Source: Escherichia phage vB_EcoM_11B_SA_NWU | DNA: 64,000 bases | Direction: 5' to 3' (one strand) | Sequence record: OR062527 | Shown: positions 1 to 64,000 of the stretch, one piece after another | Numbering within the stretch: position 1 is the first letter of the stretch | How the letters are laid out: each line of letters starts with the position of its first letter | Translations under genes and position numbers: made by a program | The notes under the pieces: generated by a model | The model's input: the letters and a program-made list of their open reading frames with translations, nothing else | What the model was told of the DNA's origin: nothing | Database searches by the model: none

Positions 1-1395
1 AAAATCTTCACGACCACGGGATTTAATTGTCTCATTAAATTCTTCATCTAATGTAAACACATAATCCGCTTCCATTATTTTAAGATAATGGTTAATCTGC
101 TTATTAAATAATGGAATGTACTTTTTAATAATAGCACCTTTAATACCAGAATCTTTGAGCATATCAGTCAAAATTCCTCGGTGGTATTTTTCCATTACTA
201 AATTAGTTTTTGTCTTAACAATTTTATCAAGTTCTTCTTGAAGCAGTGCTATTTCATCAGCATGGTCAATAAACTCAGAAGATGCTTTTTCTATAGCTGC
301 TTTAACTTTTTTAGCTTTATCTACTGTCGTGATTAGAGATTGCTTTTTATTGCGAATATCATTTGCCAACGACTGCTGGGTTTTAATATTATCTCGGTAT
401 TCATCAACAAGAACTTTTAAATTATCACGGTGTGTTGAAAGCTGTTCAAACGAATGCGTGCATTCAGAAACTTTATCTTTAATTTTAGAAACAACTTTAT
501 CACCGGAACTCAATTGTGACAAACAGGTTGGACATAATCCACCTTCGTGATACATATTAATGACTTTATTATACGAGTCAATTTTTGATTTAATTAAAAC
601 TGCTTCTTGACCGATTTTATTAAATGCATCAGTCGGGTCTTCGTCTAAAACAATATTAACTAATCTTTCATTAGCTTCTTCTATTTCCGATTTTAGCGTT
701 CTAGCTTCTTTTGCCAAATCATCATACATATTTTGCAGACGAGTAAGATTGTCACCCGTTAATTTTTTCTGGCGTTCAACGTTATCATTATATATTTTAA
801 TTTGTTGGATAATACTATCTTTTTTAACATCAAGCACTTGGTTTTGTGAATTTAATTCACGTATTAGTGCTTTATTAAGCTTATCCATTTCAGCTAATGT
901 TCCTACCTCAAGCAGGTCTTCCACAAGCTTTCTTCGCGCAGGGGTCGACAAACCCATGAAAGGGGTATACCCTGCTGTACCAAGGACAACAATCTGCTTG
1001 AAACTGGCATATGACATTCCGATAAGCTGTTCAAATTCTGCTTGGAAATCTTTACTGCTGGCAGATTCATTAAGACGTGTACCGTTAACGGTGATTTCGA
1101 AAACGTTTGGTTTTTGTCCTCTTTTGATATAGTACTTTTTCTCATCATATTCCATCCACAGTTCAACTAAAAGTTCTTTCTTATTTGTGCTGTTTATTAA
1201 TTGACCTTTCTTTACATCACGAAATGGCTTACCAAAAAGCCCAAATGTGATGGCTTCTAACATAGTAGACTTACCACCGCCATTTCGTCCAGTAATAAGA
1301 GTTTTTTGAACCTTATCTAATTGAATGTCAATAGGATTTCCACCTACTGACATTATATTTTGATACCTAACTCGGTTTAGTTTAAAATTTTTCAC
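1..1395 (-). CDS. 46: Recombination endonuclease subunit gp46 (Rad50/SbcC-like ATPase), N-terminal ~465 aa; C-terminus runs off window edge
   Basis: Minus-strand frame open to position 1; Walker A LITGRNGGGKST near N-terminus; probable GTG start at 1395 (VKNFKLNRV...MSVGGNPIDIQ); sits downstream of gp47 as in T4. Confidence 0.8.
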   Translation of the reverse strand, partial: MKNFKLNRVRYQNIMSVGGNPIDIQLDKVQKTLITGRNGGGKSTMLEAITFGLFGKPFRDVKKGQLINSTNKKELLVELWMEYDEKKYYIKRGQKPNVFEITVNGTRLNESASSKDFQAEFEQLIGMSYASFKQIVVLGTAGYTPFMGLSTPARRKLVEDLLEVGTLAEMDKLNKALIRELNSQNQVLDVKKDSIIQQIKIYNDNVERQKKLTGDNLTRLQNMYDDLAKEARTLKSEIEEANERLVNIVLDEDPTDAFNKIGQEAVLIKSKIDSYNKVINMYHEGGLCPTCLSQLSSGDKVVSKIKDKVSECTHSFEQLSTHRDNLKVLVDEYRDNIKTQQSLANDIRNKKQSLITTVDKAKKVKAAIEKASSEFIDHADEIALLQEELDKIVKTKTNLVMEKYHRGILTDMLKDSGIKGAIIKKYIPLFNKQINHYLKIMEADYVFTLDEEFNETIKSRGREDF

Positions 1396-1655
1396 AAAAG
1401 ATTCCTTTTAATGTATCTTTTAGACCATTCTATCATATCATCATAATCTAAAAAGTATTCATCAAATTCAGCCATGCAAACAACGCCTTGTGCTGCTTTT
1501 GATGTGATATAAATTATTCCAACATATCTAGAATCTTCTTCGGTATAATCAATATTTGCTATGAATTCATCATTAATGTCAAATGTCGAAAACTTCACAG
1601 TATGCATCCTTAATACAAGATACAGCCATATCTTGTAATGATTTAGGTGTGTCAT
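1392..1655 (-). CDS. hypothetical small protein (46.1/46.2 position)
   Basis: 87-aa ORF between 47 and 46; overlaps next ORF by 77 nt so true start may be internal. Confidence 0.4.
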   Translation of the reverse strand: MTHLNHYKIWLYLVLRMHTVKFSTFDINDEFIANIDYTEEDSRYVGIIYITSKAAQGVVCMAEFDEYFLDYDDMIEWSKRYIKRNLL

Positions 1656-1842
1656 TATCTAAAATGTTGAAGTTAAAAGATACGGCCCAGTCAGTGCAGA
1701 CCGTTACCTTTTTAATACAATTATCTTCAACCTCTAACGGTTCAAACCAATATTCAATAATTTCTTTATGACCAATATCATCTTTTACTTCGCATTCAAA
1801 ATGCTGACTCATCATAACATTTTTAAATTCATCAAAAGTCAT
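1579..1842 (-). CDS. hypothetical small protein
   Basis: 87-aa ORF, ATGA overlap with stop of gene 47. Confidence 0.45.
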   Translation of the reverse strand: MTFDEFKNVMMSQHFECEVKDDIGHKEIIEYWFEPLEVEDNCIKKVTVCTDWAVSFNFNILDNDTPKSLQDMAVSCIKDAYCEVFDI

Positions 1843-2858
1843 TGTGTTGCCTCTACATATAACTGATTTGCATATTGAATAAGTGCTTCGCGATCAGAAT
1901 CAGTGATGTCTGGAATTGCATTAATGTATTCTTCCATCAATGTCTGAAGAGATTGAACTTCAACTTCTTCACTATCATCTGACTCGACAGAGTTATCAAT
2001 CTTTGACACAACTCGTAATGAATGCACAACTTTTTCTAGTTCAGATTCGAACTTCGTTAGATTTTTGTCTACTTCAGTTACTATAACACGTACTGATAGA
2101 TTTGTAAAATCTTTATAGTCAATTTTTCCTTTAAATGGATAATGAATTCTACGATGCCAGGTAGTATTGTTTGGAATAAATTCCATTCGTTCTGTTTCTG
2201 TATCAAACATCCAGAACCCACGAGGGTCATTCTCGTCACCTGCAGTTAGTGTCCATGGTGTCCCAATATATCTGACGTTAGCAGCCTCAGAGATAGTATG
2301 GAAGTGACCAGACCACACTTCTTTATAAGTCTTAAGGAAATCAGGTTCAAGACCATGAGATTTCATTCCTTTATAAAAATAAAATCCGTTCAGTTCCCAG
2401 TGACCAACGCAAAAAGAAGCAGATGAAGTTTTGATGTGTTCAAGAATTTCACCAGTATTTTCTTCACACATCCAAGGAATTAAATCAATTAAACATCCGT
2501 CAAAATCTACTGTAGTAGGCTTATCATACACTTTAACATTAGGATATTTAGCCAAAAGCTCAGTAGAGGCATTTGGAGTTAAAGTATTTTTAAAGTGCAT
2601 ATCATGGTTTCCTACAACAGTATGTAGGGTAATACCAGCATCATCAAGCATTTGAACTATTTCACGAGCAAACTCCATAGTTTTATGCGTGATTGCTTTT
2701 CGCACATCAAAAATATCGCCGTATTGAATCCAGGTAGTAATTCCATTTTTCTTAGAATATTCTATTGCTTGTTTAATTCCATCCAACTGAATGGATTGAA
2801 CCCACTCATCATCGGCTTTAACACCTAAATGCCAATCACCTAAATTTAAAATTTTCAT
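1839..2858 (-). CDS. 47: Recombination endonuclease subunit gp47 (Mre11-like phosphoesterase)
   Basis: 339 aa; metallophosphoesterase motifs LGDWHLG, GDIFD, GNHD; length as T4 gp47. Confidence 0.9.
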   Translation of the reverse strand: MKILNLGDWHLGVKADDEWVQSIQLDGIKQAIEYSKKNGITTWIQYGDIFDVRKAITHKTMEFAREIVQMLDDAGITLHTVVGNHDMHFKNTLTPNASTELLAKYPNVKVYDKPTTVDFDGCLIDLIPWMCEENTGEILEHIKTSSASFCVGHWELNGFYFYKGMKSHGLEPDFLKTYKEVWSGHFHTISEAANVRYIGTPWTLTAGDENDPRGFWMFDTETERMEFIPNNTTWHRRIHYPFKGKIDYKDFTNLSVRVIVTEVDKNLTKFESELEKVVHSLRVVSKIDNSVESDDSEEVEVQSLQTLMEEYINAIPDITDSDREALIQYANQLYVEATQ

Positions 2859-3018
2859 ATATCAAGAACCGTCATTGAAATGCAAAATAAAATTATTGAA
2901 ATAAACCCATCTGATGTGCTAAAGAACCCAATCCAACATGCTCTAGTGAATAGATAAAATGCAAGAAAAAGTATCACATATCCAAGAAATATCATTATAT
3001 CAAACTCCGTATAAAGCT

Positions 3019-3036
3019 AAAGGGCCGAAGCCCTTT
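3019..3036 (-). terminator. stem-loop with UUCG loop on minus-strand RNA at 3-prime end of a-gt
   Basis: aaagggccgaagcccttt palindrome; minus-strand RNA has C(UUCG)G loop and U-rich tail. Confidence 0.5.
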
Positions 3037-4237
3037 ATTTTGTAATAATGTCAAACTGTTCTTTAAAGCAGAAGCTTGAATCTTGATGCTGATACAAAAA
3101 TTCATAAGCTTTTTCGCGTTCGCGGTCATAAAGAGTTCGGTCAGATGACAGTTCTTTAATACGTTCAAATGTTGATTCCATGTCATTTTCATCAAACCAA
3201 ATGATACCGCTATCATGCGAGGTCAAAGGAGTATTATCAACACGGAATTTTAAATTTTCGCCAGTAGATTTCCAAAATACCGGAATTGTTCCACATGCAC
3301 CAAGCTCGAGATGAGTATATTCTAAAGAACGTTGTAGATATTTTTTATCTAATTTACTCAGCTGATAACCAAATCCGGATTTACTCATACGTTCAAGCAT
3401 TTCGCTATTTACATAACGGTCGAGAATTTGCGTTGGCAAATTAGGAGCAATTTTAATTTGGTCTACTTGATGAAGACGATAATACTCGTATGGAATTCCT
3501 TTTTCTTTAATAGGAATGAACGCTGGAGAACGTTCCAGACCTTCCATAATAGTACTCAATCCTGCAGGTTTAAGATGTTTTTCATGAAAATCAAACATCT
3601 GATAAAAGCCTTTCCATGTAGTCGTACGACCAATCCAACGGTTGACATTCATATTAATTTCAGAAACATCTTTCCAGTAGGTTGATCGAACCTTCGCAAT
3701 ATCCATAGGAGGTTGAAAGTTATATACTGTCGGTGCTTCTTCAATATCATCAAACAGAGAAACTGTTTCTGGATACCATTCTTTCATCAGAACTTTATTA
3801 AAATCACCATTATCAGAATGACTGAAAATAACATCAGCTCGACGAACAGTTTCTTCTAATCCCAAATTTCGGCGCAAAGAAAGAGAAGAATGGTCATGTT
3901 GATAAACTACAACACGAACAGAAGGTTTAATGTTATCAATAATTTTTTTATAGTTATTAATAGTGTCTTCTTCAACCGAAGTAGCAGGAACTGAATTGAT
4001 AATTAGAATATCACAATCATTTACCAGCTTAAGTGTTTTATCGTATTCTTTTGCCAATAAAACCGGAATTGAAAATGATTTATAATCATGCGCACAATTA
4101 CGAGTAAATGATTTATCTTTAGCATAAACCAAAGTTACTTCATGACCATTTTTAATAAACCAATCACGTTGCTCAAGAGAAAATTTAGTTACACCACAAC
4201 CTTCAAGACCTCGAGCCATAAAAATACATACTTTCAT
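3035..4237 (-). CDS. a-gt: DNA alpha-glucosyltransferase
   Basis: 400 aa, N-terminus MKVCIFMARGLEGCGVTKFS; length and position as T4 a-gt. Confidence 0.85.
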   Translation of the reverse strand: MKVCIFMARGLEGCGVTKFSLEQRDWFIKNGHEVTLVYAKDKSFTRNCAHDYKSFSIPVLLAKEYDKTLKLVNDCDILIINSVPATSVEEDTINNYKKIIDNIKPSVRVVVYQHDHSSLSLRRNLGLEETVRRADVIFSHSDNGDFNKVLMKEWYPETVSLFDDIEEAPTVYNFQPPMDIAKVRSTYWKDVSEINMNVNRWIGRTTTWKGFYQMFDFHEKHLKPAGLSTIMEGLERSPAFIPIKEKGIPYEYYRLHQVDQIKIAPNLPTQILDRYVNSEMLERMSKSGFGYQLSKLDKKYLQRSLEYTHLELGACGTIPVFWKSTGENLKFRVDNTPLTSHDSGIIWFDENDMESTFERIKELSSDRTLYDREREKAYEFLYQHQDSSFCFKEQFDIITK

Positions 4238-4287
4238 TTAATATCCTCTTTGTTTTGGTTTATTTTACCAAAAATTTATAAAGCAAT

Positions 4288-4307
4288 ATAGGAGCCGAAG
4301 CTCCTAT
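4288..4307 (-). terminator. UUCG-loop hairpin
   Basis: taggagccgaagctccta palindrome. Confidence 0.4.
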
Positions 4308-4474
4308 CCGCATAATACGCCATACAGAGGCTCGTTAGAACTTTTAAATTTTATGCGCTTATATGTTATAGTTCCTTCTGCTTTAGCTTTATCATGAGAC
4401 TCTTTAAAGCGTCTCATCATTTCCTCTTTAGAGGAACGAATTTTATTATCTATTTCAGAAGTCTGGGTGTTCAT
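4304..4474 (-). CDS. hypothetical small protein (56 aa)
   Basis: Hand-translated ORF MNTQTSEIDNK... below the six-frame track length cutoff. Confidence 0.3.
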   Translation of the reverse strand: MNTQTSEIDNKIRSSKEEMMRRFKESHDKAKAEGTITYKRIKFKSSNEPLYGVLCG

Positions 4475-4477
4475 CTT

Positions 4478-4684
4478 TCATAACTGCCACCATTTTTTGA
4501 CTTGATAAGAATCAACCCACACTTTCATATTAGGGTCTGCTCTTACAATAGGAGGATTAACTTCTTTAATTGAACTATCATGGTATTCTTTTTCAGAAAT
4601 TTTCACACAAAGATGACCATTCAAAGATTCAGTAAATCCTGCATTAATTTTAAGACGCTTGAATTTTACGTGTGTAAGCATCAA
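4478..4684 (-). CDS. hypothetical protein
   Basis: 68-aa ORF on early strand. Confidence 0.35.
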   Translation of the reverse strand: MMLTHVKFKRLKINAGFTESLNGHLCVKISEKEYHDSSIKEVNPPIVRADPNMKVWVDSYQVKKWWQL

Positions 4685-4967
4685 TCATATCCTCAATCTG
4701 CGATCTAGTAGTCTTCCAAAGAATACTGATGAGTTCATCGTTATATGGCTGTTTTAGAATATCCCGACTTTTCTTGATAGCATATTCGTATTGAGCAAAA
4801 TTATTGTTTTCAGCTGCGATCTGGGCGTGCTTATAAAGACGATTCAGTTCGCGTTTGTTTTTAGACAATAACTTATTTGCTTTTCTTTCTGCTTCAAGAC
4901 GGTTCTTTTCTTCAATAGAAGAAATAAGCTTTTCCACTTCATCATTAATTTCGGGTTTATCAGTCAT
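4650..4967 (-). CDS. hypothetical protein
   Basis: 105-aa ORF, basic and coiled-coil rich. Confidence 0.45.
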   Translation of the reverse strand: MTDKPEINDEVEKLISSIEEKNRLEAERKANKLLSKNKRELNRLYKHAQIAAENNNFAQYEYAIKKSRDILKQPYNDELISILWKTTRSQIEDMIDAYTRKIQAS

Positions 4968-4968
4968 A

Positions 4969-5187
4969 TTATTTCTCTAGTATAAAATAAAAATCATCAT
5001 CTGTTAAATGATACCGATAGTTTAATTCTACACCATTAGATTTAAAAGCGGTATCATACGGATTTTCTGGATCAATATCAATGTCAAGAGCTAAAACTTC
5101 CCTAAGATACATTTTAAGTAAATAGGGAATAGCTTCAACTTCAGGTATTTCTTCCAAGAATCCGGAGAGGTTAATCGTTAGCCTCAT
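4969..5187 (-). CDS. hypothetical protein
   Basis: 72-aa ORF immediately downstream of gene 55. Confidence 0.45.
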
Positions 5188-5728
5188 ATAAAAAATCCAA
5201 ACTAGGAGAATCGTCTACAACACTTTTCTTTTCAGCCCCCGGTGTTCTATAGGTTGATTCTTCGTAATGCGTCATTTTATCGTAGATGTCTTGAATAAAA
5301 GTTTCATCTACTAACGCAACCATATCGTCGTCACGGCTGTCATAGACATTGTGAACGAAGTAACTATATTTCTTTGCAACTTCCTTACGTTCTTTTTTAA
5401 TACGTTGGACGAATGCATTAAAACAAGCTTGAGTTATATATGCATGTGGGTTTTTATATTTCGTTTCATCAAAATTATGAAGCCCCTTAATAGAAGCTTC
5501 TATACCATCTGCAATCATTTCTTGTTTCCAAGACTGGGTGTATCCTGAAAAGTTGAAACGTTTAGATAAGCCTTCTGCAATAAGCATAATGGCTAATCCG
5601 ATAGTATCATTCTGACGAACTACTTTATTTGGGTCTTTATTATTTGCTAATTCTGTTTTCCAATCAATAATAGCTTGTAAAAGCTCTTTATTGTTTACGT
5701 AATTATATTTAGGCTTAGTTTCTGACAT
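5171..5728 (-). CDS. 55: Late-transcription sigma factor gp55
   Basis: Starts [20 protein letters not shown]; 185 aa from the internal Met of the tracked ORF. Confidence 0.9.
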
Positions 5729-5806
5729 TTTCACCTCTTAGCTCAATTCATAGATCTATTATATCATAATATTTGAAGACCTATCTTAAAGCACAGAGGA
5801 TATCAG

Positions 5807-6076
5807 TTATCTAAGTAAACAGTATGCTTGGAACACTTTCTCCATCATCTTTTTAAATTCATGAATATCTATATAATGACTAGTTAAATCAGCATGATAT
5901 AAAAAGTCTAAAAACTTTTCATGAGTGCTAACATATTCACTTTCATTTAATTCAGAAACATGACTTTCCCAATATCCAACACCAGTCTTATTTGGGAAAA
6001 ATGAAATTTTCATGTATTGGTCAACATAGAAAATGCCATAATTTTCAATAGTAATAGAAATATTAATAAATTTCAT
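5807..6076 (-). CDS. hypothetical protein
   Basis: 89-aa ORF. Confidence 0.4.
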   Translation of the reverse strand: MKFINISITIENYGIFYVDQYMKISFFPNKTGVGYWESHVSELNESEYVSTHEKFLDFLYHADLTSHYIDIHEFKKMMEKVFQAYCLLR

Positions 6077-6288
6077 GCATTCATCAACTTAGCCGCTCCA
6101 AGAGCTGCATCTAGTGAATCAAATTGGTCAACATATTCAATCAATTCGCCGTAATTGGCATATAACCACCATTGGCTAAATTCATACTCAAGGATGAATC
6201 CGTTTCCTTCAATTTGAGTTAAACCAATGCCATTTGTATTTACTTCATATCCAGCAAGACGCAAATCGTTAATAAGAGCTTCGTTCAT
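6073..6288 (-). CDS. hypothetical protein
   Basis: 71-aa ORF, 4-nt overlap with neighbour. Confidence 0.45.
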   Translation of the reverse strand: MNEALINDLRLAGYEVNTNGIGLTQIEGNGFILEYEFSQWWLYANYGELIEYVDQFDSLDAALGAAKLMNA

Positions 6289-6290
6289 AA

Positions 6291-6617
6291 TTATACCTTA
6301 GTAATTTTCAGGTCTGCAAATTTTTTCTTGCGTTGATTTTTCATACGACGAATAGTTTTATCGGAAATTTCATGCTTTTGATAAGCTTTAGATTCTACAC
6401 CAAAAGCTTTAACATCAAATTCTGACAAGATATATTGAACCAACAATTCACGGACAGTATTGCGTCCAATCTTCTGATCATTCTGTTTCATCGTCTGATG
6501 AAGCTCTTTTTCCCATTTATCCAAAATTTGAGGAGTTACAATATCGCCTTTTTCTAGCAAAGAAACTACTTTATCATATGCGTAAGAATTAATGACGTTT
6601 TTAATTTGAATAGTCAT
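6291..6617 (-). CDS. hypothetical protein
   Basis: 108-aa ORF. Confidence 0.45.
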   Translation of the reverse strand: MTIQIKNVINSYAYDKVVSLLEKGDIVTPQILDKWEKELHQTMKQNDQKIGRNTVRELLVQYILSEFDVKAFGVESKAYQKHEISDKTIRRMKNQRKKKFADLKITKV

Positions 6618-6654
6618 ACATTATCCTCAATTACGTTAAAATTTTATTATCCAA

Positions 6655-6672
6655 AAAGGGCCGAAGCCCTTA
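6655..6672 (-). terminator. UUCG-loop hairpin
   Basis: aagggccgaagccctt palindrome. Confidence 0.4.
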
Positions 6673-6870
6673 GCTAAACTTTTTGGCACCCTTCCAGCCT
6701 TCGTACATCATTGCAGCTGATATTAATATTGCTCCTGCGCATTTTGAATATTTGTGATTCCAAAACCAGTTCAGAAAAACTTCGTCATCAATACCTTGGG
6801 CTATCATATTTTCAAAGAACTGACGACGAGCTTCAGCAATTCGTTGTGATAATTTAGATTCAGGATTCAT
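6670..6870 (-). CDS. hypothetical protein
   Basis: 66-aa ORF. Confidence 0.4.
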   Translation of the reverse strand: MNPESKLSQRIAEARRQFFENMIAQGIDDEVFLNWFWNHKYSKCAGAILISAAMMYEGWKGAKKFS

Positions 6871-7086
6871 TTAAATTTTCCAGTTACCGTTTTCATCAAT
6901 GAATTTAATCCAGTCATTTACTGACCACTTGGTCGTATCGCCTTTTGGAGCAATATTTAAAGTGTATAATCCTTGTTTAAAAAGCATGCGTTTGATATTC
7001 ATATTTTCCTCAGCTGTAACGATAGCACTCGTTTGATTTACGCTTAGCAACTCGTTGAGAAGTATTGTAATCAAAATCATCGTCAA
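6871..7086 (-). CDS. hypothetical protein
   Basis: 71-aa ORF; overlaps upstream ORF so start may be internal. Confidence 0.3.
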   Translation of the reverse strand: MTMILITILLNELLSVNQTSAIVTAEENMNIKRMLFKQGLYTLNIAPKGDTTKWSVNDWIKFIDENGNWKI

Positions 7087-7303
7087 TGTAAACTGATTTT
7101 TTCAACTTTCTTACTTCACCACGTAATTGACGATTTAACTCATCTTTAACTTCTGAATCAATGCCTTTCATTCTACGCCATTTATCAGAGCGAAAAATGT
7201 TTTCAACCATATCTTTATGACTTACACCATCAGGAGCTTTACGCTTTCCGAAATAGTCATAATCACGTACTTTTAAATCTTTACGACGATATGTTTTACC
7301 CAT
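7010..7303 (-). CDS. hypothetical basic protein
   Basis: Start taken at internal Met (MGKTYRRKDLK) to avoid overlap. Confidence 0.4.
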   Translation of the reverse strand: MGKTYRRKDLKVRDYDYFGKRKAPDGVSHKDMVENIFRSDKWRRMKGIDSEVKDELNRQLRGEVRKLKKSVYIDDDFDYNTSQRVAKRKSNECYRYS

Positions 7304-7472
7304 GGAGTTTAATTTCCTTAGCAACTGAACTAAATACAGCACGGTCACAAATCATGTGTTTGTTCCATTTAAGTACAGTATAATGAACATCTAGATCATC
7401 TACTGCTGTAACAATAACAATATGTCCGTTAACACGATAATACTGATCCTTTTTAATCTCTTTATCAACCAT
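7296..7472 (-). CDS. hypothetical small protein (58 aa)
   Basis: Hand-translated ORF MVDKEIKKDQYYRVNGH... directly downstream of an early promoter. Confidence 0.35.
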   Translation of the reverse strand: MVDKEIKKDQYYRVNGHIVIVTAVDDLDVHYTVLKWNKHMICDRAVFSSVAKEIKLHG

Positions 7473-7499
7473 ATCAAATCCTCAAAGGCAATTCATATG

Positions 7500-7535
7500 T
7501 TAATAATACCACAGTTTGAACTTCTTGTAAACAAC
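7500..7535 (-). promoter_or_regulatory. T4-type early promoter
   Basis: Minus strand GTTTAC (-35) then ~18 nt then TATTAT. Confidence 0.5.
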
Positions 7536-7613
7536 TTTGTGAAAATTATTTTAGGGAACGATAAGAAGGGAACGATAGCTTAGAATGGTAATATACAGAA
7601 TGCGAGAAAGAAA

Positions 7614-7626
7614 GGCCCAGAGGGCC
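7614..7626 (-). terminator. GC hairpin plus U-rich tract downstream of nrdH
   Basis: ggcccagagggcc palindrome followed on minus strand by TTTCTTTCT. Confidence 0.4.
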
Positions 7627-7630
7627 CGTC

Positions 7631-7954
7631 TTAGTCTTCTATGATATCTCTATCATATCCAAGTGAAATGAGAGTTTCTTTGAAGTGTTTAATGTTCTTT
7701 TGTCTAGAATCATTGATGAAAATGACTGGATAACGAATGTTAAGAGATGTGAATCCAGCGCGTTTAGCAAGAGATACAATCAGTGGACGATCATACTCAA
7801 TCTTACCATTATTTGTAAGAACTTTATAGAAAGTAAAAGGAGCATTGAGCTCCTTTAGAAGTTTTGTAACTGATTGACATCCAGGACAACGACCTACTTC
7901 ATCTGGAATTCCATAGACTTCAATCTTATTCTTTAAGTTCGAGTTTTGTTCCAC
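7631..7954 (-). CDS. nrdH: Glutaredoxin-like protein NrdH
   Basis: CPGC redox motif; tracked ORF extends upstream over neighbour, so a GTG start with AAGGA RBS at 7954 is proposed. Confidence 0.55.
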   Translation of the reverse strand: MEQNSNLKNKIEVYGIPDEVGRCPGCQSVTKLLKELNAPFTFYKVLTNNGKIEYDRPLIVSLAKRAGFTSLNIRYPVIFINDSRQKNIKHFKETLISLGYDRDIIED

Positions 7955-8237
7955 GAGAAATAATTCCTTGGTAAGCCCAATAAGGAGGATTAACAGAATC
8001 CTCACCAGAGTTTTCTTCAGGAAAATAAACCTGGATAACGAAGCCGGATTCATCAAAGGTAAAATAAACCGTAGGCAGTTCACCTAACAAATCGGCACGA
8101 GCGTTGATTTCTTCGAGGTCTTGTTCACGTCCAGCCCAGAAGCTTGGGTTCAGACTACATTCATAGAAATAATAGTCATTACCGAACATATCAAAACCAT
8201 TCCAACTCTCTACTACATACCGCTCAAAACTAATCAT
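7926..8237 (-). CDS. hypothetical protein
   Basis: 103-aa acidic ORF. Confidence 0.45.
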   Translation of the reverse strand: MISFERYVVESWNGFDMFGNDYYFYECSLNPSFWAGREQDLEEINARADLLGELPTVYFTFDESGFVIQVYFPEENSGEDSVNPPYWAYQGIISRGTKLELKE

Positions 8238-8239
8238 AA

Positions 8240-8455
8240 TTAATCCTTTTTATCAAGAACCGCATTCAGCTTGTTAGTAATTTTATCCAGACGCTCATTG
8301 AACTCACTAGAAGATAAGCCCTTTTCTGGAGAAATTAAACTAATCACGAAAAATACAACAATAAAAGGAATAAGAAAAATAGCTCCAACTGCCATAAACA
8401 GAAAGAACGTTACAGTTGTAAGAAAATCAGCTAAACCTTTACGAAATTTATACAT
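8240..8455 (-). CDS. small membrane protein
   Basis: 71 aa with a long hydrophobic segment. Confidence 0.45.
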   Translation of the reverse strand: MYKFRKGLADFLTTVTFFLFMAVGAIFLIPFIVVFFVISLISPEKGLSSSEFNERLDKITNKLNAVLDKKD

Positions 8456-8570
8456 ATTTTACCCTTAATTGATTAACCAAGCATTAATAAGCACTAAACT
8501 ATATTGCGAATAAAATTCTGGACCAAAATGAAAAATCATATCATTTATAGTGTCCATAATATAATTCAAT

Positions 8571-9041
8571 TTAATCATGTTTCCACACCCCATCGGTATT
8601 TGACCAAAGTCGCTGATTATCTGATCCTCGCCACAGCTTTTTAGTCGGAAGATTTTTCTCATACTTCCCATCAATAATAACATCAACATATTTAAGCATT
8701 TCTAGTTGTTTAATATCTTCAAACTTATATCCTGTCCACAACCAAATGCTTTTATTGGGATAAAGATTTTTTACTGTTTGAACCACAGAGTGAATCACGT
8801 CTCTGTTATCAGGATAAAGAGGGTCACCTCCGGTTATAGTTAATCCTTCTATATAATCATTATTCAAACATTCAATCAATTGTTCTAGTGTTTCACCAGT
8901 AAATGGAATACCATTTCTAGCATTCCATGTTGATTTATTATAACACCCTTCGCATTTATGCAAACAACCTGTAACGAAAAGAACGGCCCTGCATCCAGGG
9001 CCATTCACAAAATCGCAAGGATAAAATCTATCATAATTCAT
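8571..9041 (-). CDS. nrdG: Anaerobic ribonucleotide reductase activating protein (radical SAM)
   Basis: 156 aa; CLHKCEGC radical-SAM cysteine motif; ATGA overlap with nrdD. Confidence 0.9.
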   Translation of the reverse strand: MNYDRFYPCDFVNGPGCRAVLFVTGCLHKCEGCYNKSTWNARNGIPFTGETLEQLIECLNNDYIEGLTITGGDPLYPDNRDVIHSVVQTVKNLYPNKSIWLWTGYKFEDIKQLEMLKYVDVIIDGKYEKNLPTKKLWRGSDNQRLWSNTDGVWKHD

Positions 9042-10855
9042 TGGTGTTTAACCCTATGCATGATTTCTTTATTTTTACCGAGATTAAATCCGCGTTCGTT
9101 CGGATTTCCAAGATAACCGCATGTTCTTCTTATTGTATTCATCTTTTTAGGATCAGTTTCTCCACAAATAGAACAAACAAATCCGTTTTCAGTAGGAGTC
9201 ATTTCATGTGTACTTCCGCATGTAAAACATTTATCTACTGGCATGTTAACACCAAAATAATCTAAATGTTGTGCAGCATAATCCCATACAGCCTCAAGAC
9301 CTTTTAAGTTATTTTTCATATCAGGAAGTTCAACATAAGAAATGTGACCACCTGTCGCAATGAAATGATATGGTGCTTCGCGAGAAATCTTTTCAAACGG
9401 GGTGATATTTTCTTCTACTGAAACGTGGAAACTGTTAGTGTACCAGCCTTTATCAGTAACATCCTTTACACTTCCATATTTTTCGGTATCAAGTTTACAG
9501 AAGCGATAACAAAGGTTTTCAGCAGGTGTAGAATACAAGCTAAAAGCAAAACCGGTTCTTTCAGTCCACTGCTTAAGACGAGCATTCATTTTAGTTAAAA
9601 TTTCTTGTCCAATATCACGACCGACAAGAATATTCAATTCGTGAATACCAATGTATCCTAGGGACACTGAACTTCTGCCGTTTTTAAATAACTCAATTAT
9701 ATCGTCATCATGTTTAAGACGAACCCCGAATGCACCTTCTTGATAAAGAATAGGAGCAACAGTAGCTTTAACTCCTTTTAAGGAACTAATTCTACACATC
9801 AAAGCTTCAAAACATAAATCCATTCGTTCATTGAATAATTCAGCAAATTTCTGTTCATTGAACTGTGTTCCAATATAAGAATCTAACGCAATACGAGGAA
9901 GATTCAGTGTTACAACACCAAGATTATTACGTCCATCAAGAATTTCATTACCAGTCGAATCTTTCCATACGCTCAAGAAACTACGACATCCCATTGGAGA
10001 AACAGGAATAGATGAGCCGGTGATAGCTTTATTGTTCTTAGCTGAAATAATATCAGGATACATTCTTTTGCTTGCGCACTCTAGAGCAAGCTGCTTAATA
10101 TCATAGTTCGGATCGTCTTTGTAAAGATTAACACCTTCTTCAACGAACATAACGAGCTTAGGAAAAATAGGAGTTATCCCATCACGACCGAGACCTTTAA
10201 TGCGATTTTTCAGAATTGCTTTCTGAATCATTCGTTCAGTCCAGTCAGTTCCCGTACCAAATGTAATTGTTACAAAAGGCGTTTGTCCGTTTGAACTAAA
10301 GAGAGTATTTACTTCATATTCATAAGCTTGGAATGCATCGTATACGTCTTTTTCTGTTTTAGATTGGGCATAATTCAACGCATCAGCGATTTGCCATTTT
10401 TCTGCATCCTCAATATGTTTTGCATAGGTGCGTTTAACATAAGGAGAAAGTACTTTATCTACATTCGCAAAAGTCGTTCCGCCATATTGATGAGAAGCAA
10501 CTTGTGCAGTAATTTGTGCCATAATTGCAGTAGCAACACCGATTGATTTAGGAGTTTCAATCTGTGCATTGCCGAGCTTAAATCCGTTTTCAAGCATTCC
10601 TTTTAAATCTACTAAACAGCAATTAGTAAATGGAAGAGCAGGGGAATAATCAATATCATGGAAATGAATAATTCCGCTTTCATGCGCTTTCATAATAAAA
10701 GACGGGACCATATTTTTGGCAATGTGCTTAGACACAATACCAGCCATAAGGTCCCGTTGAGTTGGAAAAACACGAGAATCTTTATTAGCATTCTCGTTCA
10801 AAAGGTCTTTATTAGTTTTATGAATCAATCCTTCAATTTCTTTTTCAATTGTCAT
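9038..10855 (-). CDS. nrdD: Anaerobic ribonucleoside-triphosphate reductase (glycyl radical enzyme)
   Basis: 605 aa uninterrupted; C-terminal RRTCGYLG glycyl-radical motif and CxxC zinc ribbon. Confidence 0.92.
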   Translation of the reverse strand: MTIEKEIEGLIHKTNKDLLNENANKDSRVFPTQRDLMAGIVSKHIAKNMVPSFIMKAHESGIIHFHDIDYSPALPFTNCCLVDLKGMLENGFKLGNAQIETPKSIGVATAIMAQITAQVASHQYGGTTFANVDKVLSPYVKRTYAKHIEDAEKWQIADALNYAQSKTEKDVYDAFQAYEYEVNTLFSSNGQTPFVTITFGTGTDWTERMIQKAILKNRIKGLGRDGITPIFPKLVMFVEEGVNLYKDDPNYDIKQLALECASKRMYPDIISAKNNKAITGSSIPVSPMGCRSFLSVWKDSTGNEILDGRNNLGVVTLNLPRIALDSYIGTQFNEQKFAELFNERMDLCFEALMCRISSLKGVKATVAPILYQEGAFGVRLKHDDDIIELFKNGRSSVSLGYIGIHELNILVGRDIGQEILTKMNARLKQWTERTGFAFSLYSTPAENLCYRFCKLDTEKYGSVKDVTDKGWYTNSFHVSVEENITPFEKISREAPYHFIATGGHISYVELPDMKNNLKGLEAVWDYAAQHLDYFGVNMPVDKCFTCGSTHEMTPTENGFVCSICGETDPKKMNTIRRTCGYLGNPNERGFNLGKNKEIMHRVKHQ

Positions 10856-11325
10856 TTTAAACTCTTTCTAAGCTGCTTCTTAAATGAAGCTATTAATTGT
10901 GTTTTAGTGTCAGATTCATTATATTCAAATCCTCTTTGAAGCATCTCAGCCATCATTTCCTCTTTTCCTAAACGAGAAAATTCCTTTGATTTATCTCCAA
11001 CGAAGTTAGGGTGAATATTATTTTGGGTGTAATCGGATTTTAAATAAGTAAGTAAATTTTCTAACCATTCAAGATAATCAACACCTTGTCCCTTTAAGCC
11101 AGAACGATTAAATTTATGCTTCATTTGACCTTCTGCGGCATTGCAGAGATTACAAAGCAATCCACGCACCTTTCCTGCTTTTGGTCCATTTAATTCATGG
11201 TCATGGTCGAGGTGATTAGCTTGAACGTCAGGATTTAGTTCTCGTTGGCAAATTAAGCATTTACCATTTTGTGCATTATAAAATTTTTGTTTTTCTTCTT
11301 TGTATAATTTGCCAGTCAATAACAT
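10852..11325 (-). CDS. 49: Endonuclease VII (Holliday-junction resolvase)
   Basis: 157 aa; His-Cys box CLICQRELNP...HLDHDH...CNLCN. Confidence 0.9.
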   Translation of the reverse strand: MLLTGKLYKEEKQKFYNAQNGKCLICQRELNPDVQANHLDHDHELNGPKAGKVRGLLCNLCNAAEGQMKHKFNRSGLKGQGVDYLEWLENLLTYLKSDYTQNNIHPNFVGDKSKEFSRLGKEEMMAEMLQRGFEYNESDTKTQLIASFKKQLRKSLK

Positions 11326-11374
11326 AATAAAATCCTTACCTTAAATAGATAAGGGTATTTATTATTTTCAAGTA

Positions 11375-11839
11375 TTAAAATGCTCGGTCAGAAAAAGAAA
11401 TTTGAGTTTCAAGCCATTCAATATATTCTGCCGCAGCTTGCATCAAATTTCCTTCGTAATCATCAATATCTTTTTTCAACGCCGATTTAGCTAATGCGTA
11501 TGAAATACGTTCACCTTGAAAACCGGCTTTAGGCTTCTGAACAACTTGATTAGTTCGCTCTACAACTTCTTCAATTTCGCCATTTTCGACTGATTCAGTA
11601 TTCCACAAACACCAATACGTAATTGGCTTATCGTAGATGTTAATAATCTTTCCATCAGAAAGTTCAATTTCAATAATTCCAGTATCAGGTTCTATATCAT
11701 CTTCACATTCTTTTGCAAGTTCACGAACTTTAAAGACAGTACCTGCACTAAGTTCCGGCCAGTAATTACACAGCCCTGTATCAGCACGATTAATTCTAAA
11801 CCACTTATCTACTGTAATCATGTCCCATCTCCATATCAA
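11375..11839 (-). CDS. hypothetical protein
   Basis: 154-aa ORF. Confidence 0.45.
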   Translation of the reverse strand: MIWRWDMITVDKWFRINRADTGLCNYWPELSAGTVFKVRELAKECEDDIEPDTGIIEIELSDGKIINIYDKPITYWCLWNTESVENGEIEEVVERTNQVVQKPKAGFQGERISYALAKSALKKDIDDYEGNLMQAAAEYIEWLETQISFSDRAF

Positions 11840-11944
11840 TTAAGTCATTTATCGTTGGTTCATTATACACCGTTTCTTCATCAGTGTAAACCGGTTCTTC
11901 CGGCTCTGGCTCTACAGTTTCCCATCTAGCCGCCCACCAAGGTT

Positions 11945-12265
11945 TTATAGCGTAATCCATTCTCGTACTATCTGAGTTACTACACGTTCCCGGGGCTCGA
12001 CTAGTTCAACAGTCGGAACTGCATAATACCAGTCAGAATGGTAAGAACCCGAACGGCATTCATTTACGGAAACATGTACGTTATGTTTTGGACTAAAATA
12101 AACACACTGACGATATTGGCATTTACCATCTTGCACCCAGTCTTCTATTTCGACAGGTTTAAGATAATCGGAAAAATCGAAATCATAGTTTTCTGAAAAT
12201 GCATCATGGTCTTCAATGATTTCACTCAGAACTGCATCAACATCTAATTTATTTTCAATAGTCAT
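11945..12265 (-). CDS. hypothetical protein
   Basis: 106-aa acidic ORF. Confidence 0.45.
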   Translation of the reverse strand: MTIENKLDVDAVLSEIIEDHDAFSENYDFDFSDYLKPVEIEDWVQDGKCQYRQCVYFSPKHNVHVSVNECRSGSYHSDWYYAVPTVELVEPRERVVTQIVREWITL

Positions 12266-12275
12266 TTTTCACCAA

Positions 12276-12485
12276 TTAATTTCGCAATTTATTAAGTTCT
12301 TCATAATCAATCCAGGATTCTAATCCTGATGGCAAATCAGATTCAATTTCCCAAAGAAGTTCTTCAATTTTATGAAGACGATCTAGTTCTTCAGCAGGAA
12401 TAGTAACCATTGACGGAGCTCTTGCTACATTAATATCGTAAATCATATTTACCCCAGTTTGACCATACAATCGCCGTATTTCCAC
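12276..12485 (-). CDS. hypothetical protein
   Basis: 69-aa ORF. Confidence 0.4.
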   Translation of the reverse strand: MEIRRLYGQTGVNMIYDINVARAPSMVTIPAEELDRLHKIEELLWEIESDLPSGLESWIDYEELNKLRN

Positions 12486-12664
12486 TTAGAAATAGACTTT
12501 TCACCGTTAGAATAATAAACTTCAAGTTTAGCACGATTATTTTTAATTTGAATAACCTTTGCTGTCATCAAAGTTCCATACCCATAATAAACTGCAACTT
12601 CATCACCTACATATACCGCGCTTCCGCGGTAATCGTGAATATAGTCAGTTCCTTCGAGCATCAT
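12449..12664 (-). CDS. hypothetical protein
   Basis: 71-aa ORF, 4-nt overlap with nrdC. Confidence 0.4.
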   Translation of the reverse strand: MMLEGTDYIHDYRGSAVYVGDEVAVYYGYGTLMTAKVIQIKNNRAKLEVYYSNGEKSISKWKYGDCMVKLG

Positions 12665-12924
12665 TTAAAATATTCTCGCAGTTGGTCAAATCCACCAATA
12701 TGACTTCCATCAGGAGCAAATACTTGTGGCATTGTCAAACCAATTTGAGTATCACGGCCTAGTTTAGTCAGAAGCTCAGCGATTTTTTCATCATCAAAAA
12801 CACCTTTTTCCGGCATAATGTTGATAAATTCAAACGGCTGTTTCTTCACGGTCAAAAGACGTTTTGCATTATCACAATACACACATTTATGGATGTTGCT
12901 ATCATAACCATATACTTTAAACAT
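12661..12924 (-). CDS. nrdC: Thioredoxin/glutaredoxin
   Basis: 87 aa; CVYC active site; MFKVYGYDSNIHKCVYCDNAKRLL. Confidence 0.9.
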   Translation of the reverse strand: MFKVYGYDSNIHKCVYCDNAKRLLTVKKQPFEFINIMPEKGVFDDEKIAELLTKLGRDTQIGLTMPQVFAPDGSHIGGFDQLREYFK

Positions 12925-12925
12925 A

Positions 12926-13204
12926 TTATTCCTTAATTCCTAGTACTTGTTTAAAAGTCTCGTCGTAATCAAGACTTTGGCCCGTTTGTTCTTTATGTTT
13001 GTATATAATATCACTTACTTCTGATAGCATATTTTTATATGAACGAGTTAAAGCAGATTTAAGCACGCTGTATCTATCAGGAAATTTACCATGTTCATTA
13101 TAATAAGCTATTGCTAATTCACGGACTGCCTTTTCAGCAGCCTCCATATATTCTTTACGCTTGGTCATTTTAATCCAAAATATTATTAGGCATTGGTTGA
13201 ACAC
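12926..13204 (-). CDS. hypothetical protein
   Basis: 92-aa ORF. Confidence 0.4.
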
Positions 13205-13559
13205 TCACAAGTTCTTTAAAGAACTCAGTAGAGTCAGGCAATTTAACCATTTCCGGAGCATGCTTACTGAATTTATGTTTACATTGACGGCATTTATATT
13301 CAAGCTCTGGTTTACGCCAGTTAATCAATTGAACTTGTTCAGTACCGCATTCAGGGCAATTAGGAACGTTTTTAGAAGCTCTTTCACGTCGTTCAACCAT
13401 AGCCATAATAGCATCCCATGCTGGAGGTTTAAAATCTAAATCGTCGCAGCCGTGAATCTTTCCACGCATTTCCAAATCGTCTTCTTCACCAGCCATAATA
13501 ATTTTAATTAGACTAGAATTACTTGAAGCTGCAATGTCTTCTAATAAACGCTTTTTCAT
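13170..13559 (-). CDS. zinc-ribbon protein
   Basis: 129 aa; CPECG...CRQCKHKF four-cysteine motif. Confidence 0.5.
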
Positions 13560-14485
13560 TTCAATACCTCAATAGCATTACGTAAACCATTTGCTTTTGC
13601 ATTAAGAGCTTTTAACAATTTGGTGTGTTCTGCAATTTGGGCTTCAACTTCAATCAAACGGGCATTGAGATATTCACGTTCTTCACTCAAATTATCAACC
13701 TTTTCTACTTTAGGCTCTTTTACAACTGTCTTATATGTATTAGGGTTCTTCAGTTTAATTAGAATGCGTGAACTGTATAACATTGAACCATTATCTTCGG
13801 TTTCGTCATACATTTCCACTACGTCCATAATTTTTAACATCATGCGGAGTTTATAAGACAACGAACGAATAGTTTTGTTGTGCTTATTAATTTCTTTAGC
13901 TGTCATGGTGCCAAGATTACGTGAGTAATAATAAGGAACCTGGATATTAATTAATACTGATGAACCACCTGGCTTGTGTGTTACTTCATCAGCAATAACC
14001 CAGTCCTTAACATGAACTGTATTTGTACGGTCATCGCCCGCGGTAAATAGTTTGCGAGCATGCTTAAAAAGCATATTCACTTGGTCATTGAATTGACAAG
14101 CAAATTTATCAGCAAATTTAGTTTCAGGAATGGTAGAAAACCAATCAGCCAAATGAGTCTTTTTAACATCATTAACAATAGTAAATTCAACAAAATCGGT
14201 TATAGATGTCTCAGATTTAATGAAGCTCGGCTTCATAAAGTTTTTAATGTTCTCATGAGCTACAGTAGAAGATAACATACGAGAACGTTTAAACCATTCA
14301 AGCAAATTGCCTAACGAATGAGAATAAGCGTTTTGAGTATCTTTACAGATATGATTTTCCTGACCAACATATTGAAGGAAATCACGAAGAATATTATTGA
14401 TTACTGCTCTGTGCCCGATCTGATAATTACGGTGTTTAGTAATAAGACTGTCAAAATAATCAATATAATGTTTACGAGTTTTCAT
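13556..14485 (-). CDS. hypothetical protein with C-terminal coiled coil (tandem array member 1)
   Basis: 309 aa; N-terminus MKTRKHY; C-terminal heptad-rich tail. Confidence 0.55.
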   Translation of the reverse strand: MKTRKHYIDYFDSLITKHRNYQIGHRAVINNILRDFLQYVGQENHICKDTQNAYSHSLGNLLEWFKRSRMLSSTVAHENIKNFMKPSFIKSETSITDFVEFTIVNDVKKTHLADWFSTIPETKFADKFACQFNDQVNMLFKHARKLFTAGDDRTNTVHVKDWVIADEVTHKPGGSSVLINIQVPYYYSRNLGTMTAKEINKHNKTIRSLSYKLRMMLKIMDVVEMYDETEDNGSMLYSSRILIKLKNPNTYKTVVKEPKVEKVDNLSEEREYLNARLIEVEAQIAEHTKLLKALNAKANGLRNAIEVLK

Positions 14486-14539
14486 GTTCTTCTCACTTGG
14501 TTAATGATTTATACTCCGAGCCATCCTTGGCTTTAAATT

Positions 14540-15568
14540 TTACTTAATTAACTGTAAAGCCTGTTCTAAACGATCAAGACGATTAACAGATTCTTCCCAA
14601 ATCCTTTTAGCCTGCTCATATTCTTTCTGCGCTTTATTAGAAATTTCTAGAACTTCTTTATAAGCTTTTTCTAATGCAATAACTTCTGGACGAATTTCTA
14701 CCGGTTCAGGTGAATCATCAAGATTATTCATTAGTTCCTCAAGGGTAGTTTCTTCTTTAGGAGTATTCACAATTTCCTCACATTTTTGTTGATAAATTTC
14801 TTTATCAGTAGGTGAATAAGCACATTTCACTTCACGAAGACTAATTACAATTTTATATCCTTCCCATCCGCATATATTCTTAAAAGGATATGTATGAATA
14901 TTTTCTACTGTTTCCATACAAAGTAATGCAGTCTCTAACTGACGAGTTATAGTGCTAGCAATTGAGAAAAATTTATTAATATTCTTTTGGTTAGCGTTTG
15001 GTGTAAAAAATCCATAATTCACAAAAATAGCTACTTTATTTTCATCAAGCTCATATTCTTTTACGATAATCATATCAGAAGCCAAAGGATGAATTTGACG
15101 ATAATCGCCATAACATAATTTAGAAGCTGATTTTAGAATTTGTCCTTTGAAAAGTCTGAAATTACTAATCCAACGGCGAGTAAAAATATTCTCAGGGTCT
15201 TCTTTATTAAGATGATAAGAATTAACATCACCGAACCAATTATATCCTACTACATCTTTGGTTCGTTTAATTTCTTTCCCAAAATTACCAAGAATATCCC
15301 GATTAACCAAATATGAAAGAAGACGAGACTCTTTAAAGGTTTTCTTGATAACATCTTTATCTACACGGCTAGAAATTTTACGAATTTCATGAATAAATTT
15401 AGCAGAAGAAACAATACTTGCATCAACACTATTGAGCCACTGATTGATAATAGAAAGAACGCTATTTTGGCCAAACATCGGTATAGCTTTATCATCAATA
15501 ACTCTATTGAATGATTTAATATATTCGTTGCGAGTCATATTAATCTCCTCAGTAGAAAGTAAGAACAT
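14540..15568 (-). CDS. hypothetical protein with C-terminal coiled coil (array member 2)
   Basis: 342 aa; internal MTRNEYIKSF may be the true start. Confidence 0.55.
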   Translation of the reverse strand: MFLLSTEEINMTRNEYIKSFNRVIDDKAIPMFGQNSVLSIINQWLNSVDASIVSSAKFIHEIRKISSRVDKDVIKKTFKESRLLSYLVNRDILGNFGKEIKRTKDVVGYNWFGDVNSYHLNKEDPENIFTRRWISNFRLFKGQILKSASKLCYGDYRQIHPLASDMIIVKEYELDENKVAIFVNYGFFTPNANQKNINKFFSIASTITRQLETALLCMETVENIHTYPFKNICGWEGYKIVISLREVKCAYSPTDKEIYQQKCEEIVNTPKEETTLEELMNNLDDSPEPVEIRPEVIALEKAYKEVLEISNKAQKEYEQAKRIWEESVNRLDRLEQALQLIK

Positions 15569-15595
15569 TATACCACATCCTTGTGGCGAAGTAAA

Positions 15596-16615
15596 CTAGT
15601 TTAGTGCATTTAGTGCGTTGTTCAATTTAGAACGTTGCTTCGTGAGATTTTTTACTTTTTCTTGAGCTTTTTCTAGCATCTTTTCAGCTTCTAACGCTTC
15701 ATTAGTTGCTTTAACGAGTTCATCATCTACTGCCTTGATAGACTTCTCAATCGCATCCGCGTGCCATTTTTCAACAGGTTTAAGACTAGGATTTTCAACA
15801 GGAAGAAAATTCACTTTATTAAATTTCCATGCATCTTTATTACCTGAACTATACATCCAAAATTTAGGATCGTTTGATGAGCAATTAGATAAATTTAAGT
15901 TATCTTGTACTTCCTGCTTTTTCTCTTGCGTGACTTCGTCTTTTCTCAAAAAATCATATTTAAATGAAACGATCATATCAAGTTCATATGTTGTTGTATG
16001 TTCCCAATTTCGCTCAAAACGAGGTAAAATCTTAGATTGAACAGCAGCAACAACATCCATATACTTAAATGCTTCTGTCAGCTGTGATTTAAGACATTCA
16101 CAAATTGAACGAGAATTTTTAGTATTAGGTTTAAAGCTAATTCGTGCAGTTCTATTATTTTCTTTAGATGGTCTTACTTCCATTTGAAGAGTATAACCAT
16201 CAAATTTCAGATTCTTTAAGTTAATATCAGAACCTTTTAATCGACTAGCAGTAGACAAAATTTGCTTTAATTGTTTACGGAATAGAGCAATAAATCTCCA
16301 TTCAAGACGATAATGATTTGGATTAAAAAATCCTGTTGATAAATCAACCTTACTCTGACCAACGCCTTGAACAAATAGAGGATTTTTATAATCAATAGTT
16401 TTACAGAAATCGGTGAGCTGCTCACGAGCAGTCATTTGTGTAATATATCCCGCTTTACTAAAATGACGTAACCATTCACTGCTATTCATATACTTAAAGT
16501 GAATGGAACTATTAACTCTATCAGGGTCTAAATTATTTTGGCACAAAAATGTCATAACATTACGGGTATAGCTGGCATTACGAACCATATCTTCAATTTG
16601 AGAACGAGTTTTCAT
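15596..16615 (-). CDS. hypothetical protein with C-terminal coiled coil (array member 3)
   Basis: 339 aa; N-terminus MKTRSQIEDM. Confidence 0.55.
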   Translation of the reverse strand: MKTRSQIEDMVRNASYTRNVMTFLCQNNLDPDRVNSSIHFKYMNSSEWLRHFSKAGYITQMTAREQLTDFCKTIDYKNPLFVQGVGQSKVDLSTGFFNPNHYRLEWRFIALFRKQLKQILSTASRLKGSDINLKNLKFDGYTLQMEVRPSKENNRTARISFKPNTKNSRSICECLKSQLTEAFKYMDVVAAVQSKILPRFERNWEHTTTYELDMIVSFKYDFLRKDEVTQEKKQEVQDNLNLSNCSSNDPKFWMYSSGNKDAWKFNKVNFLPVENPSLKPVEKWHADAIEKSIKAVDDELVKATNEALEAEKMLEKAQEKVKNLTKQRSKLNNALNALN

Positions 16616-16623
16616 GGTGTTCC

Positions 16624-17532
16624 TTAAGATTTAAGTAAATCAACAATTTTAATTAATTTTTCACGCTCAGATTTAGCTTTACTACTCAATCCAGATAGTC
16701 TGAAAATTTCATCGTCATACTGTTGAATAGAAATATTCAGCTCTTCAATTTGCTTATTAAAATAATCAATTTGCTCAGAATGTTTTTCATTACTGCGAAC
16801 TGGTACAGGTTTTGTAGGCAATTTAGTTAAACTGGATTCATCCGGGCGATAAATTAAAATACAACTTGAACCAATCGGGCATTTAGCACCAGACACATAT
16901 TCTAATGTTCCGGCTTCTTTTAAAACTTCAAAAGCTAAACAGAGATGATGCCCCATATTAACATAATCTGTAGAGCGAGCTCTGACGTAATAATCATCTC
17001 CGCGAATACTAAATTTAAAGCATTTAAGGTCTTCTGTATTATTGGTCTTAAAAATCATTTGTTTATCTAGACCTTTAGCTAATCGAGCGCCTAATGCTAA
17101 TAATCGTCGTTGATTTTCCCACAAATCTGCGATCATTTGGTCAAATGATAATTTCGGCATTAGTCGACCGTAAAGATCATAGCCTTTATTATAATTGCGA
17201 AGAATTTCACTCGCGTTAATACGAGACAACGCTCCAATTTTATTAAGGGCTTTCATGATGCGATTAGATAAACCCATTCCAGACCCGTTTGTTCGTTGTA
17301 AATGTTTATCTAATCCAAACCCAATATCAACTTTAAATTTATCTAAAATTTCAGCATGAACATCTCTGTCAATAACATTCAAATCCAAAGTTGGGTTAAA
17401 TCTATGAAAAAATTTATCTGGCTCTCCACGACGAAGTACAGTCCATTCATTCAATTTTTTATTAACTAAAGATTTAATTACTGCATTGACATTATTAATT
17501 ACTACTGACATATTTTCCTCACTCAATTTCAA
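16624..17532 (-). CDS. hypothetical protein with C-terminal coiled coil (array member 4)
   Basis: 302 aa. Confidence 0.55.
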   Translation of the reverse strand: MKLSEENMSVVINNVNAVIKSLVNKKLNEWTVLRRGEPDKFFHRFNPTLDLNVIDRDVHAEILDKFKVDIGFGLDKHLQRTNGSGMGLSNRIMKALNKIGALSRINASEILRNYNKGYDLYGRLMPKLSFDQMIADLWENQRRLLALGARLAKGLDKQMIFKTNNTEDLKCFKFSIRGDDYYVRARSTDYVNMGHHLCLAFEVLKEAGTLEYVSGAKCPIGSSCILIYRPDESSLTKLPTKPVPVRSNEKHSEQIDYFNKQIEELNISIQQYDDEIFRLSGLSSKAKSEREKLIKIVDLLKS

Positions 17533-17926
17533 TTTTACTAAATACGCAGAATATGATGGAAAAGACTATATAAGCACCGCATACAGATTGAACTAATACC
17601 ATTCCAAAGAACCAAACAATATTATCAAACAATGTCTGTTTTACGTCGAAAGGACGTAAACTTACAGTAATATTATCACCTTTTTCTATTGAAGAATACA
17701 TCTCTGGTGAAATATATTCGCTAAATCTATAACCGTCTTTGAGTTCATACACAGCAATAAACGATAAACTAGACCCCTTTCCTTGAGTTCCTGTGATAGT
17801 ATTAACTACAGTAACATCATAATCTTTATAATGCATATAATCATTAATTGCGTAATAACCATATGCAATTACTACACATAAACAACATATCAATAAATTC
17901 AATCTTTTAATTATCAACTGTTTCAT
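17519..17926 (-). CDS. membrane protein
   Basis: 135 aa with N- and C-terminal hydrophobic helices. Confidence 0.5.
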   Translation of the reverse strand: MKQLIIKRLNLLICCLCVVIAYGYYAINDYMHYKDYDVTVVNTITGTQGKGSSLSFIAVYELKDGYRFSEYISPEMYSSIEKGDNITVSLRPFDVKQTLFDNIVWFFGMVLVQSVCGAYIVFSIIFCVFSKIEIE

Positions 17927-17981
17927 AATAATCTCAATTAAAAGGGCTTAGAACCATTATACCATCCTTGGTATAAAGCGG

Positions 17982-18509
17982 TTATGCGAGTACCGTCTTT
18001 AACCGTTCTTCAAACTTCCGAAGAGTATTCTGGCGTTCAGCTCTTTGCTTTTTGTAAGTTTCAATACGCTCTGAAATGAGAGTGTATCGTTCATTTACTG
18101 ATTCTTTCATAAAATCAGGAATTTCACGAGAAGCTTTAATCTCGTCAAATTTATCAATAACAGCTTGCTCTTCAGCAATTAAGTTATCATACATTAAAAT
18201 ATCTTTCTTGATGAACTCAATATCTTCTTGAGTTACACGAGATAATTTAGATGCTTTATCCTTTTTGTACTGTTCGTTAGTATCACGAGACCAGTGTAAT
18301 GTACGATTTTTATTCGTATTCTTGTAAATTTCTACAATACCAATCTCATCAATAATAACGATCCAATTCCAGCGAGATTTGTAAATTTGTCCTCCATCAA
18401 CAGTGATTTCACCTCCGATTGAGATGTCATTAAAGAACTTGCTTTGTGCTTCAGATTTAAATTTACCATCATTGTAATTTACCAAGTTGAAAATATCTTT
18501 AGCATTCAT
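17982..18509 (-). CDS. hypothetical protein
   Basis: Start moved to internal Met (MNAKDIFNLV) because the tracked N-terminus reads through the promoter/leader repeat. Confidence 0.5.
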   Translation of the reverse strand: MNAKDIFNLVNYNDGKFKSEAQSKFFNDISIGGEITVDGGQIYKSRWNWIVIIDEIGIVEIYKNTNKNRTLHWSRDTNEQYKKDKASKLSRVTQEDIEFIKKDILMYDNLIAEEQAVIDKFDEIKASREIPDFMKESVNERYTLISERIETYKKQRAERQNTLRKFEERLKTVLA

Positions 18510-18537
18510 TTTCTGTTCCTCCGTAGTTGATAGTTGT

Positions 18538-18567
18538 ATAGTACCACAGAGGAACAGTCTTGTAAAC
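18538..18567 (-). promoter_or_regulatory. T4-type early promoter with conserved leader
   Basis: Minus strand GTTTAC-N18-TACTATACAACTATCAACTACGGAGG then ATG. Confidence 0.5.
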
Positions 18568-18569
18568 AA

Positions 18570-18884
18570 CTAAAAGAAACTTCTTTCACAATTTTTTCCA
18601 CTGAACCAGGCGCTCACTGCTTTCTTAGTCTCAGGAGCAGTGTTATCCATAAACCATTCAAAGGCAGCCTTTTTATGATTCTGGAGGGCTTCTCGGGCTT
18701 TAATCTGCTCACGGTCTATTAACACTAACACATGAGCCTTTCTTGTCACCATGGGCTTCTTATGATTTTTTGAATACTCCCAGTCATTTGTCCATCGCAT
18801 CGTTGTTGCGAACTGGAATACAGCTTCTTTAATTTTAGTTTCGTAAATTTCACGAGCCTTTGAGTATAACATTACTACCTCCAT
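18570..18884 (-). CDS. hypothetical protein
   Basis: 104-aa ORF. Confidence 0.4.
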   Translation of the reverse strand: MEVVMLYSKAREIYETKIKEAVFQFATTMRWTNDWEYSKNHKKPMVTRKAHVLVLIDREQIKAREALQNHKKAAFEWFMDNTAPETKKAVSAWFSGKNCERSFF

Positions 18885-18975
18885 TCACCAGTTTAATTCT
18901 AGTCATCTTTTTAATGGCAGTCCATATAATCTATTTTTTGAACTGCCTTTTTGTCTTAGAAGGCCTCTTATGAAT

Positions 18976-19944
18976 TTATTTCAGAAGAGTAACCTCAGCG
19001 ATTTCTTCCCAACCGTTTTTGTCGGTCATAATAAAGTCAGCAAGATAAAGAGCAGTACGCAGTGAAACATTGCGTAAACGATTAACATTGACTTTCATCC
19101 ATGATAATGCTTTATAAGTTTCTTCATCAGAAAGACCGCGCTTTTGCATCATGTCAGTTGAAAGAATAACATCTTCAACCCTGACCATAATTTCTTCATT
19201 AGTGTGAACACCCAAATCCAAATAAACCGAGCGGGACACTAATGCTTGTAAATGTGGAGCAAGTTTAGTACCACGGTCTAATTCGCGGTCAATGTCAACG
19301 TTTGTGATAAAAACAATCGTTCCTTTAAATTCAAACTCACGCTCAATACCTTTTTCTTCTAAGTAAGAAGATGCAGTGCTCCAGCAGACTTTACGGGTCT
19401 CTCCAGTGTCCAGAGCAGCTTTTAGAAGATTAAGAATGTCCATATCAGAGAAAACATCCACATCATCAATCAAAAGGACAGAATTCTCTTCACGATTATT
19501 CCAAAGCTGCTCATAAAGACCAATACCAGAGATTTTACCATTAATGCTTTTATATTCAATGTATCCAATATCATTTGCTTTATTTAAAGCTTTATCTAAA
19601 GAATATGTTTTACCAATACCTGCCGCACCAGAGATAATTAATGAACGAATGTTTCCGTTAATAATACCATTCGTCATCATTCCCATAACATTAAATCTTT
19701 TATTAATGCGGGTTTTCATATCTTCATATGATTCTTTAACTTCTTCAACTTTTACACCATCATATGAAATATCTGACTTGTAAACCCAAACACCGCGACG
19801 TTTACCGTCAATTTCAACAAAAACTTTACCATCTCCTTGTGCATCTACCGGAGCATTATCTGGGAACCATTCGCCTAAGAGCTCAAAAGTTCCAGAGATT
19901 TCTTTACCGAAGTAGATACCCTTATTGATAGTTACAGTTTTCAT
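18976..19944 (-). CDS. AAA+/P-loop ATPase
   Basis: Walker A SGAAGIGKT and Walker B VLLIDDVD; start placed at MKTVTINKG after conserved GAGAATAAAATG leader. Confidence 0.6.
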   Translation of the reverse strand: MKTVTINKGIYFGKEISGTFELLGEWFPDNAPVDAQGDGKVFVEIDGKRRGVWVYKSDISYDGVKVEEVKESYEDMKTRINKRFNVMGMMTNGIINGNIRSLIISGAAGIGKTYSLDKALNKANDIGYIEYKSINGKISGIGLYEQLWNNREENSVLLIDDVDVFSDMDILNLLKAALDTGETRKVCWSTASSYLEEKGIEREFEFKGTIVFITNVDIDRELDRGTKLAPHLQALVSRSVYLDLGVHTNEEIMVRVEDVILSTDMMQKRGLSDEETYKALSWMKVNVNRLRNVSLRTALYLADFIMTDKNGWEEIAEVTLLK

Positions 19945-19980
19945 TTTATTCTCCAATTTCACATTTGTTTTGATAGGGTA

Positions 19981-20010
19981 ATAGTATCACACTACTACCC
20001 TACTGTAAAC
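19981..20010 (-). promoter_or_regulatory. T4-type early promoter with conserved leader
   Basis: GTTTAC and TACTAT on minus strand, same repeat family. Confidence 0.5.
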
Positions 20011-20013
20011 AAT

Positions 20014-20277
20014 TTATTTTATTGTTCGCCAAATTTTTACTGCTTCACGACGAGATACTTCTATAGCTCCAAGTTCTACAGCTTTTTGGCGTCGTCGAGC
20101 ATGTAAGTCATAATGTTTAATGCGTTTATCTTGAAACCAAGAACGTTTCATTCCTATTGCTTCTGCTATTTCATGGAGCTCTTCAATATCTCCATCAGTG
20201 AACATATGACAATTTTTAGTTGGATGACCGCGAAGTTTCCATCCATGATTCATTAAAACATCTACGTAAACTGTCAT
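20014..20277 (-). CDS. small conserved protein (tentatively DUF4031-like)
   Basis: 87 aa, MTVYVDVLMNHGWKLRGHPT...HYDLHARRR; domain assignment from memory only. Confidence 0.45.
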   Translation of the reverse strand: MTVYVDVLMNHGWKLRGHPTKNCHMFTDGDIEELHEIAEAIGMKRSWFQDKRIKHYDLHARRRQKAVELGAIEVSRREAVKIWRTIK

Positions 20278-20424
20278 TGATTCTGCTCCAAATATGTTTC
20301 TATAATTTTCTGGGCGAGATAAACTGCGTTATCTTCAGTTGCATCTTCTAAGAAACTTTCAAAACACTCTGAAATTTCTTCTGTGTCAATCAACTTTTTT
20401 ACTTCAATTGGTGTAATTTTCATT
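20278..20424 (-). CDS. hypothetical small acidic protein (~48 aa)
   Basis: Hand-translated ORF MKITPIEVKKLIDTEE... after a -10-like element. Confidence 0.25.
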
Positions 20425-20488
20425 TTGTTTTCCGTTTATGTGTTTGTTTTGATAGTTGTATAGTACCATAAAATTTTGAAATAAAAAA

Positions 20489-20506
20489 GGGAGCCCGAAG
20501 GCTCCC
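20489..20506 (-). terminator. UUCG-loop hairpin ending the nucleotidyltransferase operon
   Basis: gggagcccgaaggctccc palindrome directly downstream of the 20509 stop. Confidence 0.5.
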
Positions 20507-20508
20507 TA

Positions 20509-21522
20509 TCATTTATAATAACTTCGATGGTTTTCAAGATAGACCTTCTCAAGGAAGTCATCCCAGAAACCCATGTCTACTTTTTGTTGCATACCGTTCT
20601 TAGAAGCTTCAGTAGATGCTGCTTCTACTTGATCGACCACATCTTCCAAAAACTCTTGAACTGTTTTAAATGGATGTTTACCCAACTTCACGTCGAGAAT
20701 AAATGGAGCATCTTTGAGTGGATAGACCAAGTCGCCAGTTTTGTAAATTTCCAATAGTTGAAGTCCACCACGACAAGCATGACTCAGAGCTTTCCAGTCA
20801 ATGCCTTCATTCGCTTCAGCCTTACGAGCACGTTCGCCGTATTCAGCATCTAATTTGTTCAGTGACTGCTTAAGCTCAATAATAGAAAGCGTTGTCTGAT
20901 ATTTACGACCCAACACAGTGTAGAACGTTTGTGGACCTGTTTTCTCATGATTATGGAATACCCATTCACAGAATTCATTCTCTGGAAGACGATGCTTAAT
21001 ATCTTCAACCTTGGTACGACGCAAGTGGTCTGGAATACCTTCTTGATAGTCAACCCATTGCTCAGGGATTTGATTAACTACTTTCAATACATCGCGTAAT
21101 GCTGCCAAACGAGAACCCTTGACACCGTATTTAGAAGCTTGCTTGCGAACATATCCTAAATAGGATTTCATATTAGTCGTATAGAAACGAGAGCGGTTGT
21201 CTTGAATAAACTTCCACACATCAGGCAAATCAGATTTAACCACTAGTTCAGGTGGAGTGTGAAGCATATCCAATGCTACAGTTTCACCATCTGCTGCTAA
21301 TTTAAAGAAATACTTAAGACTGTATAGTTCATGGTCAATATCATCTTTAGTGTTTTTAGATGATGTGTTGTTGGTGTTTTTACTCATGTGCTCTTTGACA
21401 TTTCCGATAAGAATATCGCGAGCAGGAGGAACAAAGATTTCTTTAAAATCTACATCAGATTCTGGGGTAGAAGTTCCATAAAGATGACTACCAAAATAGC
21501 TTTTCATTACTGTTTTCATCAT
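20509..21522 (-). CDS. Pol-beta-superfamily nucleotidyltransferase
   Basis: N-terminal YFGSHLYGTSTPESDVDF (GS-x-G...DxD signature), later acidic DIDHE, long helical C-terminal domain. Confidence 0.6.
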   Translation of the reverse strand: MMKTVMKSYFGSHLYGTSTPESDVDFKEIFVPPARDILIGNVKEHMSKNTNNTSSKNTKDDIDHELYSLKYFFKLAADGETVALDMLHTPPELVVKSDLPDVWKFIQDNRSRFYTTNMKSYLGYVRKQASKYGVKGSRLAALRDVLKVVNQIPEQWVDYQEGIPDHLRRTKVEDIKHRLPENEFCEWVFHNHEKTGPQTFYTVLGRKYQTTLSIIELKQSLNKLDAEYGERARKAEANEGIDWKALSHACRGGLQLLEIYKTGDLVYPLKDAPFILDVKLGKHPFKTVQEFLEDVVDQVEAASTEASKNGMQQKVDMGFWDDFLEKVYLENHRSYYK

Positions 21523-21980
21523 TCAGCCTTATATTCAATAACAGGACATACTTTAGCTTTACGAGCTTTTAAAAATTCAACGATAACCGATTTCTTGGGT
21601 TGAATAGGAGGTAAACCTTTATTTTTCCTATCAATGTTTTCTACGTGTAAAGCATAATCCTTTTTCCATTTATAATCTTTATATTTTTCACGCAAATGTA
21701 CAGGAATAACAAATAAACCAATAATAAGTAAAACAACCAAAAGCGCAAGTATAAATGCCGATGGAAGAAGAGTCCATAAACTACCGAAAATAAGCCAACG
21801 CTGTAGGCTTTCTGTACAAATAATTGTTAGCCCTACGAGTATAGCACATCCAAAAATAGAAACGAAAAATGTAGGAATAGCAATAGACCAAAAATATGCG
21901 CATAGTGTCTTAGGTCGTTGCCATTCATCGTTAAACAATTTGAATAATTTATAGTGCCAAGAGTTTTCATTAATAATCAT
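21519..21980 (-). CDS. multi-pass membrane protein
   Basis: 153 aa with three hydrophobic segments. Confidence 0.5.
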   Translation of the reverse strand: MIINENSWHYKLFKLFNDEWQRPKTLCAYFWSIAIPTFFVSIFGCAILVGLTIICTESLQRWLIFGSLWTLLPSAFILALLVVLLIIGLFVIPVHLREKYKDYKWKKDYALHVENIDRKNKGLPPIQPKKSVIVEFLKARKAKVCPVIEYKAE

Positions 21981-21982
21981 AA

Positions 21983-22504
21983 TTATCCTTTCATTGAAGG
22001 CGTAACGGTTGTTAAATATTTAATCATAGCTTCAGCTTCTGATTTTGATAATGAAATTTCTTCATTGTTTTGACGAATAGAAATAAAATCCGGATGACGG
22101 TCACCACCAGCTTTTAAAACACACATATAAGTATCAACTTCGCCTTCAATATTTGAAATGATTGAAGCAGTTCCACATGAATGCGGTTTTTGATAAATCA
22201 ATACAGCTTTTCTTCCACCGTTTGATTGTTCATAGGCTTTTAATACATCAAGCAAATCAGTTCTTTTATCAATAGCTAAAATGTTATTTTCATCTTCAAT
22301 GTTAAATCCTTCGGATACTTCATAAAGCGTTACCCATAAATCACCAATGTCAATAACAGCATTTACTTTTCCACGGCTTTCAAGAGTATGACAAATTTTC
22401 TTGATTTCGTCATAACTCATTTTAATAATATCATCTCCTTGACTAAGAAAGATGTCATTTTTAAATTCAACACGAATTAAACCACTTCCACTTGAAATAA
22501 ACAT
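21983..22504 (-). CDS. hypothetical protein (tandem paralog A)
   Basis: 173 aa; C-terminus SKSEAEAMIKYLTTVTPSMKG resembles neighbour. Confidence 0.5.
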   Translation of the reverse strand: MFISSGSGLIRVEFKNDIFLSQGDDIIKMSYDEIKKICHTLESRGKVNAVIDIGDLWVTLYEVSEGFNIEDENNILAIDKRTDLLDVLKAYEQSNGGRKAVLIYQKPHSCGTASIISNIEGEVDTYMCVLKAGGDRHPDFISIRQNNEEISLSKSEAEAMIKYLTTVTPSMKG

Positions 22505-22510
22505 ATTTCC

Positions 22511-23065
22511 TCACTTTGAAATCATAGTTGGAATGACAGAATCAAGATAAGTCTTTAGCGCAATAGCTTCGTCTTTGGTAAATGTGACAATATGCGATCG
22601 AAAATCATCAATTTGACGAATAGTTAAGACATCACCATCTTCATAGCATTTTGATACGTTTAAAACAGTTTCATCATTCTGATTGCGAGCGTTAATAATA
22701 ATAGCATTGCAATTTTTGAGCCATTTTAAACTATGTTTTCTTTCATTAGAATAATAAAAATATTTAATCTTATCTATAAAACTATCCCAATGGATAACTG
22801 ATAAACACATTGACTCACTTTTAATATTAAATCCTGGGCATGAAGAATAAAAATGAATTTTGTGCTCATCATTGATGCTTACTATTTTATCAGTATAAGG
22901 ATATTCAATTTGGGTTAAATGAATGATTTCACTAGGCGTAAAATATAGCATATCGTCTTCTTGTGTCAAACGATACATATTATTTACTTTTTCTATAGCT
23001 AATTCACCAAAAAGCGGACTAACTTCTAATACTAATCGTTTCATATTAATCCTTTTTATTGGCAT
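22511..23065 (-). CDS. hypothetical protein (tandem paralog B)
   Basis: 184 aa; C-terminus FTKDEAIALKTYLDSVIPTMISK resembles neighbour. Confidence 0.5.
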   Translation of the reverse strand: MPIKRINMKRLVLEVSPLFGELAIEKVNNMYRLTQEDDMLYFTPSEIIHLTQIEYPYTDKIVSINDEHKIHFYSSCPGFNIKSESMCLSVIHWDSFIDKIKYFYYSNERKHSLKWLKNCNAIIINARNQNDETVLNVSKCYEDGDVLTIRQIDDFRSHIVTFTKDEAIALKTYLDSVIPTMISK

Positions 23066-23324
23066 GAATTTTTTCTAAAATTTTAGAGTATTCCTTTGTA
23101 TCAGATTTACGTACAATTGATACGCTATAAGGCATACTATCAGTGTCTTTTATAAAGCGTTCCAAATGACACTCTAACAAAATTTCTGGGTTATAAATCG
23201 TGTACATCAAATTACCTGTTGCTCCACGATATTGACAGATTTCTACTGATTGAGCATCATTCCACAATTTTGTTAAGACTAAATCACCTACTTCTAATTT
23301 AGGAAAGCCCATGTTATTCACCAA
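23046..23324 (-). CDS. hypothetical protein
   Basis: 92-aa ORF. Confidence 0.4.
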   Translation of the reverse strand: MVNNMGFPKLEVGDLVLTKLWNDAQSVEICQYRGATGNLMYTIYNPEILLECHLERFIKDTDSMPYSVSIVRKSDTKEYSKILEKIHANKKD

Positions 23325-23499
23325 TTAAAGTTTCAATATAAGAATCAAGATTTACTTTAGCTTCTTCCATAAGAGTTTTGTATTTAATCTTGTTGGCATG
23401 TCCGGAGAAAGCTGATTCATCAATAATTGTTGATGTATGAACAGCTTTACTATAAGTCTCAATTAATTCTCTTAATTTAAAAGCCTGCTCACTTGTCAT
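23314..23499 (-). CDS. small acidic helical protein (family member)
   Basis: 61 aa, MTSEQAFKLRELIETY. Confidence 0.4.
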   Translation of the reverse strand: MTSEQAFKLRELIETYSKAVHTSTIIDESAFSGHANKIKYKTLMEEAKVNLDSYIETLIGE

Positions 23500-23631
23500 T
23501 ACATACTCCTTTGAATAATATCAATAATGTTGTTCACCAGATTATAAGTAAACATTGGGTAATTATATTGAATCATCACATACACAACAAACAAAACTTT
23601 CATTCTCTTCTCCTTGGCAGTTGACAAGATT

Positions 23632-23661
23632 ACTATACCATAACCTTGCCAACTTGTAAAC
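23632..23661 (-). promoter_or_regulatory. T4-type early promoter
   Basis: Minus strand GTTTAC-N18-TATAGT. Confidence 0.45.
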
Positions 23662-23663
23662 CG

Positions 23664-23837
23664 TTAAATGTTGTTTTCAATAAAATTTTGAAGCTTTGTG
23701 TGAGCATCAACCATGATTTTCATTTCTTCTTTGGCGAAAGCTGTACCTCTTTCCCGAGCAGAATACTCATAGTCAGAAACTGCATTAGCATATTCTTCAA
23801 TTAGCTTCATTAAAAACATCTGCTTTTCAGTTTTCAT
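23664..23837 (-). CDS. small acidic helical protein (57 aa)
   Basis: Hand-translated ORF MKTEKQMFLMKLIEEYANAV... Confidence 0.3.
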   Translation of the reverse strand: MKTEKQMFLMKLIEEYANAVSDYEYSARERGTAFAKEEMKIMVDAHTKLQNFIENNI

Positions 23838-24021
23838 TATTCCACCTAATCATTTCAAGATATTGAACTAACTTAGCTTTAGATTTATCCAAATCCCTTT
23901 TAGCTGTTTCTATACCATCGTATGAATATCCTTCGCAATGCTCAACTGCTAATTGGTATGAATCTATTTCAATATCACGTGCTAATTTAATGATTTTTTC
24001 AAACTGTTCACGTGTCAGCAT
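23827..24021 (-). CDS. small acidic helical protein (family member)
   Basis: 64 aa, MLTREQFEKIIKLARD. Confidence 0.4.
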   Translation of the reverse strand: MLTREQFEKIIKLARDIEIDSYQLAVEHCEGYSYDGIETAKRDLDKSKAKLVQYLEMIRWNNEN

Positions 24022-24023
24022 AC

Positions 24024-24227
24024 TTAAACTCTCGTATTATGATCGATAATTTCATCAAGAAACATATCTAAAGCTTCTACAGCATTATCAACTTTATCTT
24101 CAAGTTCATCAATACCTTTATTCGCAATACCTGACGAAAACCAAGCAAAGTCGCTAAGTTCCTCATCTGCTTTACGAATTAAAGCTACCAATTCTTTAAT
24201 CTTATCCGCTTGTTCTACACTAATCAT
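24024..24227 (-). CDS. small acidic helical protein
   Basis: Start at internal [13 protein letters not shown]. Confidence 0.35.
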   Translation of the reverse strand: MISVEQADKIKELVALIRKADEELSDFAWFSSGIANKGIDELEDKVDNAVEALDMFLDEIIDHNTRV

Positions 24228-24415
24228 TATTCCACCACATATGAAAGAGAGAATATTGCACACGCCATGTGAGTTGCAGCTTCATCACACATGTTATAAC
24301 GTTTCTTAAGAAATTCTACAAGTTCTTCACTAGTAATTTCATCCATGTCGACGAAAAAATCGCCATTAATGATGACAAAAATATTTCCTTCTTGATTGAG
24401 TGCTTCAATTTTCAT
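24227..24415 (-). CDS. small hypothetical protein
   Basis: Start at [10 protein letters not shown] after conserved promoter-leader. Confidence 0.4.
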
Positions 24416-24443
24416 GATGTTCTCCTCTTTATCTGATAGTTGT

Positions 24444-24473
24444 ATAGTACCACAGCTCAAACGGAAAGTAAAC
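24444..24473 (-). promoter_or_regulatory. T4-type early promoter with conserved leader
   Basis: GTTTAC...GTGGTACTATACAACTATCAGATAAAGAGGAGAACATCATG on minus strand. Confidence 0.5.
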
Positions 24474-24489
24474 CGGTAAAATGAAAAAA

Positions 24490-24505
24490 GTCTCCCGAAG
24501 GAGAC
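24490..24505 (-). terminator. UUCG-loop hairpin
   Basis: gtctcccgaaggagac palindrome. Confidence 0.45.
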
Positions 24506-24510
24506 TAATG

Positions 24511-24897
24511 TTATTCGAGGGAAAGAAGATATTTGCTCTGGTAAAACATCCCAGTAATATCATCTATCGTGCTTTGAATGGCCGGAGGCATTTCTTTATA
24601 AATGCTGTTAGATTGGTCTAGTATGTGATCAATCATTTTAATTGTGTCGGTAGGAAGTTTACTGGCATCTGGAATAGAAGGCGTGTATTTTCTACCAGAA
24701 TACCCCAAATATTGCTCACCAAATTTGTCAATCAAATCTGGCAACTCAGAAAAAATAAAATCGTATGCTTTGTGTCTGGCATAACTTTTAGTTTCAAAAT
24801 GTGCAGAATGAAAATAAGCTTGTGCAGCCATTAATAAACCTAAGTATTCATCTGCCTTCGAAGGTTTTCCACTTTGTGAAAAGTCGCTGAATTTCAT
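24511..24897 (-). CDS. hypothetical protein
   Basis: 128 aa, next to rI. Confidence 0.5.
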
Positions 24898-25187
24898 TCA
24901 GTCTCCAATTTAATGTTCATAATTCTAGCGTATGATTGTGCCATCTCCGCACCTCGTTCTATACATTCAAAATCAGAAGAGCACGGGTCATTTTTATAGG
25001 TCGTTCTCATAAAACTATAGAATTGTTCAGACGATTCTACGCTTTTATTTTCAAAAAGCATATAAACATGTCTAATACCAGATTCCATAAATTTATCAAA
25101 ATGAGGATCGACATTCGCTTCAATTGGTGGAGATAAAGCAAACGCTAATCCTAGCATGGCAAATAGTGCCGTTGCTTTTAAGGCCAT
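24894..25187 (-). CDS. rI: Lysis-inhibition regulator RI (signal-anchored periplasmic protein)
   Basis: 97 aa; MALKATALFAMLGLAFALSPPIEANVDPHFDKF. Confidence 0.85.
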   Translation of the reverse strand: MALKATALFAMLGLAFALSPPIEANVDPHFDKFMESGIRHVYMLFENKSVESSEQFYSFMRTTYKNDPCSSDFECIERGAEMAQSYARIMNIKLETE

Positions 25188-25199
25188 AAAGGCCTCCTA

Positions 25200-25412
25200 T
25201 CATTTTTGTCCTGTATTTACTTTATGCCGATGCACGGCCTTAACTTTATCAAGGTATTTTTCAAAATTTCGCAATCTGGTATAGTCTGCCGGAGATTGGT
25301 TGAGTGATACTTCTCGACGCAAAGCTGAAATGATATTTCCAACTTCTCTACGAATTTCATCTAATTGAAGCACAGTAAGATTGCGAAGTTGCTTTTCAGT
25401 TAATTGTAGCAT
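25200..25412 (-). CDS. hypothetical protein
   Basis: 70-aa basic ORF between rI and tk. Confidence 0.45.
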
Positions 25413-25454
25413 ATATACCCCTTTAGTTAGATAAACCTATTTATAACTTTTGCA

Positions 25455-26036
25455 CTAACCGAGCTTTTTAGTTAATTCATTCCAATGTTTTCTGCACAAA
25501 GAAACATAAATTTCATCACCAATACAGATTTGATTACCTTCTTTAACTGGTGTTCCATCTTCCATTAATCGAGCTGTCATAATCGCTTTTTTGCCGCAAT
25601 GACAAACTGCCTTTAGTTCAATAAGTTTATCTGCAATCGCTAAAAGTTCTTTAGAACCTTCGAATAATTTTCCAGCGAAATCAGTTCTTAATCCATAAGC
25701 CATAACAGGAACATTATATGTATCAACAATTCGGCTTAATTGGTGCACCTGTTCAGTTTTTAAAAACTGAGCTTCATCCACAAATACGCAATGAATATCT
25801 TTTTGTGCTTCAGCCCATTTATAGAACTCGAAAATATCCATATCATCTGTAATAATATTCGCTTCCTGCTTAATTCCAATGCGAGAAACGACTTCACAGA
25901 CAGAATCGCGAGTATCAATAGCAGGCTTAAGAACTAATACACCCATTCCACGTTCTTTATAATTATGCGCAGCAGTCAAAAGAGAAGCAGATTTTCCAGC
26001 ATTCATTGCTGCATAAGTAAAAATTAAACTCGCCAT
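25455..26036 (-). CDS. tk: Thymidine kinase
   Basis: 193 aa; P-loop AAMNAGKSASL; C-terminal zinc cysteines. Confidence 0.9.
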   Translation of the reverse strand: MASLIFTYAAMNAGKSASLLTAAHNYKERGMGVLVLKPAIDTRDSVCEVVSRIGIKQEANIITDDMDIFEFYKWAEAQKDIHCVFVDEAQFLKTEQVHQLSRIVDTYNVPVMAYGLRTDFAGKLFEGSKELLAIADKLIELKAVCHCGKKAIMTARLMEDGTPVKEGNQICIGDEIYVSLCRKHWNELTKKLG

Positions 26037-26037
26037 C

Positions 26038-26226
26038 TTAGTCCTTAGTTAAATTTTCTAAATATGTTTCTAAATCATTTTCAGCTTTATCGATAGATTT
26101 TACTAATTCGTAATATGTTTCGGCATCTCCATAATCTGAAGCCGCTTCAAAAGATAAATCTCGTTCTAAACTAATAATTTCACCAACTAAAAATAATATT
26201 TCATTCTTTTCTTCGCGAGTAATCAT
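26038..26226 (-). CDS. small acidic helical protein (family member)
   Basis: 62 aa, MITREEKNEILFLVGEI. Confidence 0.4.
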   Translation of the reverse strand: MITREEKNEILFLVGEIISLERDLSFEAASDYGDAETYYELVKSIDKAENDLETYLENLTKD

Positions 26227-26408
26227 AAGGAATTTATATAATCAATAAGTTCTTGTTCTTTATTATCGAATTCTTTAGAAAGTTCTTCGTACTCGTTTGC
26301 ACTAAAAGGACCGCATTCATTACAAACTTTTTCCAATTCACTATTTTTATCCATAACTTCGTGGATAAGAGAAAAGAGTTTGTCTTTTTGTTCTTTACTT
26401 AGGCTCAT
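26223..26408 (-). CDS. small acidic helical protein (family member)
   Basis: 61 aa, MSLSKEQKDKLFSLIHEV. Confidence 0.4.
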   Translation of the reverse strand: MSLSKEQKDKLFSLIHEVMDKNSELEKVCNECGPFSANEYEELSKEFDNKEQELIDYINSL

Positions 26409-26574
26409 ATATTAATTTCCAGAAGTTTTAAAATAATTCGCTTTTGCTTAAATATTTCCATAGTTAAATGATCAGTATCTTTTTGACCAATTCCAATGGC
26501 AAAACCTTTATTAGCAGCGAGTTCAATTAAATTATCAAGTTCACGTGACACTTCATATTGTAACTCAGAACTAT

Positions 26575-26802
26575 TCATTTCGGTTTTCCTTCTTTAACGA
26601 AATCTGGATAAGGATAAAATCCTGAATAAAATCCTTCACCTTTATGATTGATGCATCCTTTATTAGAACAATAGCACCAATAATCAAAATCACAAGTCAT
26701 TTCATCATTACATAAAGCAAAGACAACTGGCCATTCACACTTTTCACAATGGACATTTTTAAGAATACTAGTTTGGCTCATAACCATGTAACCTTTAAGC
26801 AA
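26575..26802 (-). CDS. small cysteine-rich protein
   Basis: 75 aa with nine Cys (CEKCEW, CNDEMTCDF, CYCSNKGC). Confidence 0.45.
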   Translation of the reverse strand: MLKGYMVMSQTSILKNVHCEKCEWPVVFALCNDEMTCDFDYWCYCSNKGCINHKGEGFYSGFYPYPDFVKEGKPK

Positions 26803-26990
26803 TATTCTTCTACGTGCTGTTTACGACCTTTCTTATCAATAAAGGTATATTCAACGAATGTTCCAATGTAGTCTTTATCTACATCATGTGGACTATTAAT
26901 TGGGCATTTAGTACGGCAAATGCGTTCCCATTGACGAATAATTACTGCTTTGTTTTTAGGATCAAACGGATGCGGGTAATGTACTTTCAT
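26778..26990 (-). CDS. hypothetical protein
   Basis: 70-aa ORF. Confidence 0.4.
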   Translation of the reverse strand: MKVHYPHPFDPKNKAVIIRQWERICRTKCPINSPHDVDKDYIGTFVEYTFIDKKGRKQHVEEYCLKVTWL

Positions 26991-27441
26991 AATCCACCAC
27001 TATTAAATCAATATCAGGAGTAAACATGTCAATTAATTTAGAAACCTTATCCCAATCACCGCCAGCAATACCACAACCTATGCGTGGAATGTAAATTACT
27101 GGTTTAAACAAAAGGGTTTCTGCCTGTAGATTTAATTCTATCATACAGTTTACTAAAGCACCATAATCAAGATTAGGACCCGGTTCGTATTGCGTATACA
27201 AATTATAGCACATACTAAATCCTGTAGGATTATGTTTAAAAACAATAGACATATCGCCTAATTTATCACGAGAACCGTATTCGGTTGTGGTCTTATCTAT
27301 TTCTAAAATTTTAGGATAGGCCCTTGCTAATTGACCAGCTACGCCGCTGCCCATCGTATGAAAACAATTACACCCGTGCGCAATAATATTACCTTCAAGA
27401 AAGAGGGCGACAATATCGCCCTTGATATATTTTACAATCAT
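26962..27441 (-). CDS. Macro-domain-like protein (putative ADP-ribose binding/processing)
   Basis: IAHGCNCFHTMGSGVAGQL and C-terminal IPRIGCGIAGGDW resemble the two glycine-rich macro motifs. Confidence 0.5.
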   Translation of the reverse strand: MIVKYIKGDIVALFLEGNIIAHGCNCFHTMGSGVAGQLARAYPKILEIDKTTTEYGSRDKLGDMSIVFKHNPTGFSMCYNLYTQYEPGPNLDYGALVNCMIELNLQAETLLFKPVIYIPRIGCGIAGGDWDKVSKLIDMFTPDIDLIVVDYESTLPASV

Positions 27442-27785
27442 CTAGTACTCAATCCTCGATTATAAGAATCTACTAAACGGTCAACCATTGAACGGCACGC
27501 GGCTTTGTCTTTTTCCTCCGCAACTGAGCATTCCAAGGTATTCCACTTTTTAGCATATCGTTTTAATAATGTATCGTTTTTGTATCTGCTTGTTTTATCT
27601 CTTTCTCCGTCTTTATATGCATATATTAATTTCTGCGCAAATTCAGCTTGGCATGCTTTATTTTTCCCGCAATAATCCGCTGCAGTACGGTTTACATACT
27701 CTCTAATTTCAGTATATGATGTATCTGCTAACGCAGAAGCAGAAATTGAAATTAATCCTATACATAAAACCAAAATTTTAGTCAT
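27438..27785 (-). CDS. secreted small protein
   Basis: 115 aa; N-terminal signal peptide MTKILVLCIGLISISASALA. Confidence 0.5.
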   Translation of the reverse strand: MTKILVLCIGLISISASALADTSYTEIREYVNRTAADYCGKNKACQAEFAQKLIYAYKDGERDKTSRYKNDTLLKRYAKKWNTLECSVAEEKDKAACRSMVDRLVDSYNRGLSTR

Positions 27786-28323
27786 TTACTATTTCCAAAA
27801 GTTTATTATTTTTAAGGTAATTAGCCTTTTCTAGGACTTCAGAAGCATATTTAGAACCTGCTTTAACATTCCATCCCGAATTATAAGAGGATATCGCTTT
27901 TCTTATATCGCCCTTATGTATATTTAACCAATAAGAAAGTTCAATGTACGCCCAGGAAGCTGAATTGGACCGTTTATTCAACATTCTTTTTATTTCAGCA
28001 TCGGTCATATTATAACCAAGTTCCTTAACTCTTGCTCGCATAGTAGGCAAATAATTTTGGAACATTCCGTAAGCGTGATGCTTTGGTTTAGATTTTAAAT
28101 TAACTCCGCCAGAGCTTTCTTGCCATAAAATAGCAGCCATTATATGACCTAATCCACTCTTATGAACATTTTGGTGTGTTTTATATTTTCCATCCTTAGA
28201 AAACTGTTCCCCGAATTGATACGCGTAACGCATGTTATCGAGTTGGACATTACTGAAAGTATGCTCGGAGCTATGTGCCATCATTGAAATGGCCAATAGA
28301 CCAGCGAGTAGTGCTTTTCTCAT
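27778..28323 (-). CDS. secreted lytic-transglycosylase-like protein (SLT-like)
   Basis: Signal peptide MRKALLAGLLAISMMAHS; SLT-like motifs WQESSGG, GMFQ, SSYNSGWN. Confidence 0.55.
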   Translation of the reverse strand: MRKALLAGLLAISMMAHSSEHTFSNVQLDNMRYAYQFGEQFSKDGKYKTHQNVHKSGLGHIMAAILWQESSGGVNLKSKPKHHAYGMFQNYLPTMRARVKELGYNMTDAEIKRMLNKRSNSASWAYIELSYWLNIHKGDIRKAISSYNSGWNVKAGSKYASEVLEKANYLKNNKLLEIVND

Positions 28324-28330
28324 GCTTACC

Positions 28331-28792
28331 TCATTGAGTTTTAATTACTGCTTTAGAAGCCTTTCCTGGTAAACGACGACTGTTGATAATTGCCATCCTA
28401 CATTGAAGTGACGGGTCTTTAAACTTCTCATTAGGTTTACAAACCGTAAATCCAAGCCAAAGATTTCCATCTGTGATTTCTAAACGTCCAGGACGATATT
28501 CAACCCCATCAATAAAATCCTCGTCAATGTCAGGACGCGGAGGCATACTCAGGAATTCATTAACTTCTAAAACATGGTCTTTTATTTTATGGAATAATTC
28601 AAAAACATATGTCTCATCAATCTCCCGTTGAATTGCACGATCAAGAAGATGTTGAGAATATTTTAGATGAAACGATGAGACTCCTGCTGCTTTTGATGCC
28701 TCACGAATCTCATTGTTAATTTGACGAAACTCCGACTCAAAATGACGACGAAGCTTATTTCGACGGATAAAAACTTCTGTATTGATAGTCAT
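28331..28792 (-). CDS. regB: Endoribonuclease RegB
   Basis: 153 aa; position between tk region and GrcA-like gene; recalled T4 RegB N-terminus. Confidence 0.75.
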   Translation of the reverse strand: MTINTEVFIRRNKLRRHFESEFRQINNEIREASKAAGVSSFHLKYSQHLLDRAIQREIDETYVFELFHKIKDHVLEVNEFLSMPPRPDIDEDFIDGVEYRPGRLEITDGNLWLGFTVCKPNEKFKDPSLQCRMAIINSRRLPGKASKAVIKTQ

Positions 28793-28820
28793 GTTGTTCT
28801 CCTCTTAACTGATAGAAAAA

Positions 28821-28849
28821 TTATACCACAGTCAAGAGGAAAAGTAAAC
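28821..28849 (-). promoter_or_regulatory. Early promoter upstream of regB
   Basis: Minus strand GTTTAC...TTGACT...TGGTATAAT then GAGGAG RBS and ATG. Confidence 0.5.
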
Positions 28850-28851
28850 AG

Positions 28852-29172
28852 TTATTCTTTAAATCTAATCAATTTATTCATAGACTTTGAAACTTCTGCA
28901 CGAACCTCATGTAAGTTTTTAAGCTGTTCAAGACGCTGCTCATAGTAAGCAATTTCGTCTTCTTCAAGACAGTCCTGCGAATCTTCTTTAAGATAACGTG
29001 CATAGTCCTGGAAAGCTTTACGGACTACTTCCTGGAAGTCATCAAGACTTTGAATTTTCTTAGGAGCGGCAGATACACGACGAGGTGCAGTATAATACTC
29101 ATAACCAAACCCTGCGCTTAATTGAGCCATTAGTATTTTTCCTCTGGTTGGAACACTGCACGACAAGCCCAC
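28852..29172 (-). CDS. hypothetical protein
   Basis: 106-aa ORF. Confidence 0.4.
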
Positions 29173-29411
29173 ATACTGGCTTCTTTGAGTTTCGTTTTAG
29201 CAATAGTTAACTGATCGAGGCTTTCAGCATAATTCTTCGCGAAATCACAGTCTTCGCAATTATCTAGTGCTTCCCAGAATTCATCGTATAAAGCGTCAAA
29301 GATAAGTCCTAAACGAACTTCAGCGTCTTTAATAGCATTCACTTTACCGATTTTCTCTTCAGTATGTGGTTTATAACCTTTAATATCTTCAATCATATTT
29401 GACTTCCTCAC
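29130..29411 (-). CDS. hypothetical protein
   Basis: 93-aa acidic ORF. Confidence 0.4.
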
Positions 29412-29610
29412 CAGTACCTAAATCATATTCAACTAAACGAATAGGTTCATGAATGCCATATTCTTGAACAGAAATTTCTGTCGTAGGATAAATTCCATCA
29501 ATATCCCCCATATTCCATGCTTCATTAAATTGTTGCTCACCTGAATTACTAAACCACTCAGTGAAAGCATTTAGTACATCTTCAGAACCTTCAATAATTA
29601 TCTTTGCCAT
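29389..29610 (-). CDS. hypothetical protein
   Basis: 73-aa acidic ORF. Confidence 0.4.
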   Translation of the reverse strand: MAKIIIEGSEDVLNAFTEWFSNSGEQQFNEAWNMGDIDGIYPTTEISVQEYGIHEPIRLVEYDLGTGEEVKYD

Positions 29611-29972
29611 TACAAACTCTCGGTAAAGGTACGAGCGATAACGTCGCGCTGCTGTTCCGGAGTCAGAGAGTTAAAGCGAACTGCATAACCGGATACACGG
29701 ATGGTCAGCTGCGGATATTTTTCCGGATGCTTAACTGCATCTTCCAGAGTTTCACGACGCAGAACGTTAACGTTCAGGTGTTGACCACCTTCAATTTTAA
29801 CTGTAGGCTGTGGCTCAATTTCAATTTCACGGGCATGCAAACCATAGAAAATTTCTGGGTCTACAAAAGAGTCCTCTTTAAAAGTTTTAGAAACGATAAT
29901 TCGTGCTTGAATACCATCTTCAAAATAAATAGTACCTTTGTGTGTGCCTTCAAGAATTTGATATGCTTTCAT
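29610..29972 (-). CDS. Autonomous glycyl-radical cofactor (GrcA/YfiD-like)
   Basis: 120 aa; C-terminal [27 protein letters not shown] matches the glycyl-radical loop of E. coli GrcA/PFL. Confidence 0.8.
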
Positions 29973-29978
29973 ATAACC

Positions 29979-30308
29979 TCAATTAGAAAATAAATTTATC
30001 CAAGATTGTTCTTTAATTAAAAACGGCTCAGAATCATATGCCATTAAACTTTGAGTAATTAATCCTTTAAATGGTCCATCAATAAATTCCATTGTAAAAT
30101 ATGGAATTTTATTCATTAACCGTGCATTAGGAGCAGTGCATAAAACTCTGCATCCTTTGAATACACCTTTTTGTAATTTGTATTGCTTGGGATAAAATTC
30201 ACTCAAAATATCACTGTTTGCCAAAATTTCAAAATGATTCACCAACTTATTTTTAATAGTTTTTGGCGAAAAATAAAGATATTCAAAAAGCTGCGCATCT
30301 GTCATCAT
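29979..30308 (-). CDS. hypothetical protein, translationally coupled partner of P-loop ATPase
   Basis: Start at MMTDAQLFEY, forming an ATGA overlap with the upstream stop; tracked ORF extends further but overlaps 55 nt. Confidence 0.45.
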   Translation of the reverse strand: MMTDAQLFEYLYFSPKTIKNKLVNHFEILANSDILSEFYPKQYKLQKGVFKGCRVLCTAPNARLMNKIPYFTMEFIDGPFKGLITQSLMAYDSEPFLIKEQSWINLFSN

Positions 30309-30892
30309 TGCATTCCGATTACGAAAAACTGTGGACGAGTAATACCACCAATGCAACATTTACTATTGCAGCAGTAGTGTACAGTGTCCATATGGGCGCT
30401 ATAAATCTTATCCATATCAGGAGATTTAACAGGCTCATCAATTATATACAAAATTCGCGAAAGCGATAAACCTATGAACTTGCTTCCTTTATTACCAATA
30501 AAACTGCGCACAGAATCAGTAAATAAACGAAAACGTATATCATCATTAGAATAACGCGAAAATTCCTTTTTAATGTTATCTGCAGAAATTTTAGCGTAAG
30601 CTGAAGTATTAGAAAGAACAATAACTGTTCCGCCATCATACAGCCAATTAGCAGCAAAGTTAGTCACAGCAACTGATTTTCCGGATTGGCGACCACCGTC
30701 AAGTCGAAGAGTGCAATACTGTTTGAGTAAGTCTTCAAATGGCGGGATATAATCGTTTTTACAAATTTCTTCTACTCTAGCATCAGAATGGTGTGTAAAA
30801 GCATTCATCAGGGATAGATAAGGACCAGTCAAAAATGTTCTCATTTTATTCTCTCTAGATTTGGGCCATTCCATGGCGCATGAATTGTCCAT
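30305..30892 (-). CDS. P-loop NTPase
   Basis: Walker A LDGGRQSGKS and Walker B ILYIIDEP; Cys-rich C-terminus; start Met uncertain (M1, M7 or M17). Confidence 0.5.
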   Translation of the reverse strand: MDNSCAMEWPKSRENKMRTFLTGPYLSLMNAFTHHSDARVEEICKNDYIPPFEDLLKQYCTLRLDGGRQSGKSVAVTNFAANWLYDGGTVIVLSNTSAYAKISADNIKKEFSRYSNDDIRFRLFTDSVRSFIGNKGSKFIGLSLSRILYIIDEPVKSPDMDKIYSAHMDTVHYCCNSKCCIGGITRPQFFVIGMQ

Positions 30893-30979
30893 TCCTGCAT
30901 TTACCCATTACCGCACTCAGGCTCGACCTTATCACAGGTTGGCGGGAATACCTCAAATGAGGCTCAGGTTGTTCCCATG

Positions 30980-31453
30980 TTATTTAAATGATTTGACGTA
31001 CTGAACAGAACCTTTACTATTCACAAAGGCAATTTTACCGTTTTTGTTATACATTGTGGCAGTACGTTGATAGCCATAAGTTTGTTTACCAGATTGATAA
31101 CCAACTAATGCAAAATTATCTTCACCCATTTTATTCTGTTTAGCGCGAATGCGTTCATGACCGTGAGCCATAAGAACCTTAGCATCACCAGTTGCAATGG
31201 ATCTACGAGTTTTTTCATCTTCAACTGTATTAACAAAGTCGTCAAATGAATCAAATTTAGCATGAGATTTATTATACAGTTTTCCATCTACTGCATAATT
31301 ATATCCCTGTACATCCATCTCAACTTCTGTACCATCATCCAATACAGCAGTGATTTTCTGTCCTTTTTTAAATTTCAAAAGATCAGTAAAAGATTCAGCA
31401 ATAATTTGAGAATTAATAGCTGCTTCAGTAATAAATTCTTGATATGTTTTCAT
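30980..31453 (-). CDS. Internal protein (capsid-targeted, ipIII-like position)
   Basis: N-terminal capsid-targeting sequence MKTYQEFITEA; next to e as for T4 internal proteins. Confidence 0.7.
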   Translation of the reverse strand: MKTYQEFITEAAINSQIIAESFTDLLKFKKGQKITAVLDDGTEVEMDVQGYNYAVDGKLYNKSHAKFDSFDDFVNTVEDEKTRRSIATGDAKVLMAHGHERIRAKQNKMGEDNFALVGYQSGKQTYGYQRTATMYNKNGKIAFVNSKGSVQYVKSFK

Positions 31454-31547
31454 GTGTATCCTTTAAATGTAAATATTTTAATTAATAATTTATCTCTTCA
31501 AATAACTGTGAATATACTATCACAATTCTAGGAGAAAGTAAATAACT

Positions 31548-32516
<969 letters not shown>

Positions 32517-32535
<19 letters not shown>

Positions 32536-33005
32536 TCAGTGATAAAGTTATTTAAATTTTGAATATATTTCTTTTCATCAAAAATCTTTTGTTGTCTGCG
32601 TAGCCGCCATGGCATTTCAATGAACGTGTACCATATCCCAGATAATATTGCTGCAGTAAAAATATTAACAAGTATGGTTAAAAGAATCCAATCTCCTATT
32701 CTGTCCATTGGATTTTTTATAAAAAAGTAAAATATGAATGATGTCACAGGAAGACTAATAATATACCATAGAATCATAATTTTATCTGTGAACCAATCAG
32801 CGTTCGTTAACTTAGCGCGACCATTATGAATACATACGAATTTATCATCTGTTATAATAGATGGCTTAGCTGCTTGATATCCCATTCTAAACTCCCTAAT
32901 CAACAAATTTTTCATATCTTCGGAACAACCATTCCAGTCAACTCTATCAACTGAAATGCCATCATCCCCATCATCTAAATCATACCAGCGAGTTTTTAAA
33001 ATCAT
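32517..33005 (-). CDS. membrane protein
   Basis: 162 aa with hydrophobic helices. Confidence 0.45.
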
Positions 33006-33364
33006 TTAATTTTCCTACAATCACTCACAAACTCTTCCATTGATTCTTTTTCAATATAAGACATGTAGCTATTATATTCCTTTAATTGTATTTTGTAATC
33101 TTTTTTTCTTTGCCAATTTATTTTAAAATTATCATAATGAAAATATAACATAGTACCAAAGAATGAAAATAATGAAATCGCTATAGTATAATGAAGTTCA
33201 CTCCAAACCTCTGTTATAATTACTGTGCCGTCAATGTTTAAAATAAAACAGTCAATTAACAATCCAATAAGACTACCAGCAAGAGCTGCAAATACTGATA
33301 CGGCAAGAATTAACAGTGCCTCAGGAAACGAATATTTAACTTTATTTAGTTTTGGCTTTTGCAT
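33002..33364 (-). CDS. membrane protein
   Basis: 120 aa, two transmembrane segments. Confidence 0.45.
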   Translation of the reverse strand: MQKPKLNKVKYSFPEALLILAVSVFAALAGSLIGLLIDCFILNIDGTVIITEVWSELHYTIAISLFSFFGTMLYFHYDNFKINWQRKKDYKIQLKEYNSYMSYIEKESMEEFVSDCRKIK

Positions 33365-33759
33365 CGTGATTCCTTAACAAATTTCATAATTTCATCAAAT
33401 TCATACATATCTAATTTAAGCTGATGTTCCTTTTTAATCTTTTTACACTGAGCTTTCCAATCACGTACACGTTTACGATAGTGTCTTCCTTGATACCAAT
33501 ATCCTATCCAATTTATAGGTACTAATAAAAGCGGAACTACTAATGGAAGAATTAATACTAACAAAAATACTGCGTCTGATTCAATATCAGTAGTAACATC
33601 TATAACTATTCCAATAATCATTAGGACTACAAATGATATAGCTGTCACAGGACCTATTAATATATCAGTAGGAATTAGCTGGCGCTTTAATTCATACTTC
33701 ACAGGTTTACTTGGAAGGTATAGTGATGGCTTTGACATATTCTCTACATTCCTTAACAA
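33346..33759 (-). CDS. membrane protein
   Basis: 137 aa, two transmembrane segments. Confidence 0.45.
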   Translation of the reverse strand: MLRNVENMSKPSLYLPSKPVKYELKRQLIPTDILIGPVTAISFVVLMIIGIVIDVTTDIESDAVFLLVLILPLVVPLLLVPINWIGYWYQGRHYRKRVRDWKAQCKKIKKEHQLKLDMYEFDEIMKFVKESRCKSQN

Positions 33760-34240
33760 ATTTTTCTAATAATAAATCGCTTTCAAAATTGGGATTTTCC
33801 ACGAATTTATCAAAAAGATCATCAACAATAGTCAAGATATTCTTTTTACTAAGAATACGTTTATTTTCATGTTTTGTTTCAGAGTCAACTATAAGAGTAA
33901 AGAAATATTTCTTGCCCTGAAATTTTACAGTAGTATCAATATAGAATAAATTTGACTTTTGTAAATTACGTTTAAACCATGCATCACTTAAACTATAAAC
34001 GCCAAGATAATCATAATCGTCGTTTAAATAACAGACCGTCCATTCAGGAGAAACAAAATCAGTAAATTCAACGTCAAAATCGCATGTTAATAAATGAATT
34101 GATTCAATACTGTTAATAAGTATTCCAGGACGTATTAAAGACTTTTTACCTCTAGAAAATCTTCCAGAAAGACTTTCATCAGTTTCATATGAAGAACCCC
34201 CAATAATAATTACGTCCTTCTGCCATACGTTTAAGAGCAT
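33707..34240 (-). CDS. hypothetical protein
   Basis: 177-aa ORF. Confidence 0.45.
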   Translation of the reverse strand: MLLNVWQKDVIIIGGSSYETDESLSGRFSRGKKSLIRPGILINSIESIHLLTCDFDVEFTDFVSPEWTVCYLNDDYDYLGVYSLSDAWFKRNLQKSNLFYIDTTVKFQGKKYFFTLIVDSETKHENKRILSKKNILTIVDDLFDKFVENPNFESDLLLEKFVKECREYVKAITIPSK

Positions 34241-34342
34241 TTAATAATTGGTCTGGAACATCAACCTGTCTTTGGAACTCTTCAAACATTGAATTGAAAT
34301 CACTTTGCATTTTCATTTTCATTCCTACTTACTCCAAGTAAT

Positions 34343-34358
34343 AGGGGCCGAAGCCCCT
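34343..34358 (-). terminator. UUCG-loop hairpin
   Basis: aggggccgaagcccct palindrome. Confidence 0.45.
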
Positions 34359-34363
34359 TATCA

Positions 34364-34957
34364 TTATTTCAGAGAATTAATATATTCCTGAACATCGGCA
34401 GAGGTAGTTTCAACCCCAGAAATATTACCATTAAAGGTTTCAACTCGAGCAAGAGTATCTTCAATATCAACCTTAGTCAGTGCTGCAATTTCAACTACAT
34501 CATCAGCAGTACTAATTCCAAGGGCATTCGCGGCGCGAGTTTCACGAATATATTCCAATTTAACTGCAAGTTCTTGGCGAGCATCATCTAACTCAACTAC
34601 TTTCTTGGCAATTTCAATTCGCATTTCAGCATAACCATCAGCTTTAGTAGTCAACTGCTCAGCTGTTCGACGATATAGTAAACCGAGTTTAGCATGCATT
34701 GTTACATCTTGACCTTCAGAAAGAAGCTTGCGAATTTCGCGCTCTTTTGATTCGGCCTGCTTATTCTTTTCGACAATAAGTTCACGAATACGCTTTTCTT
34801 CGTTAATAGATTTAATGGAAGCAGTTTTTAGGTCTTTAATCTTATCAAGTAGTTTTGCTGCTGCAGCAGTATACTGTTCTTCAACAGATAGATTTTTAGC
34901 CATAGCAGAACCAAGTTTAGTGCGAATAAACTCAACAATTTTCTTCAGTGTGTTCAT
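34364..34957 (-). CDS. coiled-coil protein
   Basis: 197 aa, strongly helical and heptad-rich. Confidence 0.5.
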
Positions 34958-35064
34958 AGTATTTCCTTAGGTTAATTAAGATTTAAAATCTGTGAGAGTA
35001 TTAGTATTATACTCTATCCTCAAGTTATAGGCTCATAATATCTCAATCATGAGCCTATGTAAAC

Positions 35065-35340
35065 TTATTTCATATTATTGAAATATTCTTCTGCAATTTC
35101 GTCGTTATCATGATAAACTTTAGAAGACAGTTTAACATAACCTTCAGCAGTGAACATGTTAATCACAACCTTTACAGTATACCACTGACCGTCTTCATTA
35201 CCCATTACTGCATAAGTTTCAAACATCGGATGATCAGGACCGATAACTTTAATATCATTCACTGTACGACCAAAATCTTCTGAAACACATTTCATAAAGA
35301 AGTTGAACAGTTCGCCGTAATTATCCATTTCATTCTCCAA
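35065..35340 (-). CDS. hypothetical protein
   Basis: 91-aa ORF directly after promoter-leader repeat. Confidence 0.5.
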   Translation of the reverse strand: MENEMDNYGELFNFFMKCVSEDFGRTVNDIKVIGPDHPMFETYAVMGNEDGQWYTVKVVINMFTAEGYVKLSSKVYHDNDEIAEEYFNNMK

Positions 35341-35371
35341 GTTGTTTTCTGTATCAGTAGTTGATAGTTGT

Positions 35372-35401
35372 ATAGTACCACGGAAGAACAGGGATGTAAA
35401 C
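35372..35401 (-). promoter_or_regulatory. T4-type early promoter with conserved leader
   Basis: GTTTAC-N18-TACTATACAACTATCAACTAC on minus strand. Confidence 0.5.
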
Positions 35402-35539
35402 AGTTTTGTGAAAAAATTTTTAAAAATTTTTAGGAAATTCTAGGGCAGGGAGGGGCAATTAAAAGATAGGATAATATATTATAAAGGGTAGAAACTAAAT
35501 GATGCCTAGAGAGGCCCGGAAAGGCCTAGATACCAAAAA

Positions 35540-35561
35540 GCCCCAACCTTTTGGTCGGGGC
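35540..35561 (-). terminator. Rho-independent terminator (copy 1 of 30-nt repeat)
   Basis: Minus-strand RNA GCCCCGACC-AAAA-GGUUGGGGC followed by UUUUU. Confidence 0.6.
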
Positions 35562-35569
35562 TAAGAATG

Positions 35570-36043
35570 TTATTTGATTTGTTTAGCAGACCAAATGCGG
35601 TCTTTAATAATTTTTTGGATGTCTTCAACATACTCAAGAGAGTGAACATGTGGATTATCTTTGAAACTATAAGCACGGGCTAACTTTTGGCCTTCGGTTT
35701 TGATTACTAAAAGCTCTTTAAGGATAGCTTCATATTTAGAGATAATTCCTTTAACGATATTTTTTTCTTGTGCAGCTTTAGGATCTGCTTTAGGAGCAGG
35801 TTTACCCGAAGCCTTTGCAAAAGCAGCGCCAGTAGCAACTAAACTTTTCCAGGCCATACTAACTGCATTTCCCGTAAATCCTTCTGCTTTCATGTCGCGA
35901 GCAAATTGGAATCGTGATTCGTCAGAAGCATCTTTATAGGAATATTTACCCGCTGCAATGGCTGCTTTTGCAACAGCTTGAATTTCGGTGCTAGATGCTT
36001 CATTTAACACCGCTTCATTTAAAAATTGAGCATATGATTTCAT
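35570..36043 (-). CDS. Internal-protein-like gene with capsid-targeting N-terminus
   Basis: Start at MKSYAQFLNEA, parallel to the MKTYQEF targeting sequence; tracked ORF extends upstream through the terminator. Confidence 0.55.
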   Translation of the reverse strand: MKSYAQFLNEAVLNEASSTEIQAVAKAAIAAGKYSYKDASDESRFQFARDMKAEGFTGNAVSMAWKSLVATGAAFAKASGKPAPKADPKAAQEKNIVKGIISKYEAILKELLVIKTEGQKLARAYSFKDNPHVHSLEYVEDIQKIIKDRIWSAKQIK

Positions 36044-36098
36044 CTTATTTCCTGTTTTAATTCGTGGATTTAATATACTACTATATTTATACCAAAAA

Positions 36099-36120
36099 GC
36101 CCCAACCTTTCGGTCGGGGC
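36099..36120 (-). terminator. Rho-independent terminator (copy 2 of 30-nt repeat)
   Basis: Same hairpin as 35540..35561 with one loop difference, then U-tract. Confidence 0.6.
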
Positions 36121-36125
36121 TAAGC

Positions 36126-36430
36126 CTTGCGGCAACCTTGTCGGGGTTCCACCTGCTAAGGCAAGTGTTTGTACGAAACGCCGGGATTCGAACCCGGTTA
36201 TCAAGCAATTGACGCTACTCAATATTTTTAAAAGGCCATATCTCGACCATATCCGAACGTTCCGTCAAAAACGCTACTCGGCTTACGGCAAAGATATTTC
36301 CTCGAATCGATAATTCGGTGCGCCGTTTCTGCTGTGATATAAGGGGGCATTAACAAAACATAAAGATTTATTAATGCCAGTCCTTAAACAGGGAACATCA
36401 GTCCGACGACTTACCGGTAGCGACCCGGTT
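36126..36430 (-). ncRNA. Candidate structured stable RNA(s) downstream of tRNA-Arg
   Basis: Non-coding ~300 nt between a CDS and a terminator; contains tRNA-like T-arm ACCGGGTTCGAATCCCGGC but no full cloverleaf. Confidence 0.35.
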
Positions 36431-36432
36431 TC

Positions 36433-36783
36433 TTAATATTCTTTTAAAGCATCAATTTGTTCACGGCGTAAACGCCATAAATCAATTGCTTCATAAGCAG
36501 ATTCAACATTTCGAATTAGCCGACATTTATGTAAAGACTTATGATTTTGATATTGTGTAGATAACGGAATTTTATCTAAAAGGTCTTTACGTTCAAAGTA
36601 TTCGTAACCATCTAAGCCAAATGAACGATTTTTGAGAAATTGCCAATGACCAAATTCGTTTTCGACATAAACATAATCTGCATGCTGATAAAGCAAATTA
36701 ATTACACGTTCAGAAATAACAGTATCATTATGATTAAAATAGAATGTTAAATCATGAACTACTAAATAAACATTACCTTTCAT
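36433..36783 (-). CDS. hypothetical protein
   Basis: 116-aa ORF between tRNA-Arg and the structured RNA region. Confidence 0.45.
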   Translation of the reverse strand: MKGNVYLVVHDLTFYFNHNDTVISERVINLLYQHADYVYVENEFGHWQFLKNRSFGLDGYEYFERKDLLDKIPLSTQYQNHKSLHKCRLIRNVESAYEAIDLWRLRREQIDALKEY

Positions 36784-36801
36784 ATTTTCCTCACTTATAA
36801 T

Positions 36802-36877
36802 TGGTCGAGGCAGTAGGGATCGAACCTACGACCCAGGACTTAGAAGGTCCTTGCTCTTCCTTCTGAGCTATGCCCCG
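36802..36877 (-). tRNA. tRNA-Arg (anticodon TCT)
   Basis: Hand-folded cloverleaf; anticodon loop CTTCTAA; T-loop GGTTCGATCC; CCA encoded. Confidence 0.8.
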
Positions 36878-36880
36878 TAA

Positions 36881-37531
36881 TTAAAATTTCATTTTTCGAC
36901 CTTTAAACCATCCTTCTGGAATTGGGTCAGTTTTCTTAATACGTTTAGAAACTTTTTCATCTAATGAATGAATCCACATGGTTCCAAACTGAGAATTGTA
37001 TTTTCCAGAAGAATTAATCTTGGCTGAATCAGATATTTTCTTTTTCGTTTCTTTGTTATGTAGTTTACCTAAAAATCCAAAAGTTGGTTTTCTTATTCCA
37101 TTTTCCCATTGAATTTTCATAGATTCAGAAACTTTTTGCGATACCTTCGAATAGTCTCTTCTTAAGTTAGATTCTCTTACTCCAGATGAACAAATTGATG
37201 CAAAATTTGGACTATTACAAATATGATCCCAACCGCCTTCGCCACCAATCTTAAGATTATAAACGTTGCCTTTTAAAAATTCTTCTGTTACAATTTCAAG
37301 CTCTTTTGCGTACATTTCTTTAGCAGAAGAAAATTCATACAAAATTTCTTTTGTGAAATTATTTATTCCATACTTAGCAATTGCTCTTTTTATTCTTTTA
37401 CCAGAACCCATATAACCATCATTTATATTAGATGTTTTATGAGCTCCAACATAAACAGTTCCATTGATTAAATTAGTTATTTTATAAATCAGATAATGCA
37501 TATCTCCTCCATAGTTGAGATTATTATACAT
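36881..37531 (-). CDS. segB: GIY-YIG homing endonuclease (SegB-like)
   Basis: 216 aa; N-terminal YLIYKITNLINGTVYVGAHKT; located inside the tRNA cluster. Confidence 0.75.
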   Translation of the reverse strand: MYNNLNYGGDMHYLIYKITNLINGTVYVGAHKTSNINDGYMGSGKRIKRAIAKYGINNFTKEILYEFSSAKEMYAKELEIVTEEFLKGNVYNLKIGGEGGWDHICNSPNFASICSSGVRESNLRRDYSKVSQKVSESMKIQWENGIRKPTFGFLGKLHNKETKKKISDSAKINSSGKYNSQFGTMWIHSLDEKVSKRIKKTDPIPEGWFKGRKMKF

Positions 37532-37558
37532 TATTCCATTCCAATTGTAAACAAAAAA

Positions 37559-37631
37559 GGTGACCGATGGGAGTTGAACCCATGACTACGAGAATCACAA
37601 TCTCGAGTTCTACCAACTGAACTACGGCCAC
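37559..37631 (-). tRNA. tRNA-His (anticodon GTG)
   Basis: Hand-folded; anticodon loop TTGTGAT; acceptor resembles E. coli tRNA-His but no encoded G-1 or CCA. Confidence 0.6.
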
Positions 37632-37745
37632 ATTAATACCTACTCCAACAATCAAGATGTCTTCACACGAAATTAAGAGAAGAGTGATCAGTTCAACCCC
37701 TATAATCGCGTCAAGTAGATATTAATGTGACAGTTGTCACAAATT

Positions 37746-37820
37746 TGGCGGACGTGATAGGATTCGAACCTATAACCAATCGCTTAACAGGCGATCGCTC
37801 TGCCATTGAGCTACACATCC
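37746..37820 (-). tRNA. tRNA-Asn (anticodon GTT)
   Basis: Hand-folded; anticodon loop CTGTTAA; CCA encoded. Confidence 0.7.
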
Positions 37821-37824
37821 AAAT

Positions 37825-37911
37825 TGGTGGGGAGTGATGGAGTCGAACCACCCGAGTCGTAATGACAATGAATTTACAGTCCACACCGCTACCTCTACGG
37901 GATAACTCCCC
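37825..37911 (-). tRNA. tRNA-Tyr (anticodon GTA), long variable arm
   Basis: Hand-folded; anticodon loop CTGTAAA; 15-nt variable arm; CCA encoded. Confidence 0.65.
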
Positions 37912-37920
37912 AAATTAATT

Positions 37921-37995
37921 TGGTGGCCCTGGGTGGAATTGAACCACCATCTGGCGATTATGAGTCGCTTGCTTGAACCTTCCAGCTACAGGGCC
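37921..37995 (-). tRNA. tRNA with CAT anticodon (Met or lysidine-modified Ile)
   Basis: Hand-folded; anticodon loop CTCATAA; CCA encoded. Confidence 0.65.
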
Positions 37996-37996
37996 T

Positions 37997-38072
37997 TGGT
38001 GCTGATTGACGGAATCGAACCGCCGACATCCTCATTACAAGTGAGGTGCTCTACCTACTGAGCTAAATCAGC
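37997..38072 (-). tRNA. tRNA-Thr (anticodon TGT)
   Basis: Hand-folded; anticodon loop CTTGTAA; CCA encoded. Confidence 0.75.
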
Positions 38073-38077
38073 AAAAC

Positions 38078-38167
38078 TGGCGGAGGCGATAGGATTCGAA
38101 CCTATGAGTCGCCGGAGCGACTGCCGGTTTTCAAGACCGGTGCATTCAACCACTCTGCCACGCCTCC
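38078..38167 (-). tRNA. tRNA-Ser (anticodon TGA), long variable arm
   Basis: Hand-folded; anticodon loop CTTGAAA; CCA encoded. Confidence 0.75.
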
Positions 38168-38169
38168 AG

Positions 38170-38243
38170 TCTCCATACAAGGATTTGAACCTTGGACCTC
38201 CTGATCCCAAATCAGGCGCTCTACCAAACTGAGCTACACGGAG
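38170..38243 (-). tRNA. tRNA-Pro (anticodon TGG)
   Basis: Hand-folded; anticodon loop TTTGGGA; CCA not encoded. Confidence 0.7.
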
Positions 38244-38253
38244 TAAATTAAAT

Positions 38254-38327
<74 letters not shown>

Positions 38328-38332
38328 AAATT

Positions 38333-38419
38333 TGGTGCGAGAAGTGGGACTCGAACCCACAAGGAAATCATTCCGCAGCATTTTAAGTGCTGTGCCTTTA
38401 CCAATTTGACCATTCTCGC
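38333..38419 (-). tRNA. tRNA-Leu (anticodon TAA), long variable arm
   Basis: Hand-folded; anticodon loop CTTAAAA; CCA encoded. Confidence 0.75.
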
Positions 38420-38420
38420 G

Positions 38421-38493
38421 CTGGGAATAAAGGATTCGAACCTTTGCATCCTGGAATCAAAATCCAGTGCCTTACCAACTTGGCTAATTCCCA
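38421..38493 (-). tRNA. tRNA-Gln (anticodon TTG)
   Basis: Hand-folded; anticodon loop TTTTGAT; U1-A72 acceptor pair. Confidence 0.7.
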
Positions 38494-38590
38494 ATTATTA
38501 ACAAAGGCTCTTTAGCAAGAACCCTTGATGATAGAGGGTATTAATCAGTGCGGTATGAGTTAATAATAACAAATAATTCTTAAAGCATAT

Positions 38591-38878
38591 TTACCATTTA
38601 TGATAATACATATTTACGATGCATTCAAGGCCCAAAGGATTCCTGAAAATATCATATTCAAGAGGACCTTTTTCTGTTTCAATAAAGAAATCAAAATTTA
38701 CTGTATTAAATTTACGGTCTTCCTTCACTAATTTAACTTGAGAAGATGAACGGTCAACATAAACCTTTTCAACTTCAAAACATGTTAAAACGCCATAATC
38801 ATCAATCAAGGCTTTAGCCGCGTCTTGATCATATTTATATCCATTTTCAATGGACGATACTTTAGCATAAAGAATCAT
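38591..38878 (-). CDS. hypothetical protein
   Basis: 95-aa ORF. Confidence 0.45.
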   Translation of the reverse strand: MILYAKVSSIENGYKYDQDAAKALIDDYGVLTCFEVEKVYVDRSSSQVKLVKEDRKFNTVNFDFFIETEKGPLEYDIFRNPLGLECIVNMYYHKW

Positions 38879-38881
38879 TAT

Positions 38882-39271
38882 TTACCCTTCATCAACAATA
38901 GTATGAGTGTGGGCATTTACAATTTGCCACCAATCAAAGCGATTAGAACCATACATCGGTTTGTTTTCATTTTCTTTGATAATATCACGAAGTTCATCTT
39001 CAGTAGCGGCTTTCGCGATTAAATCAGCATATCCACCACGAGGATAATAATTATCACCTGCAAAAAGTAAAAAGTTTGGTTTAATGTTATTGAACTCTTC
39101 AAGAGTAATAACTGTTCCACCAGGTTGAACAATCTCTACATATTTATATCCTAATTTTTGAGCAGCATCTACTGCTTCAAGCAGGGTATCATGAGCCCAT
39201 CCAATTTGGCAATCTGGCTTTTCAGATGGATTAGCCTGATAATCCGCGTACACTTTATACATTCTATTCAC
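38882..39271 (-). CDS. hypothetical protein
   Basis: 129-aa ORF. Confidence 0.45.
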   Translation of the reverse strand: MNRMYKVYADYQANPSEKPDCQIGWAHDTLLEAVDAAQKLGYKYVEIVQPGGTVITLEEFNNIKPNFLLFAGDNYYPRGGYADLIAKAATEDELRDIIKENENKPMYGSNRFDWWQIVNAHTHTIVDEG

Positions 39272-39449
39272 CTTTAGAAATTTTATCCATAACGATAGCG
39301 ATTAAACCAATTAAAAATGCTACTACAAGTGAAAAAACATTTTCTGCTGTAGTTAATAATCCGCATATAAATCCAACAAACATTGAAAAACTAAAAGCGG
39401 AAGCAGAAATTGCAATAGCAACATTTCGAATTAATTCACAGCGTTTCAT
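39264..39449 (-). CDS. small membrane protein
   Basis: 61 aa, hydrophobic; follows promoter-leader repeat. Confidence 0.45.
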   Translation of the reverse strand: MKRCELIRNVAIAISASAFSFSMFVGFICGLLTTAENVFSLVVAFLIGLIAIVMDKISKGE

Positions 39450-39477
39450 TTTATTCTCCTCAGTAGTTGATAGGGTA

Positions 39478-39507
39478 ATAGTATCACAACTAAAACCCTA
39501 TGTAAAC
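39478..39507 (-). promoter_or_regulatory. T4-type early promoter with conserved leader
   Basis: GTTTAC...TACTAT...CTATCAACTACTGAGGAGAATAAAATG on minus strand. Confidence 0.5.
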
Positions 39508-39519
39508 AACTTTGTGAAA

Positions 39520-40216
<697 letters not shown>

Positions 40217-40217
<1 letters not shown>

Positions 40218-40930
40218 TATAGTACCTTTAGTGTATTTTTAATTTTAGAAAAAAGTTCTTCAAGAGAACCATCGTTTGTAATTACTAAATCACCATCACG
40301 AATTGGCAATCCAGCTTCTGTAATATGTGTATCATTGGATTTTTGACCAGGACGAACTACATGAATTACTGTAGCACCCATCGCCCTAGCCGCATCCATT
40401 TCATGATCTTGACGAGTATCAGGAACGATATAATAATCATAACCTGAGTTAAATTTATCAAGATAATCTAAAGCAAATAATTTTACCCAATACATGCGGT
40501 CGAAGTTATTAACAATCAAATCCGTACCTAGGGCTTGCATCAGACGACGGACTGACCATTGATCTTCAATATTATTTATAACGTCAATAATCTTGTTAAA
40601 TGCTACGGAATTAACTGCGTCATCAAAAACAAACACACCTTTAATTGGGCTTTTACTATTAAGATAGCAAAATGCTTGTTCCATAATCGTGATTACTTCT
40701 AATTTAGTCAGATTTAAATTAGTCTCACGATCATAGTCAATTCCTTCAAACTCTTTACGAGTTAAGCAAGGATAGTCAGTGTTTGCTGCAAATACGCCCC
40801 ATGCATAAGCCAATGCATCCTTAATAGGACCAGCAAGTTGGTATTTAACTGCAGAATAATTGCTCATGATAAAATCAGCAGTAGTATCTTTTCCACTACG
40901 CTTTACACCGCTTAAAAAGATTAGTTTCAT
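40217..40930 (-). CDS. 1: Deoxynucleoside monophosphate kinase gp1
   Basis: Start MKLIFLSGVKRSGKDT with GAGGAG RBS. Confidence 0.85.
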
Positions 40931-40955
40931 GTGTTTCTCCTCAAATTTAATTAAG

Positions 40956-40979
40956 ATTATAACACACAAAACTGAAGCA
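40956..40979 (-). promoter_or_regulatory. Middle (MotA-box) promoter upstream of gene 1
   Basis: Minus strand TGCTTCA then 11 nt then TATAAT. Confidence 0.45.
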
Positions 40980-41510
40980 TTAAACTTCTGCTATAATTTT
41001 TCCATCTTTTTCTACTTGAAAATAGGTGTAAGGAATCGTTGCAGTACATACTAAGGCCGGGTCTGAATCTTCTGTGTAGCTAAATTCTACTTCAGATAGG
41101 TCAGAAACCCAAGGCTTATAAAAATTTATTGACATCACGATTTCAGTTTTACTATTATCTAAAATGTAAAGCGTAATGTACTCAGGACCTGTTTTTTGGG
41201 CAGTATTTTCACCTGTAAGATAGTTACTAGTTCCTAGCATCCATTCATACATTCCTATCCACGACTTAAGTTCTTCATCAACTATAAATCTCACGATGAG
41301 TGGATCGTACTCAAATGTAACTCCTGGACGTTGTGCTCGGCCCAGTCCAAATGGCCCAGTCACGGTATCAGTAACAGGTATTCTAATTCCTGGAATAGGA
41401 ACTGACTGGGCATTTAAAGTAAAAGCAGATGTAGTATTACTATGTGGTATTGATACTACAAAGTTAGTTGTATTTGCTTGGTTAAAAATTTGTTGCAGAG
41501 CTTGCGACAT
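40980..41510 (-). CDS. 3: Tail completion / sheath stabiliser gp3
   Basis: Start taken at MSQALQQIFNQANTTNF giving 176 aa as in T4 gp3. Confidence 0.8.
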   Translation of the reverse strand: MSQALQQIFNQANTTNFVVSIPHSNTTSAFTLNAQSVPIPGIRIPVTDTVTGPFGLGRAQRPGVTFEYDPLIVRFIVDEELKSWIGMYEWMLGTSNYLTGENTAQKTGPEYITLYILDNSKTEIVMSINFYKPWVSDLSEVEFSYTEDSDPALVCTATIPYTYFQVEKDGKIIAEV

Positions 41511-41616
41511 ATATTCCTCATAATGCTTTATAACTGTTGGTGGTATAATGGGTCTAAGTCCCTTCCATTCAATTCCATTTAGAACAAACAACAGAAAAGA
41601 ATGGAAGATAATAGAA

Positions 41617-42441
41617 TTAGATATTTGACCAGACTTTGTTTGCAGAGAAACGTTTTCCTTTTGAAACGAACTGCTGAAGTGGCATCAACACAACGTTCGC
41701 CCAATCTTTCGGGGCGATTTCAACAAGGCTACCCATAATATTACCGGGTATATATGCCTTAATCATTTGGTCTGCACCCCTAAATCCTTTCACTTGACTC
41801 CAATCAATTTTTAATTTCGTTTTATTAGTAATAGTAGGTGTATTTGCATATTGCTTTAAAAGCTCTTCTAGAAATTGCTGACGAGCTTTAGGTGGAATAT
41901 AGTGCAAGTTTAATCCGTACATTAAATTATGCTTACCTAAACCAAGGTAAATTATCAAAGGAAATTTATCCCAGTAAGGAAGAGTTTCCTTGTGTTTAGC
42001 ATCATAAGCAAAAGCATATATTCGTCCCGGCTGCGGGCGAACAACTTTATGTCCTTTTACTTGCTTAATAGTTTCAGCAAACCATTTTCTGGTTTTATTA
42101 TTAATTGCTGCACCTTCATTACGAATTTTATCGCGCAATGTTTGTCTGAATGAATTTATCATAAGCAGTTGTCTTTCTTGCTTATTGAGCTTATTCATTG
42201 GTTTTGATTCAAGCTTTTGAATCTTTTCAGCTGTTTTAATTCCTGAAGCATATTTTGACATTGCCGAAGTAAACGTAGAGTATTTGATTCCTCTTTCTTC
42301 AGCAAATTGTTTTCCTGTCATTCCTTTTGCTTTGGCCTTTTTATATTCAAGACCTATTTGAATCCATTTCTTTTCGTTTAATGATTGCTTAACCTTTGGA
42401 ACTTGGGGAGTGCTTTCATTAATTATTTGAAAAATAGCCAT
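41617..42441 (-). CDS. 2: DNA end-protector protein gp2
   Basis: 274 aa; position between genes 3 and 4. Confidence 0.8.
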
Positions 42442-42893
42442 TATGCCCCCTTAAAGCCAAGAGCTCGTAATCCATCTTCTGTTAGAATTCTAAATTTTAT
42501 TCCACGCTTTTCAGCTAAAGATTGTGCTGCTTTCCATTTGTCAGTGTTCACAGACCAGGTATAAATTTCATTCATAAATCTTTTCTTCGCTGCGGTTGTT
42601 AGATGTGCTGGTTTAACTGGTGGTTGTGTTTCTTTTTTAGGTTTTATTTCAATAAAAAATTCTTGTCCAGAAGAATCTTTCATCCAAATATCCATGAAGT
42701 ATCTACGTTTTTTCCCTTCTGCATTACAAAAATAAGGAATTACTGCTGTTTCACTACCCCATGCAATAATTTCTGGATTTTTATCTAACCATTCAAAAAA
42801 GAATTTTTCCCAATTTGATCTATACGTAATTTTTTTAGGGTCACCTCTATATTTTGATATATTTTTAGGAACCCATTTTCCAGAATATGCCAT
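42441..42893 (-). CDS. 4: Head completion protein gp4
   Basis: 150 aa; divergent from gene 53 across a late-promoter region. Confidence 0.8.
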
Positions 42894-42904
42894 TGGATTC
42901 TCCT

Positions 42905-42912
42905 TATAAATA
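42905..42912 (+). promoter_or_regulatory. Late promoter (TATAAATA) for gene 53
   Basis: TATAAATA 29 nt upstream of ATG with AGGAGG RBS. Confidence 0.6.
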
Positions 42913-42919
42913 GATAATA

Positions 42920-42927
42920 TATTTATA
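42920..42927 (-). promoter_or_regulatory. Late promoter (TATAAATA) for gene 4
   Basis: Minus strand TATAAATA about 27 nt upstream of gene 4 ATG. Confidence 0.6.
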
Positions 42928-42940
42928 AACAGGAGGGCCC

Positions 42941-43531
42941 ATGCTCTTTACATTTTTTGATCCGATTGAATATGCGGCCAAAACGGTGAATAAAAACGCG
43001 CCGACTATTCCTATGACAGATATTTTTAGAAACTATAAAGACTATTTTAAACGCGCTCTTGCGGGATACCGCTTACGTACTTATTATATTAAAGGTTCAC
43101 CACGCCCGGAAGAATTAGCAAATACTATATATGGAAATCCGCAGTTGTATTGGGTTTTATTGATGTGTAATGATAATTATGACCCGTACTATGGATGGAT
43201 TACTTCGCAAGAAGCTGCTTATCAAGCATCTATACAAAAATACAAAAACGTAGGTGGAGACCAAATAGTATATCATATGAATGAGAACGGTGAAAAATTT
43301 TATAATTTAATATCATACGATGATAATCCATATGTTTGGTATGACAAAGGCGATAAAGCTAGAAAATATCCTCAATATGAAGGAGCGCTTGCTGCGGTCG
43401 ATACGTATGAAGCTGCTGTTCTTGAAAATGAAAAACTTCGTCAAATAAAAATAATAGCAAAATCAGACATCAATTCATTTATGAACGACCTTATACGTAT
43501 AATGGAGAAATCTTATGGAAATGATAAGTAA
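42941..43531 (+). CDS. 53: Baseplate wedge protein gp53
   Basis: 196 aa; first gene of late baseplate cluster. Confidence 0.85.
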   Translation: MLFTFFDPIEYAAKTVNKNAPTIPMTDIFRNYKDYFKRALAGYRLRTYYIKGSPRPEELANTIYGNPQLYWVLLMCNDNYDPYYGWITSQEAAYQASIQKYKNVGGDQIVYHMNENGEKFYNLISYDDNPYVWYDKGDKARKYPQYEGALAAVDTYEAAVLENEKLRQIKIIAKSDINSFMNDLIRIMEKSYGNDK

Positions 43532-45242
43532 TAACCTTAATTGGTTTGTTGGTGTTGTTGAAGATAGAATGGACCCATTAAAATTAGGTCGTGTTCGTGT
43601 TCGTGTGGTTGGTCTGCATCCACCCCAAAGAGCGCAAGGCGATGTAATGGGTATTCCAACCGATAAATTACCATGGATGTCAGTTATTCAACCTATAACT
43701 TCTGCAGCAATGTCTGGAATTGGAGGTTCTGTTACAGGGCCAGTAGAAGGAACTAGAGTTTATGGTCATTTTTTAGACAAATGGAAAACTAACGGAATTG
43801 TCCTTGGCACGTATGGTGGGATAGTTCACGAAAAACCTAATAGACTTGAAGGATTTTCTGACCCAACTGGGCAGTATCCTAGACGTTTAGGAAATGATAC
43901 TAACGTATTAAACCAAGGCGGAGAAGTAGGATATGATTCGTCTTCTAATATTATCCAAGATAGCAATCTAGACACTGCGATAAATCCTGATGATAGACCG
44001 CTATCAGAGATTCCAACCGATGATAATCCAAATATGTCAATGGCTGAAATGCTTCGCCGTGATGAAGGATTAAGACTAAAAGTTTATTGGGATACCGAAG
44101 GATATCCGACAATTGGTATTGGTCATCTTATCATGAAGCAGCCAGTTCGTGATATGACCCAAATTAATAAAGTTTTATCAAAACAAGTTGGTCGTGAAAT
44201 TACAGGAAATCCAGGTTCTATTACAATGGAAGAGGCGACGACTTTATTTGAGCGTGATTTGGCTGATATGCAACGTGACATTAAATCACATTCTAAAGTA
44301 GGACCAGTCTGGCAAGCTGTCAACCGTTCTCGCCAAATGGCATTAGAAAATATGGCATTTCAGATGGGTGTTGGCGGTGTAGCTAAATTTAACACAATGT
44401 TAACTGCTATGTTAGCAGGAGATTGGGAAAAAGCATATAAAGCCGGTCGTGATTCATTGTGGTATCAACAAACAAAAGGCCGTGCATCCCGTGTTACCAT
44501 GATTATTCTTACGGGGAATTTGGAATCATATGGTGTTGAAGTGAAAACTCCAGCTAGGTCTTTGTCGGCAATGGCTGCTACTGTGGCGAAGTCTTCTGAT
44601 CCAGCTGACCCTCCTATTCCAAATGACTCAAGAATTTTATTCAAAGAACCAGTTTCTTCATATAAAGGCGAATATCCTTATGTGCATACAATGGAAACTG
44701 AAAGTGGACATATTCAGGAATTTGATGATACCCCTGGGCAAGAACGATATAGATTAGTTCATCCAACTGGAACTTATGAAGAAGTATCACCGTCAGGGAG
44801 AAGAACAAGAAAAACAGTTGATAATTTATATGATATAACAAACGCCGACGGTAATTTTTTGGTTGCTGGAGATAAAAAGACCAATGTTGGCGGATCTGAA
44901 ATTTATTACAACATGGATAATCGTCTTCACCAAATAGATGGAAGCAATACGATATTTGTTCGAGGCGATGAAACTAAGACGGTTGAAGGTAATGGAACTA
45001 TCCTAGTCAAAGGTAATGTTACTATTGTAGTTGAAGGTAATGCTGACATTACAGTTAAAGGAGATGCTACCACTTTAGTTGAAGGTAATCAAACTAATAC
45101 AGTAAATGGAAATCTTTCTTGGAAAGTTGCTGGGACAGTTGATTGGGACGTTGGTGGTGATTGGACAGAAAAAATGGCATCTATGAGTTCTATTTCATCT
45201 GGTCAATACACAATTGATGGATCGAGGATTGACATTGGCTAA
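43515..45242 (+). CDS. 5: Baseplate hub/tail lysozyme gp5
   Basis: 575 aa; internal lysozyme domain EMLRRDEGLRLKVYWDTEGYPTIGIGHLI paralogous to e; C-terminal VEGN beta-helix repeats. Confidence 0.92.
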   Translation: MEMISNNLNWFVGVVEDRMDPLKLGRVRVRVVGLHPPQRAQGDVMGIPTDKLPWMSVIQPITSAAMSGIGGSVTGPVEGTRVYGHFLDKWKTNGIVLGTYGGIVHEKPNRLEGFSDPTGQYPRRLGNDTNVLNQGGEVGYDSSSNIIQDSNLDTAINPDDRPLSEIPTDDNPNMSMAEMLRRDEGLRLKVYWDTEGYPTIGIGHLIMKQPVRDMTQINKVLSKQVGREITGNPGSITMEEATTLFERDLADMQRDIKSHSKVGPVWQAVNRSRQMALENMAFQMGVGGVAKFNTMLTAMLAGDWEKAYKAGRDSLWYQQTKGRASRVTMIILTGNLESYGVEVKTPARSLSAMAATVAKSSDPADPPIPNDSRILFKEPVSSYKGEYPYVHTMETESGHIQEFDDTPGQERYRLVHPTGTYEEVSPSGRRTRKTVDNLYDITNADGNFLVAGDKKTNVGGSEIYYNMDNRLHQIDGSNTIFVRGDETKTVEGNGTILVKGNVTIVVEGNADITVKGDATTLVEGNQTNTVNGNLSWKVAGTVDWDVGGDWTEKMASMSSISSGQYTIDGSRIDIG

Positions 45243-45276
45243 TATACTTCCAATGAGCGCTGATTTAGGAGAATCC

Positions 45277-45771
45277 ATGGAAGGTTCTTCTATCGACGTC
45301 ACCTTTACCGCTCAATTAGAAACAGGTGAAACGTTAGTATCTATAAATATAACTAGTTACGAAGAAACTCCTGGGGTTTTAGTAGAAGAAAATCGCTTAT
45401 ACGGAACATATGAATCTGTGTTTGGATTTGGAAATGACGCGTTGAAATATCGTTTAGGTGATGAATTTAAAACTGCTGCTTCATGGGAAGAACTTCCTAC
45501 TGATTCTGACACTCAGTTGTATTTGTGGAAAGCTCCTCAGAATCTCCAGAAGAAATTCACTTACGAAGTAACATTAATATATGACTACCAAGAACAAAGT
45601 GAATCTGGAGGTTCTGGCAGTAATTCTAGGTCATCTTCTGATACTACTGAACCAACAGATCCTCCTGCTCCAGTAAGAAAAACTCTCGTTAAAAATTATA
45701 CTAAAACTATAGTTGGAAATTGGAGTCGTTGGGCTAATAAATTAAGAAGCTATGTGTATGAGAGGTCATAG
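45277..45771 (+). CDS. gp5.1-position protein
   Basis: Start at MEGSSIDV with AGGAGA RBS; tracked ORF begins earlier inside gene 5. Confidence 0.5.
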
Positions 45772-46065
45772 ATGTCAGGATTAAGTTATGATAAATGCGT
45801 TACTGCTGGTCATGAAGCATGGCCTCCAACAGTTGTGAATGCTACACAAAGTAAAGTATTCACTGGAGGAATTGCTGTTCTCGTAGCAGGTGATCCAATT
45901 ACAGAACATACAGAAATTAAAAAGCCATATGAAACACATGGCGGAGTGACACAACCTAGAACTTCTAAGGTATATGTCACAGGAAAGAAAGCTGTTCAAA
46001 TGGCTGATCCAATATCATGCGGTGATACTGTGGCTCAGGCATCATCTAAAGTATTCATTAAATAG
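45772..46065 (+). CDS. 5.4: PAAR-repeat spike tip protein gp5.4
   Basis: 97 aa; start overlaps preceding stop. Confidence 0.8.
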
Positions 46066-46073
46066 GATTTAAA

Positions 46074-48056
46074 ATGGCAAATACCCCTGTAAATTATCAA
46101 TTAACAAGAACAGCAAATGCTATTCCCGAGATATTCGTCGGGGGTACGTTTGCTGAAATAAAACAAAACCTCATTGAATGGCTTAATGGCCAAAATGAAT
46201 TTTTGGATTATGATTTTGAAGGCTCAAGATTAAACGTTCTGTGCGACCTTTTAGCTTATAATACATTGTACATTCAGCAGTTTGGTAATGCTGCTGTGTA
46301 TGAAAGCTTTATGCGTACTGCTAACTTACGAAGTTCAGTTGTTCAGGCTGCACAAGATAATGGATATTTACCTACTTCAAAATCCGCTGCACAGACCGAA
46401 ATTATGTTAACATGCACCGACGCATTGAATAGGAATTACATTACTATTCCTCGCGGAACTCGCTTTTTAGCATATGCAAAAGATACTTCTGTTAATCCAT
46501 ATAACTTCGTTTCTACCGAAGACGTTATTGCTATTCGTGATAAAAATAACCAATATTTTCCACGTTTAAAATTAGCCCAAGGACGTATAGTAAGAACTGA
46601 AATCATTTATGATAAATTAACACCTATTATCATTTATGACAAAAACATAGATAGAAACCAAGTTAAACTATACGTTGATGGAGCAGAATGGATTAACTGG
46701 ACAAGAAAGTCAATGGTTCATGCTGGTTCTACATCAACAATTTACTACATGCGTGAAACTATTGATGGAAACACTGAATTCTATTTTGGCGAAGGTGAAA
46801 TTTCTGTTAATGCGGCAGAAGGAGCTCTAACTGCTAACTATATTGGAGGTCTTAAGCCTACCCAGAACTCTACTATTGTTATTGAGTACATCAGTACTAA
46901 CGGTGCAGATGCGAATGGTGCAGTCGGATTTTCATACGCAGATACATTAACAAATATAACTGTCATCAATATTAACGAAAATCCAAATGATGACCCAGAT
47001 TTTGTTGGGGCAGATGGCGGTGGCGATCCAGAAGATATTGAGCGTATTCGCGAATTGGGTACTATTAAACGCGAAACCCAGCAACGCTGCGTAACTGCGA
47101 CCGACTATGATACATTCGTTTCAGAGAGATTTGGTTCTATTATTCAAGCTGTGCAGACTTTCACTGATTCTACTAAACCTGGGTATGCATTTATTGCTGC
47201 TAAACCTAAATCAGGACTATATTTAACTACTGTGCAACGTGAAGATATTAAAAATTATCTCAAAGACTATAATTTAGCGCCTATTACACCGTCAATTATT
47301 TCTCCTAATTATCTTTTTATTAAGACTAATTTAAAAGTCACATATGCTTTAAATAAACTACAAGAATCCGAACAGTGGCTTGAAGGTCAAATAATTGATA
47401 AAATTGATCGCTATTATACCGAAGATGTAGAAATTTTTAACTCATCTTTTGCCAAGTCTAAGATGTTAACTTACGTAGATGATGCAGATCATTCTATCAT
47501 TGGTTCATCAGCGACTATTCAAATTGTTCGTGAAGTACAAAACTTCTATAAAACGCCTGAAGCAGGTATTAAATACAATAATCAAATAAAAGATCGTTCT
47601 ATGGAATCTAATACGTTTTCATTTAATTCTGGACGAAAGGTTGTAAATCCTGATACCGGTTTAGAAGAAGATGTATTATATGACGTTCGTATAGTATCAA
47701 CAGACCGAGATTCTAAAGGAATTGGTAAAGTTATTATTGGTCCATTTGCTTCTGGCGATGTTACAGAAAATGAAAACATTCAGCCGTATACAGGCAACGA
47801 TTTTAACAAATTAGCAAATTCTGATGGACGCGACAAATACTATGTTATCGGTGAAATAAATTATCCAGCTGACATGATTTATTGGAATATCGCTAAAATT
47901 AATTTAACATCTGAAAAATTTGAAGTTCAGACTATTGAATTATATTCTGACCCAACCGATGATGTTATCTTTACTCGCGATGGTTCACTGATTGTATTTG
48001 AAAATGACTTACGTCCACAATACTTAACTATCGATTTGGAGCCTATATCACAATGA
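46074..48056 (+). CDS. 6: Baseplate wedge protein gp6
   Basis: 660 aa. Confidence 0.88.
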   Translation: MANTPVNYQLTRTANAIPEIFVGGTFAEIKQNLIEWLNGQNEFLDYDFEGSRLNVLCDLLAYNTLYIQQFGNAAVYESFMRTANLRSSVVQAAQDNGYLPTSKSAAQTEIMLTCTDALNRNYITIPRGTRFLAYAKDTSVNPYNFVSTEDVIAIRDKNNQYFPRLKLAQGRIVRTEIIYDKLTPIIIYDKNIDRNQVKLYVDGAEWINWTRKSMVHAGSTSTIYYMRETIDGNTEFYFGEGEISVNAAEGALTANYIGGLKPTQNSTIVIEYISTNGADANGAVGFSYADTLTNITVININENPNDDPDFVGADGGGDPEDIERIRELGTIKRETQQRCVTATDYDTFVSERFGSIIQAVQTFTDSTKPGYAFIAAKPKSGLYLTTVQREDIKNYLKDYNLAPITPSIISPNYLFIKTNLKVTYALNKLQESEQWLEGQIIDKIDRYYTEDVEIFNSSFAKSKMLTYVDDADHSIIGSSATIQIVREVQNFYKTPEAGIKYNNQIKDRSMESNTFSFNSGRKVVNPDTGLEEDVLYDVRIVSTDRDSKGIGKVIIGPFASGDVTENENIQPYTGNDFNKLANSDGRDKYYVIGEINYPADMIYWNIAKINLTSEKFEVQTIELYSDPTDDVIFTRDGSLIVFENDLRPQYLTIDLEPISQ

Positions 48057-51000
48057 CAGTAAAAGCACCTTCAGTCACTAGTCTCAGAATTTCCAAGTTA
48101 TCCGCTAATCAGGTGCAAGTACGCTGGGATGACGTTGGTGCTAATTTCTACTATTTTGTAGAAATCGCTGAGACAAAATCAAACTCGGGAAAAAATCTCC
48201 CGAGTAATCAATATCGTTGGATTAATTTAGGATATACAGCAAATAATAGTTTCTTTTTTGATGATGCTGATCCATTGACATCATATGTTATTAGAGTAGC
48301 TACAGCTGCGCAAGATTTTGAGCAGTCTGATTGGATTTATACCGAAGAGTTTGAAACTTTTGCTACAAATGCTTATACATTTCAAAACATGATTGAAATG
48401 CAATTAGCCAATAAATTCATTCAGGAAAAATTTACTCTTAATAATTCTGATTATGTTAATTTCAATAATGACACAATAATGGCTGCGTTGATGAATGAAT
48501 CATTTCAGTTCAGCCCATCGTATGCTGATGTCTCATCAATCAGTAATTTTATTATTGGTGAAAACGAGTATCATGAAATACAAGGTTCTATCCAGCAAGT
48601 ATGTAAGGATATTAACCGAGTTTATTTGATGGAATCAGAAGGGATTCTATATCTTTTTGAGCGTTATCAACCCGTAGTTAAAGTATCAAATGATAAAGGA
48701 CAAACTTGGAAAGCTGTAAAGCTCTTCAATGACCGCGTAGGATATCCTTTATCTAAGACTGTATATTACCAATCTGCAAACACAACATACGTTCTAGGAT
48801 ACGATAAGATTTTCTATGGCCGTAAATCGACTGACGTTAGATGGTCAGCAGATGATGTCAGATTCAGTTCACAGGATATAACATTTGCTAAATTAGGAGA
48901 CCAACTTCATTTGGGATTCGATGTTGAAATCTTCGCTACTTATGCGACTTTACCAGCGAATGTATATCGTATAGCTGAAGCCATTACTTGTACGGATGAT
49001 TATATCTATGTTGTTGCCAGAGATAAAGTTAGATATATAAAAACGAGTAATGCACCTATAGATTCTGACCCGTTATCACCAACATACTCGGAAAGACTTT
49101 TTGAACCTGATACAATGACTATAACTGGAAATCCTAAAGCTGTATGCTATAAAATGGATTCTATTGGTGATAAAGTTTTTGCTCTTATTATTGGTGAAGT
49201 TGAAACATTAAATGCCAATCCGAGAACTTCAAAAATAATTGATTCCGCTGATAAAGGAATATATGTTTTGAATCAAGACACGAAAACATGGAAAAGAGTT
49301 TTCGGTAATACCGAAGAAGAAAGAAGACGTATTCAACCTGGATACGCAAACATGTCAACTGATGGTAAATTAGTTTCTCTGTCTTCGAGTAATTTTAAAT
49401 TTTTAAGTGATAACGTTGTTAATGACCATGAAACTGCTGTAAAATACCAGTTAATCGGTGCTGTCAAATATGAATTTCCTCGCGAATGGTTAGCTGATAA
49501 ACATTATCATATGATGGCGTTTATAGCGGATGAAAAATCTGATTGGGAGACTTTTACTCCTCAACCGATGAAATACTACGCAGAACCGTTCTTTAACTGG
49601 TCTAAAAAATCTAACACTCGTTGTTGGATAAACAACTCTGATAAAGCTGTTGTAGTTTATGCAGATTTGAAATACACCAAAGTTATTGAAAATATTCCAG
49701 AAACATCACCAGATAGATTAGTGCATGAATACTGGGATGATGGCGATTGCACTATAGTAATGCCAAATGTTAAATTCACCGGATTTAAAAAATACGCATC
49801 AGGAATGCTTTTTTATAAATCTTCTGGTGAAATAATTTCTTATTATGATTTTAACTATCGTGTGAGAGATACAGTAGAAATTATTTGGAAGCCGACTGAA
49901 GTATTTTTAAAAGCATTTTTACAAAACCAAGAGCGTGAAACTCCTTGGTCACCAGAAGAAGAACGTGGATTAGCTGACCCTGATTTAAGACCATTAATTG
50001 GCACAATGATGCCTGATTCTTATTTGTTACAAGATTCTAATTTTGAGGCATTTTGTGAAGCATATATTCAATATCTTTCTGACGGATATGGAACTCAGTA
50101 TAACAATTTACGAAATTTAATTCGTAACCAATATCCACGAGAAGAGCATGCGTGGGAATATTTATGGTCAGAAATATATAAAAGAAACATTTATTTAAAT
50201 GCTGACAAACGCGATGCTGTTGCAAGATTTTTTGAATCACGTAGCTATGATTTTTATTCTACTAAAGGAATTGAAGCATCATATAAATTTCTTTTTAAAG
50301 TTCTTTATAATGAAGAAGTTGAAATTGAAATTGAATCGGGAGCAGGTACTGAATATGATGTAATCATTCAATCTGATTCTCTTACAGAAGATTTAGTAGG
50401 ACAAACTATCTATACTGCAACTGGAAGATGTAATGTTACTTATATAGAAAGAAGCTATTCTAATGGTAAATTGCAATGGACCGTGACTATACATAATCTT
50501 TTGGGGCGGTTAATAGCAGGACAAGAAGTTAAAGCAGAAAGACTTCCGGGCTTTGAAGGCGAAATTATTCGTGGGGTTAAAGGAAAAGATTTGCTTCAAA
50601 ATAATATAGACTATATTAATAGAAGTAGATCATATTATGTAATGAAAATTAAATCCAATTTACCTTCTTCCCGCTGGAAATCTGACGTTATTCGTTTTGT
50701 TCACCCAGTAGGATTTGGATTTATAGCAATCACGCTTTTAACTATGTTTATTAATGTCGGTTTAACTCTTAAACACACAGAGACAATAATTAATAAATAT
50801 AAAAACTACAAATGGGATTCTGGATTACCTACTGAATACGCAGACCGTGTAGCTAAATTGACTCCTACCGGTGAAATTGAACATGATTCAGTAACGGGTG
50901 AAGCAATTTATGAACCTGGTCCAATGTCCGGTATAGAATATCCTCTTCCTGGTGACTATAATACCGAAAATAATAATTCAGTATTTCAAGGTCAATTGCC

Positions 51001-51151
51001 GTCTGAACGACGTAAATTAATGAGTCCTTTATTTGATGCATCTGGAACAACATTTGCACAATTTAGAGATTTAGTTAATAAACGTCTAAAAGATAATATA
51101 GGAAATCCAAGAGACCCTGAAAATCCAACACAGGTTAAAATAGATGAATGA
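48053..51151 (+). CDS. 7: Baseplate wedge protein gp7
   Basis: 1032 aa. Confidence 0.88.
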   Translation: MTVKAPSVTSLRISKLSANQVQVRWDDVGANFYYFVEIAETKSNSGKNLPSNQYRWINLGYTANNSFFFDDADPLTSYVIRVATAAQDFEQSDWIYTEEFETFATNAYTFQNMIEMQLANKFIQEKFTLNNSDYVNFNNDTIMAALMNESFQFSPSYADVSSISNFIIGENEYHEIQGSIQQVCKDINRVYLMESEGILYLFERYQPVVKVSNDKGQTWKAVKLFNDRVGYPLSKTVYYQSANTTYVLGYDKIFYGRKSTDVRWSADDVRFSSQDITFAKLGDQLHLGFDVEIFATYATLPANVYRIAEAITCTDDYIYVVARDKVRYIKTSNAPIDSDPLSPTYSERLFEPDTMTITGNPKAVCYKMDSIGDKVFALIIGEVETLNANPRTSKIIDSADKGIYVLNQDTKTWKRVFGNTEEERRRIQPGYANMSTDGKLVSLSSSNFKFLSDNVVNDHETAVKYQLIGAVKYEFPREWLADKHYHMMAFIADEKSDWETFTPQPMKYYAEPFFNWSKKSNTRCWINNSDKAVVVYADLKYTKVIENIPETSPDRLVHEYWDDGDCTIVMPNVKFTGFKKYASGMLFYKSSGEIISYYDFNYRVRDTVEIIWKPTEVFLKAFLQNQERETPWSPEEERGLADPDLRPLIGTMMPDSYLLQDSNFEAFCEAYIQYLSDGYGTQYNNLRNLIRNQYPREEHAWEYLWSEIYKRNIYLNADKRDAVARFFESRSYDFYSTKGIEASYKFLFKVLYNEEVEIEIESGAGTEYDVIIQSDSLTEDLVGQTIYTATGRCNVTYIERSYSNGKLQWTVTIHNLLGRLIAGQEVKAERLPGFEGEIIRGVKGKDLLQNNIDYINRSRSYYVMKIKSNLPSSRWKSDVIRFVHPVGFGFIAITLLTMFINVGLTLKHTETIINKYKNYKWDSGLPTEYADRVAKLTPTGEIEHDSVTGEAIYEPGPMSGIEYPLPGDYNTENNNSVFQGQLPSERRKLMSPLFDASGTTFAQFRDLVNKRLKDNIGNPRDPENPTQVKIDE

Positions 51152-52148
51152 TTCAAGTGTTATCTATCGTGCGATAGTTACTTCAAAATTTAGAACAGAA
51201 AAAATGTTGAATTTTTATAATTCAATTGGAAGTGGTCAGGATAAAAACACTATCTTTATCACATTTGGAAGATCAGAACCGTGGTCATCAAACGAAAATG
51301 AGGTGGGATTTGCCCCACCTTATCCAACCGATTCTGTATTAGGTGTAACTGATATGTGGACGCATATGATGGGAACAGTAAAGGTTCTTCCATCTATGCT
51401 TGATGCAGTTATTCCTCGTCGAGATTGGGGAGATACTAGATATCCGGATCCATACACATTTAGAATTAACGATATTGTAGTGTGTAACTCAGCTCCTTAC
51501 AACGCTACTGAATCAGGCGCAGGCTGGTTAGTATATCGTTGTTTAGATGTTCCTGATACCGGAATGTGTTCAATAGCATCTTTAACTAATAAGGATGAAT
51601 GTCTTAAATTAGGTGGAAAATGGACTCCTTCTGCTAGGTCAATGACTCCTCCTGAAGGCCGAGGAGATGCTGAAGGAACAATTGAACCTGGCGATGGATA
51701 TGTATGGGAATATCTTTTTGAGATTCCGCCTGATGTATCTATAAATAGATGTACGAATGAGTATATTGTAGTTCCTTGGCCTGAGGAATTAAAAGAAGAC
51801 CCGACTAGATGGGGGTATGAAGATAATCTCACTTGGCAGCAAGATGATTTTGGATTAATTTACCGTGTTAAGGCAAATACTATCCGTTTTAAAGCATATT
51901 TAGATTCAGTTTATTTTCCTGAAGCTGCATTGCCGGGAAATAAAGGATTTAGACAAATATCAATAATTACGAATCCTCTTGAAGCTAAAGCTCATCCAAA
52001 TGACCCAAATGTTAAAGCTGAAAAGGATTATTATGATCCGGAAGATTTAATGAGGCATTCGGGCGAAATGATTTATATGGAAAATAGGCCACCTATTATT
52101 ATGGCAATGGATCAGACAGAAGAAATCAATATTCTGTTTACATTTTAA
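51144..52148 (+). CDS. 8: Baseplate wedge protein gp8
   Basis: 334 aa. Confidence 0.88.
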   Translation: MNDSSVIYRAIVTSKFRTEKMLNFYNSIGSGQDKNTIFITFGRSEPWSSNENEVGFAPPYPTDSVLGVTDMWTHMMGTVKVLPSMLDAVIPRRDWGDTRYPDPYTFRINDIVVCNSAPYNATESGAGWLVYRCLDVPDTGMCSIASLTNKDECLKLGGKWTPSARSMTPPEGRGDAEGTIEPGDGYVWEYLFEIPPDVSINRCTNEYIVVPWPEELKEDPTRWGYEDNLTWQQDDFGLIYRVKANTIRFKAYLDSVYFPEAALPGNKGFRQISIITNPLEAKAHPNDPNVKAEKDYYDPEDLMRHSGEMIYMENRPPIIMAMDQTEEINILFTF

Positions 52149-52153
52149 ATTAA

Positions 52154-52176
52154 GGGAGCCCATGGGCTCCCTTTTT
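52154..52176 (+). terminator. Rho-independent terminator after gene 8
   Basis: gggagcccatgggctccc hairpin followed by TTTTT. Confidence 0.6.
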
Positions 52177-52179
52177 CTT

Positions 52180-52187
52180 TATAAATA
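52180..52187 (+). promoter_or_regulatory. Late promoter (TATAAATA) for gene 9
   Basis: TATAAATA about 25 nt upstream of gene 9 ATG. Confidence 0.6.
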
Positions 52188-52211
52188 CTATAAACTCATA
52201 AGGAAACCGCT

Positions 52212-53078
52212 ATGTTCATTCAAGAACCAAAGAAATTGATTGATACCGGCGAAATTGGTAACGCTTCTACTGGTGATATCTTATTCGACGGTGGTAATAA
52301 AATTAATAGTGATTTTAACGCAATTTATAACGCGTTTGGCGATCAACGTAAAATGGCAGTAGCAAATGGCACTGGAGCAGATGGTCAAATTATCCATGCT
52401 ACTGGATATTATCAAAAACACTCTATTGCAGAATATGCAACTCCAGTAAAAGTTGGCACTAGGCATGATATTGATACCTCTACTGTAGGTGTTAAAGTTA
52501 TCATTGAAAGAGGCGAACTTGGCGACTGCGTTGAATTTATTAACTCAAATGGATCAATATCAGTTACTAATCCTTTAACGATTCAAGCTATTGATTCAAT
52601 TAAAGGCGTTTCAGGTAATTTAGTAGTAACTAGTCCATATAGTAAAGTTACCTTACGTTGTATTTCATCTGATAATTCTACGTCGGTTTGGAATTATTCT
52701 ATTGAAAGTATGTTTGGTCAAAAGGAATCACCTGCTGAAGGTACATGGAATATTTCTACATCTGGATCAGTTGACATTCCACTATTTCATCGCACTGAAT
52801 ACAATATGGCTAAATTGCTAGTTACGTGCCAATCAGTAGATGGAAGAAAAATTAAAACAGCAGAAATAAATATTCTTGTGGATACTGTTAATTCAGAAGT
52901 TATTTCTTCTGAGTATGCTGTCATGCGAGTTGGAAATGAAACGGAAGAAGACGAAATCGCTAATATTGCATTTAGTATTAAAGAAAATTACGTAACGGCG
53001 ACTATAAGTTCTTCAACTGTCGGTATGAGAGCAGCAGTTAAAGTTATCGCTACGCAGAAAATCGGGGTGGCTCAATAA
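52212..53078 (+). CDS. 9: Baseplate protein gp9 (long tail fibre socket)
   Basis: 288 aa. Confidence 0.88.
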   Translation: MFIQEPKKLIDTGEIGNASTGDILFDGGNKINSDFNAIYNAFGDQRKMAVANGTGADGQIIHATGYYQKHSIAEYATPVKVGTRHDIDTSTVGVKVIIERGELGDCVEFINSNGSISVTNPLTIQAIDSIKGVSGNLVVTSPYSKVTLRCISSDNSTSVWNYSIESMFGQKESPAEGTWNISTSGSVDIPLFHRTEYNMAKLLVTCQSVDGRKIKTAEINILVDTVNSEVISSEYAVMRVGNETEEDEIANIAFSIKENYVTATISSSTVGMRAAVKVIATQKIGVAQ

Positions 53079-54883
53079 TGAAACAAAATATTAATATCGG
53101 TAATGTTGTAGATGATGGTACCGGTGACTACCTGCGTAAAGGTGGTATAAAAATAAATGAAAACTTTGATGAGCTTTATTATGAACTCGGTGATGGTAAT
53201 GTTCCATATTCAGCCGGTGCCTGGAAAACTTATAATGCTTCATCTGGGCAAACATTAAAAGCTGAATGGGGAAAATCATACGCTATTAATACTTCGTCTG
53301 GAAGAGTAACACTGCAACTTCCTAAAGGAACTGTTAATGATTATAATAAAGTAATTAGAGCTAGGGATGTATTTGCAACATGGAATGTTAATCCAGTTAC
53401 TTTAGTAGCCGCTTCTGGTGATACTATCAAAGGATCATCGTCATCGGTTGAAATTAACGTTCAATTTAGTGATTTAGAGCTAGTTTATTGCGCTCCGGGT
53501 CGTTGGGAATATGTCAAAAATAAACAAATTGACAAAATTATTAGTTCAGACATTAGCAATGTAGCTCGTAAAGAATTTTTAGTCGAAGTTCAAGGACAAA
53601 CAGACTTTTTAGATATTTTCCGTGGAACTAGTTATAATGTTAATAACATCAGAGTAAAACACCGCGGTAACGAATTGTATTACGGCGATGTTTTTAGCGA
53701 AAACAGTGACTTTGGCTCTCCAGGGGAAAATGAAGGAGAATTGGTTCCTCTTGATGGATTTAATATTAGATTAAGACAGCCTTGTAATATTGGTGACACT
53801 GTTCAAATTGAAACATTTATGGATGGTGTATCGCAGTGGAGAAGTTCATACACAAGACGTCAAATAAAAGTATTAGATTCAAAATTAACATCAAAAACTT
53901 CTTTGGAAGGAAGTATTTACGTTACTGATTTATCGACAATGAAATCAATTCCATTCTCCGCATTTGGATTAATTCCAGGAGAACCTATTAATCCTAATTC
54001 TCTTGAAGTTCGTTTTAATGGAATTTTACAACAACAAGCTGGAACAGCCGGATATCCTCTGTTTTTATGTGAAGGCGCTAATTCAGATACACAAGAAGGA
54101 TGTATATCTCTTGGTGGTGAATGGAAAGAATCAAACACAGATTATTCTATAGAATATGAAGATGGAAAACCGATCAGTCTTTTATTTGATAGAAAATTTG
54201 AATCAGGTGATATAATCGTTATAACATGGTTCAATAATGATTTAGGAACTCTTTTGGAAAAAGATGACATCATTGAATTAACTGATGAACGCTATGTTAG
54301 CAAAGGATCATCTACTGAAGTTACTGGTGACGTAGCCTTAACTGATTTTGATAAAATCGGTTGGCCAAATGTTGAAAAAGTTGATTCTTATACTAGAACA
54401 TATAATTCAATATCATCTATTTTCGATAGCATTTATCCCATTGGTTCAATTTATGAAAATGCTATAAACCCAAATAATCCGGTGACTTATATGGGATTTG
54501 GTTCATGGAAATTATTTGGTAAAGGACAAGTTTTAGTAGGATGGAATGATGATGTTACGGATCCAAACTTTGCATTAAATAACAATGATTTAGATTCTAG
54601 CGGAAATCCTTCGCATACTGCCGGTGGAACAGTTGGAACAACATCAGTGACACTTGAGAACGCAAATCTTCCTGCGACTAAAACTGATGAAAAAGTTTTA
54701 ATTGAAGATGAAAACGGATCAGTTATTATTGGAGGTTGCCAATATGACCCAGATGAAACTGGTCCTATATATACAAAATATCGTGAAGACTACGCAACAA
54801 CAAACTCTTCACATACTCCTCCTGCTAATATTAGTAATATTCAACCGTCTATTACTGTATACCGTTGGATAAGGATTGCATAA
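53078..54883 (+). CDS. 10: Baseplate wedge protein gp10
   Basis: 601 aa. Confidence 0.88.
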
Positions 54884-55542
54884 TGAGTTTACTTAATAAT
54901 AAAGCGGGAGTTATTTCCCGCTTAGCAGATTTTCTTGGTTTTAGAACTAAGAAAAATGATATTTCGGTTATGAATAATCAGCCGGTAGGTGCTGTAACAA
55001 TTTCACAAATAGCAAAAGGTTTTTATGACCCAAATGTAGAATCTGCTATCAATGATGTTAGAAATATGGCAGAGCAACAGGTTGGAGCTGTATTAGTTAA
55101 TATAAGTGGCGTATCTCCTACCGGCGTGCAGCAAACAGACTATTGGTCATTTGAAGGAACTGTTACTGATACTTCAGCCAAACCAGGTGACCCAGTTATT
55201 GTTAATATGTTTGGCATTCCTGTTAAAGCTACTAATGGAATGACTTCAATCGAATTTACCAGTGCCGTTAGAACAGCTCTGCAGGAAATGGTTGCAAAAT
55301 TTATCGCAATTGATTCATTTGAAGACCATCCTACCATAGGAAATAAAATACAAGTTAAGTATTTAGATAACCAAGAACATATCTTAGAACAATACTCTGA
55401 TAAAGGAATTACTTTCAAACAGGAAATAATTTCTCCTTCTAAACCTGGGTATGGAACTTGGCAATTATTAGGTGCGCAAACTGTTACGCTAGATAGTCAC
55501 ACCCAACCTACAGTATTTTATTATTTTGAGAGAATAGCATGA
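54883..55542 (+). CDS. 11: Baseplate wedge protein gp11
   Basis: Start [17 protein letters not shown] overlapping gene 10 stop; 219 aa. Confidence 0.85.
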
Positions 55543-57089
55543 GTAACAATACATATCAGCACGTATCAAATGAATCAAAATACGTTAAATTCGATCCTGC
55601 AGGATCGAATTTTCCTGACACTGTCACGACAGTGCAGTCAGCATTATCAAAAATAAGTAATATCGGCGTAAATGGTATTCCTGATGCAACTATGGAAGTT
55701 AAAGGAATAGCAATGATTGCATCGGAGCAAGAGGTTTTAGATGGAACTAATAATTCTAAAATCGTTACACCAGCTACATTAGCAACAAGATTATTGTATC
55801 CAAATGCTACTGAAACTAAATATGGATTAACGCGCTATTCAACAAATGAAGAAACTTTAGAAGGCTCAGATAATAATTCATCAATAACGCCGCAAAAACT
55901 GAAATACCATACTGACGATGTATTCCAAAATAGGTATTCATCTGAATCATCAAATGGAGTTATTAAAATATCATCTACTCCTGCGGCTTTGGCTGGTATA
56001 GATGATACTACGGCGATGACTCCGTTGAAAACCCAAAAACTCGCAATAAAATTAATTTCGCAAATAGCTCCTTCAGAAGACACAGCATCAGAATCTGTTA
56101 GAGGTGTAGTTCAGTTATCAACTGTCGCTCAAACTCGTCAAGGAACTCTCCGCGAAGGATATGCAATTTCTCCGTATACCTTTATGAATTCTGTTGCAAC
56201 ACAAGAATATAAGGGTGTTATACGTTTAGGAACACAATCAGAAATTAACAGTAATTTGGGAGATGTTGCAGTAACAGGTGAAACATTAAATGGTCGAGGA
56301 GCTACCGGTTCTATGCGTGGGGTAGTAAAATTAACGACGCAAGCCGGTATTGCCCCTGAAGGTGATAGCTCTGGAGCATTAGCATGGAACGCAGATGTAA
56401 TTAATACTCGCGGTGGACAAACTATTAATGGTTCTTTAAATTTAGATCATTTAACAGCAAATGGAATTTGGTCGCGCGGCGGAATGTGGAAAAATGGCGA
56501 TCAACCTGTTGCCACTGAAAGATATGCGTCCGAAAGGGTTCCAGTTGGAACTATTATGATGTTTGCTGGAGATTCAGCTCCTCCTGGTTGGATTATGTGT
56601 CATGGTGGAACCGTGTCAGGAGATCAATATCCTGATTATAGAAACACAGTTGGAACGAGATTTGGTGGCGATTGGAATAATCCTGGCATTCCTGATATGC
56701 GAGGTCTTTTCGTCAGAGGAGCTGGTACTGGTGGTCATATTTTAAATCAACGAGGGCAAGATGGTTACGGGAAGGATAGACTTGGTGTAGGATGTGACGG
56801 AATGCATGTTGGCGGTGTTCAAGCACAACAGATGTCATACCATAAACATGCTGGTGGTTGGGGAGAATACCAAAGACATGAAGCTCCATTTGGCGCGTCC
56901 GTTTATCAAGGATATCTTGGAACTAAAAAATATGCCGACTGGGATAATGCTTCATACTTCACTAATGATGGATTTGAATTAGGTGGACCGAGAGATGCCC
57001 TTGGTACACTTAATCGTGAAGGATTAATTGGTTATGAAACTAGACCATGGAATATATCATTAAACTATATTATTAAAATTCATTACTAA
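55539..57089 (+). CDS. 12: Short tail fibre protein gp12
   Basis: 516 aa; repetitive beta-rich middle region. Confidence 0.85.
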
Positions 57090-57098
57090 GGATTACAA

Positions 57099-58556
57099 AT
57101 GATTGAATTAAAAGATTTACCTTTTGTTGATAGCGTTCCTGACGAAGGTCAGGAGCGTATTTCATGGATTAAAAATGGTGAAGAAATACTAGGAGCTAGT
57201 ACTAAGTATGGAAACGATGGATCAATGAATAGACCAACTGTGTCCGTATTTAAAAATGTTGAGGTTCTTGATGAAAATATAGGAATTCTTAAAACTGCCG
57301 TTGAAACATCACAGGAAGATATTAAAACAATTCAAGGCATTTTGGATGTATCTGGAGATATCGAAGCACTATCACAGATTAGCGTTAATAAAAATGACAT
57401 ATCAAATTTAAAGACGCTTACGAATGAACACACTGATATATTAAATGGTACAAATGCCACTGTTGACCGCATTCTTTCTGATATAGGTCCATTTAATGAA
57501 CATGCAAATTCAGTTTATAGAACAGTTCGAAATGATTTGTTATGGATTAAAAGAGAATTAGGGCAATATGCTGGACAAGATATTAATGGTCTTCCTGTTG
57601 TAGGAAATAGCAGCACGGGTATGAAGCACCGTATCATTAATAATACAGATGCTATAACTTCCCAAGGAATACGTCTAAGTGATTTGGAAGAAAAATTTAT
57701 TGAATCTGATGTAGGTTCACTGACAATTGAAGTTGGAAATCTTAGACAAGAACTTGGGCAAAGACCATCTTCATTTAGTGAAAGTATATATTCACGTGTG
57801 CATAATTTAGATCAATCGCAGATTAATCTTAGTTCCGAAATTAAATCTATCAAAACTTCTATTGGATATCCAGGAAATACTTCAATAATCACAGATGTCA
57901 ATGTCAATAGTCAAGAAATTTCAGCTTTAAATGATGAACTAAATAAAAGTGGCGGCGTTAAACAGCGATTAACTGTTATTGAAACATCGATTGGTTCAGA
58001 TGATATTCCTTCTAGTATTAAAGGTCAAATTAAAGATAATACCACTTCTATTGAATCTTTAAATGGAATTGTAGGTGAAAACACCTCGTCCGGTTTAAGA
58101 GCTAACGTTTCATGGCTAAATCAGATAGTTGGAACTGATTCTAGCGGAGGTCAACCTTCTCCTCCGGGGTCTCTTTTAAATAGAGTTTCAACTGTTGAAA
58201 CCTCTGTTAATAGACTTAACAATGATGTTCAAAACTTACAGGTTGAAATTGGTAATAACAATTCCGGAATTAAAGGGCAAGTTGTAACACTAAATAAATT
58301 AGTAAATGGAACAAATCCGAATGGTTCAACTGTCGAAGAACGCGGATTGACTAATTCAATAAAAGCTAATGAGACTAACATTTCTTCAATTAATCAAGAG
58401 ATTCGTAGTATTAAAGGTAATGTGTCCTCATTACAGAGGGATGTCCAGACTTTACAAGAAGCTGGTTATATTCCTGAAGCTCCAAAAGATGGTCAAGCTT
58501 ACGTTCGTAAAGACGGCGAATGGGTATTGCTTTCTACCTTTTTATCACCAGCATAA
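57099..58556 (+). CDS. wac: Fibritin (whisker antigen control)
   Basis: 485 aa segmented coiled coil; C-terminal foldon [27 protein letters not shown]. Confidence 0.92.
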
Positions 58557-58560
58557 CATG

Positions 58561-58574
58561 GGGCCGCAAGGCCC
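58561..58574 (+). other. GC hairpin with GCAA tetraloop between wac and gene 13
   Basis: gggccgcaaggccc; no clear U-tract, so may be a stability or partial termination element. Confidence 0.35.
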
Positions 58575-58587
58575 TAAAGGATTTTAA

Positions 58588-60289
<1,702 letters not shown>

Positions 60290-60330
60290 TAAATATTATA
60301 AACTAATTAAAGCCCAGATTAGGAGAAATC

Positions 60331-63471
<3,141 letters not shown>

Positions 63472-63499
63472 TATTAAAGCATATTAAAGAGGATTAAAA

Positions 63500-64000
63500 A
63501 TGACTTTATTATCTCCGGGCATTGAGCTCAAAGAAACTACGGTTCAAAGCACCGTGGTTAATAACTCTACTGGTACAGCAGCTTTGGCCGGTAAATTCCA
63601 GTGGGGTCCTGCTTTTAAGATTAAACAGGTTACAAATGAAGTAGATTTAGTTAATACTTTTGGTCAACCAACCGCTGAAACTGCTGACTATTTTATGTCT
63701 GCGATGAATTTCTTGCAGTACGGAAATGACTTACGAGTAGTTCGTGCTGTTGATAGAGATACCGCTAAAAACTCATCTCCGATTGCTGGTAATATTGAAT
63801 ACACAATTTCTACCCCAGGTAGTAACTATGCAGTTGGAGATAAAATCACGGTCAAATATGTTTCAGATGATATTGAAACTGAAGGTAAAATTACTGAAGT
63901 AGACGCAGATGGAAAAATTAAGAAAATTAATATTCCTACTGCAAAAATTATCGCTAAAGCAAAAGAAGTCGGTGAATATCCAACATTAGGTTCTAACTGG
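63500..64000 (+). CDS. 18: Tail sheath protein gp18, N-terminal fragment (continues beyond window)
   Basis: ORF MTLLSPGIELKETTVQSTVVNNSTG open to window end; AGAGGA RBS. Confidence 0.85.
   Translation, partial: MTLLSPGIELKETTVQSTVVNNSTGTAALAGKFQWGPAFKIKQVTNEVDLVNTFGQPTAETADYFMSAMNFLQYGNDLRVVRAVDRDTAKNSSPIAGNIEYTISTPGSNYAVGDKITVKYVSDDIETEGKITEVDADGKIKKINIPTAKIIAKAKEVGEYPTLGSNW

Follow-up and report, generated by a model that had tools for sequence, protein, structure and literature searches.

The nrdC.3 to nrdC.6 array of a T4-like Escherichia phage: strongly diverged paralogues with three candidate anti-defence genes

Four adjacent minus-strand genes in a 64,000-nucleotide stretch of Escherichia phage vB_EcoM_11B_SA_NWU (record OR062527; hereafter the window), the orthologues of T4 nrdC.3, nrdC.4, nrdC.5 and nrdC.6, are supported by our analysis as old, strongly diverged paralogues of one ancestor with one fold. 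Our preferred reading, to which we assign a probability of about 0.65, is that they constitute a paralogous accessory family whose diversified heads bind host targets and whose tail has a shared function. The genes, one of the functions (that of nrdC.5) and the nature of the region had all been described before, and the gain is incremental; what is new, modestly, is the paralogy of all four and the proposal of three candidate anti-defence genes.

Results

Gene identities, start codons and family profiles

The window derives from a T4-like phage (Tequatrovirus). The initial annotation had described four consecutive minus-strand genes at 13556–17532, and the open reading frames are indeed present there; the comparison with T4 that it proposed identified them as real genes, orthologous to nrdC.3–6, with sizes of 309, 332, 339 and 295 aa after correction of two start codons. 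The uncorrected longest reading frames were 342 aa for the second gene (14540–15568) and 302 aa, from a TTG, for the fourth (16624–17532). In the second gene a strong Shine-Dalgarno sequence, GAGGAG, lies 6 nt 5' of the ATG at 15538 (MTRNEY, 332 aa), and in the fourth GAGGAA lies 5' of the ATG at 17511 (MSVV, 295 aa), the start also annotated in relatives. As previously noticed, three of the proteins begin with MKTR or MTRN (MKTRKHY, MTRNEY and MKTRSQI). The genes and a promoter-like site are as follows:

13556–14485, minus strand: paralogue 1, T4 nrdC.3 orthologue, 309 aa (open reading frame; phrog_1435; synteny with T4 nrdC.3)
14540–15538, minus strand: paralogue 2, T4 nrdC.4 orthologue, 332 aa (phrog_1435; Shine-Dalgarno GAGGAG; ATG at 15538)
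15567–15596, minus strand: site resembling an early-type promoter, GTTTACT-17-(TG)GTATAAT, immediately upstream of paralogue 2 (a consensus match only)
15596–16615, minus strand: paralogue 3, T4 nrdC.5 orthologue, 339 aa (Pfam DUF7235; identity to T4 NrdC.5)
16624–17511, minus strand: paralogue 4, T4 nrdC.6 orthologue, 295 aa (phrog_2257; Shine-Dalgarno GAGGAA; ATG at 17511)

The exact early-type promoter pattern occurs four times in the window, always on the minus strand, against 0.16 occurrences expected, and the transcription start predicted from the site at 15596–15567 falls downstream of the ATG at 15568. Judging by this consensus match, at least nrdC.4 may be transcribed from a separate T4 early-type promoter. 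Only 8 nt separate nrdC.6 and nrdC.5. The third gene occupies the same position as in T4, between nrdC.4 and nrdC.6, and its product is identical to T4 NrdC.5 at 310 of 340 positions (91%).

Full-length profile matches placed nrdC.3 (E=1.6e-115) and nrdC.4 (E=2.5e-167) in phrog_1435 and nrdC.6 (E=2.4e-152) in phrog_2257, while nrdC.5 matched Pfam DUF7235 (PF23882) over its full length (E=1e-124, 416 bits, cut-off 30), a model with no match in proteins 1, 2 and 4 in the Pfam scan. Homologues of nrdC.4 carry PF26897, and PF26899 is present in 105/105 nrdC.6 homologues. Scans of Pfam, NCBIfam and PADLOC returned only DUF7235 (nrdC.5), the remaining matches being sub-threshold and non-recurrent; none of the four matched a Pfam domain of known function or any enzyme or DNA-binding family, and PDB sequence searches (nrdC.4 and nrdC.6 profiles, nrdC.5 sequence) gave nothing meaningful, with no solved structure matched. 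A weak match of nrdC.3 to the SAM-like N-terminal domain of tyrosine recombinases was rejected, being absent in other members and lacking structural support. An exhaustive phmmer search with nrdC.5 against 1.84 billion representatives yielded 12 matches only, so this sub-family is narrow and provides no bridge to nrdC.6.

Common ancestry and predicted structures

Pairwise similarity is as low as had been judged by eye: BLASTP was significant in one of the six pairs (nrdC.3 and nrdC.4, E=1e-5, 27% over 160 aa), the other five giving E values of at least 0.09. Profile alignment and structure prediction, suggested earlier as checks on ancestry, did detect a relationship; neither a lack of structural similarity nor a match of each protein to an unrelated known protein was found. 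With hhalign, nrdC.3 and nrdC.4, both in phrog_1435, matched at 98% (E=2.7e-13) and nrdC.4 and nrdC.5 at 89% (E=2.2e-6, 240 columns). The link to nrdC.6 is the weakest at the sequence level, its profile having no significant match to any of the other families singly (E 0.006–0.16), and stands on a merged nrdC.3/4/5 profile (local E=4e-4, 34%; global 79%, E=2e-6), on motifs and on predicted structures.

Profile matches among the four fall in the globular part, outside the tail, and two motifs, FKxSRxLSxxxAxxxLxNF and FxxxxxxILxxAxRLxxGD, are common to the proteins at equivalent positions. An N-terminal M(K)TR and a C-terminal KLxxA(I/L)xxLK are likewise common, and all of these motifs also occur in distant phage members, whose single sequences matched single families weakly. 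Control profiles from five neighbouring families did not match nrdC.3–6 (probability ≤1.1%, E≥0.05). In the same profile comparison (probability ≤1.1%), nrdC.8, an anti-defence gene with a helical tail, and nrdC.2, nrdC.7, nrdC.9 and nrdC.10 were ruled out as family members.

AlphaFold2 (AF2) models for two of the four, nrdC.4 (pLDDT 81) and nrdC.6 (pLDDT 78.5), have their secondary-structure elements in the same order; under the sequence alignment, 74% of their secondary-structure states agree versus 43 ± 4% in shifted controls. Six BFVD targets are common to both models (E about 1e-8 to 4e-4), aligned over their full length with TM 0.35–0.50, and are uncharacterised 300–370-aa proteins of distant T4-like phages. 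In the predicted architecture a helical N-domain and a small α/β core are joined by a disordered linker to a long C-terminal helix. The core bears a faint resemblance to tail-terminator and tail-completion proteins of phages, a fold that we name among the closest known systems together with the RNA polymerase α N-terminal (Rpb11-like) fold. The profile–profile, motif and AF2 comparisons taken together support the old duplication followed by diversification that the initial annotation had suggested.

C-terminal tails

The heptad-rich tails described earlier proved to be, in the modelled proteins (nrdC.4 and nrdC.6), long amphipathic helices. The four tails are:

13559–13693, minus strand: paralogue 1, final 45 residues (heptad score higher than that of 95% of shuffles)
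14543–14686, minus strand: tail of paralogue 2, a 48-residue helix, ...NRLDRLEQALQLIK (AF2 helix 285–332)
15599–15763, minus strand: paralogue 3, a tail of about 55 residues free of Gly and Pro, ...KQRSKLNNALNALN (residues 283–339 exceed shuffles in heptad score)
16627–16788, minus strand: tail of paralogue 4, helices 242–271 and 277–294, ...EREKLIKIVDLLKS (AF2 model)

In the nrdC.4 model a disordered segment (261–284) is followed by a single helix (285–332), and in the nrdC.6 model a disordered linker is followed by helices 242–271 and 277–294. By a crude home-made heptad score, the tails of proteins 1, 3 and 4 ranked above 95% of shuffles and that of protein 2 did not. From these features we infer a coiled coil in the sense of oligomerisation; the nrdC.4 tail has many invariant positions, polar and apolar, and its invariant polar positions are as compatible with a specific binding surface as with a coiled coil.

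The tail is the most conserved part of the proteins, above the core. The nrdC.3 tail is 84% identical to the T4-type allele versus 63% for the core, and between genera identities are 60–64% (tail) and 37–53% (core) for nrdC.4 and 53–73% (tail) and 36–53% (core) for nrdC.6. Tail profiles of nrdC.3 and nrdC.5 align in register from end to end with a score of 24 versus 8.9 ± 1.9 for column shuffles (8 sd); in the tail-only comparison all other pairs were marginal or at chance, the similarity of nrdC.4 and nrdC.6 being not above chance (13/60 shuffles). A 173-aa protein, P0216, carries an nrdC.5 tail on an unrelated head. No match to this head was found in the phage collection searched, a modular swap is therefore conjecture, and P0216 may be a chimera created in assembly.

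Distribution and evolution

The location of the array is constant in four Tevenvirinae genera, which have 2–4 copies; Tequatrovirus, Gaprivervirus and Dhakavirus retain the gene order nrdC.6-5-4-(3), and there are 2–3 copies in Mosigvirus and three in Gaprivervirus. Members of the family are also present in T4-like phages of Klebsiella, Acinetobacter, Serratia, Enterobacter and Pectobacterium, with single copies adjoining nrdC in those of the first three hosts and a tandem pair at the same place in Acinetobacter phage Acj61. The nrdC.3 protein of the window shares only 60% identity with the T4 allele; identities fall into classes of about 99, 75 and 60%. Natural disruptions, hybrids and duplications of the family genes occur: nrdC.4 is split in T2, and the reference NrdC.6 of T4 is without its tail. 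The four proteins evolve faster than their neighbours, with dN/dS within Tequatrovirus of 0.11–0.30 versus 0.01–0.07 for nrdC, nrdC.1, nrdC.8, nrdC.9 and nrdC.10; none of the four genes exceeds 1, and the raised rate therefore falls short of demonstrating positive selection.

Discussion

Anti-defence context

T4 NrdC.5 is reported to counteract Dsr1, a sirtuin defence found in E. coli ECOR17, and, supplied in trans from a plasmid on its own, restores plating on Dsr1 cells of phage with large deletions (Srikant, Guegler and Laub, eLife 2022, PMC9391042). Laboratory deletion of the nrdC.1–6 block is possible (PMC9825161), and these two results lend literature support to the host-interaction pressure invoked in the initial annotation. 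The third gene of the array is the NrdC.5 orthologue, and the other three proteins share its probable fold and architecture but lack a DUF7235 match, with identities to it of no more than about 20%. No function for nrdC.3, nrdC.4 or nrdC.6, and no use of the name DUF7235, was found in the literature searched.

Published inhibitors in the neighbourhood include gp49.2 (acting on OLD), nrdC.1 (Septu) and nrdC.8 (bas37_0203; Druantia III); for this region, nrdC.1 and bas37_0203 (orthologous to nrdC.8) are mentioned in the text of the HIDEN-SEQ screen, and bas37_0198–0201 are not. A further anti-defence gene cluster of T-even phages is dmd-tifA-adfA (PMC9391042). Like nrdC.3–6, such clusters consist of early non-essential genes with presence/absence and allelic variation, and gp49.2, nrdC.1 and nrdC.8 share the neighbourhood of the array; these anti-defence genes are, however, short, mutually unrelated singletons with profiles unrelated to nrdC.3–6, whereas the array is a paralogous family. 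The closest mechanistic precedent for NrdC.5 acting on Dsr1 is DSAD1, likewise encoded by a phage and directed against a defence-associated sirtuin: it reportedly inhibits DSR2 by binding the sensor region, where it competes with the trigger, the tail tube (PMC10973363, PMC11087589). DSAD1 comes from another phage lineage and acts on another defence protein, and the likeness is one of analogy only.

Alternative explanations

That the four are unrelated proteins sharing merely size and a generic helical tail, with the array a coincidence of orphan genes, would agree with the empty BLASTP results for five of the six pairs, with their division among three separate families by Pfam and PHROGs, and with the fact that coiled-coil sequence similarity is often spurious. 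The profile matches, however, lie in the globular part, two motifs stand at equivalent positions, secondary-structure order is identical and in register in the nrdC.4 and nrdC.6 AF2 models, full-length BFVD matches are common to both, and the neighbour-family controls were negative; we consider this reading largely refuted already and extremely improbable. It is also very unlikely that the proteins are subunits of one hetero-oligomer joined via their C-terminal helices, that is, one machine and not independent effectors. The tails are related, with similar ends (8 sd above shuffles for nrdC.3 and nrdC.5), and are the most conserved part, and the genes are adjacent, nrdC.6 and nrdC.5 being only 8 nt apart; but several genera have one copy, some Mosigvirus two and Gaprivervirus three, plasmid-borne NrdC.5 alone rescues phage with large deletions, the T4 reference NrdC.6 is without a tail, nrdC.4 is split in T2, and the similarity of the nrdC.4 and nrdC.6 tails is not above chance (13/60 shuffles).

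A role of the family in phage development (host take-over, transcription, or DNA and nucleotide metabolism) is unlikely. On this view the effect of NrdC.5 on Dsr1, which is possibly indirect, would come from hiding the trigger or preserving NAD and would not be dedicated immune antagonism. The published NrdC.5 experiment is a rescue only; the trigger of Dsr1 is the major capsid protein (PMC13581612), and interference with the trigger is therefore conceivable. Consistent with a developmental role, the nucleotide-metabolism genes nrdC, nrdD and nrdG surround the array, the family is kept across many Straboviridae genera and dN/dS is below 1. Against these points stand the dispensability of the block nrdC.1–6 in laboratory hosts, the loss, splitting or frameshifting of copies in phages from nature, T2 and the T4 reference among them, a copy number that varies from 1 to 4, the three neighbours that are dedicated anti-defence genes, and the failure to match any enzyme or DNA-binding family.

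Proposed model and significance

Under the preferred reading of an accessory family with diversified heads, each paralogue would use its fast-diverging globular part to bind a host target of its own, for which a defence sensor or effector is the most plausible candidate, and the conserved tail would do the same job in all of them, by letting the proteins self-associate for avidity or by binding a partner that they have in common; the genes are dispensable in laboratory hosts. The third protein is the orthologue of T4 NrdC.5, the protein that lets T4 grow on cells with the NAD-depleting sirtuin defence Dsr1, and because NrdC.5 disarms an anti-phage system, nrdC.3, nrdC.4 and nrdC.6 are reasonable anti-defence candidates. 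Direct binding, tail oligomerisation and the anti-defence roles of these three genes are what we infer. A bolder extension, which we offer tentatively and consider unlikely, is that the nrdC.3–6 superfamily is a modular anti-immunity platform of T4-like phages, in which the conserved helix would dock or assemble and the rapidly diversifying head, with its faintly tail-terminator-like core, would act as a decoy or blocker for sensors of conserved virion proteins, a different sensor for each paralogue; Dsr1, recognising the capsid protein, would be the model case of such a sensor.

T4 is the best-studied phage, and about half of its genes are without an assigned function. Three of these orphan genes, nrdC.3, nrdC.4 and nrdC.6, now become specific, testable anti-defence candidates, and the combination of a conserved tail with a variable head suggests a handle on how NrdC.5 works. 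The family spans T4-like phages of several host genera, and any function found would therefore carry over widely. Should the anti-immunity platform prove true, T4 itself would gain three new anti-defence proteins, and others could be sought by a rule that holds across the family.

Gene identity, translation starts and promoters

The 5-kb stretch containing the array showed 97–99% identity to many Tequatrovirus genomes, and comparison with the T4 reference record and one annotated relative identified its four minus-strand ORFs, present as the initial annotation had described them, as orthologues of T4 nrdC.3, nrdC.4, nrdC.5 and nrdC.6, with nrdC (thioredoxin) and nrdC.7 bounding the array. Three of the four proteins start with M(K)TR, as had also been noted. 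The most likely starts of nrdC.4 and nrdC.6, judged from the sequence, are preceded by GAGGAG and GAGGAA, respectively, and the former also has an early-type promoter ahead whose -10 overlaps the upstream ATG. After start correction the proteins of nrdC.3, nrdC.4, nrdC.5 and nrdC.6 comprise 309, 332, 339 and 295 aa. Four exact matches to GTTTAC-N16-19-TATAAT were found in the window, all on the minus strand (0.16 expected), and these are probably T4 early promoters.

Array genes and promoter matches
13556–14485, minus, nrdC.3
14540–15538, minus, nrdC.4, most likely start ATG at 15538 (MTRNEY)
15596–16615, minus, nrdC.5
16624–17511, minus, nrdC.6, most likely start ATG at 17511
11862–11891, minus, GTTTAC-N16-19-TATAAT
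15567–15596, minus, early-type promoter match GTTTACT-17-TATAAT, ahead of nrdC.4
28820–28849, minus, GTTTAC-N16-19-TATAAT
37523–37552, minus, GTTTAC-N16-19-TATAAT

In many GenBank genomes 8–11 consecutive nrdC.x genes carry the label ‘thioredoxin’, which is true of nrdC alone; on the nrdC.x genes it has no sequence support and is an annotation artefact inherited from the gene names.

Relatedness of the four proteins

Pairwise similarity was as low as the initial annotation had judged by eye, BLASTP matching one of the six pairs (nrdC.3 with nrdC.4, E=1e-5); PHROGs places these two in one family, while nrdC.5 and nrdC.6 are kept separate in both Pfam and PHROGs. Profile comparison (hhalign) with family alignments built from database homologues and 25 fetched loci linked nrdC.3 to nrdC.4 (98%, E=2.7e-13, 214 columns) and nrdC.4 to nrdC.5 (89%, E=2.2e-6, 240 columns). 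No match was obtained between nrdC.6 and any single other family, but a merged nrdC.3, nrdC.4 and nrdC.5 profile matched nrdC.6 with E=4e-4 in local mode (117 columns) and 79%, E=2e-6 in global mode. Control profiles from five neighbouring gene families reached no more than 1.1%, with E no lower than 0.05. When the four proteins were aligned with seven divergent members, all four shared two motifs, FKxSRxLSxxxAxxxLxNF and FxxxxxxILxxAxRLxxGD, together with the N-terminal M(K)TR and a common C-terminal ending, KLxxA(I/L)xxLK; most of these four features recurred in family members of Klebsiella, Acinetobacter and Serratia phages.

AlphaFold2 models of nrdC.4 (pLDDT 81) and nrdC.6 (pLDDT 78.5), each predicted from its own family alignment only, exhibited the same order of elements, beginning with about five N-terminal helices and a helix-helix-short helix unit, continuing with a β-hairpin, a long helix and a second β-hairpin, and ending in a disordered linker and a C-terminal helix. 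The C-terminal end consists of two helices in the nrdC.6 model and one in the nrdC.4 model, and an extra three-stranded element in the latter is represented by mere remnants in the former. Secondary-structure states agreed at 74% of aligned residues, compared with 43 ± 4% in shifted controls, when scored on a sequence-profile alignment built without structural information. Foldseek searches of BFVD matched both models, over their full length, to the same uncharacterised 300–370-aa proteins of distant T4-like phages (IME523, PM2, fHyAci03, Acj9, fHe-Yen9-01 and Cronus; E 1e-4 to 1e-8, TM 0.35–0.50). The profile links, common motifs and matching element order support the old duplication and diversification proposed initially, and demonstrate that nrdC.3, nrdC.4, nrdC.5 and nrdC.6 form a paralogous family; that the four proteins lack any relationship, a reading with which the sparse BLASTP matches would agree, is very improbable given the relationship found by profile alignment and structure prediction.

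The C-terminal tail

The models further demonstrate a predicted architecture of globular head, disordered linker and C-terminal helix. Of the coiled coils proposed for all four C-termini, the long exposed helix behind the linker was seen in both models; in a simple heptad score the tails of nrdC.3, nrdC.5 and nrdC.6 exceeded 95% of shuffles, and that of nrdC.4 did not. Many polar residues are invariant in the nrdC.4 family tail, and a specific interaction surface would account for these no less well than a plain coiled coil. The tail was more conserved than the head in nrdC.4 (60–64% against 37–53% identity between genera), nrdC.6 (53–73% against 36–53% between genera) and nrdC.3 (84% against 63% between alleles). 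Tail-only profiles of nrdC.3 and nrdC.5 aligned end to end with a score of 24, against 8.9 ± 1.9 for column shuffles; most other pairs were marginal, and nrdC.4 with nrdC.6 was at chance.

Distribution, evolution and natural damage

Tequatrovirus, Gaprivervirus and Dhakavirus share the gene order nrdC.6-nrdC.5-nrdC.4-(nrdC.3), with nrdC.3 absent from the latter two; the Mosigvirus array reads nrdC.6-(nrdC.5)-nrdC.3. In T4-like phages further removed, one or two members of the family are present, in most cases adjoining nrdC. Two Foldseek matches in Acinetobacter phage Acj61 (record L031) have consecutive accessions, and the genome record places them as adjacent genes flanked by nrdC and nrdC.10; this tandem pair, whose relative order matches that in T4, suggests that this particular duplication is older than the divergence of the two phage subfamilies.

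L031:35452–36444, Acj61 p120, 330 aa, match of the nrdC.4 model
L031:36558–37472, Acj61 p121, 304 aa, match of the nrdC.6 model

Across 13 Tequatrovirus loci, the four genes had dN/dS values of 0.30, 0.23, 0.20 and 0.11, compared with 0.01–0.07 for nrdC, nrdC.1, nrdC.8, nrdC.9 and nrdC.10 in the same loci; none of the genes compared exceeded 1. The nrdC.3 alleles are deeply diverged, with identity classes of approximately 99, 75 and 60%. The adjoining nrdC.2 (13170–13559, minus) is likewise highly variable in Tequatrovirus (minimum identity 58%, dN/dS 0.25, 98–129 aa).

Natural damage to the array genes is common. In one IMG/VR genome (L016) nrdC.4 is broken into ORFs of 193 and 158 aa, and the BFVD entries for T2 (A0A2Z5WKJ2) and G8 (A0A482N302) are fragments of only 155–158 aa, which suggests repeated inactivation of this gene. 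NrdC.6 of the T4 reference record (L002:10067-10894) has 275 aa and an end (..KQIEELIFLFNNMMMKFSDYLD) differing from that encoded at 16624–17511; the difference looks like a one-base frameshift relative to the gene of other phages, with loss of the conserved C-terminal helix. Among database proteins, P0105 is a hybrid in which the nrdC.5 middle is fused to the nrdC.3 second half at an FNxxVN microhomology, with nrdC.4 deleted, P0106 (phage Sf25) is an nrdC.6 carrying an internal 83-aa duplication, and P0216 (173 aa, metagenome), which may be an assembly chimera, has the nrdC.5 tail under an unrelated 120-aa head that found no match in the phage collection.

Anti-defence context and interpretation

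Neither ECOR17 nor MG1655 with ECOR17 dsr1 supports growth of a T4 clone that has compensatory deletions, and expression of T4 nrdC.5 restores this growth (Srikant, Guegler and Laub, eLife 2022, PMC9391042). The SIR2 NADase Dsr1 detects the phage major capsid protein through its sensor (PMC13581612). NrdC.5 of the window is 91% identical to that of T4, and an anti-Dsr1 role, taken from this literature by orthology, may be assigned to it. Published anti-defence proteins include T6 Gp49.2, an inhibitor of OLD, T4 NrdC.1, an inhibitor of Septu, and bas37_0203, the nrdC.8 orthologue of Bas37 (phage KarlGJung), an inhibitor of Druantia III. With three neighbours orthologous to these genes, the whole pin-to-nrdC.8 stretch looks like an anti-defence island.

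11945–12265, minus, gp49.2, 94% identity to its T4 orthologue
12926–13168, minus, nrdC.1, orthologue of T4 nrdC.1
17982–18509, minus, nrdC.8, 174 of 175 residues matching bas37_0203

The nrdC.1-6 block can be lost in the laboratory (PMC9825161). The best-supported reading is that nrdC.3-6 make up a family of paralogous accessory genes, early and dispensable, one of which encodes a known immune antagonist; the host-interaction interpretation of the initial annotation is supported to this extent. Variable heads would provide target specificity and the conserved tail a common assembly or docking function, and direct binding and oligomerisation are inferred here, as is an anti-defence role for each of nrdC.3, nrdC.4 and nrdC.6. 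The literature searched yielded no function for these three, and an indirect or developmental role of the family is unlikely though deserving of consideration. Assembly through the tail might also be imagined as joining all four proteins in a single hetero-oligomeric complex; with nrdC.3 missing from two genera and one or two members in distant phages, we regard this as still less likely.

The genes of the accessory family, and one function among them, had been described before. The modest new points are that all four are homologous, that the family extends widely among T4-like phages and that its design combines a head with a conserved tail; these open the way to direct experiments.

Follow-up and report, generated by a model that had tools for sequence, protein, structure and literature searches.

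The open reading frame between vs and tk.3 in Escherichia phage vB_EcoM_11B_SA_NWU (record OR062527) is this phage's tk.4 (adfM), an already known gene, and its product is, as judged from sequence comparison and a structural model, a stand-alone macrodomain of the ALC1-like class (TARG1/DarG/SCO6735/Poa1). By analogy with characterized relatives, we consider it likely that this product hydrolyses the thymidine-ADP-ribose made by DarT2 on single-stranded DNA, using Gln84 and Asn25 and independently of a lysine, and in this way counters DarTG2. The system is not of a new kind, the macrodomain having been annotated since 2006 and its role against DarTG2 in T4 having appeared in a preprint of 2025; the interest that remains lies in a Gln-type site without the accessory features of SCO6735 and in the swapping of alleles at this locus.

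Genomic context of tk.4

The window, by which we mean the whole 64,000-nt stretch that was analysed, is T4-like Tequatrovirus DNA; gene order follows that of T4 all the way between genes 46 and 5, and the region shows 96-97% nucleotide identity to many Tequatrovirus genomes. On the minus strand the genes follow the order regB, vs.1, vs, tk.4, tk.3, a pair of additional small ORFs, tk.2, tk.1 and tk (Table 1). Translation confirmed the 159-residue ORF and the two glycine-rich loops that the initial annotation had described, HGCNCFHTMGSGVAG at residues 22-36 and IGCGIAGG at residues 121-128 (the product sequence is quoted as MIVKYIKGDIVALFLEGNIIAHGCNCFHTMGSGVAGQ...PRIGCGIAGGDW...), and its placement in the tk-regB block was correct, with tk and regB flanking it on the same strand. 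The same annotation had been unsure of a T4 ortholog; there is one, T4 tk.4 (NP_049723, 155 aa), which lies at the corresponding position, with vs and tk.3 on either side, and is 59% identical to the window protein over 155/155 residues (E=3e-71). Two plus-strand ORFs that overlap the gene (26814..27023 and 27331..27465) were rejected as lacking support, the minus-strand gene accounting for the region.

The start codon of tk.4 overlaps the stop codon of vs, which probably couples its translation to that of vs, and the GAGGA sequence ahead of it is a putative ribosome-binding site; of the 40 nt that precede the ATG, the 32 nearest to it, GAGGA included, match T4 exactly, and the one mismatch lies at -33. 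The gene would be expressed early, from the regB-vs transcription unit. A promoter scan of positions 25300-29300 returned 12 promoter-like sites compared with 15.3 in shuffled sequence, that is, no excess, and the sole element flagged by a terminator scan of the same interval was a hairpin within tk.4 followed by a weak T-run. That hairpin is formed by a GC-rich inverted repeat of 8 bp (AGGGCGAT-ATT-GTCGCCCT, 27404-27422) in codons 7-13, which is the same in T4 although the remaining gene has diverged.

Several features of the surrounding DNA were recorded in their own right. A 367-bp insertion relative to T4 (26410-26776), between tk.2 and tk.3, accounts for two small minus-strand ORFs: one (26405..26578) encodes 57 aa and belongs to PHROG 3452, with no match in the Pfam search, and the other (26575..26802) encodes a Cys-rich product of 75 aa from a TTG start that matches PF23895 ('Phage zinc binding domain', E=3e-29). 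The adjoining tk.1 and tk.2 (26038-26408, minus strand) are paralogous and both match PHROG 653. On the other side of tk.4, vs.1 has a lytic-transglycosylase domain (E=1.5e-5) after a hydrophobic, signal-peptide-like N-terminus and is 99% identical to T4 vs.1. An ortholog of the Nudix hydrolase NudE (e.1; 32080-32535, minus strand; 98% identical to T4 NudE) was found through Pfam (NUDIX, E=2e-13), a strict Nudix-box regular expression having given no match over the window; according to the T4 record NudE is active on ADP-ribose, which a macrodomain hydrolase would release, and a functional link to tk.4 can be speculated upon. The vs.8-to-e interval (30893-31547) contains one internal-protein-like ORF of 157 aa (30980..31453), part of which matches ipII at 33% identity. 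Searches of the window with tblastn (E<=1e-3) gave no match to T4 denV, ipIII, ipI, e.7 or 49.3, nor to the homing endonucleases mobB, mobC, mobD and I-TevII, and the ADP-ribosyltransferases Alt, ModA and ModB are absent from the window.

Table 1. Features of the tk-regB region, in window coordinates
Feature	Coordinates	Strand	Description and basis
tk	25455..26036	minus	
Divergent allelic cassette	26960..27360		Nucleotide identity to T4 43-73%, vs 92-100% in flanking tk.3 and vs (sliding profile)
tk.4/adfM CDS	26962..27441	minus	ATG start, 159 aa, predicted stand-alone macrodomain
Loop 2 / phosphate-binding loop P119-W130 (PRIGCGIAGGDW)	27052..27087	minus	G122, G124, W130 invariant
N80-L-Y-T-Q84 motif	27190..27204	minus	Q84 at catalytic-Lys column; MAFFT alignments and 121-sequence family
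Loop 1 / substrate-binding loop H22-G36 (HGCNCFHTMGSGVAG)	27334..27378	minus	Invariant H22, G23, N25, C26, G33, A35 (alignments of 62 and of 121 sequences)
ATGA overlap, vs stop / tk.4 start	27438..27441	minus	Read from sequence; T4 arranged alike
vs	27438..27785	minus	
GAGGA Shine-Dalgarno-like sequence	27453..27457	minus	11 nt to ATG; read from sequence
vs.1	27778..28323	minus	Pfam SLT PF01464
regB	28331..28792	minus	

Fold and family

Chance cannot account for the macro-domain assignment. Residues 22-136 align with positions 2-117 of the 118-position Pfam Macro model (PF01661) at 33.8 bits, above the cut-off of 22 (E=3.7e-8), the product fell into PHROG 335 (E=5e-71), and 803 homologues were found. 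Searched alone against solved structures, the sequence recovered BT1257 (1e-10) and Mycobacterium tuberculosis DarG (1.5e-5), and also yeast Poa1p, SCO6735 and human TARG1; with a 62-member family profile the values became 5e-20 for BT1257, 1e-16 for TARG1, 4e-16 for SCO6735, 9e-15 for Poa1p and 9e-12 for DarG, and just 2e-3 for coronavirus Mac1. An AlphaFold2 model built from 61 sequences (pLDDT 95, pTM 0.89) has the three-layer alpha/beta/alpha macro fold, and its best Foldseek matches were TARG1, Poa1p, BT1257 and DarG; DarG was also the sole match in PADLOC (E=3.5e-7). The nearest neighbours in structure and sequence thus come from the ALC1-like class, not from MacroD, PARG or viral Mac1. 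The macro-domain call of the initial annotation is borne out by Pfam, the family profile, the model and Foldseek alike, the predicted fold being that of a macrodomain and the pocket residues being conserved in the alignment.

Two narrower assignments were considered and rejected. DarG membership fails on the missing catalytic lysine, the missing C-terminal domain and a score of 29 bits for NF048014 against its cut-off of 250, and full membership of the SCO6735/BT1257 subclass fails on the lack of the mobile-loop extension and of Lys34 and Lys89.

Active site

The aligned set comprised the window protein, T4 Tk.4, BT1257, SCO6735, Poa1p, TARG1, the DarG proteins of Thermus aquaticus and M. tuberculosis, and PhiKZ gp104, with comparison sequences taken from PDB alignments and the paper; MAFFT alignments anchored on solved structures were preferred, since hhalign, run between the family and PhiKZ gp104, had shifted the lysine by one column. 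In these alignments N80-L-Y-T-Q84 is opposite F-P-T-K in DarG and PhiKZ gp104 and L-I-T-K in TARG1. Gln84 accordingly stands in the catalytic-lysine column (TARG1 K84, T. aquaticus DarG K80 and the lysine of PhiKZ AdfM), where it corresponds to the essential Gln85 of SCO6735; BT1257 also has Gln in this column, and Poa1p has Ser. Because Gln84 takes the place of the lysine, the protein would not catalyse by means of a DarG/TARG1-type lysine. N80, Y82 and Q84 are present in 121/121 family sequences, down to 39% identity, and H22, G23, N25 and C26 in every non-truncated sequence among the 121.

An ADP-ribose pocket is predicted from the same comparison: N25, G33, G122 and G124 are invariant, G31 is found in 109/121, and these residues match elements of the TARG1 and DarG complexes with ADP-ribose. 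N25 aligns with N27 of SCO6735 and N23 of PhiKZ gp104, both of which are mutationally important, and G124 aligns with G128 of SCO6735, whose substitution by Glu reduces activity (PMC9411070). Loop 2, PRIGCGIAGGDW, is nearly identical to PRIGCGLAGGTW of SCO6735, the SCO6735/BT1257 pattern being PRIGCGLAGGxW, and Asp125 of TARG1 is replaced by Ala126. The accessory features of SCO6735 are missing, however: when aligned with SCO6735 and BT1257, the mobile loop of the window and T4 proteins shows a gap of 5-6 columns (the spacing from Q84 to Y93 is 8 residues in 92/121 family members and 11-12 in 28/121), Lys34 of SCO6735 is replaced by Ser32 (the family has Ala, Ser or Gly there), and Lys89 falls in the loop segment that the window protein lacks. 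A nearly invariant lysine particular to the family, Lys60, is a candidate to take over from these two lysines. The window protein probably uses lysine-independent catalysis of the SCO6735 type, through Gln84 and Asn25.

Allelic divergence of tk.4

Judged by its identity profile, tk.4 is a swapped allelic cassette, because the product is only 59% identical to that of T4 amid flanks of 92-100% identity (Table 1); at the protein level the genes flanking it are 96-100% identical to T4. The divergence is concentrated downstream, residues 1-37 (including loop 1) being 92% identical to T4 and residues 38-155 48%. Full-length counterparts of 78 T4 genes are present in the window (median identity 96.9%); of these, tk.4 ranks third in divergence after segB and trna.3, and it is among the few strongly divergent loci of T-even phages that are otherwise about 97% identical. 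The predicted catalytic residues are unchanged in the window allele, which is nearer to the family consensus than that of T4. Such a pattern could come either from an arms race or from the ordinary mosaicism of 'plastic' regions in T-even phages. Since the divergence of tk.4 is so strong, the gene offers a natural test case of whether counter-defence alleles track defence variants.

Both alleles are widespread. A tk.4 homologue is encoded in 2768/50,697 phage records; the window-type allele is found at an identity of at least 90% in 318 records, and the T4-type allele in 224 records at 90% or above and in 159 at 80-90%, with intermediate alleles also present. The exact window allele recurs in hundreds of database genomes, some of which label it 'macro domain protein'.

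Other outliers in divergence from T4 are nrdC.3 (13559-14485; 61% amino-acid identity), trna.3 (38885-39277; 56%) and segB (36884-37501; 51%); segB is a homing endonuclease gene, and nrdC.3 and trna.3 might be further swapped alleles. Variation was also seen within records of T4 itself. In OL964745.1, labelled Escherichia phage T4, tk.4 is matched in two pieces (53148-53544) that are annotated as two 'macro domain-containing proteins', which suggests a frameshifted or split gene, and laboratory sublines of T4 show a Ser36Gly difference in tk.4.

Role in DarTG2 resistance and alternative explanations

The function of the T4 gene has been approached genetically. A match of tk.4 orthologs to the A1pp domain was reported in 2006 (PMC1524935), and T2 and T4 were found to remain DarTG2-resistant without AdfA and AdfN, with a further factor predicted (PMC11825919); the T2 allele of tk.4 is of the T4 type and 100% identical to it. 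In a preprint of November 2025 (bioRxiv 10.1101/2025.11.20.689424), the passages on tk.4 report that the gene was the single significant hit of a T4 transposon library on Escherichia coli with DarTG2, that its clean deletion made T4 sensitive to DarTG2 and that it was dispensable on plain K-12; there the gene is renamed adfM, for anti-DarT factor macrodomain, and removal of ADP-ribose from DNA by Tk.4 is the authors' inference from genetic evidence. The idea of a DarT counter-defence, raised in the initial annotation, is supported because T4 tk.4, conditionally essential on such hosts, is by the account in those passages the only T4 gene needed there; for its other suggestion, a role against Thoeris or NAD-derived signals, no support was found. 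By analogy, the window allele would confer DarTG2 resistance, so that tk.4 probably marks phage vB_EcoM_11B_SA_NWU as a DarTG2-resistant phage, and the window allele, at 59% identity, would have the same activity as T4 Tk.4.

A course of events consistent with these observations can be outlined. Tk.4 would be made early, its translation coupled to that of vs. Where host DarT2 attaches ADP-ribose to thymidines of single-stranded phage DNA, which blocks replication, the protein would bind this ADP-ribose in the cleft between loop 1 and loop 2, where Gln84, locked in place by Asn25, would position the distal ribose for a water-mediated cleavage; hydrolysis of the bond between ribose and thymine would then yield free ADP-ribose and restored DNA, and DarTG2 would be neutralized.

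DNA may not be the sole or the main substrate, because relatives act on ADP-ribose carried by protein and RNA: TARG1, DarG and SCO6735 take ADP-ribose off uracil in single-stranded RNA, and SCO6735 and TARG1 also remove Glu/Asp-linked ADP-ribose from protein. The presence of ADP-ribosyltransferases in T4-type phages likewise counts in favour of a main substrate among ADP-ribosylated RNAs or proteins (U-ADPr RNA, Glu/Asp marks, marks of other host toxins or those of Alt, ModA and ModB), of which the DarTG2 phenotype would be one facet. Alt, ModA and ModB modify arginine, however, and we know of no cleavage of the arginine-ADP-ribose linkage by this macrodomain class. Furthermore, no RNA- or protein-directed phenotype of tk.4 has been reported, and the genetic requirement described in the preprint's passages on tk.4, a single hit on DarTG2 hosts for a gene that plain K-12 does not demand, also argues against this explanation, which we regard as unlikely.

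The residues for ADP-ribose binding and for SCO6735-type catalysis are all invariant across the 121 sequences, which argues for selection on enzymatic activity and against protection mainly by binding and inhibition of DarT2 or by shielding of modified DNA; a protein of 159 aa that has no counterpart of the DarT-binding C-terminal domain of DarG (29 bits vs 250) weighs in the same direction. Protection need not be purely enzymatic, though, because direct contact with SCO6735, DarG or TARG1 is also inhibitory to DarT: the catalytically dead variants SCO6735 Q85A, DarG K80A and TARG1 K84A inhibit it in vitro, SCO6735 most strongly (PMC9411070). The surface-heavy divergence between alleles (48% over residues 38-155) would in addition suit co-evolution with a protein partner. 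On this evidence we expect protection to come from hydrolysis rather than from DarT2 binding, and hold a mainly non-catalytic role to be very unlikely.

Database labels for the family ('phosphatase', 'Poa1p-like', 'O-acetyl-ADP-ribose deacetylase'; the T4 record reads 'phosphatase; contains A1pp phosphatase motif') would make Tk.4 a small-molecule enzyme acting on ADP-ribose-1''-phosphate or O-acetyl-ADP-ribose. The 'phosphatase' label traces to an old domain name (SMART A1pp), not to an assay, Poa1p differs by a Ser at the Gln84 column and a long insertion, and such an activity would leave unexplained the DarTG2-specific requirement described in the preprint's passages on tk.4; we think it most improbable. 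A role of Tk.4 in soaking up or breaking down immune signals derived from ADP-ribose, for example the gcADPR of Thoeris, has a weak fold match in its favour and nothing else, and is given next to no weight here.

Hydrolysis of DarT2-made thymidine-ADP-ribose through Gln84 and Asn25 thus stands as the preferred reading. Beyond it, and with a good deal of doubt, one may entertain the possibility that the Tk.4/AdfM of T-even phages represents a third type of eraser of thymidine-ADP-ribose that has yet to be described, of the Gln type without the extended loop and the DNA-positioning lysines. Its C-terminal three-quarters would have been swapped, through an arms race, between T4-like phages that are nearly identical elsewhere, and alleles would differ either in the DarT2 variants that they overcome or in the substrates that they accept (dT-ADPr DNA, U-ADPr RNA or other adducts).

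Comparison with known systems

The closest comparison for the active site is with the Gln-type ALC1-like proteins SCO6735 (Streptomyces coelicolor, 5E3B) and BT1257 (Bacteroides, 2FG1/2AFC), which are 25-28% identical to the window protein and in which the Gln is held by an Asn of loop 1, as predicted for Q84 and N25; these are bacterial chromosomal genes, whereas tk.4 is a phage gene. SCO6735 outpaces DarG and TARG1 in cleaving the thymidine-ADP-ribose that DarT makes and rescues cells from DarT, and it does not cleave guanine-ADP-ribose; its Q85A and Q85E variants are inactive and N27S is nearly so, and the proposed mechanism is water-mediated, with the Gln positioning the distal ribose (PMC9411070). 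The same study calls an extended mobile loop characteristic of the SCO6735 subclass and assigns to Lys34 and Lys89 the positioning of DNA (PMC9411070); the loop extension of 5-6 residues seen in SCO6735 and BT1257 and both SCO6735 lysines are all absent from the window protein.

The 15 invariant residues, H22, N25 and Q84 among them, are all present in T4 Tk.4, which also shares the locus and the ATGA overlap. The window protein is longer (159 vs 155 aa) by four C-terminal residues, and its stop codon therefore lies 29 nt inside tk.3. Its phosphate loop, IGCGIAGGDW, is the family consensus and is closer to SCO6735 than is the unusual IGAGIGKGNW of T4.

Human TARG1/OARD1 (4J5R/4J5S) was the top Foldseek match (E=1e-9, TM about 0.8) at about 21% identity; it has in common with the window protein a short mobile loop of equal length, H at position 22 and a PRIGCG loop, and its dyad K84/D125 corresponds to Q84/A126. 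Yeast Poa1p (6LFQ), an ADP-ribose-1''-phosphate phosphatase, carries Ser where the window protein has Gln84, together with a long insertion ahead of loop 2, and its loop reads INSGIFG in place of IGCGIAGG, although its H23 aligns with H22 and its S30 with T29. DarG, the antitoxin of DarTG2 (5M3I, 5M31, 7OMU), has Lys80 in place of Gln84 and N-T-V-N in place of H-G-C-N; its C-terminal DarT-binding domain has no counterpart in the window protein, the neighbours of which are vs and tk.3, with no toxin gene. An origin of tk.4 from an orphan antitoxin was considered and gave no lead: the genes around a bacterial homologue (Pelagimonas, 39% identity) are unrelated housekeeping genes and include no ADP-ribosyltransferase.

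A second phage protein of the same name offers a contrast. PhiKZ gp104, 'AdfM', removes DarT2-made ADP-ribose from DNA in vitro, is impaired by N23A and is imported into the phage nucleus (Cell Rep 2026, PMC13309987). Like Tk.4 it is a stand-alone phage macrodomain with the same target defence and a conserved Asn (N23 and N25, respectively); unlike Tk.4 it is of the DarG-like Lys type, with an FPTK motif and an E value of 9e-25 to M. tuberculosis DarG, and it is 20-23% identical to the Tk.4 family (hhalign probability 96%). The split between Gln and Lys is absent from that paper (term search, PMC13309987) and from the preprint's passages on tk.4, adfM and DarTG2, and to this extent the Gln-type active site of T-even Tk.4 goes beyond the papers cited here, as does the allele swap at this locus. 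On alignment the two AdfMs belong to different macrodomain branches, and their chemistry probably differs because they come from separate branches with different catalytic residues. The one name AdfM would then cover two lineages, with Lys in PhiKZ and Gln in the T-even phages.

Follow-up and report, generated by a model that had tools for sequence, protein, structure and literature searches.

Next to the internal-protein locus of this T4-like phage lie two overlapping minus-strand ORFs with GC-rich DNA directly upstream, which raises the question of whether they are a recent arrival or resident phage genes. An initial annotation, made from the sequence without database searches, had described a P-loop NTPase and a 109-aa partner sitting in the slot where T4 carries denV and ipII, and had proposed a horizontally acquired toxin/antitoxin, exclusion or anti-defence module. 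Both ORFs were present where it had placed them. We conclude, with a probability of roughly 0.85, that they are orthologues of T4 vs.8 and vs.7; this figure covers their identity and anatomy and not their biological role. The locus within the window (the whole 64-kb stretch analysed) is laid out as follows:

29610..29972, minus strand: vs.6, GrcA-like glycyl-radical cofactor gene (Pfam Gly_radical, E = 2.8e−18; RB14 and T4 annotations), the downstream neighbour of vs.7
29979..30308, minus strand: vs.7, 109-aa partner, predicted to have two N-terminal helices and a small SH3-like beta-barrel
30305..30308, minus strand: ATGA overlap of the vs.8 stop and vs.7 start, read directly from the sequence; translational coupling
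30305..30844, minus strand: vs.8, 179-aa predicted stand-alone P-loop ATPase, RecA-like, with a terminase-ATPase-like fold
30980..31453, minus strand: Ip4 internal virion protein gene (Pfam DUF7412, E = 1e−95; phrog_3155; RB14 annotation)

Identity and position of the two genes

RB14-like phages share ~96% DNA identity with the window and their records annotate the matching region as Ip4-vs.8-vs.7-vs.6. Protein identity to T4 was 93–96% for vs.8 and 96% for vs.7. Both proteins were full-length matches to single PHROG families: vs.8 to phrog_1488 (E = 4.2e−77, residues 3–179 against profile positions 2–177 of 177) and vs.7 to phrog_2049 (E = 3.6e−54, residues 1–109 against profile positions 1–105 of 105). 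The label PF26834 for vs.7 is a precomputed one carried by its homologues, our local Pfam copy being without this family; a search of NCBIfam returned nothing meaningful for either protein. A tblastn search matched vs.8 to 1009 phage records and vs.7 to 922, so that this is a known and conserved T-even gene pair, a circumstance which the initial annotation had itself named as counting against its proposal. The vs.8 family is narrow: clustered at 50% identity, it makes up only 51 clusters in a set of 1.84 billion proteins.

The gene order in T4 is e-ipIII-ipII-denV-vs.8-vs.7-vs.6, and in the window, as in RB14, RB32 and T2, a single Ip4 gene replaces only ipIII-ipII-denV. The reported absence of an endonuclease V-like ORF was borne out, since tblastn for denV at E ≤ 10 found nothing across the 64 kb. 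The pair does not, however, fill the denV/ipII slot, because T4, besides denV and ipII, has vs.8-vs.7 in this very place, adjoining denV on its downstream side. T4 vs.8, a hypothetical protein of the denV-regB interval which also belongs to phrog_1488, shares neighbours, upstream element and motifs with the vs.8 of the window and differs in nothing essential, the 5' neighbour being denV in T4 and Ip4 here; T4 vs.7 has the same ATGA coupling and showed no differences. Placement between the IP/denV cluster and vs.6 was common to RB14, T4, HX01, C6, Mineola, CIP9 and dhabil. We conclude that the pair is vertically inherited and that its place, with the variable internal-protein/denV cluster on one side and vs.6 on the other, is fixed in Tequatrovirus and related Tevenvirinae genera.

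It is very improbable that a horizontally acquired two-gene ATPase module, of toxin/antitoxin or exclusion type, replaced denV and ipII. denV is indeed missing from the window, the adjoining IP locus is truly hypervariable and the junction is GC-rich; but T4 holds both genes plus denV and ipII, and the pair is found at the same position in ~1000 T4-like phage records. The GC content of the genes is also ordinary (vs.8 36.9%, vs.7 28.5%, against a window mean of 35%), and the GC-rich junction is conserved across genera and occurs in T4 immediately after denV at ~95% identity, so that its richness in GC is no evidence of acquisition. The toxin/antitoxin idea fared no better: PADLOC gave no meaningful match, the single one being of vs.8 to HerA (E = 0.03) and vs.7 having none, a T4 vs.8-vs.3 fragment and single-gene constructs can be cloned in E. 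coli, with no toxicity reported (PMC13243611), and toxicity of vs.8 has been reported only together with EcAvs2 (bioRxiv 10.64898/2026.04.30.721860).

Start codon, motifs and predicted fold of vs.8

The longest ORF of vs.8 has 195 codons and reaches 30892, but the extension beyond 30844 is non-coding. Homologues are 173–181 aa long and most start at an MRTF/MKTF methionine, and because of a 1-nt indel the frame of the upstream "extension" in T4 is not that in the window. We therefore placed the start of vs.8 at 30844 and rejected the 195-aa ORF as an over-call; the T4 reference annotation starts vs.8 ~37 codons too early. A Shine-Dalgarno-like GAGAGA precedes the ATG at 30844.

The GC-rich stretch is highly unlikely to encode an N-terminal extension of vs.8 of the kind included in the 216–219 aa T4 reference annotations. 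The frame is open in T4 (216 codons) and, over a shorter length, in the window (195 codons), and old T4 records (X04567.1) list alternative starts. However, the frame changes between T4 and the window despite ~95% DNA identity, other genera have additional 1-nt indels, third codon positions show no concentration of substitutions, the usual start among homologues is MRTF/MKTF, and in rV5-like phages the same core of the stretch adjoins unrelated genes. The frame-breaking indels likewise led us to reject the junction as a small ORF of its own.

The nucleotide-binding motifs of vs.8 are located as follows:

30674..30697, minus strand: Walker A, G50-G-R-Q-S-G-K-S57, with D49–K56 invariant in 17 homologues
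30434..30451, minus strand: Walker B, L132-Y-I-I-D-E137, with E137 the presumed catalytic glutamate

In the Walker B motif I134, I135, E137 and P138 were invariant among the 17 homologues and D136 was present in at least 90%. The description of this gene as a P-loop NTPase therefore holds, both motifs being invariant or nearly so. vs.8 has the features of the ASCE/RecA-like class, namely a Walker A of the form GxxxxGK[ST], a Walker B of the form hhhhD followed by glutamate, and a parallel-sheet alpha/beta fold, which AlphaFold2 modelled with a pLDDT of 81.8 and a pTM of 0.83. The protein is predicted to bind and hydrolyse ATP. An SF2/DEAD-box helicase was rejected, as vs.8 does not have two tandem RecA-like domains. 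The Cys-rich C-terminus noted in the initial annotation is real in so far as a CCxxxCC cluster lies near the end of the protein, but it is conserved only in the closest relatives and falls in the one loop that is modelled with low confidence, and we rejected it as a zinc site. The homologues end instead on a conserved ...FFVIGMQ.

Coupling of vs.8 to vs.7

The ATGA overlap with the 109-aa partner was confirmed. A stop/start overlap is kept in 29 of the 33 loci which carry vs.8, in several genera (4 nt in 24 loci and 1 nt in 5), and persists at 35–45% protein identity. Such coupling is consistent with vs.8 and vs.7 being made in fixed proportion and acting together, in which case vs.8 would be the ATP-hydrolysing component and vs.7 may be its adaptor or regulatory subunit. 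The two proteins are each predicted to fold as confident independent domains, and in some genera the vs.7 family takes a 78–89-aa form without the N-terminal helices. The matches of vs.7 were below the level which supports homology. A RegB-like nuclease was rejected for vs.7, as BLASTP against the phage's own RegB gave a 9-residue match (E = 0.047) and there was no match to Pfam REGB_T4. Several GenBank records label vs.7 and vs.8 as RegB-type endoribonuclease.

That a frameshift has divided a single gene into these two ORFs, making them a pseudogene, can be practically dismissed; the initial annotation had listed this too as something that would speak against it. The ORFs do overlap by 4 nt in different frames, but the two-ORF layout with the same overlap recurs in the 29 of 33 loci at the protein identities given above, the products belong to separate PHROG families and form separate confident domains, and vs.8 homologues finish at the conserved C-terminus, with no fused homologue among those seen. 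A true frameshift was found in T2, where vs.8 has a 2-nt deletion and vs.7 is intact. This indicates that vs.8 is dispensable in T2 and, since T2 retains vs.7 beside the frameshifted gene, that vs.7 may also function independently.

Similarity of vs.8 to the large terminase ATPase

vs.8 has been described as an uncharacterised ATPase-like protein which is homologous to the terminase ATPase (bioRxiv 10.64898/2026.04.30.721860). In our searches the terminase large subunit family phrog_2 was matched by 15 of 17 vs.8 family members (best E = 1e−6) and Pfam Terminase_6N by 9 of 17 homologues at E ≤ 0.1 (best 6.8e−5), all of these below threshold; the vs.8 of the window scored 12.2 bits against Terminase_6N, short of the gathering cut-off of 22. 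Aligned by hhalign to gp17 of the same phage (E = 0.0026), vs.8 had its Walker A, RG motif and Walker B colinear, with Walker A opposite SRQLGKT and Walker B opposite IYIDE. A profile search of vs.8 against PDB sequences gave chance-level matches alone and did not recover gp17. Judging from these profile comparisons, vs.8 is a distant relative of the ATPase domain at the N-terminus of T4-type gp17, a similarity which is reproducible but sub-threshold.

The two proteins differ clearly in architecture and location. T4-type gp17 (Terminase_6N; PDB 2o0h) has 610 aa, whereas vs.8 has 179 aa and lacks the N-terminal subdomain and the C-terminal RNase H-like nuclease domain, stopping after the ATPase core at residue 179. 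vs.8 also sits outside the packaging module, in a cluster of early genes, the real gp17 of the window being found at 61636..63465.

A conserved GC-rich element upstream of vs.8

The stretch 30893..30979 has a GC content of 51.7%, which places it in the 99.4th percentile of same-length windows and well above the window mean. The GC-rich junction reported by the initial annotation is thus genuine, but most of it is a conserved non-coding element and not the scar of an insertion. We identified the following parts:

30901..30976, minus strand: core of the conserved non-coding element (covariance model, covariation, cross-genus identity)
30944..30976, minus strand: P1, a bulged hairpin, followed by the linker GCCA
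30926..30939, minus strand: P2, ACCU-GUGAUA-AGGU, part of the element core
30912..30925, minus strand: P3, (C)GAGC-CUGA-GUGC(G), followed by GUAAUGGG
30845..30900, minus strand: 3' part of the element and vs.8 leader, with a variable spacer, a conserved block and a Shine-Dalgarno-like site
30863..30881, minus strand: the conserved block AUGCGCCAUGGAAUGGCCC, single copy, 84–95% identical across genera

The 3' part and the conserved block were defined from sequence alignments, among them one made with MAFFT. Since the hairpins are misaligned by MAFFT, its plain alignments yielded no convincing global fold in RNAalifold, and a covariance-model alignment was used for the structure in its place. 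The model found a single match in the window (91.6 bits), and a pattern search also returned one copy. Compensatory changes were found in both P1 stems. T2 carries a natural AAGG-to-AAUG change in the element. After the hairpin the core is near-invariant, reading ACCUGUAAUAAGGUCGAGC-NNNN-GYGCGGUAAUGGG. Across genera the element is 75–95% identical (75–91% in the core), compared with 49–57% for vs.8 DNA.

In the Tevenvirinae the element was single-copy in each sequence searched. Its place was always the constant edge of the variable IP/denV cassette, in most cases immediately 5' of vs.8, and it marks this edge on the right-hand side. In T4 it corresponds to coordinates of about 64.85–64.92 kb. 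The core was also found in Vequintavirinae (rV5-like phages) and other large phage contigs, beside unrelated genes. Three of these contigs (L039, L045 and L061) have, 40–125 nt downstream, a hairpin with a U-tract that resembles a terminator, which would fit a discrete small RNA. The GC-rich stretch is best described as a conserved structured non-coding element, neither coding sequence nor insertion scar, and this strongly conserved element 5' of vs.8 has apparently been undescribed so far.

Comparison with known elements was largely negative. No covariance model in Rfam 15 matched the T4-like or rV5-like versions of the element near significance, and ARAGORN found no tRNA or tmRNA at the element. 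On the minus strand of the junction we found no sigma-70 promoter or intrinsic terminator, and by eye no MotA box or late-promoter consensus was seen in the junction. Searching the literature for the core turned up no report. A host origin of the core, or pairing with host RNA, found no support: none of 185,579 bacterial and archaeal species genomes contained a 19-mer of the core, blastn of the core gave no match in E. coli genomes, and its complementarity to E. coli 16S, 23S and 5S rRNA and to three tRNAs was at chance level.

The closest likeness is to the PeSL (promoter-early stem-loop) of T4-type phages, likewise a stem-loop at the border of variable gene cassettes (PMC2839356, PMC4122927), and in some genera an early promoter resembling TTTACA-N16/17-TAYWAT follows the element, as in PeSLs. 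However, PeSLs are multi-copy and each consists of an early promoter and a stem-loop, whereas the element is single-copy in 64 kb and has a ~35-nt nearly invariant core which PeSLs do not have. Unlike PeSLs, it also has no promoter-like hexamers in T4 or the window and is common to the Vequintavirinae. A PeSL cassette was therefore rejected on the basis of the single copy and the invariant core. We slightly favour the view that the element (30845..30976, minus strand) is a member of a family, so far undescribed, of structured RNAs or RNA-level cis elements in phages; it could act as a small RNA, as a processing or stability signal, or as an antitermination signal.

Possible roles of the pair

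vs.8/vs.7 may form a dispensable accessory module of the pre-replicative vs cluster, alongside the anti-defence genes vs.3 (TadIV-1) and vs.4, which we take to be Acb2. Host takeover or counter-defence is the most likely role, though we rate it as less probable than not, and the pair is a candidate for an anti-defence function. vs.3 was identified as TadIV-1 in a published screen in which neither vs.8 nor vs.7 inhibited type IV Thoeris (PMC13243611).

Others have recently recognised vs.8 as a terminase-like ATPase able to trigger the Avs2 immune receptor, with an AlphaFold 3 model reaching an ipTM of 0.84 (bioRxiv 10.64898/2026.04.30.721860). The reported sensing of vs.8 by host Avs2 is attributed to a surface which resembles the terminase ATPase, and it is uninformative on the protein's own function because Avs2 activation harms the phage. 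vs.8 is in this respect like Ksap1 and Ksap2, non-terminase Avs2 activators which are small lineage-restricted phage proteins with a terminase-ATPase-like fold and which also trigger Avs2 on co-expression (bioRxiv 10.64898/2026.04.30.721860); they come from other phage lineages.

One reading of a counter-defence role, which we regard as rather doubtful, is that vs.8, with vs.7, is a mimic of the terminase ATPase which interferes with terminase sensors (Avs-type, Upx-type) or with another defence, Avs2 recognition being either its target or a host counter-adaptation. The terminase-like fold and the Walker A signature RQxGK[ST] agree with this, as do the surrounding cluster of proven anti-defence genes and the functional interaction of vs.8 with EcAvs2, whose authors raise the anti-defence idea (bioRxiv 10.64898/2026.04.30.721860). 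However, the sole reported effect is activation of EcAvs2 and not inhibition, and a passive decoy would have no need of the strict conservation seen in the catalytic motifs. We consider it unlikely that the pair works as a small motor or remodeller dependent on nucleic acid, such as an accessory factor for packaging DNA, for recombination or for RNA metabolism: vs.8 is a single RecA-like domain without a second lobe or nuclease domain, it is frameshifted in T2, its family is narrow, and the matches of vs.7 are too weak to support homology.

Significance of the locus

The vs.8/vs.7 pair was already known and has been catalogued in T4 for decades; what is added here is a corrected start codon for vs.8, the cross-genus conservation of its coupling to vs.7 and a natural frameshift of vs.8 in T2. 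Of more use is what emerged alongside, the upstream element, which is far better conserved than the neighbouring genes, shows compensatory changes, spans unrelated phage groups and has no match in Rfam. Should the element be a functional RNA, this would explain the over-extended vs.8 in reference annotations and would also open a new route to studying how genes are regulated, or how the host is engaged, in the best-studied phage family.

Gene order and identity of the ORF pair

The flagged P-loop ORF and its 109-aa partner are the already known, conserved T-even gene pair vs.8/vs.7 of phage T4, the outcome that the initial annotation had itself specified as refuting its reading. The closest megablast matches to 29600..31500 were RB14-like Tequatroviruses (95–96% identity; 809 phage records matched), and the RB14 annotation has the identical gene order: e, Ip4, vs.8, vs.7, vs.6, vs.5, vs.4, vs.3 and regB. 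The following genes were identified in the window:

31548..32042 (-): e lysozyme
30980..31453 (-): Ip4 internal-protein gene (Pfam DUF7412, phrog_3155; RB14 annotation)
30305..30892 (-): vs.8 P-loop ORF, longest form
29979..30308 (-): vs.7, 109-aa ORF
29610..29972 (-): vs.6, GrcA-like gene (Pfam Gly_radical, E = 2.8e-18; RB14 annotation)

The initial annotation had placed the pair in the slot where T4 carries denV and ipII. This was not borne out: the T4 order is e, ipIII, ipII, denV, vs.8, vs.7 and vs.6, so T4 carries both genes (93–96% protein identity to the window ORFs) where the window has them, alongside its denV and ipII. The window differs from T4 only in the upstream segment, where a single Ip4 gene replaces ipIII-ipII-denV, a swap common to the window, RB14, RB32 and T2. 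The reported lack of an endonuclease V-like ORF was confirmed, with no denV homologue in the whole 64-kb window (tblastn, nothing at E ≤ 10).

By tblastn, 1009 phage records had a vs.8 match and 922 a vs.7 match, spanning phages of Escherichia, Shigella, Klebsiella, Enterobacter, Yersinia, Salmonella, Citrobacter, Serratia and Erwinia. Neither gene stands out in GC content (vs.8 36.9%, vs.7 28.5%, window 35%). The GC excess of the junction 5′ of vs.8 is real (51.7%, 99.4th percentile), but its explanation by horizontal acquisition is wrong, as the approximately 130 nt from the upstream gene's stop codon to the vs.8 ATG are conserved, with about 95% identity, in T4 (after denV) and RB14. The window also carries an 11-tRNA cluster at 36802..38493 (-) (Arg, His, Asn, Tyr, Met, Thr, Ser, Pro, Gly, Leu and Gln); T4 has fewer tRNA genes, namely 8.

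Coupling and dispensability

The vs.8 stop and vs.7 start overlap as ATGA (30305..30308). Among 33 vs.8-bearing loci from annotated phages and IMG/VR the overlap was 4 nt in 24 and 1 nt in 5; those of known taxonomy cover six genera (Tequatrovirus, Mosigvirus, Dhakavirus, Jiaodavirus, Kanagawavirus and Roskildevirus), and at this inter-genus distance protein identity is only 39–47%. That the overlap is kept rules out a single gene split by a frameshift and supports co-translation of vs.8 and vs.7 in fixed proportion; the two products may interact physically. The original description of the pair, a P-loop ATPase and its coupled partner, holds. In Enterobacter phage CIP9 (NC_048849.1; L006 2372..2722) an unannotated 116-aa vs.7 homologue has a 4-nt overlap with the vs.8 stop.

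In T2 (PV648363.1) vs.8 has lost 2 nt and is frameshifted from about codon 32 (L007 about 2640), with vs.7 intact; T2, at least, can therefore do without vs.8. The T2 annotation shows the frameshifted gene as three small ORFs.

The vs.8 and vs.7 proteins

Judged by comparison of homologues, the true start of vs.8 is the ATG at 30844, the conserved MRTF/MKTF methionine, giving 179 aa. Homologues from a search of 5.8 billion proteins and an exhaustive profile search are 173–181 aa long and begin M-[KR]-T-F-L-T (M1, L5, Y9 and L10 invariant). Upstream of the ATG, T4 and the window share about 95% DNA identity, but a 1-nt indel puts the "extension" in different frames (MRDSRQPV... in T4's 216-codon annotation, MDNSCAMEW... 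in the window), and one database protein with a long N-terminus is no more than a translation of the DNA upstream of vs.8. Over-extension through the non-coding element occurs in T4 reference annotations (216–219 aa) and several database proteins, for example L002 3408..3518 (T4, MT984581.1), L006 1821..1859 and protein P0042.

The Walker A (D49-GGRQSGK-[ST]) and Walker B (I-I-D-E137-P) motifs, R113 and R124-G125 are invariant or nearly so among homologues. Only close relatives have the Cys cluster, which falls in the sole low-confidence loop of the AlphaFold2 model, a single alpha/beta domain (pLDDT 81.8, pTM 0.83). The family is narrow, with 51 clusters at 50% identity and E ≤ 1e-3 among 1.84 billion proteins; Foldseek found small uncharacterised ATPases resembling vs.8 in other large myoviruses.

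A sequence link between vs.8 and the terminase ATPase was reproducible, yet weak. The large terminase family phrog_2 was matched by 15/17 vs.8 family members (best E = 1e-6) and Pfam Terminase_6N by 9/17, each below the gathering score. Alignment to the window's own gp17 (61636..63465) with hhalign (E = 0.0026) paired GRQSGKS with SRQLGKT, RG with RG and IIDEP with YIDEC; gp17 was not recovered by a vs.8 profile search of PDB sequences. The more specific reading of the pair as a "terminase mimic" is rather unlikely, and a role as a nucleic-acid motor or remodeller slightly more so. One GenBank record labels vs.8 "large terminase subunit".

vs.7 matched phrog_2049, and its homologues bear a precomputed PF26834 label, the model for which is absent from the local Pfam copy. 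Some genera have a barrel-only form of 78–89 aa. Our literature search found no paper on vs.7. Several GenBank records (e.g. MK962755.1, OQ446694.1 and MH051915.1) label vs.7 or vs.8 "endoribonuclease" or "RegB domain-containing"; we rejected this assignment, as neither has detectable similarity to RegB.

A conserved structured element upstream of vs.8

The gene pair as flagged is of low interest, and the upstream element is the part worth follow-up. The approximately 130-nt stretch can still be made out in the other T4-like genera covered, and one-nucleotide indels exclude that it is coding sequence.

Identity to the window across genera
35-nt core of element: 75–91%
19-nt downstream block of element: 84–95%
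vs.8 DNA: 49–57%
vs.8 third codon positions: 37–46%

Parts of the element
P1: bulged hairpin, beginning 0–3 nt past the upstream stop codon in T4-like phages
Linker after P1: 4–5 nt
P2: ACCU-GUAAUA-AGGU
P3: (C)GAGC-NNNN-GYGC(G), the four variable bases tetraloop-like
After P3: GGUAAUGGG
Nearly invariant core: ACCUGUAAUAAGGUCGAGC-NNNN-GYGCGGUAAUGGG

P1 pairing is kept despite quite different stem sequences, both outer (GGGAA/UUCCC, GGGAG/CUCCC, AAAGGC/GCCUUU, AAAGGU/ACCUUU, AAAGCUA/UAGCUUU, AAAGA/UCUUU, GGGG/CCCC, GGAAC/GUUCC, UGAGG/CCUCA, GAAUGU/ACAUUC and GUGUAU/AUACAC) and inner (CCUCAUG/UAUGAGG, CCUCACA/UGUGAGG, CCUUAUG/UAUAAGG, CACAU/AUGUG, CUACG/CGUAG and CACC/GGUG). Seven T4-type sequences were used to build a covariance model, which gave exactly one match in each of 39 sources (window 30901..30976, 91.6 bits). 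In its alignment, which was fitted to the structure so that these counts lean towards it, 94.9% of cells pair (83.4% in shuffles, 25–45% with partners slid) and ten pairs show two-sided changes (5/5 of the outer P1 stem, 5/7 of the inner). P2 and P3 show no two-sided variation, so their pairing is neither supported nor contradicted. The T2 element (L007 2411..2492) has a G-to-U change in the P2 3′ arm (AAGG to AAUG).

T4 and the window become homologous again precisely where P1 begins, at its first base, so that the element forms the constant border, on the right-hand side, of the variable internal-protein/denV cassette. It had no family match in Rfam 15, no blastn match in E. coli genomes, no complementarity to E. 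coli rRNA above chance, no tRNA call by ARAGORN and no match to its core in the papers searched; its 19-mer is absent from 185,579 bacterial and archaeal species genomes. We rejected a PeSL cassette, as the element is single-copy and lacks promoter hexamers in T4 and the window; a TTTACA-N16/17-TAYWAT-like motif lies in its variable spacer in some genera only.

The element outside the vs.8 context

Element sites
Window 30845..30976 (-)
L002 (T4) 3382..3521
L035 1469..1543
L039 7906..7978
L041 97..171
L045 1921..1992
L053 and L068

Three Jiaodavirus-like contigs have an internal-protein gene (MKTYKEFITEA...) between the element and vs.8 (coordinates oriented to the element strand: L015 about 321..620; L017 3071..3385; L022 1739..2041), and the element is thus not strictly a vs.8 leader. 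The core is common to Tevenvirinae, Vequintavirinae and other phage contigs, with 93–97% identity over ~40 nt outside T4-like phages. In Vequintavirinae (rV5, EmilHeitz and others) its site is an intergenic gap of 250 nt, ~0.5 kb from the tRNA cluster and upstream of the gene for a basic protein of 112 aa that is unrelated; it was also found in a second Vequintavirus-like type, in 75–97-kb viral contigs adjoining a 629-aa protein or HNH-type gene, and in further metagenome contigs. Outside T4-like phages each copy carries a P1 hairpin of its own and points the same way as the genes on either side, and in L039, L045 and L061 a terminator-like hairpin and U-tract follow 40–125 nt downstream.

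In Vequintavirus-like contigs a motif, CCC(Y)TAGAGGGCTTGA(W)AGTGC, lies ahead of the element (L035 1425..1460; L041 about 63..95) and in the L041 type is repeated right after the core (about 185..215); it could be a phage-specific promoter or protein-binding site. Two non-T4 element-bearing contigs have group I introns above the Rfam gathering threshold several kb from the element (L041 3115..3418; L039 12784..13079).

Possible role of the pair

A May 2026 preprint that screened T4 proteins against EcAvs2 with AlphaFold 3 picked up vs.8, describing it as ATPase-like, uncharacterised and a homologue of the terminase ATPase; co-expression with EcAvs2 was toxic, and the authors left its role open, raising anti-defence function as a possibility (10.64898/2026.04.30.721860). 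In a 2026 paper the vs.8-vs.3 fragment of T4 was cloned in E. coli, as were its genes one by one, and among the tested vs genes vs.3 alone, as TadIV-1, a type IV Thoeris inhibitor/sponge, inhibited Thoeris (PMC13243611). These published cloning and toxicity data, and the lack of a meaningful PADLOC match for vs.8/vs.7, argue against the toxin/antitoxin module first proposed. Orthologues of vs.3 and of vs.4, which we take to be Acb2, lie downstream of vs.8/vs.7 at 28852..29411 (-), placing the pair within a counter-defence-rich early gene cluster.

The conserved coupled pair consists of a terminase-like single-domain ATPase, predicted to be catalytically intact, and an SH3-like protein. The two would act as a complex, and may provide a dispensable accessory function in the pre-replicative vs cluster, rich in counter-defence genes; we put the probability of a role in host takeover or counter-defence at roughly 30%.

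What the first reader, a model, noticed from the sequence alone, without database searches (positions are those of the whole stretch)
35533..36125. Internal-protein-like gene flanked by near-identical 30-nt terminator repeats
Two copies of aaaaagccccaacctt(t/c)tggtcggggctaag (35533..35565 and 36092..36125, differing only in the loop) bracket a single gene. Its product starts MKSYAQFLNEA, closely paralleling the MKTYQEF capsid-targeting sequence of the internal protein next to e (30980..31453). Internal proteins are injected with the DNA, and T4 IPI is an anti-restriction factor. A repeat-bounded internal-protein gene looks like an exchangeable cassette and a candidate new anti-restriction specificity.
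Basis: partly seen in the sequence, partly recalled or inferred. Interest (0 to 1): 0.5.

Follow-up and report, generated by a model that had tools for sequence, protein, structure and literature searches.

The report
Swappable internal-protein gene behind tRNA terminator
A T4-like phage carries, between two copies of its tRNA-operon terminator, a gene for a small basic protein with the head-packaging signal of T4 internal proteins; the slot is empty in T2, T4 and T6, so this widespread family of likely injected proteins has never been studied.

Summary
A 36-nt direct repeat (35530-35565 and 36089-36124, one mismatch in the hairpin loop) brackets one minus-strand gene (36043..35570, 157 aa). 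The repeat is the intrinsic terminator of the tRNA/rnaD/rnaC cluster, duplicated. T4, T2 and T6 have one copy and no gene, so the difference is a clean 559-bp indel (gene plus one repeat).

The protein belongs to PHROG 2280 (unknown function). It is found in 511 phage records, always annotated "hypothetical protein".

Its leader MKSYAQFLNEAVLNEA keeps the residues shown experimentally to matter in the T4 IPIII capsid-targeting sequence: aromatic at 4, Phe at 7, and L/I-x-E at 8-10 for gp21 cleavage. This pattern holds in 14 of 14 family members. A TATAAATA late-promoter motif forms at the repeat junction and recurs in other genera.

Related phages hold 0, 1 or 2 family members here. Divergence is confined between the repeats, and different protein bodies share an identical terminator/promoter/leader module.

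Best reading: a third, overlooked internal-protein locus with recombination-exchangeable alleles. Packaging, cleavage, injection and any anti-restriction role are inferred, not shown. It is a new member of a known kind, of moderate interest.

The parts
36172..36310 (-). rnaC (species 1 stable RNA), the last gene of the tRNA/stable-RNA cluster. Context only; the coordinates are approximate and transferred by homology.
   Evidence: Annotated as rnaC in RB68 and T4 at the homologous position. The window sequence aligns with T4 through ...CGGCGTTTCGTA. Rfam has no model that hits it.
36089..36124 (-). Upstream copy of the 36-nt repeat. It is the intrinsic terminator of the tRNA/rnaD/rnaC transcription unit (hairpin 36121..36098, loop GAAA, then UUUUU).
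   Evidence: Repeat family D1. Hairpin -24.9 kcal/mol, z -3.48. Terminator-like site. The same sequence occurs once at the same place in T4.
36084..36091 (-). TATAAATA, the T4 late-promoter consensus. It is formed across the junction: TAT is the end of the repeat and AAATA is the start of the insert. It starts 48 nt upstream of the ATG.
   Evidence: [T/A]ATAAATA sits just 3' of the rnaC terminator in every occupied locus examined (13 of 13 besides T4) and in the Klebsiella phage KP1 locus. The motif is not enriched in the window overall (12 found, 10.7 expected), so the conservation is the evidence, not the single match.
36048..36053 (-). Shine-Dalgarno AGGAAA, 4 nt upstream of the ATG.
   Evidence: Read directly from the sequence.
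35570..36043 (-). CDS of 157 aa in PHROG 2280. It is a candidate internal (capsid-targeted, injected) protein. The layout is leader, three-helix N-domain, Pro/Lys/Ala linker, then a C-terminal helical hairpin. The pI is 9.5.
   Evidence: ORF. PHROG 2280 at E 7e-61, no Pfam match. AlphaFold2 model with pLDDT 71.7. Charge. Homologues.
35999..36043 (-). Leader, codons 1-15: MKSYAQFLNE|AVLNE|A. It is a CTS-like sequence with Tyr4, Phe7 and two L-N-E sites that fit the gp21 L/I-x-E cleavage motif.
   Evidence: The determinants (residues 4 and 7 for targeting, 8 and 10 for processing) and the L/I-X-E motif are described in PMC9026906.
35530..35565 (-). Downstream copy of the 36-nt repeat. It is the terminator for the inserted gene (hairpin 35562..35539, loop AAAA) and begins 4 nt after the stop codon.
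   Evidence: (-21.7 kcal/mol, z -3.73). Its 3' flank (GGTATCTAGGCC...) is what follows the single copy in T4.
35566..36124 (.). The 559-bp unit (one repeat plus promoter, leader, gene body and stop) that is present here and absent from T4, T2 and T6. It is equivalently 35530-36088.
   Evidence: Three-way alignment with T4. Interval lengths are 793 nt here and 234 nt in T4. The T6 and T2 annotations show an empty interval.
35372..35400 (-). Early-type promoter of e.8 (TTTACA, 17 nt, TACTAT, with TG). Together with the terminator upstream it forms a loose PeSL-like terminator/early-promoter block.
   Evidence: The same block is present in T4. It fits the consensus TTTACW N17 TAYWAT given for PST/T4 PeSLs in PMC4122927.
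35065..35331 (-). e.8, the conserved gene that forms the right border of the slot.
   Evidence: PHROG 2678. Annotated e.8 in T4, RB68 and RB51.

Best explanation
The window comes from a Tequatrovirus (T4-like phage). Between rnaC, the last gene of the tRNA/stable-RNA cluster, and e.8 lies a hot spot for gene gain and loss. In this phage it holds one PHROG 2280 gene.

The module reads: tRNA-operon terminator, then the late-promoter motif TATAAATA, then a Shine-Dalgarno site, then a 10-15-residue capsid-targeting leader, then the cargo protein, then a second copy of the same terminator.

Shown by sequence and comparison:
- The two 36-nt terminator copies are direct repeats.
- Recombination between them would give exactly the empty, single-terminator site seen in T4, T2 and T6.
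- Alleles differ sharply only between the repeats.
- Different protein bodies share an identical terminator/promoter/leader segment.

The slot therefore exchanges alleles by homologous recombination at these short conserved ends. This is the way PeSL cassettes and the classical IP loci are thought to work.

Inferred steps:
1. The upstream terminator shields the gene from early and middle tRNA transcription, so it is made late from TATAAATA.
2. The leader (Tyr4, Phe7) docks the protein onto the prohead scaffolding core.
3. The gp21 protease cuts after L-N-E, at residue 10 and/or 15.
4. The basic mature protein of about 15.5 kDa stays in the head with the DNA and is injected at the next infection.
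5. There it most likely neutralises a host defence. By analogy with Ip1, Ip2, Ip3 and Bas37_0260, the likeliest target is a modification-dependent (type IV) restriction enzyme.

The last step is the weakest.
For: Repeat and terminators.

T4 has one copy. Its left flank matches the window's upstream copy and its right flank matches the downstream copy. T6 and T2 are also empty.

Survey of the interval in 15 loci:
- No gene: T4.
- One gene: the window, RB68, R5505, L005, L006 and L009.
- Two PHROG 2280 paralogues of 157 and 187 aa: ime09, L007, L008 and L012.
- A PHROG 2280 gene plus a 184-aa PHROG 2143 gene, in either order: L010, L013 and L011. L014 has a PHROG 2280 gene followed by a 219-aa ORF that was not classified.

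All these cargo proteins hit PHROG 2280 at E 1e-54 to 1e-61.

Identity between the window and L006 is 93-100% in the flanks and 52-88% only between the repeats. The L010 205-aa gene and the L011 157-aa gene share near-identical DNA from the hairpin through TATAAATA, the SD site and about codon 16, and then diverge completely.

The same architecture and the same presence/absence polymorphism occur in Klebsiella Jiaodavirus. KP1 has terminator, TATAAATA and MKFKEFLAEA; ValerieMcCarty03 is empty.

Leader: only 2 of 490 ORFs in the window match the strict CTS pattern. Aromatic-x-x-F-[LIV] and [LIVM]-x-E within the first 9-15 residues are kept in 14 of 14 family members, down to about 35% identity. 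These are the positions shown by amber-suppression to control targeting (4, 7) and processing (8, 10) (PMC9026906). [LI]xE[AGS] sites occur only in the leader, and the pI of 9.5 matches the T4 IPs (9.0-9.65).

Function prior: Ip1, Ip2 and Ip3 each block a distinct GmrSD enzyme (PMC12373910). Bas37_0260, which also carries a CTS, blocks McrBC (10.1101/2025.11.20.689424).
Against: - There is no direct evidence that the protein is in virions, cleaved or injected. My searches for virion proteomics covering this family found nothing.
- No record among the 511 calls it an internal protein.
- It lies outside the two Ip loci recognised in the literature.
- T4 ipI, ipII and ipIII have early-type promoters and no TATAAATA within 110 nt, so this gene differs in regulation.
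- TATAAATA is not enriched in the window (12 found, 10.7 expected).
- The mature part has no Pfam hit and no informative fold match, so the target is a guess.
- In Silas et al., ip4-10 had no reproducible target among the GmrSD systems tested. Carrying a CTS therefore does not guarantee a known anti-restriction activity.
- The leader could be conserved partly because it travels with the recombining promoter module.
Confidence: 0.68

Rival explanations
1. The protein is packaged by its leader but has no anti-defence role. It would serve inside the head, for example in charge neutralisation or DNA packing, or as an accessory of the scaffolding core, as proposed for IPIII in head assembly.
For: It is basic and lysine-rich (25 K+R, pI 9.5). 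Lysines of internal proteins contact DNA phosphates in the T4 head (PMC3012670). An IPIII mutant shows slower head assembly and a smaller burst (PMC9026906). This phage has an empty ipI locus and only one other recognisable IP, so the protein could simply supply internal-protein mass. The fold is a generic helical hairpin.
Against: The family is dispensable: it is absent from T2, T4, T6 and ValerieMcCarty03. It evolves much faster than its flanks and occurs as tandem divergent paralogues, which suggests an arms race rather than a structural role. All four CTS proteins with a known function are restriction inhibitors.
Confidence: 0.17
2. The protein is a late cytoplasmic protein that is not packaged. 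The CTS-like N-terminus would be a passenger of the recombining promoter/SD/leader module, or would be kept for translation initiation, and is no longer used for targeting.
For: The first ~48 nt of the coding sequence are part of a DNA block that is nearly identical between different genes, so recombination alone could spread the leader. No annotation or proteomic record places the protein in virions. It lies outside the recognised Ip loci.
Against: In distant members (35-42% identity, with different DNA) the same amino-acid positions are kept: aromatic 4, Phe 7, Leu/Val 8, and Glu at the end of an [LIVM]-x-E. That points to selection on the peptide, not only on the DNA. The first 10 residues of IPIII suffice to package foreign proteins (PMC9026906), so a leader this similar is expected to work. 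Late timing matches prohead assembly.
Confidence: 0.12
3. The repeat has no role in mobility. It would be a local tandem duplication of the terminator, kept only because each transcription unit needs its own stop signal, and the presence/absence pattern would come from unrelated deletions.
For: Each copy is a functional-looking terminator in a sensible place. In Klebsiella phage KP1 the two flanking terminators are not repeats of each other, so the gene does not need identical ends. In ime09 the second gene ends with a different hairpin.
Against: The T4, T2 and T6 state equals the precise product of recombination between the two copies. Divergence between alleles begins and ends at the repeats. 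Even the different ime09 terminator shares the 3' segment GGGCTTTTTGG.ATCTAGGCC, where homology resumes. Recombination between such short flanking motifs, yielding mini-circles, was demonstrated for PeSLs in RB49/phi1 (PMC2839356).
Confidence: 0.1

Closest known systems
T4 internal proteins IPI, IPII and IPIII (Ip1-3) and the Ip4-Ip13 series of T-even phages
   Same: It has the N-terminal capsid-targeting leader (MKTYQEFIAE in IPII/III, MKSYAQFLNE here) with aromatic 4, Phe 7 and L/I-x-E cleavage motif. It is a small basic protein. It is non-essential and variable between close relatives. It is encoded in a slot whose content changes by recombination at conserved ends.
   Different: The mature part is unrelated: PHROG 2280 versus PHROGs 4363, 7857, 5341 and 3155. 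It sits in a third locus (rnaC-e.8), not the 57B-trna.4 locus or the locus next to e. It has a late-type TATAAATA motif behind a strong terminator, where the T4 ip genes have early-type promoters. Packaging and function are untested.
Bas37_0260, a CTS-bearing McrBC inhibitor at the ipI locus (HIDEN-SEQ preprint, 10.1101/2025.11.20.689424)
   Same: It is a recently recognised protein that shares only the N-terminal signal with IPI-III and was found to be a type IV restriction inhibitor. It is the model for what this protein may turn out to be.
   Different: It lies in a different locus. Its function is shown experimentally, whereas here it is not.
PeSL / PmSL cassettes (promoter-early or promoter-middle stem-loop) of T4-type phages
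   Same: A stem-loop terminator plus promoter plus SD block flanks variable ORFs. A single element remains at the empty site in a close relative. The exchange points lie in these blocks. The proposed excision and integration go through mini-circles (PMC2839356, PMC4122927). The terminator and early promoter upstream of e.8 fit the PST/T4 PeSL promoter consensus.
   Different: The 5' block here carries a late-promoter motif, not an early or middle one. It also extends into the coding region to include the CTS leader. The repeated part is only the 36-nt terminator. Mini-circles were not tested.
Lambdoid 'morons' (an ORF with its own promoter and terminator inserted between two genes)
   Same: It is a single accessory ORF with its own promoter motif and terminator, placed between two conserved transcription units.
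   Different: There is no sign of foreign origin: the family occurs only in T4-like phages. The ends are homologous to resident sequence rather than novel.

Membership tests
T4-type internal protein (CTS-bearing, gp21-processed, packaged, injected) | N-terminal capsid-targeting sequence with the targeting determinants at residues 4 (aromatic) and 7 (Phe) | tested here: met
   MKSYAQF has Tyr4 and Phe7. Only 2 of 490 ORFs in the window match the strict pattern. The feature is kept in 14 of 14 family members. The determinants are described in PMC9026906.
T4-type internal protein (CTS-bearing, gp21-processed, packaged, injected) | gp21 cleavage motif L/I-x-E at the end of the leader (residues 8-10 in IPIII) | tested here: met
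   L8-N9-E10|A11, and a second site L13-N14-E15|A16. No [LI]xE[AGS] site occurs elsewhere in the protein. The motif is described in PMC9026906.
T4-type internal protein (CTS-bearing, gp21-processed, packaged, injected) | Small, basic, dispensable, and variable among close relatives | tested here: met
   157 aa with pI 9.46; T4 IPs are 8.9-9.5. It is absent from T4, T2, T6 and ValerieMcCarty03. Allele divergence is 52-88% against 93-100% in the flanks.
T4-type internal protein (CTS-bearing, gp21-processed, packaged, injected) | Physically present in the mature head in processed form, and ejected into the host | not testable with these tools
   No virion proteomic data for any PHROG 2280 member were found. 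The one Jiaodavirus virion proteome examined is from a phage that lacks the gene.
T4-type internal protein (CTS-bearing, gp21-processed, packaged, injected) | Encoded in one of the two recognised variable Ip loci (57B-trna.4, or next to e) | tested here: not met
   The gene lies between rnaC and e.8, about 3.5 kb from e and on the other side of the tRNA cluster from the ipI site, which is empty here. The literature speaks of two Ip loci. This is a usual location rather than a functional requirement.
Type IV restriction inhibitors of T-even phages (IPI*, Ip2, Ip3, Bas37_0260) | Inhibits a GmrSD- or McrBC-type modification-dependent nuclease | not testable with these tools
   This rests on analogy only. 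There is no sequence or fold similarity to any solved inhibitor.
PeSL (promoter-early stem-loop) mobile regulatory cassette | Stem-loop terminator directly followed by an early (sigma-70-like) promoter, SD and start codon | tested here: not met
   After the upstream hairpin comes TATAAATA (late type) and no early promoter is detected. The downstream hairpin is followed by the e.8 early promoter only after about 140 nt.
PeSL (promoter-early stem-loop) mobile regulatory cassette | Elements flank variable ORFs, close relatives keep a single element at the empty site, and exchange points lie in the elements | tested here: met
PeSL (promoter-early stem-loop) mobile regulatory cassette | Formation of excised mini-circles during infection | not testable with these tools
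   This needs inverse PCR on infected cells, as in PMC2839356.
Intrinsic (factor-independent) terminator | G+C-rich hairpin followed by a U run, on the transcribed strand, at the end of a transcription unit | tested here: met
   A 10-bp stem with 7 G-C pairs, a tetraloop and UUUUU. Free energies are -24.9 and -21.7 kcal/mol, and 0 of 200 shuffles fold as well. The scan hits are on the minus strand only. The sites lie after rnaC and 4 nt after the stop codon.
T4 late promoter | TATAAATA at about -10, recognised by gp55-modified RNA polymerase | tested here: inconclusive
   The exact motif sits 48 nt upstream of the ATG. It is conserved at the same place in the other occupied loci and in a second genus. 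However, the motif is as frequent in the window as in shuffles, and its use in vivo was not measured.

The most novel reading that the evidence does not exclude
PHROG 2280 is a third-locus family of late-made, capsid-targeted, injected proteins. It went unnoticed because T2, T4 and T6 all lack it. Its fast-diverging alleles and tandem paralogues (157, 187, 205 and 177 aa) would each disarm a different host defence that has no known phage inhibitor yet, most likely further variants of modification-dependent nucleases. In addition, the block of about 125 nt (terminator, TATAAATA, SD, CTS leader) would act as a portable 'address label' that recombination can place in front of different protein bodies to send them into the head.
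Probability: 0.38. Interest if true: 0.62.

Novelty: new member of a known kind. Interest (0 to 1): 0.45.

Why it matters
All four CTS-bearing proteins with a known function are specific inhibitors of type IV restriction enzymes (Ip1, Ip2 and Ip3 against GmrSD variants, Bas37_0260 against McrBC). Several active GmrSD variants still have no known inhibitor (PMC12373910).

This family is carried by most sequenced relatives that have the flanking gene e.8. It is in 511 records, against 596 with e.8. It is missing from the three model T-even phages. It is therefore an obvious, untested candidate for such inhibitors and for host-range differences among therapeutic T4-like phages.

It would raise the number of Ip loci from two to three. 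It would also give a natural example of a late-promoter version of the terminator/promoter recombination modules that shuffle accessory genes in these genomes.

The leader variants could also be useful for the T4 protein-packaging technology that relies on the CTS. These include the doubled LNE site and the shorter MKFKEFLAE form.

Tried and rejected
- Pfam gave no family for the protein.
- Rfam found nothing between 35000 and 36430 apart from chance-level hits. It has no model hitting rnaC or rnaD.
- The exhaustive profile search found 13 cluster representatives. They look phage-derived: T4-type leaders, truncated fragments, or fusions with neighbouring T4-like genes. No functional hint came from them.
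- I looked for virion mass-spectrometry evidence in the Yersinia fPS-90 paper (no proteomics), in the fHe-Yen9-01 literature and in the Klebsiella ValerieMcCarty paper and its supplements. That last phage turned out to lack the gene.
- The gene names RB32ORF132c and RB69ORF149c, and the leader strings, do not appear in the searchable literature in this context.
- Repoila 1994 and Comeau 2007 (the latter cited for '>30 IP variants') could not be read. Earlier recognition of this family as an IP candidate therefore cannot be excluded.
- I considered whether the repeat is a dispersed element. It is not: the window has 2 copies, and 120 records hold 125 places for the exact 36-mer. That count is limited by megablast word size.
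- I first assumed that IP genes are late genes. Direct inspection showed that T4 ipI, ipII and ipIII have early-type promoters, so the late motif is a difference, not a shared feature.
Full report
**1. The observation**

The window is a Tequatrovirus (T4-like phage) segment. The 1.5 kb around the finding is 95-97% identical to several hundred T-even relatives such as RB51, RB68, IME339 and AR1.

The repeat finder reports a two-copy direct repeat of 36 nt at 35530-35565 and 36089-36124. The copies are 559 nt apart and have one mismatch. A search allowing three mismatches finds only these two sites in 64 kb, with none expected in shuffles. The hairpin core strings occur nowhere else in the window.

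On the minus strand, which is the transcribed strand of this region, each copy is a 10-bp G+C-rich hairpin with a tetraloop (GAAA upstream, AAAA downstream) followed by UUUUU. The free energies are -24.9 and -21.7 kcal/mol, and no shuffle folds as well. Both are picked up as terminator-like sites.

One gene lies between them: minus strand, 36043..35570, 157 aa, starting MKSYAQFLNEAVLNEA.

**2. What the repeat is**

Eleven tRNA genes lie upstream on the same strand. They are followed by rnaD and rnaC, identified by homology with the RB68 and T4 annotation.

In T4 the stretch between rnaC and e.8 is 234 nt and holds a single copy of the same hairpin. A three-way alignment shows that the left flank of the T4 copy continues into the window's upstream copy. 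Its right flank (GGTATCTAAGCCTTTCC...) continues from the window's downstream copy.

The window thus differs from T4 by exactly 559 bp, which is one repeat plus the gene. T6 and T2 also have an empty interval. The repeat is the ordinary terminator of the tRNA/stable-RNA transcription unit, duplicated around an extra gene.

**3. Signals around the gene**

The last three bases of the upstream repeat (TAT) and the first five of the insert (AAATA) make TATAAATA, the T4 late-promoter consensus. It starts 48 nt before the ATG. An AGGAAA Shine-Dalgarno site follows, 4 nt from the ATG. No early-type promoter is detected between the hairpin and the gene.

The motif alone is weak evidence, because the window has 12 copies against 10.7 expected. 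However, [T/A]ATAAATA sits in the same place in the other 13 occupied loci examined. It also sits there in Klebsiella phage KP1, where the hairpin sequence itself is different.

T4 ipI, ipII and ipIII, and the window's own IP gene next to e, have early-type promoters (GTTTAC... TA.TAT) and no TATAAATA within 110 nt. This gene would therefore be late-only, which differs from the classical ip genes but fits the timing of prohead assembly.

The downstream hairpin starts 4 nt after the stop codon. About 140 nt further on is the e.8 early promoter (TTTACA, 17 nt, TACTAT). That promoter fits the PST/T4-type PeSL promoter consensus TTTACW N17 TAYWAT (PMC4122927).

**4. The protein**

The protein has no Pfam family. 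It matches PHROG 2280, 'unknown function', at E 7e-61. tblastn finds it in 511 phage GenBank records: 343 Escherichia, 54 Shigella, 38 Klebsiella, 25 Yersinia and others. Every listed annotation is 'hypothetical protein'. The flanking gene e.8 is in 596 records.

A profile search of 1.84 billion representative proteins returns only 13 clusters. They look phage-derived: most have T4-type leaders, and the rest are truncated fragments or fusions with neighbouring T4-like genes. There is no informative cellular homologue and no functional hint.

The AlphaFold2 model (pLDDT 71.7) shows these parts:
- a disordered leader;
- a three-helix N-domain (residues 18-71, the best-conserved part, with the motifs GKYSYKD and AWKS);
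- a disordered Pro/Lys/Ala linker;
- a C-terminal helical hairpin.

Fold searches return only orthologues or generic helical hairpins. The protein is basic (pI 9.5), like T4 IPI, IPII and IPIII at 8.9-9.5.

**5. The leader**

According to PMC9026906, the first 10 residues of IPIII are sufficient for incorporation into the head. Residues 4 and 7 matter for targeting and residues 8 and 10 for processing. gp21 cuts after L/I-X-E.

The window protein has Tyr4, Phe7, Leu8 and Glu10, plus a second L-N-E at 13-15. It has no other [LI]xE[AGS] site anywhere in the protein.

Only two of 490 reading frames in the window match MK[ST]Y.[EQ]F[IL].E: this gene and the PHROG 3155 internal virion protein next to e.

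In all 14 PHROG 2280 leaders examined, including members with 35-42% identity, two features are kept: the core aromatic-x-x-Phe-[LIV], and an [LIVM]-x-E within the first 9-15 residues. That argues for selection on the peptide itself. This is the main evidence that the protein is capsid-targeted and processed. It remains indirect.

**6. The slot is polymorphic and exchanges alleles**

In 15 loci the rnaC-e.8 interval has these states:
- No gene: T4.
- One PHROG 2280 gene: the window, RB68, R5505, L005, L006 and L009.
- Two PHROG 2280 genes in tandem, 157 aa followed by a 187-aa paralogue starting MKTYAEFLTEA: ime09, L007, L008 and L012. The 187-aa form is present in 165 records.
- In RB69-like phages, a PHROG 2280 gene of 154-205 aa plus a 184-aa membrane-like PHROG 2143 gene, in either order: L010, L013 and L011. 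L014 has a PHROG 2280 gene followed by a 219-aa ORF that was not classified.

The 157-, 187-, 205- and 177-aa forms all hit PHROG 2280.

Between the window and L006, identity is 93-100% in both flanks. It drops to 52-88% only from 36080 to 35602, which is between the repeats, and returns to 100% at the downstream repeat.

The L010 205-aa gene and the L011 157-aa gene share near-identical DNA from the hairpin through TATAAATA, the SD site and about codon 16. After that they diverge completely. In ime09 the second gene ends with a different hairpin, yet homology to T4 resumes within its 3' half (GGGCTTTTTGG.ATCTAGGCC).

The same gene at the same position, just after the tRNA cluster, is found in Klebsiella phage KP1. 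There it has its own terminator, TATAAATA and the leader MKFKEFLAEA. The closely related ValerieMcCarty03 has an empty site with the two terminators almost abutting.

The gene is therefore an old resident of this position. It has been lost repeatedly, and its alleles are swapped through the short conserved ends.

**7. Mechanism**

Shown:
- the duplicated terminator;
- a precise single-copy empty site in relatives;
- divergence bounded by the repeats;
- a shared terminator/promoter/leader module.

Inferred from these, and from the PeSL work on RB49/phi1 where recombination between flanking stem-loop/promoter motifs was shown to excise mini-circles (PMC2839356; PMC4122927): loss, gain and replacement occur by homologous recombination at the 36-nt terminator and at the leader block.

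Inferred for the protein:
1. It is transcribed late.
2. It docks onto the scaffolding core through the leader.
3. gp21 cuts at residue 10 and/or 15.
4. The basic mature protein of about 15.5 kDa is retained with the DNA.
5. It is injected at the next infection.

The proposed role, neutralising a host defence, rests on precedent. Ip1, Ip2 and Ip3 each block a distinct GmrSD-type enzyme (PMC12373910). A further CTS protein, Bas37_0260, blocks McrBC (10.1101/2025.11.20.689424). It also rests on the arms-race signature of the locus. Against over-confidence: ip4-10 had no reproducible target among the GmrSD systems tested.

**8. Comparison with what is known**

The protein works like a T4 internal protein and meets the sequence-level criteria: leader determinants, cleavage motif, size, charge, dispensability and variability. 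The defining physical criteria (presence in the head, processing, ejection) could not be tested.

It lies outside the two Ip loci named in the literature. In this phage the classical ipI site between 57B and trna.4 is empty.

The DNA module works like a PeSL but fails the defining early-promoter feature. It is a late-promoter analogue that extends into the leader codons.

I could not read Repoila 1994 or Comeau 2007, the latter cited for '>30 IP variants'. Earlier listing of this family as an IP candidate therefore cannot be ruled out. In public annotation and in PHROGs it is not recognised.

**9. Verdict**

The cassette reading and the IP-like reading are supported by comparative sequence evidence. 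Packaging and anti-restriction remain hypotheses.

It is a new member of a known kind: a candidate internal-protein family at a third locus with a late-promoter recombination module. Interest is moderate at 0.45. The biology is expected for T-even phages. The family is nevertheless widespread, unannotated, absent from the model phages, and directly testable now that IPs are known to be type IV restriction inhibitors.

Noticed in passing
window 39450-39519 (minus strand, between 57B at 39975..39520 and trna.4 at 39449..39264): The classical ipI locus is empty in this phage. It has only 70 nt, carrying an early promoter. T4 has ipI there, RB68 has Ip5, and T2 has 'internal head protein 7' plus another ORF. 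The only recognisable CTS proteins in the window are the one next to e and the PHROG 2280 protein.
   Followed up: partly
window 34958-35064 (between e.6 at 34957..34364 and e.8 at 35331..35065): The e.7 position is also empty here (107 nt). T4 has e.7 (111 aa), RB68 has a 172-aa ORF, ime09 has a 132-aa ORF, and L006 has about 380 extra nt. This is a second indel hot spot next to the first.
   Followed up: partly
window 36881-37531 (minus strand): A GIY-YIG homing endonuclease (SegB/SegE-like; PHROG 314 at E 1e-43) is inserted between tRNA-His and tRNA-Arg. T4 has segB at a different place in the cluster, and RB68 has one between tRNA-Ser and tRNA-Gly. The tRNA sets also differ between phages.
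   Followed up: no
window 36433-36783 (minus strand): A 116-aa ORF (PHROG 3355, unknown function) sits between tRNA-Arg and rnaD. It is present in RB68, T2 and ime09 but absent from T4 and T6, where tRNA-Arg abuts rnaD.
   Followed up: no
loci L010/L013 versus L011, interval between rnaC and e.8: In RB69-like phages the PHROG 2280 gene and a 184-aa membrane-like PHROG 2143 gene (MKLLKYLSWILLVPLDF...) occur in opposite orders. Each is preceded by TATAAATA in L010 and L013.
   Followed up: partly
proteins P0013 (182 aa) and P0014 (94 aa): These are fusion proteins. P0013 joins the first ~56 residues of a Klebsiella-type PHROG 2280 protein to the downstream e.8-like ORF, so it is a deletion derivative. 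P0014 joins a trna.3-like N-part (PF26894) to the last ~30 residues of the PHROG 2280 C-domain. They may be real recombinants or assembly chimeras.
   Followed up: no
window 35340-35420 and 39455-39520 (minus strand): The upstream regions of e.8 and trna.4 share a long block: TTTCACAAA..GTTTACA, then 17 nt, then TACTAT..CTATCAACTACTGA. It is a repeated early-promoter module of the PST/T4 PeSL type and could itself serve as a recombination site.
   Followed up: no
window 30305-30892 (minus strand): Downstream of the single IP gene next to e there is a 195-aa ORF. T4 has ipII followed by denV at this position, so the second Ip locus also has a different content in this phage.
   Followed up: no
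terminator copies in loci L001, L005 and L008: The 5' half of the hairpin stem varies (CCCCGACC, CCCTAGCC, CCCCAGCC, CCCCTTCC), while the 3' half plus the T run (GGTTGGGGCTTTTT) is invariant. Most variants keep pairing through G-U. The invariant 3' half coincides with the point where homology resumes at exchange junctions.
   Followed up: no
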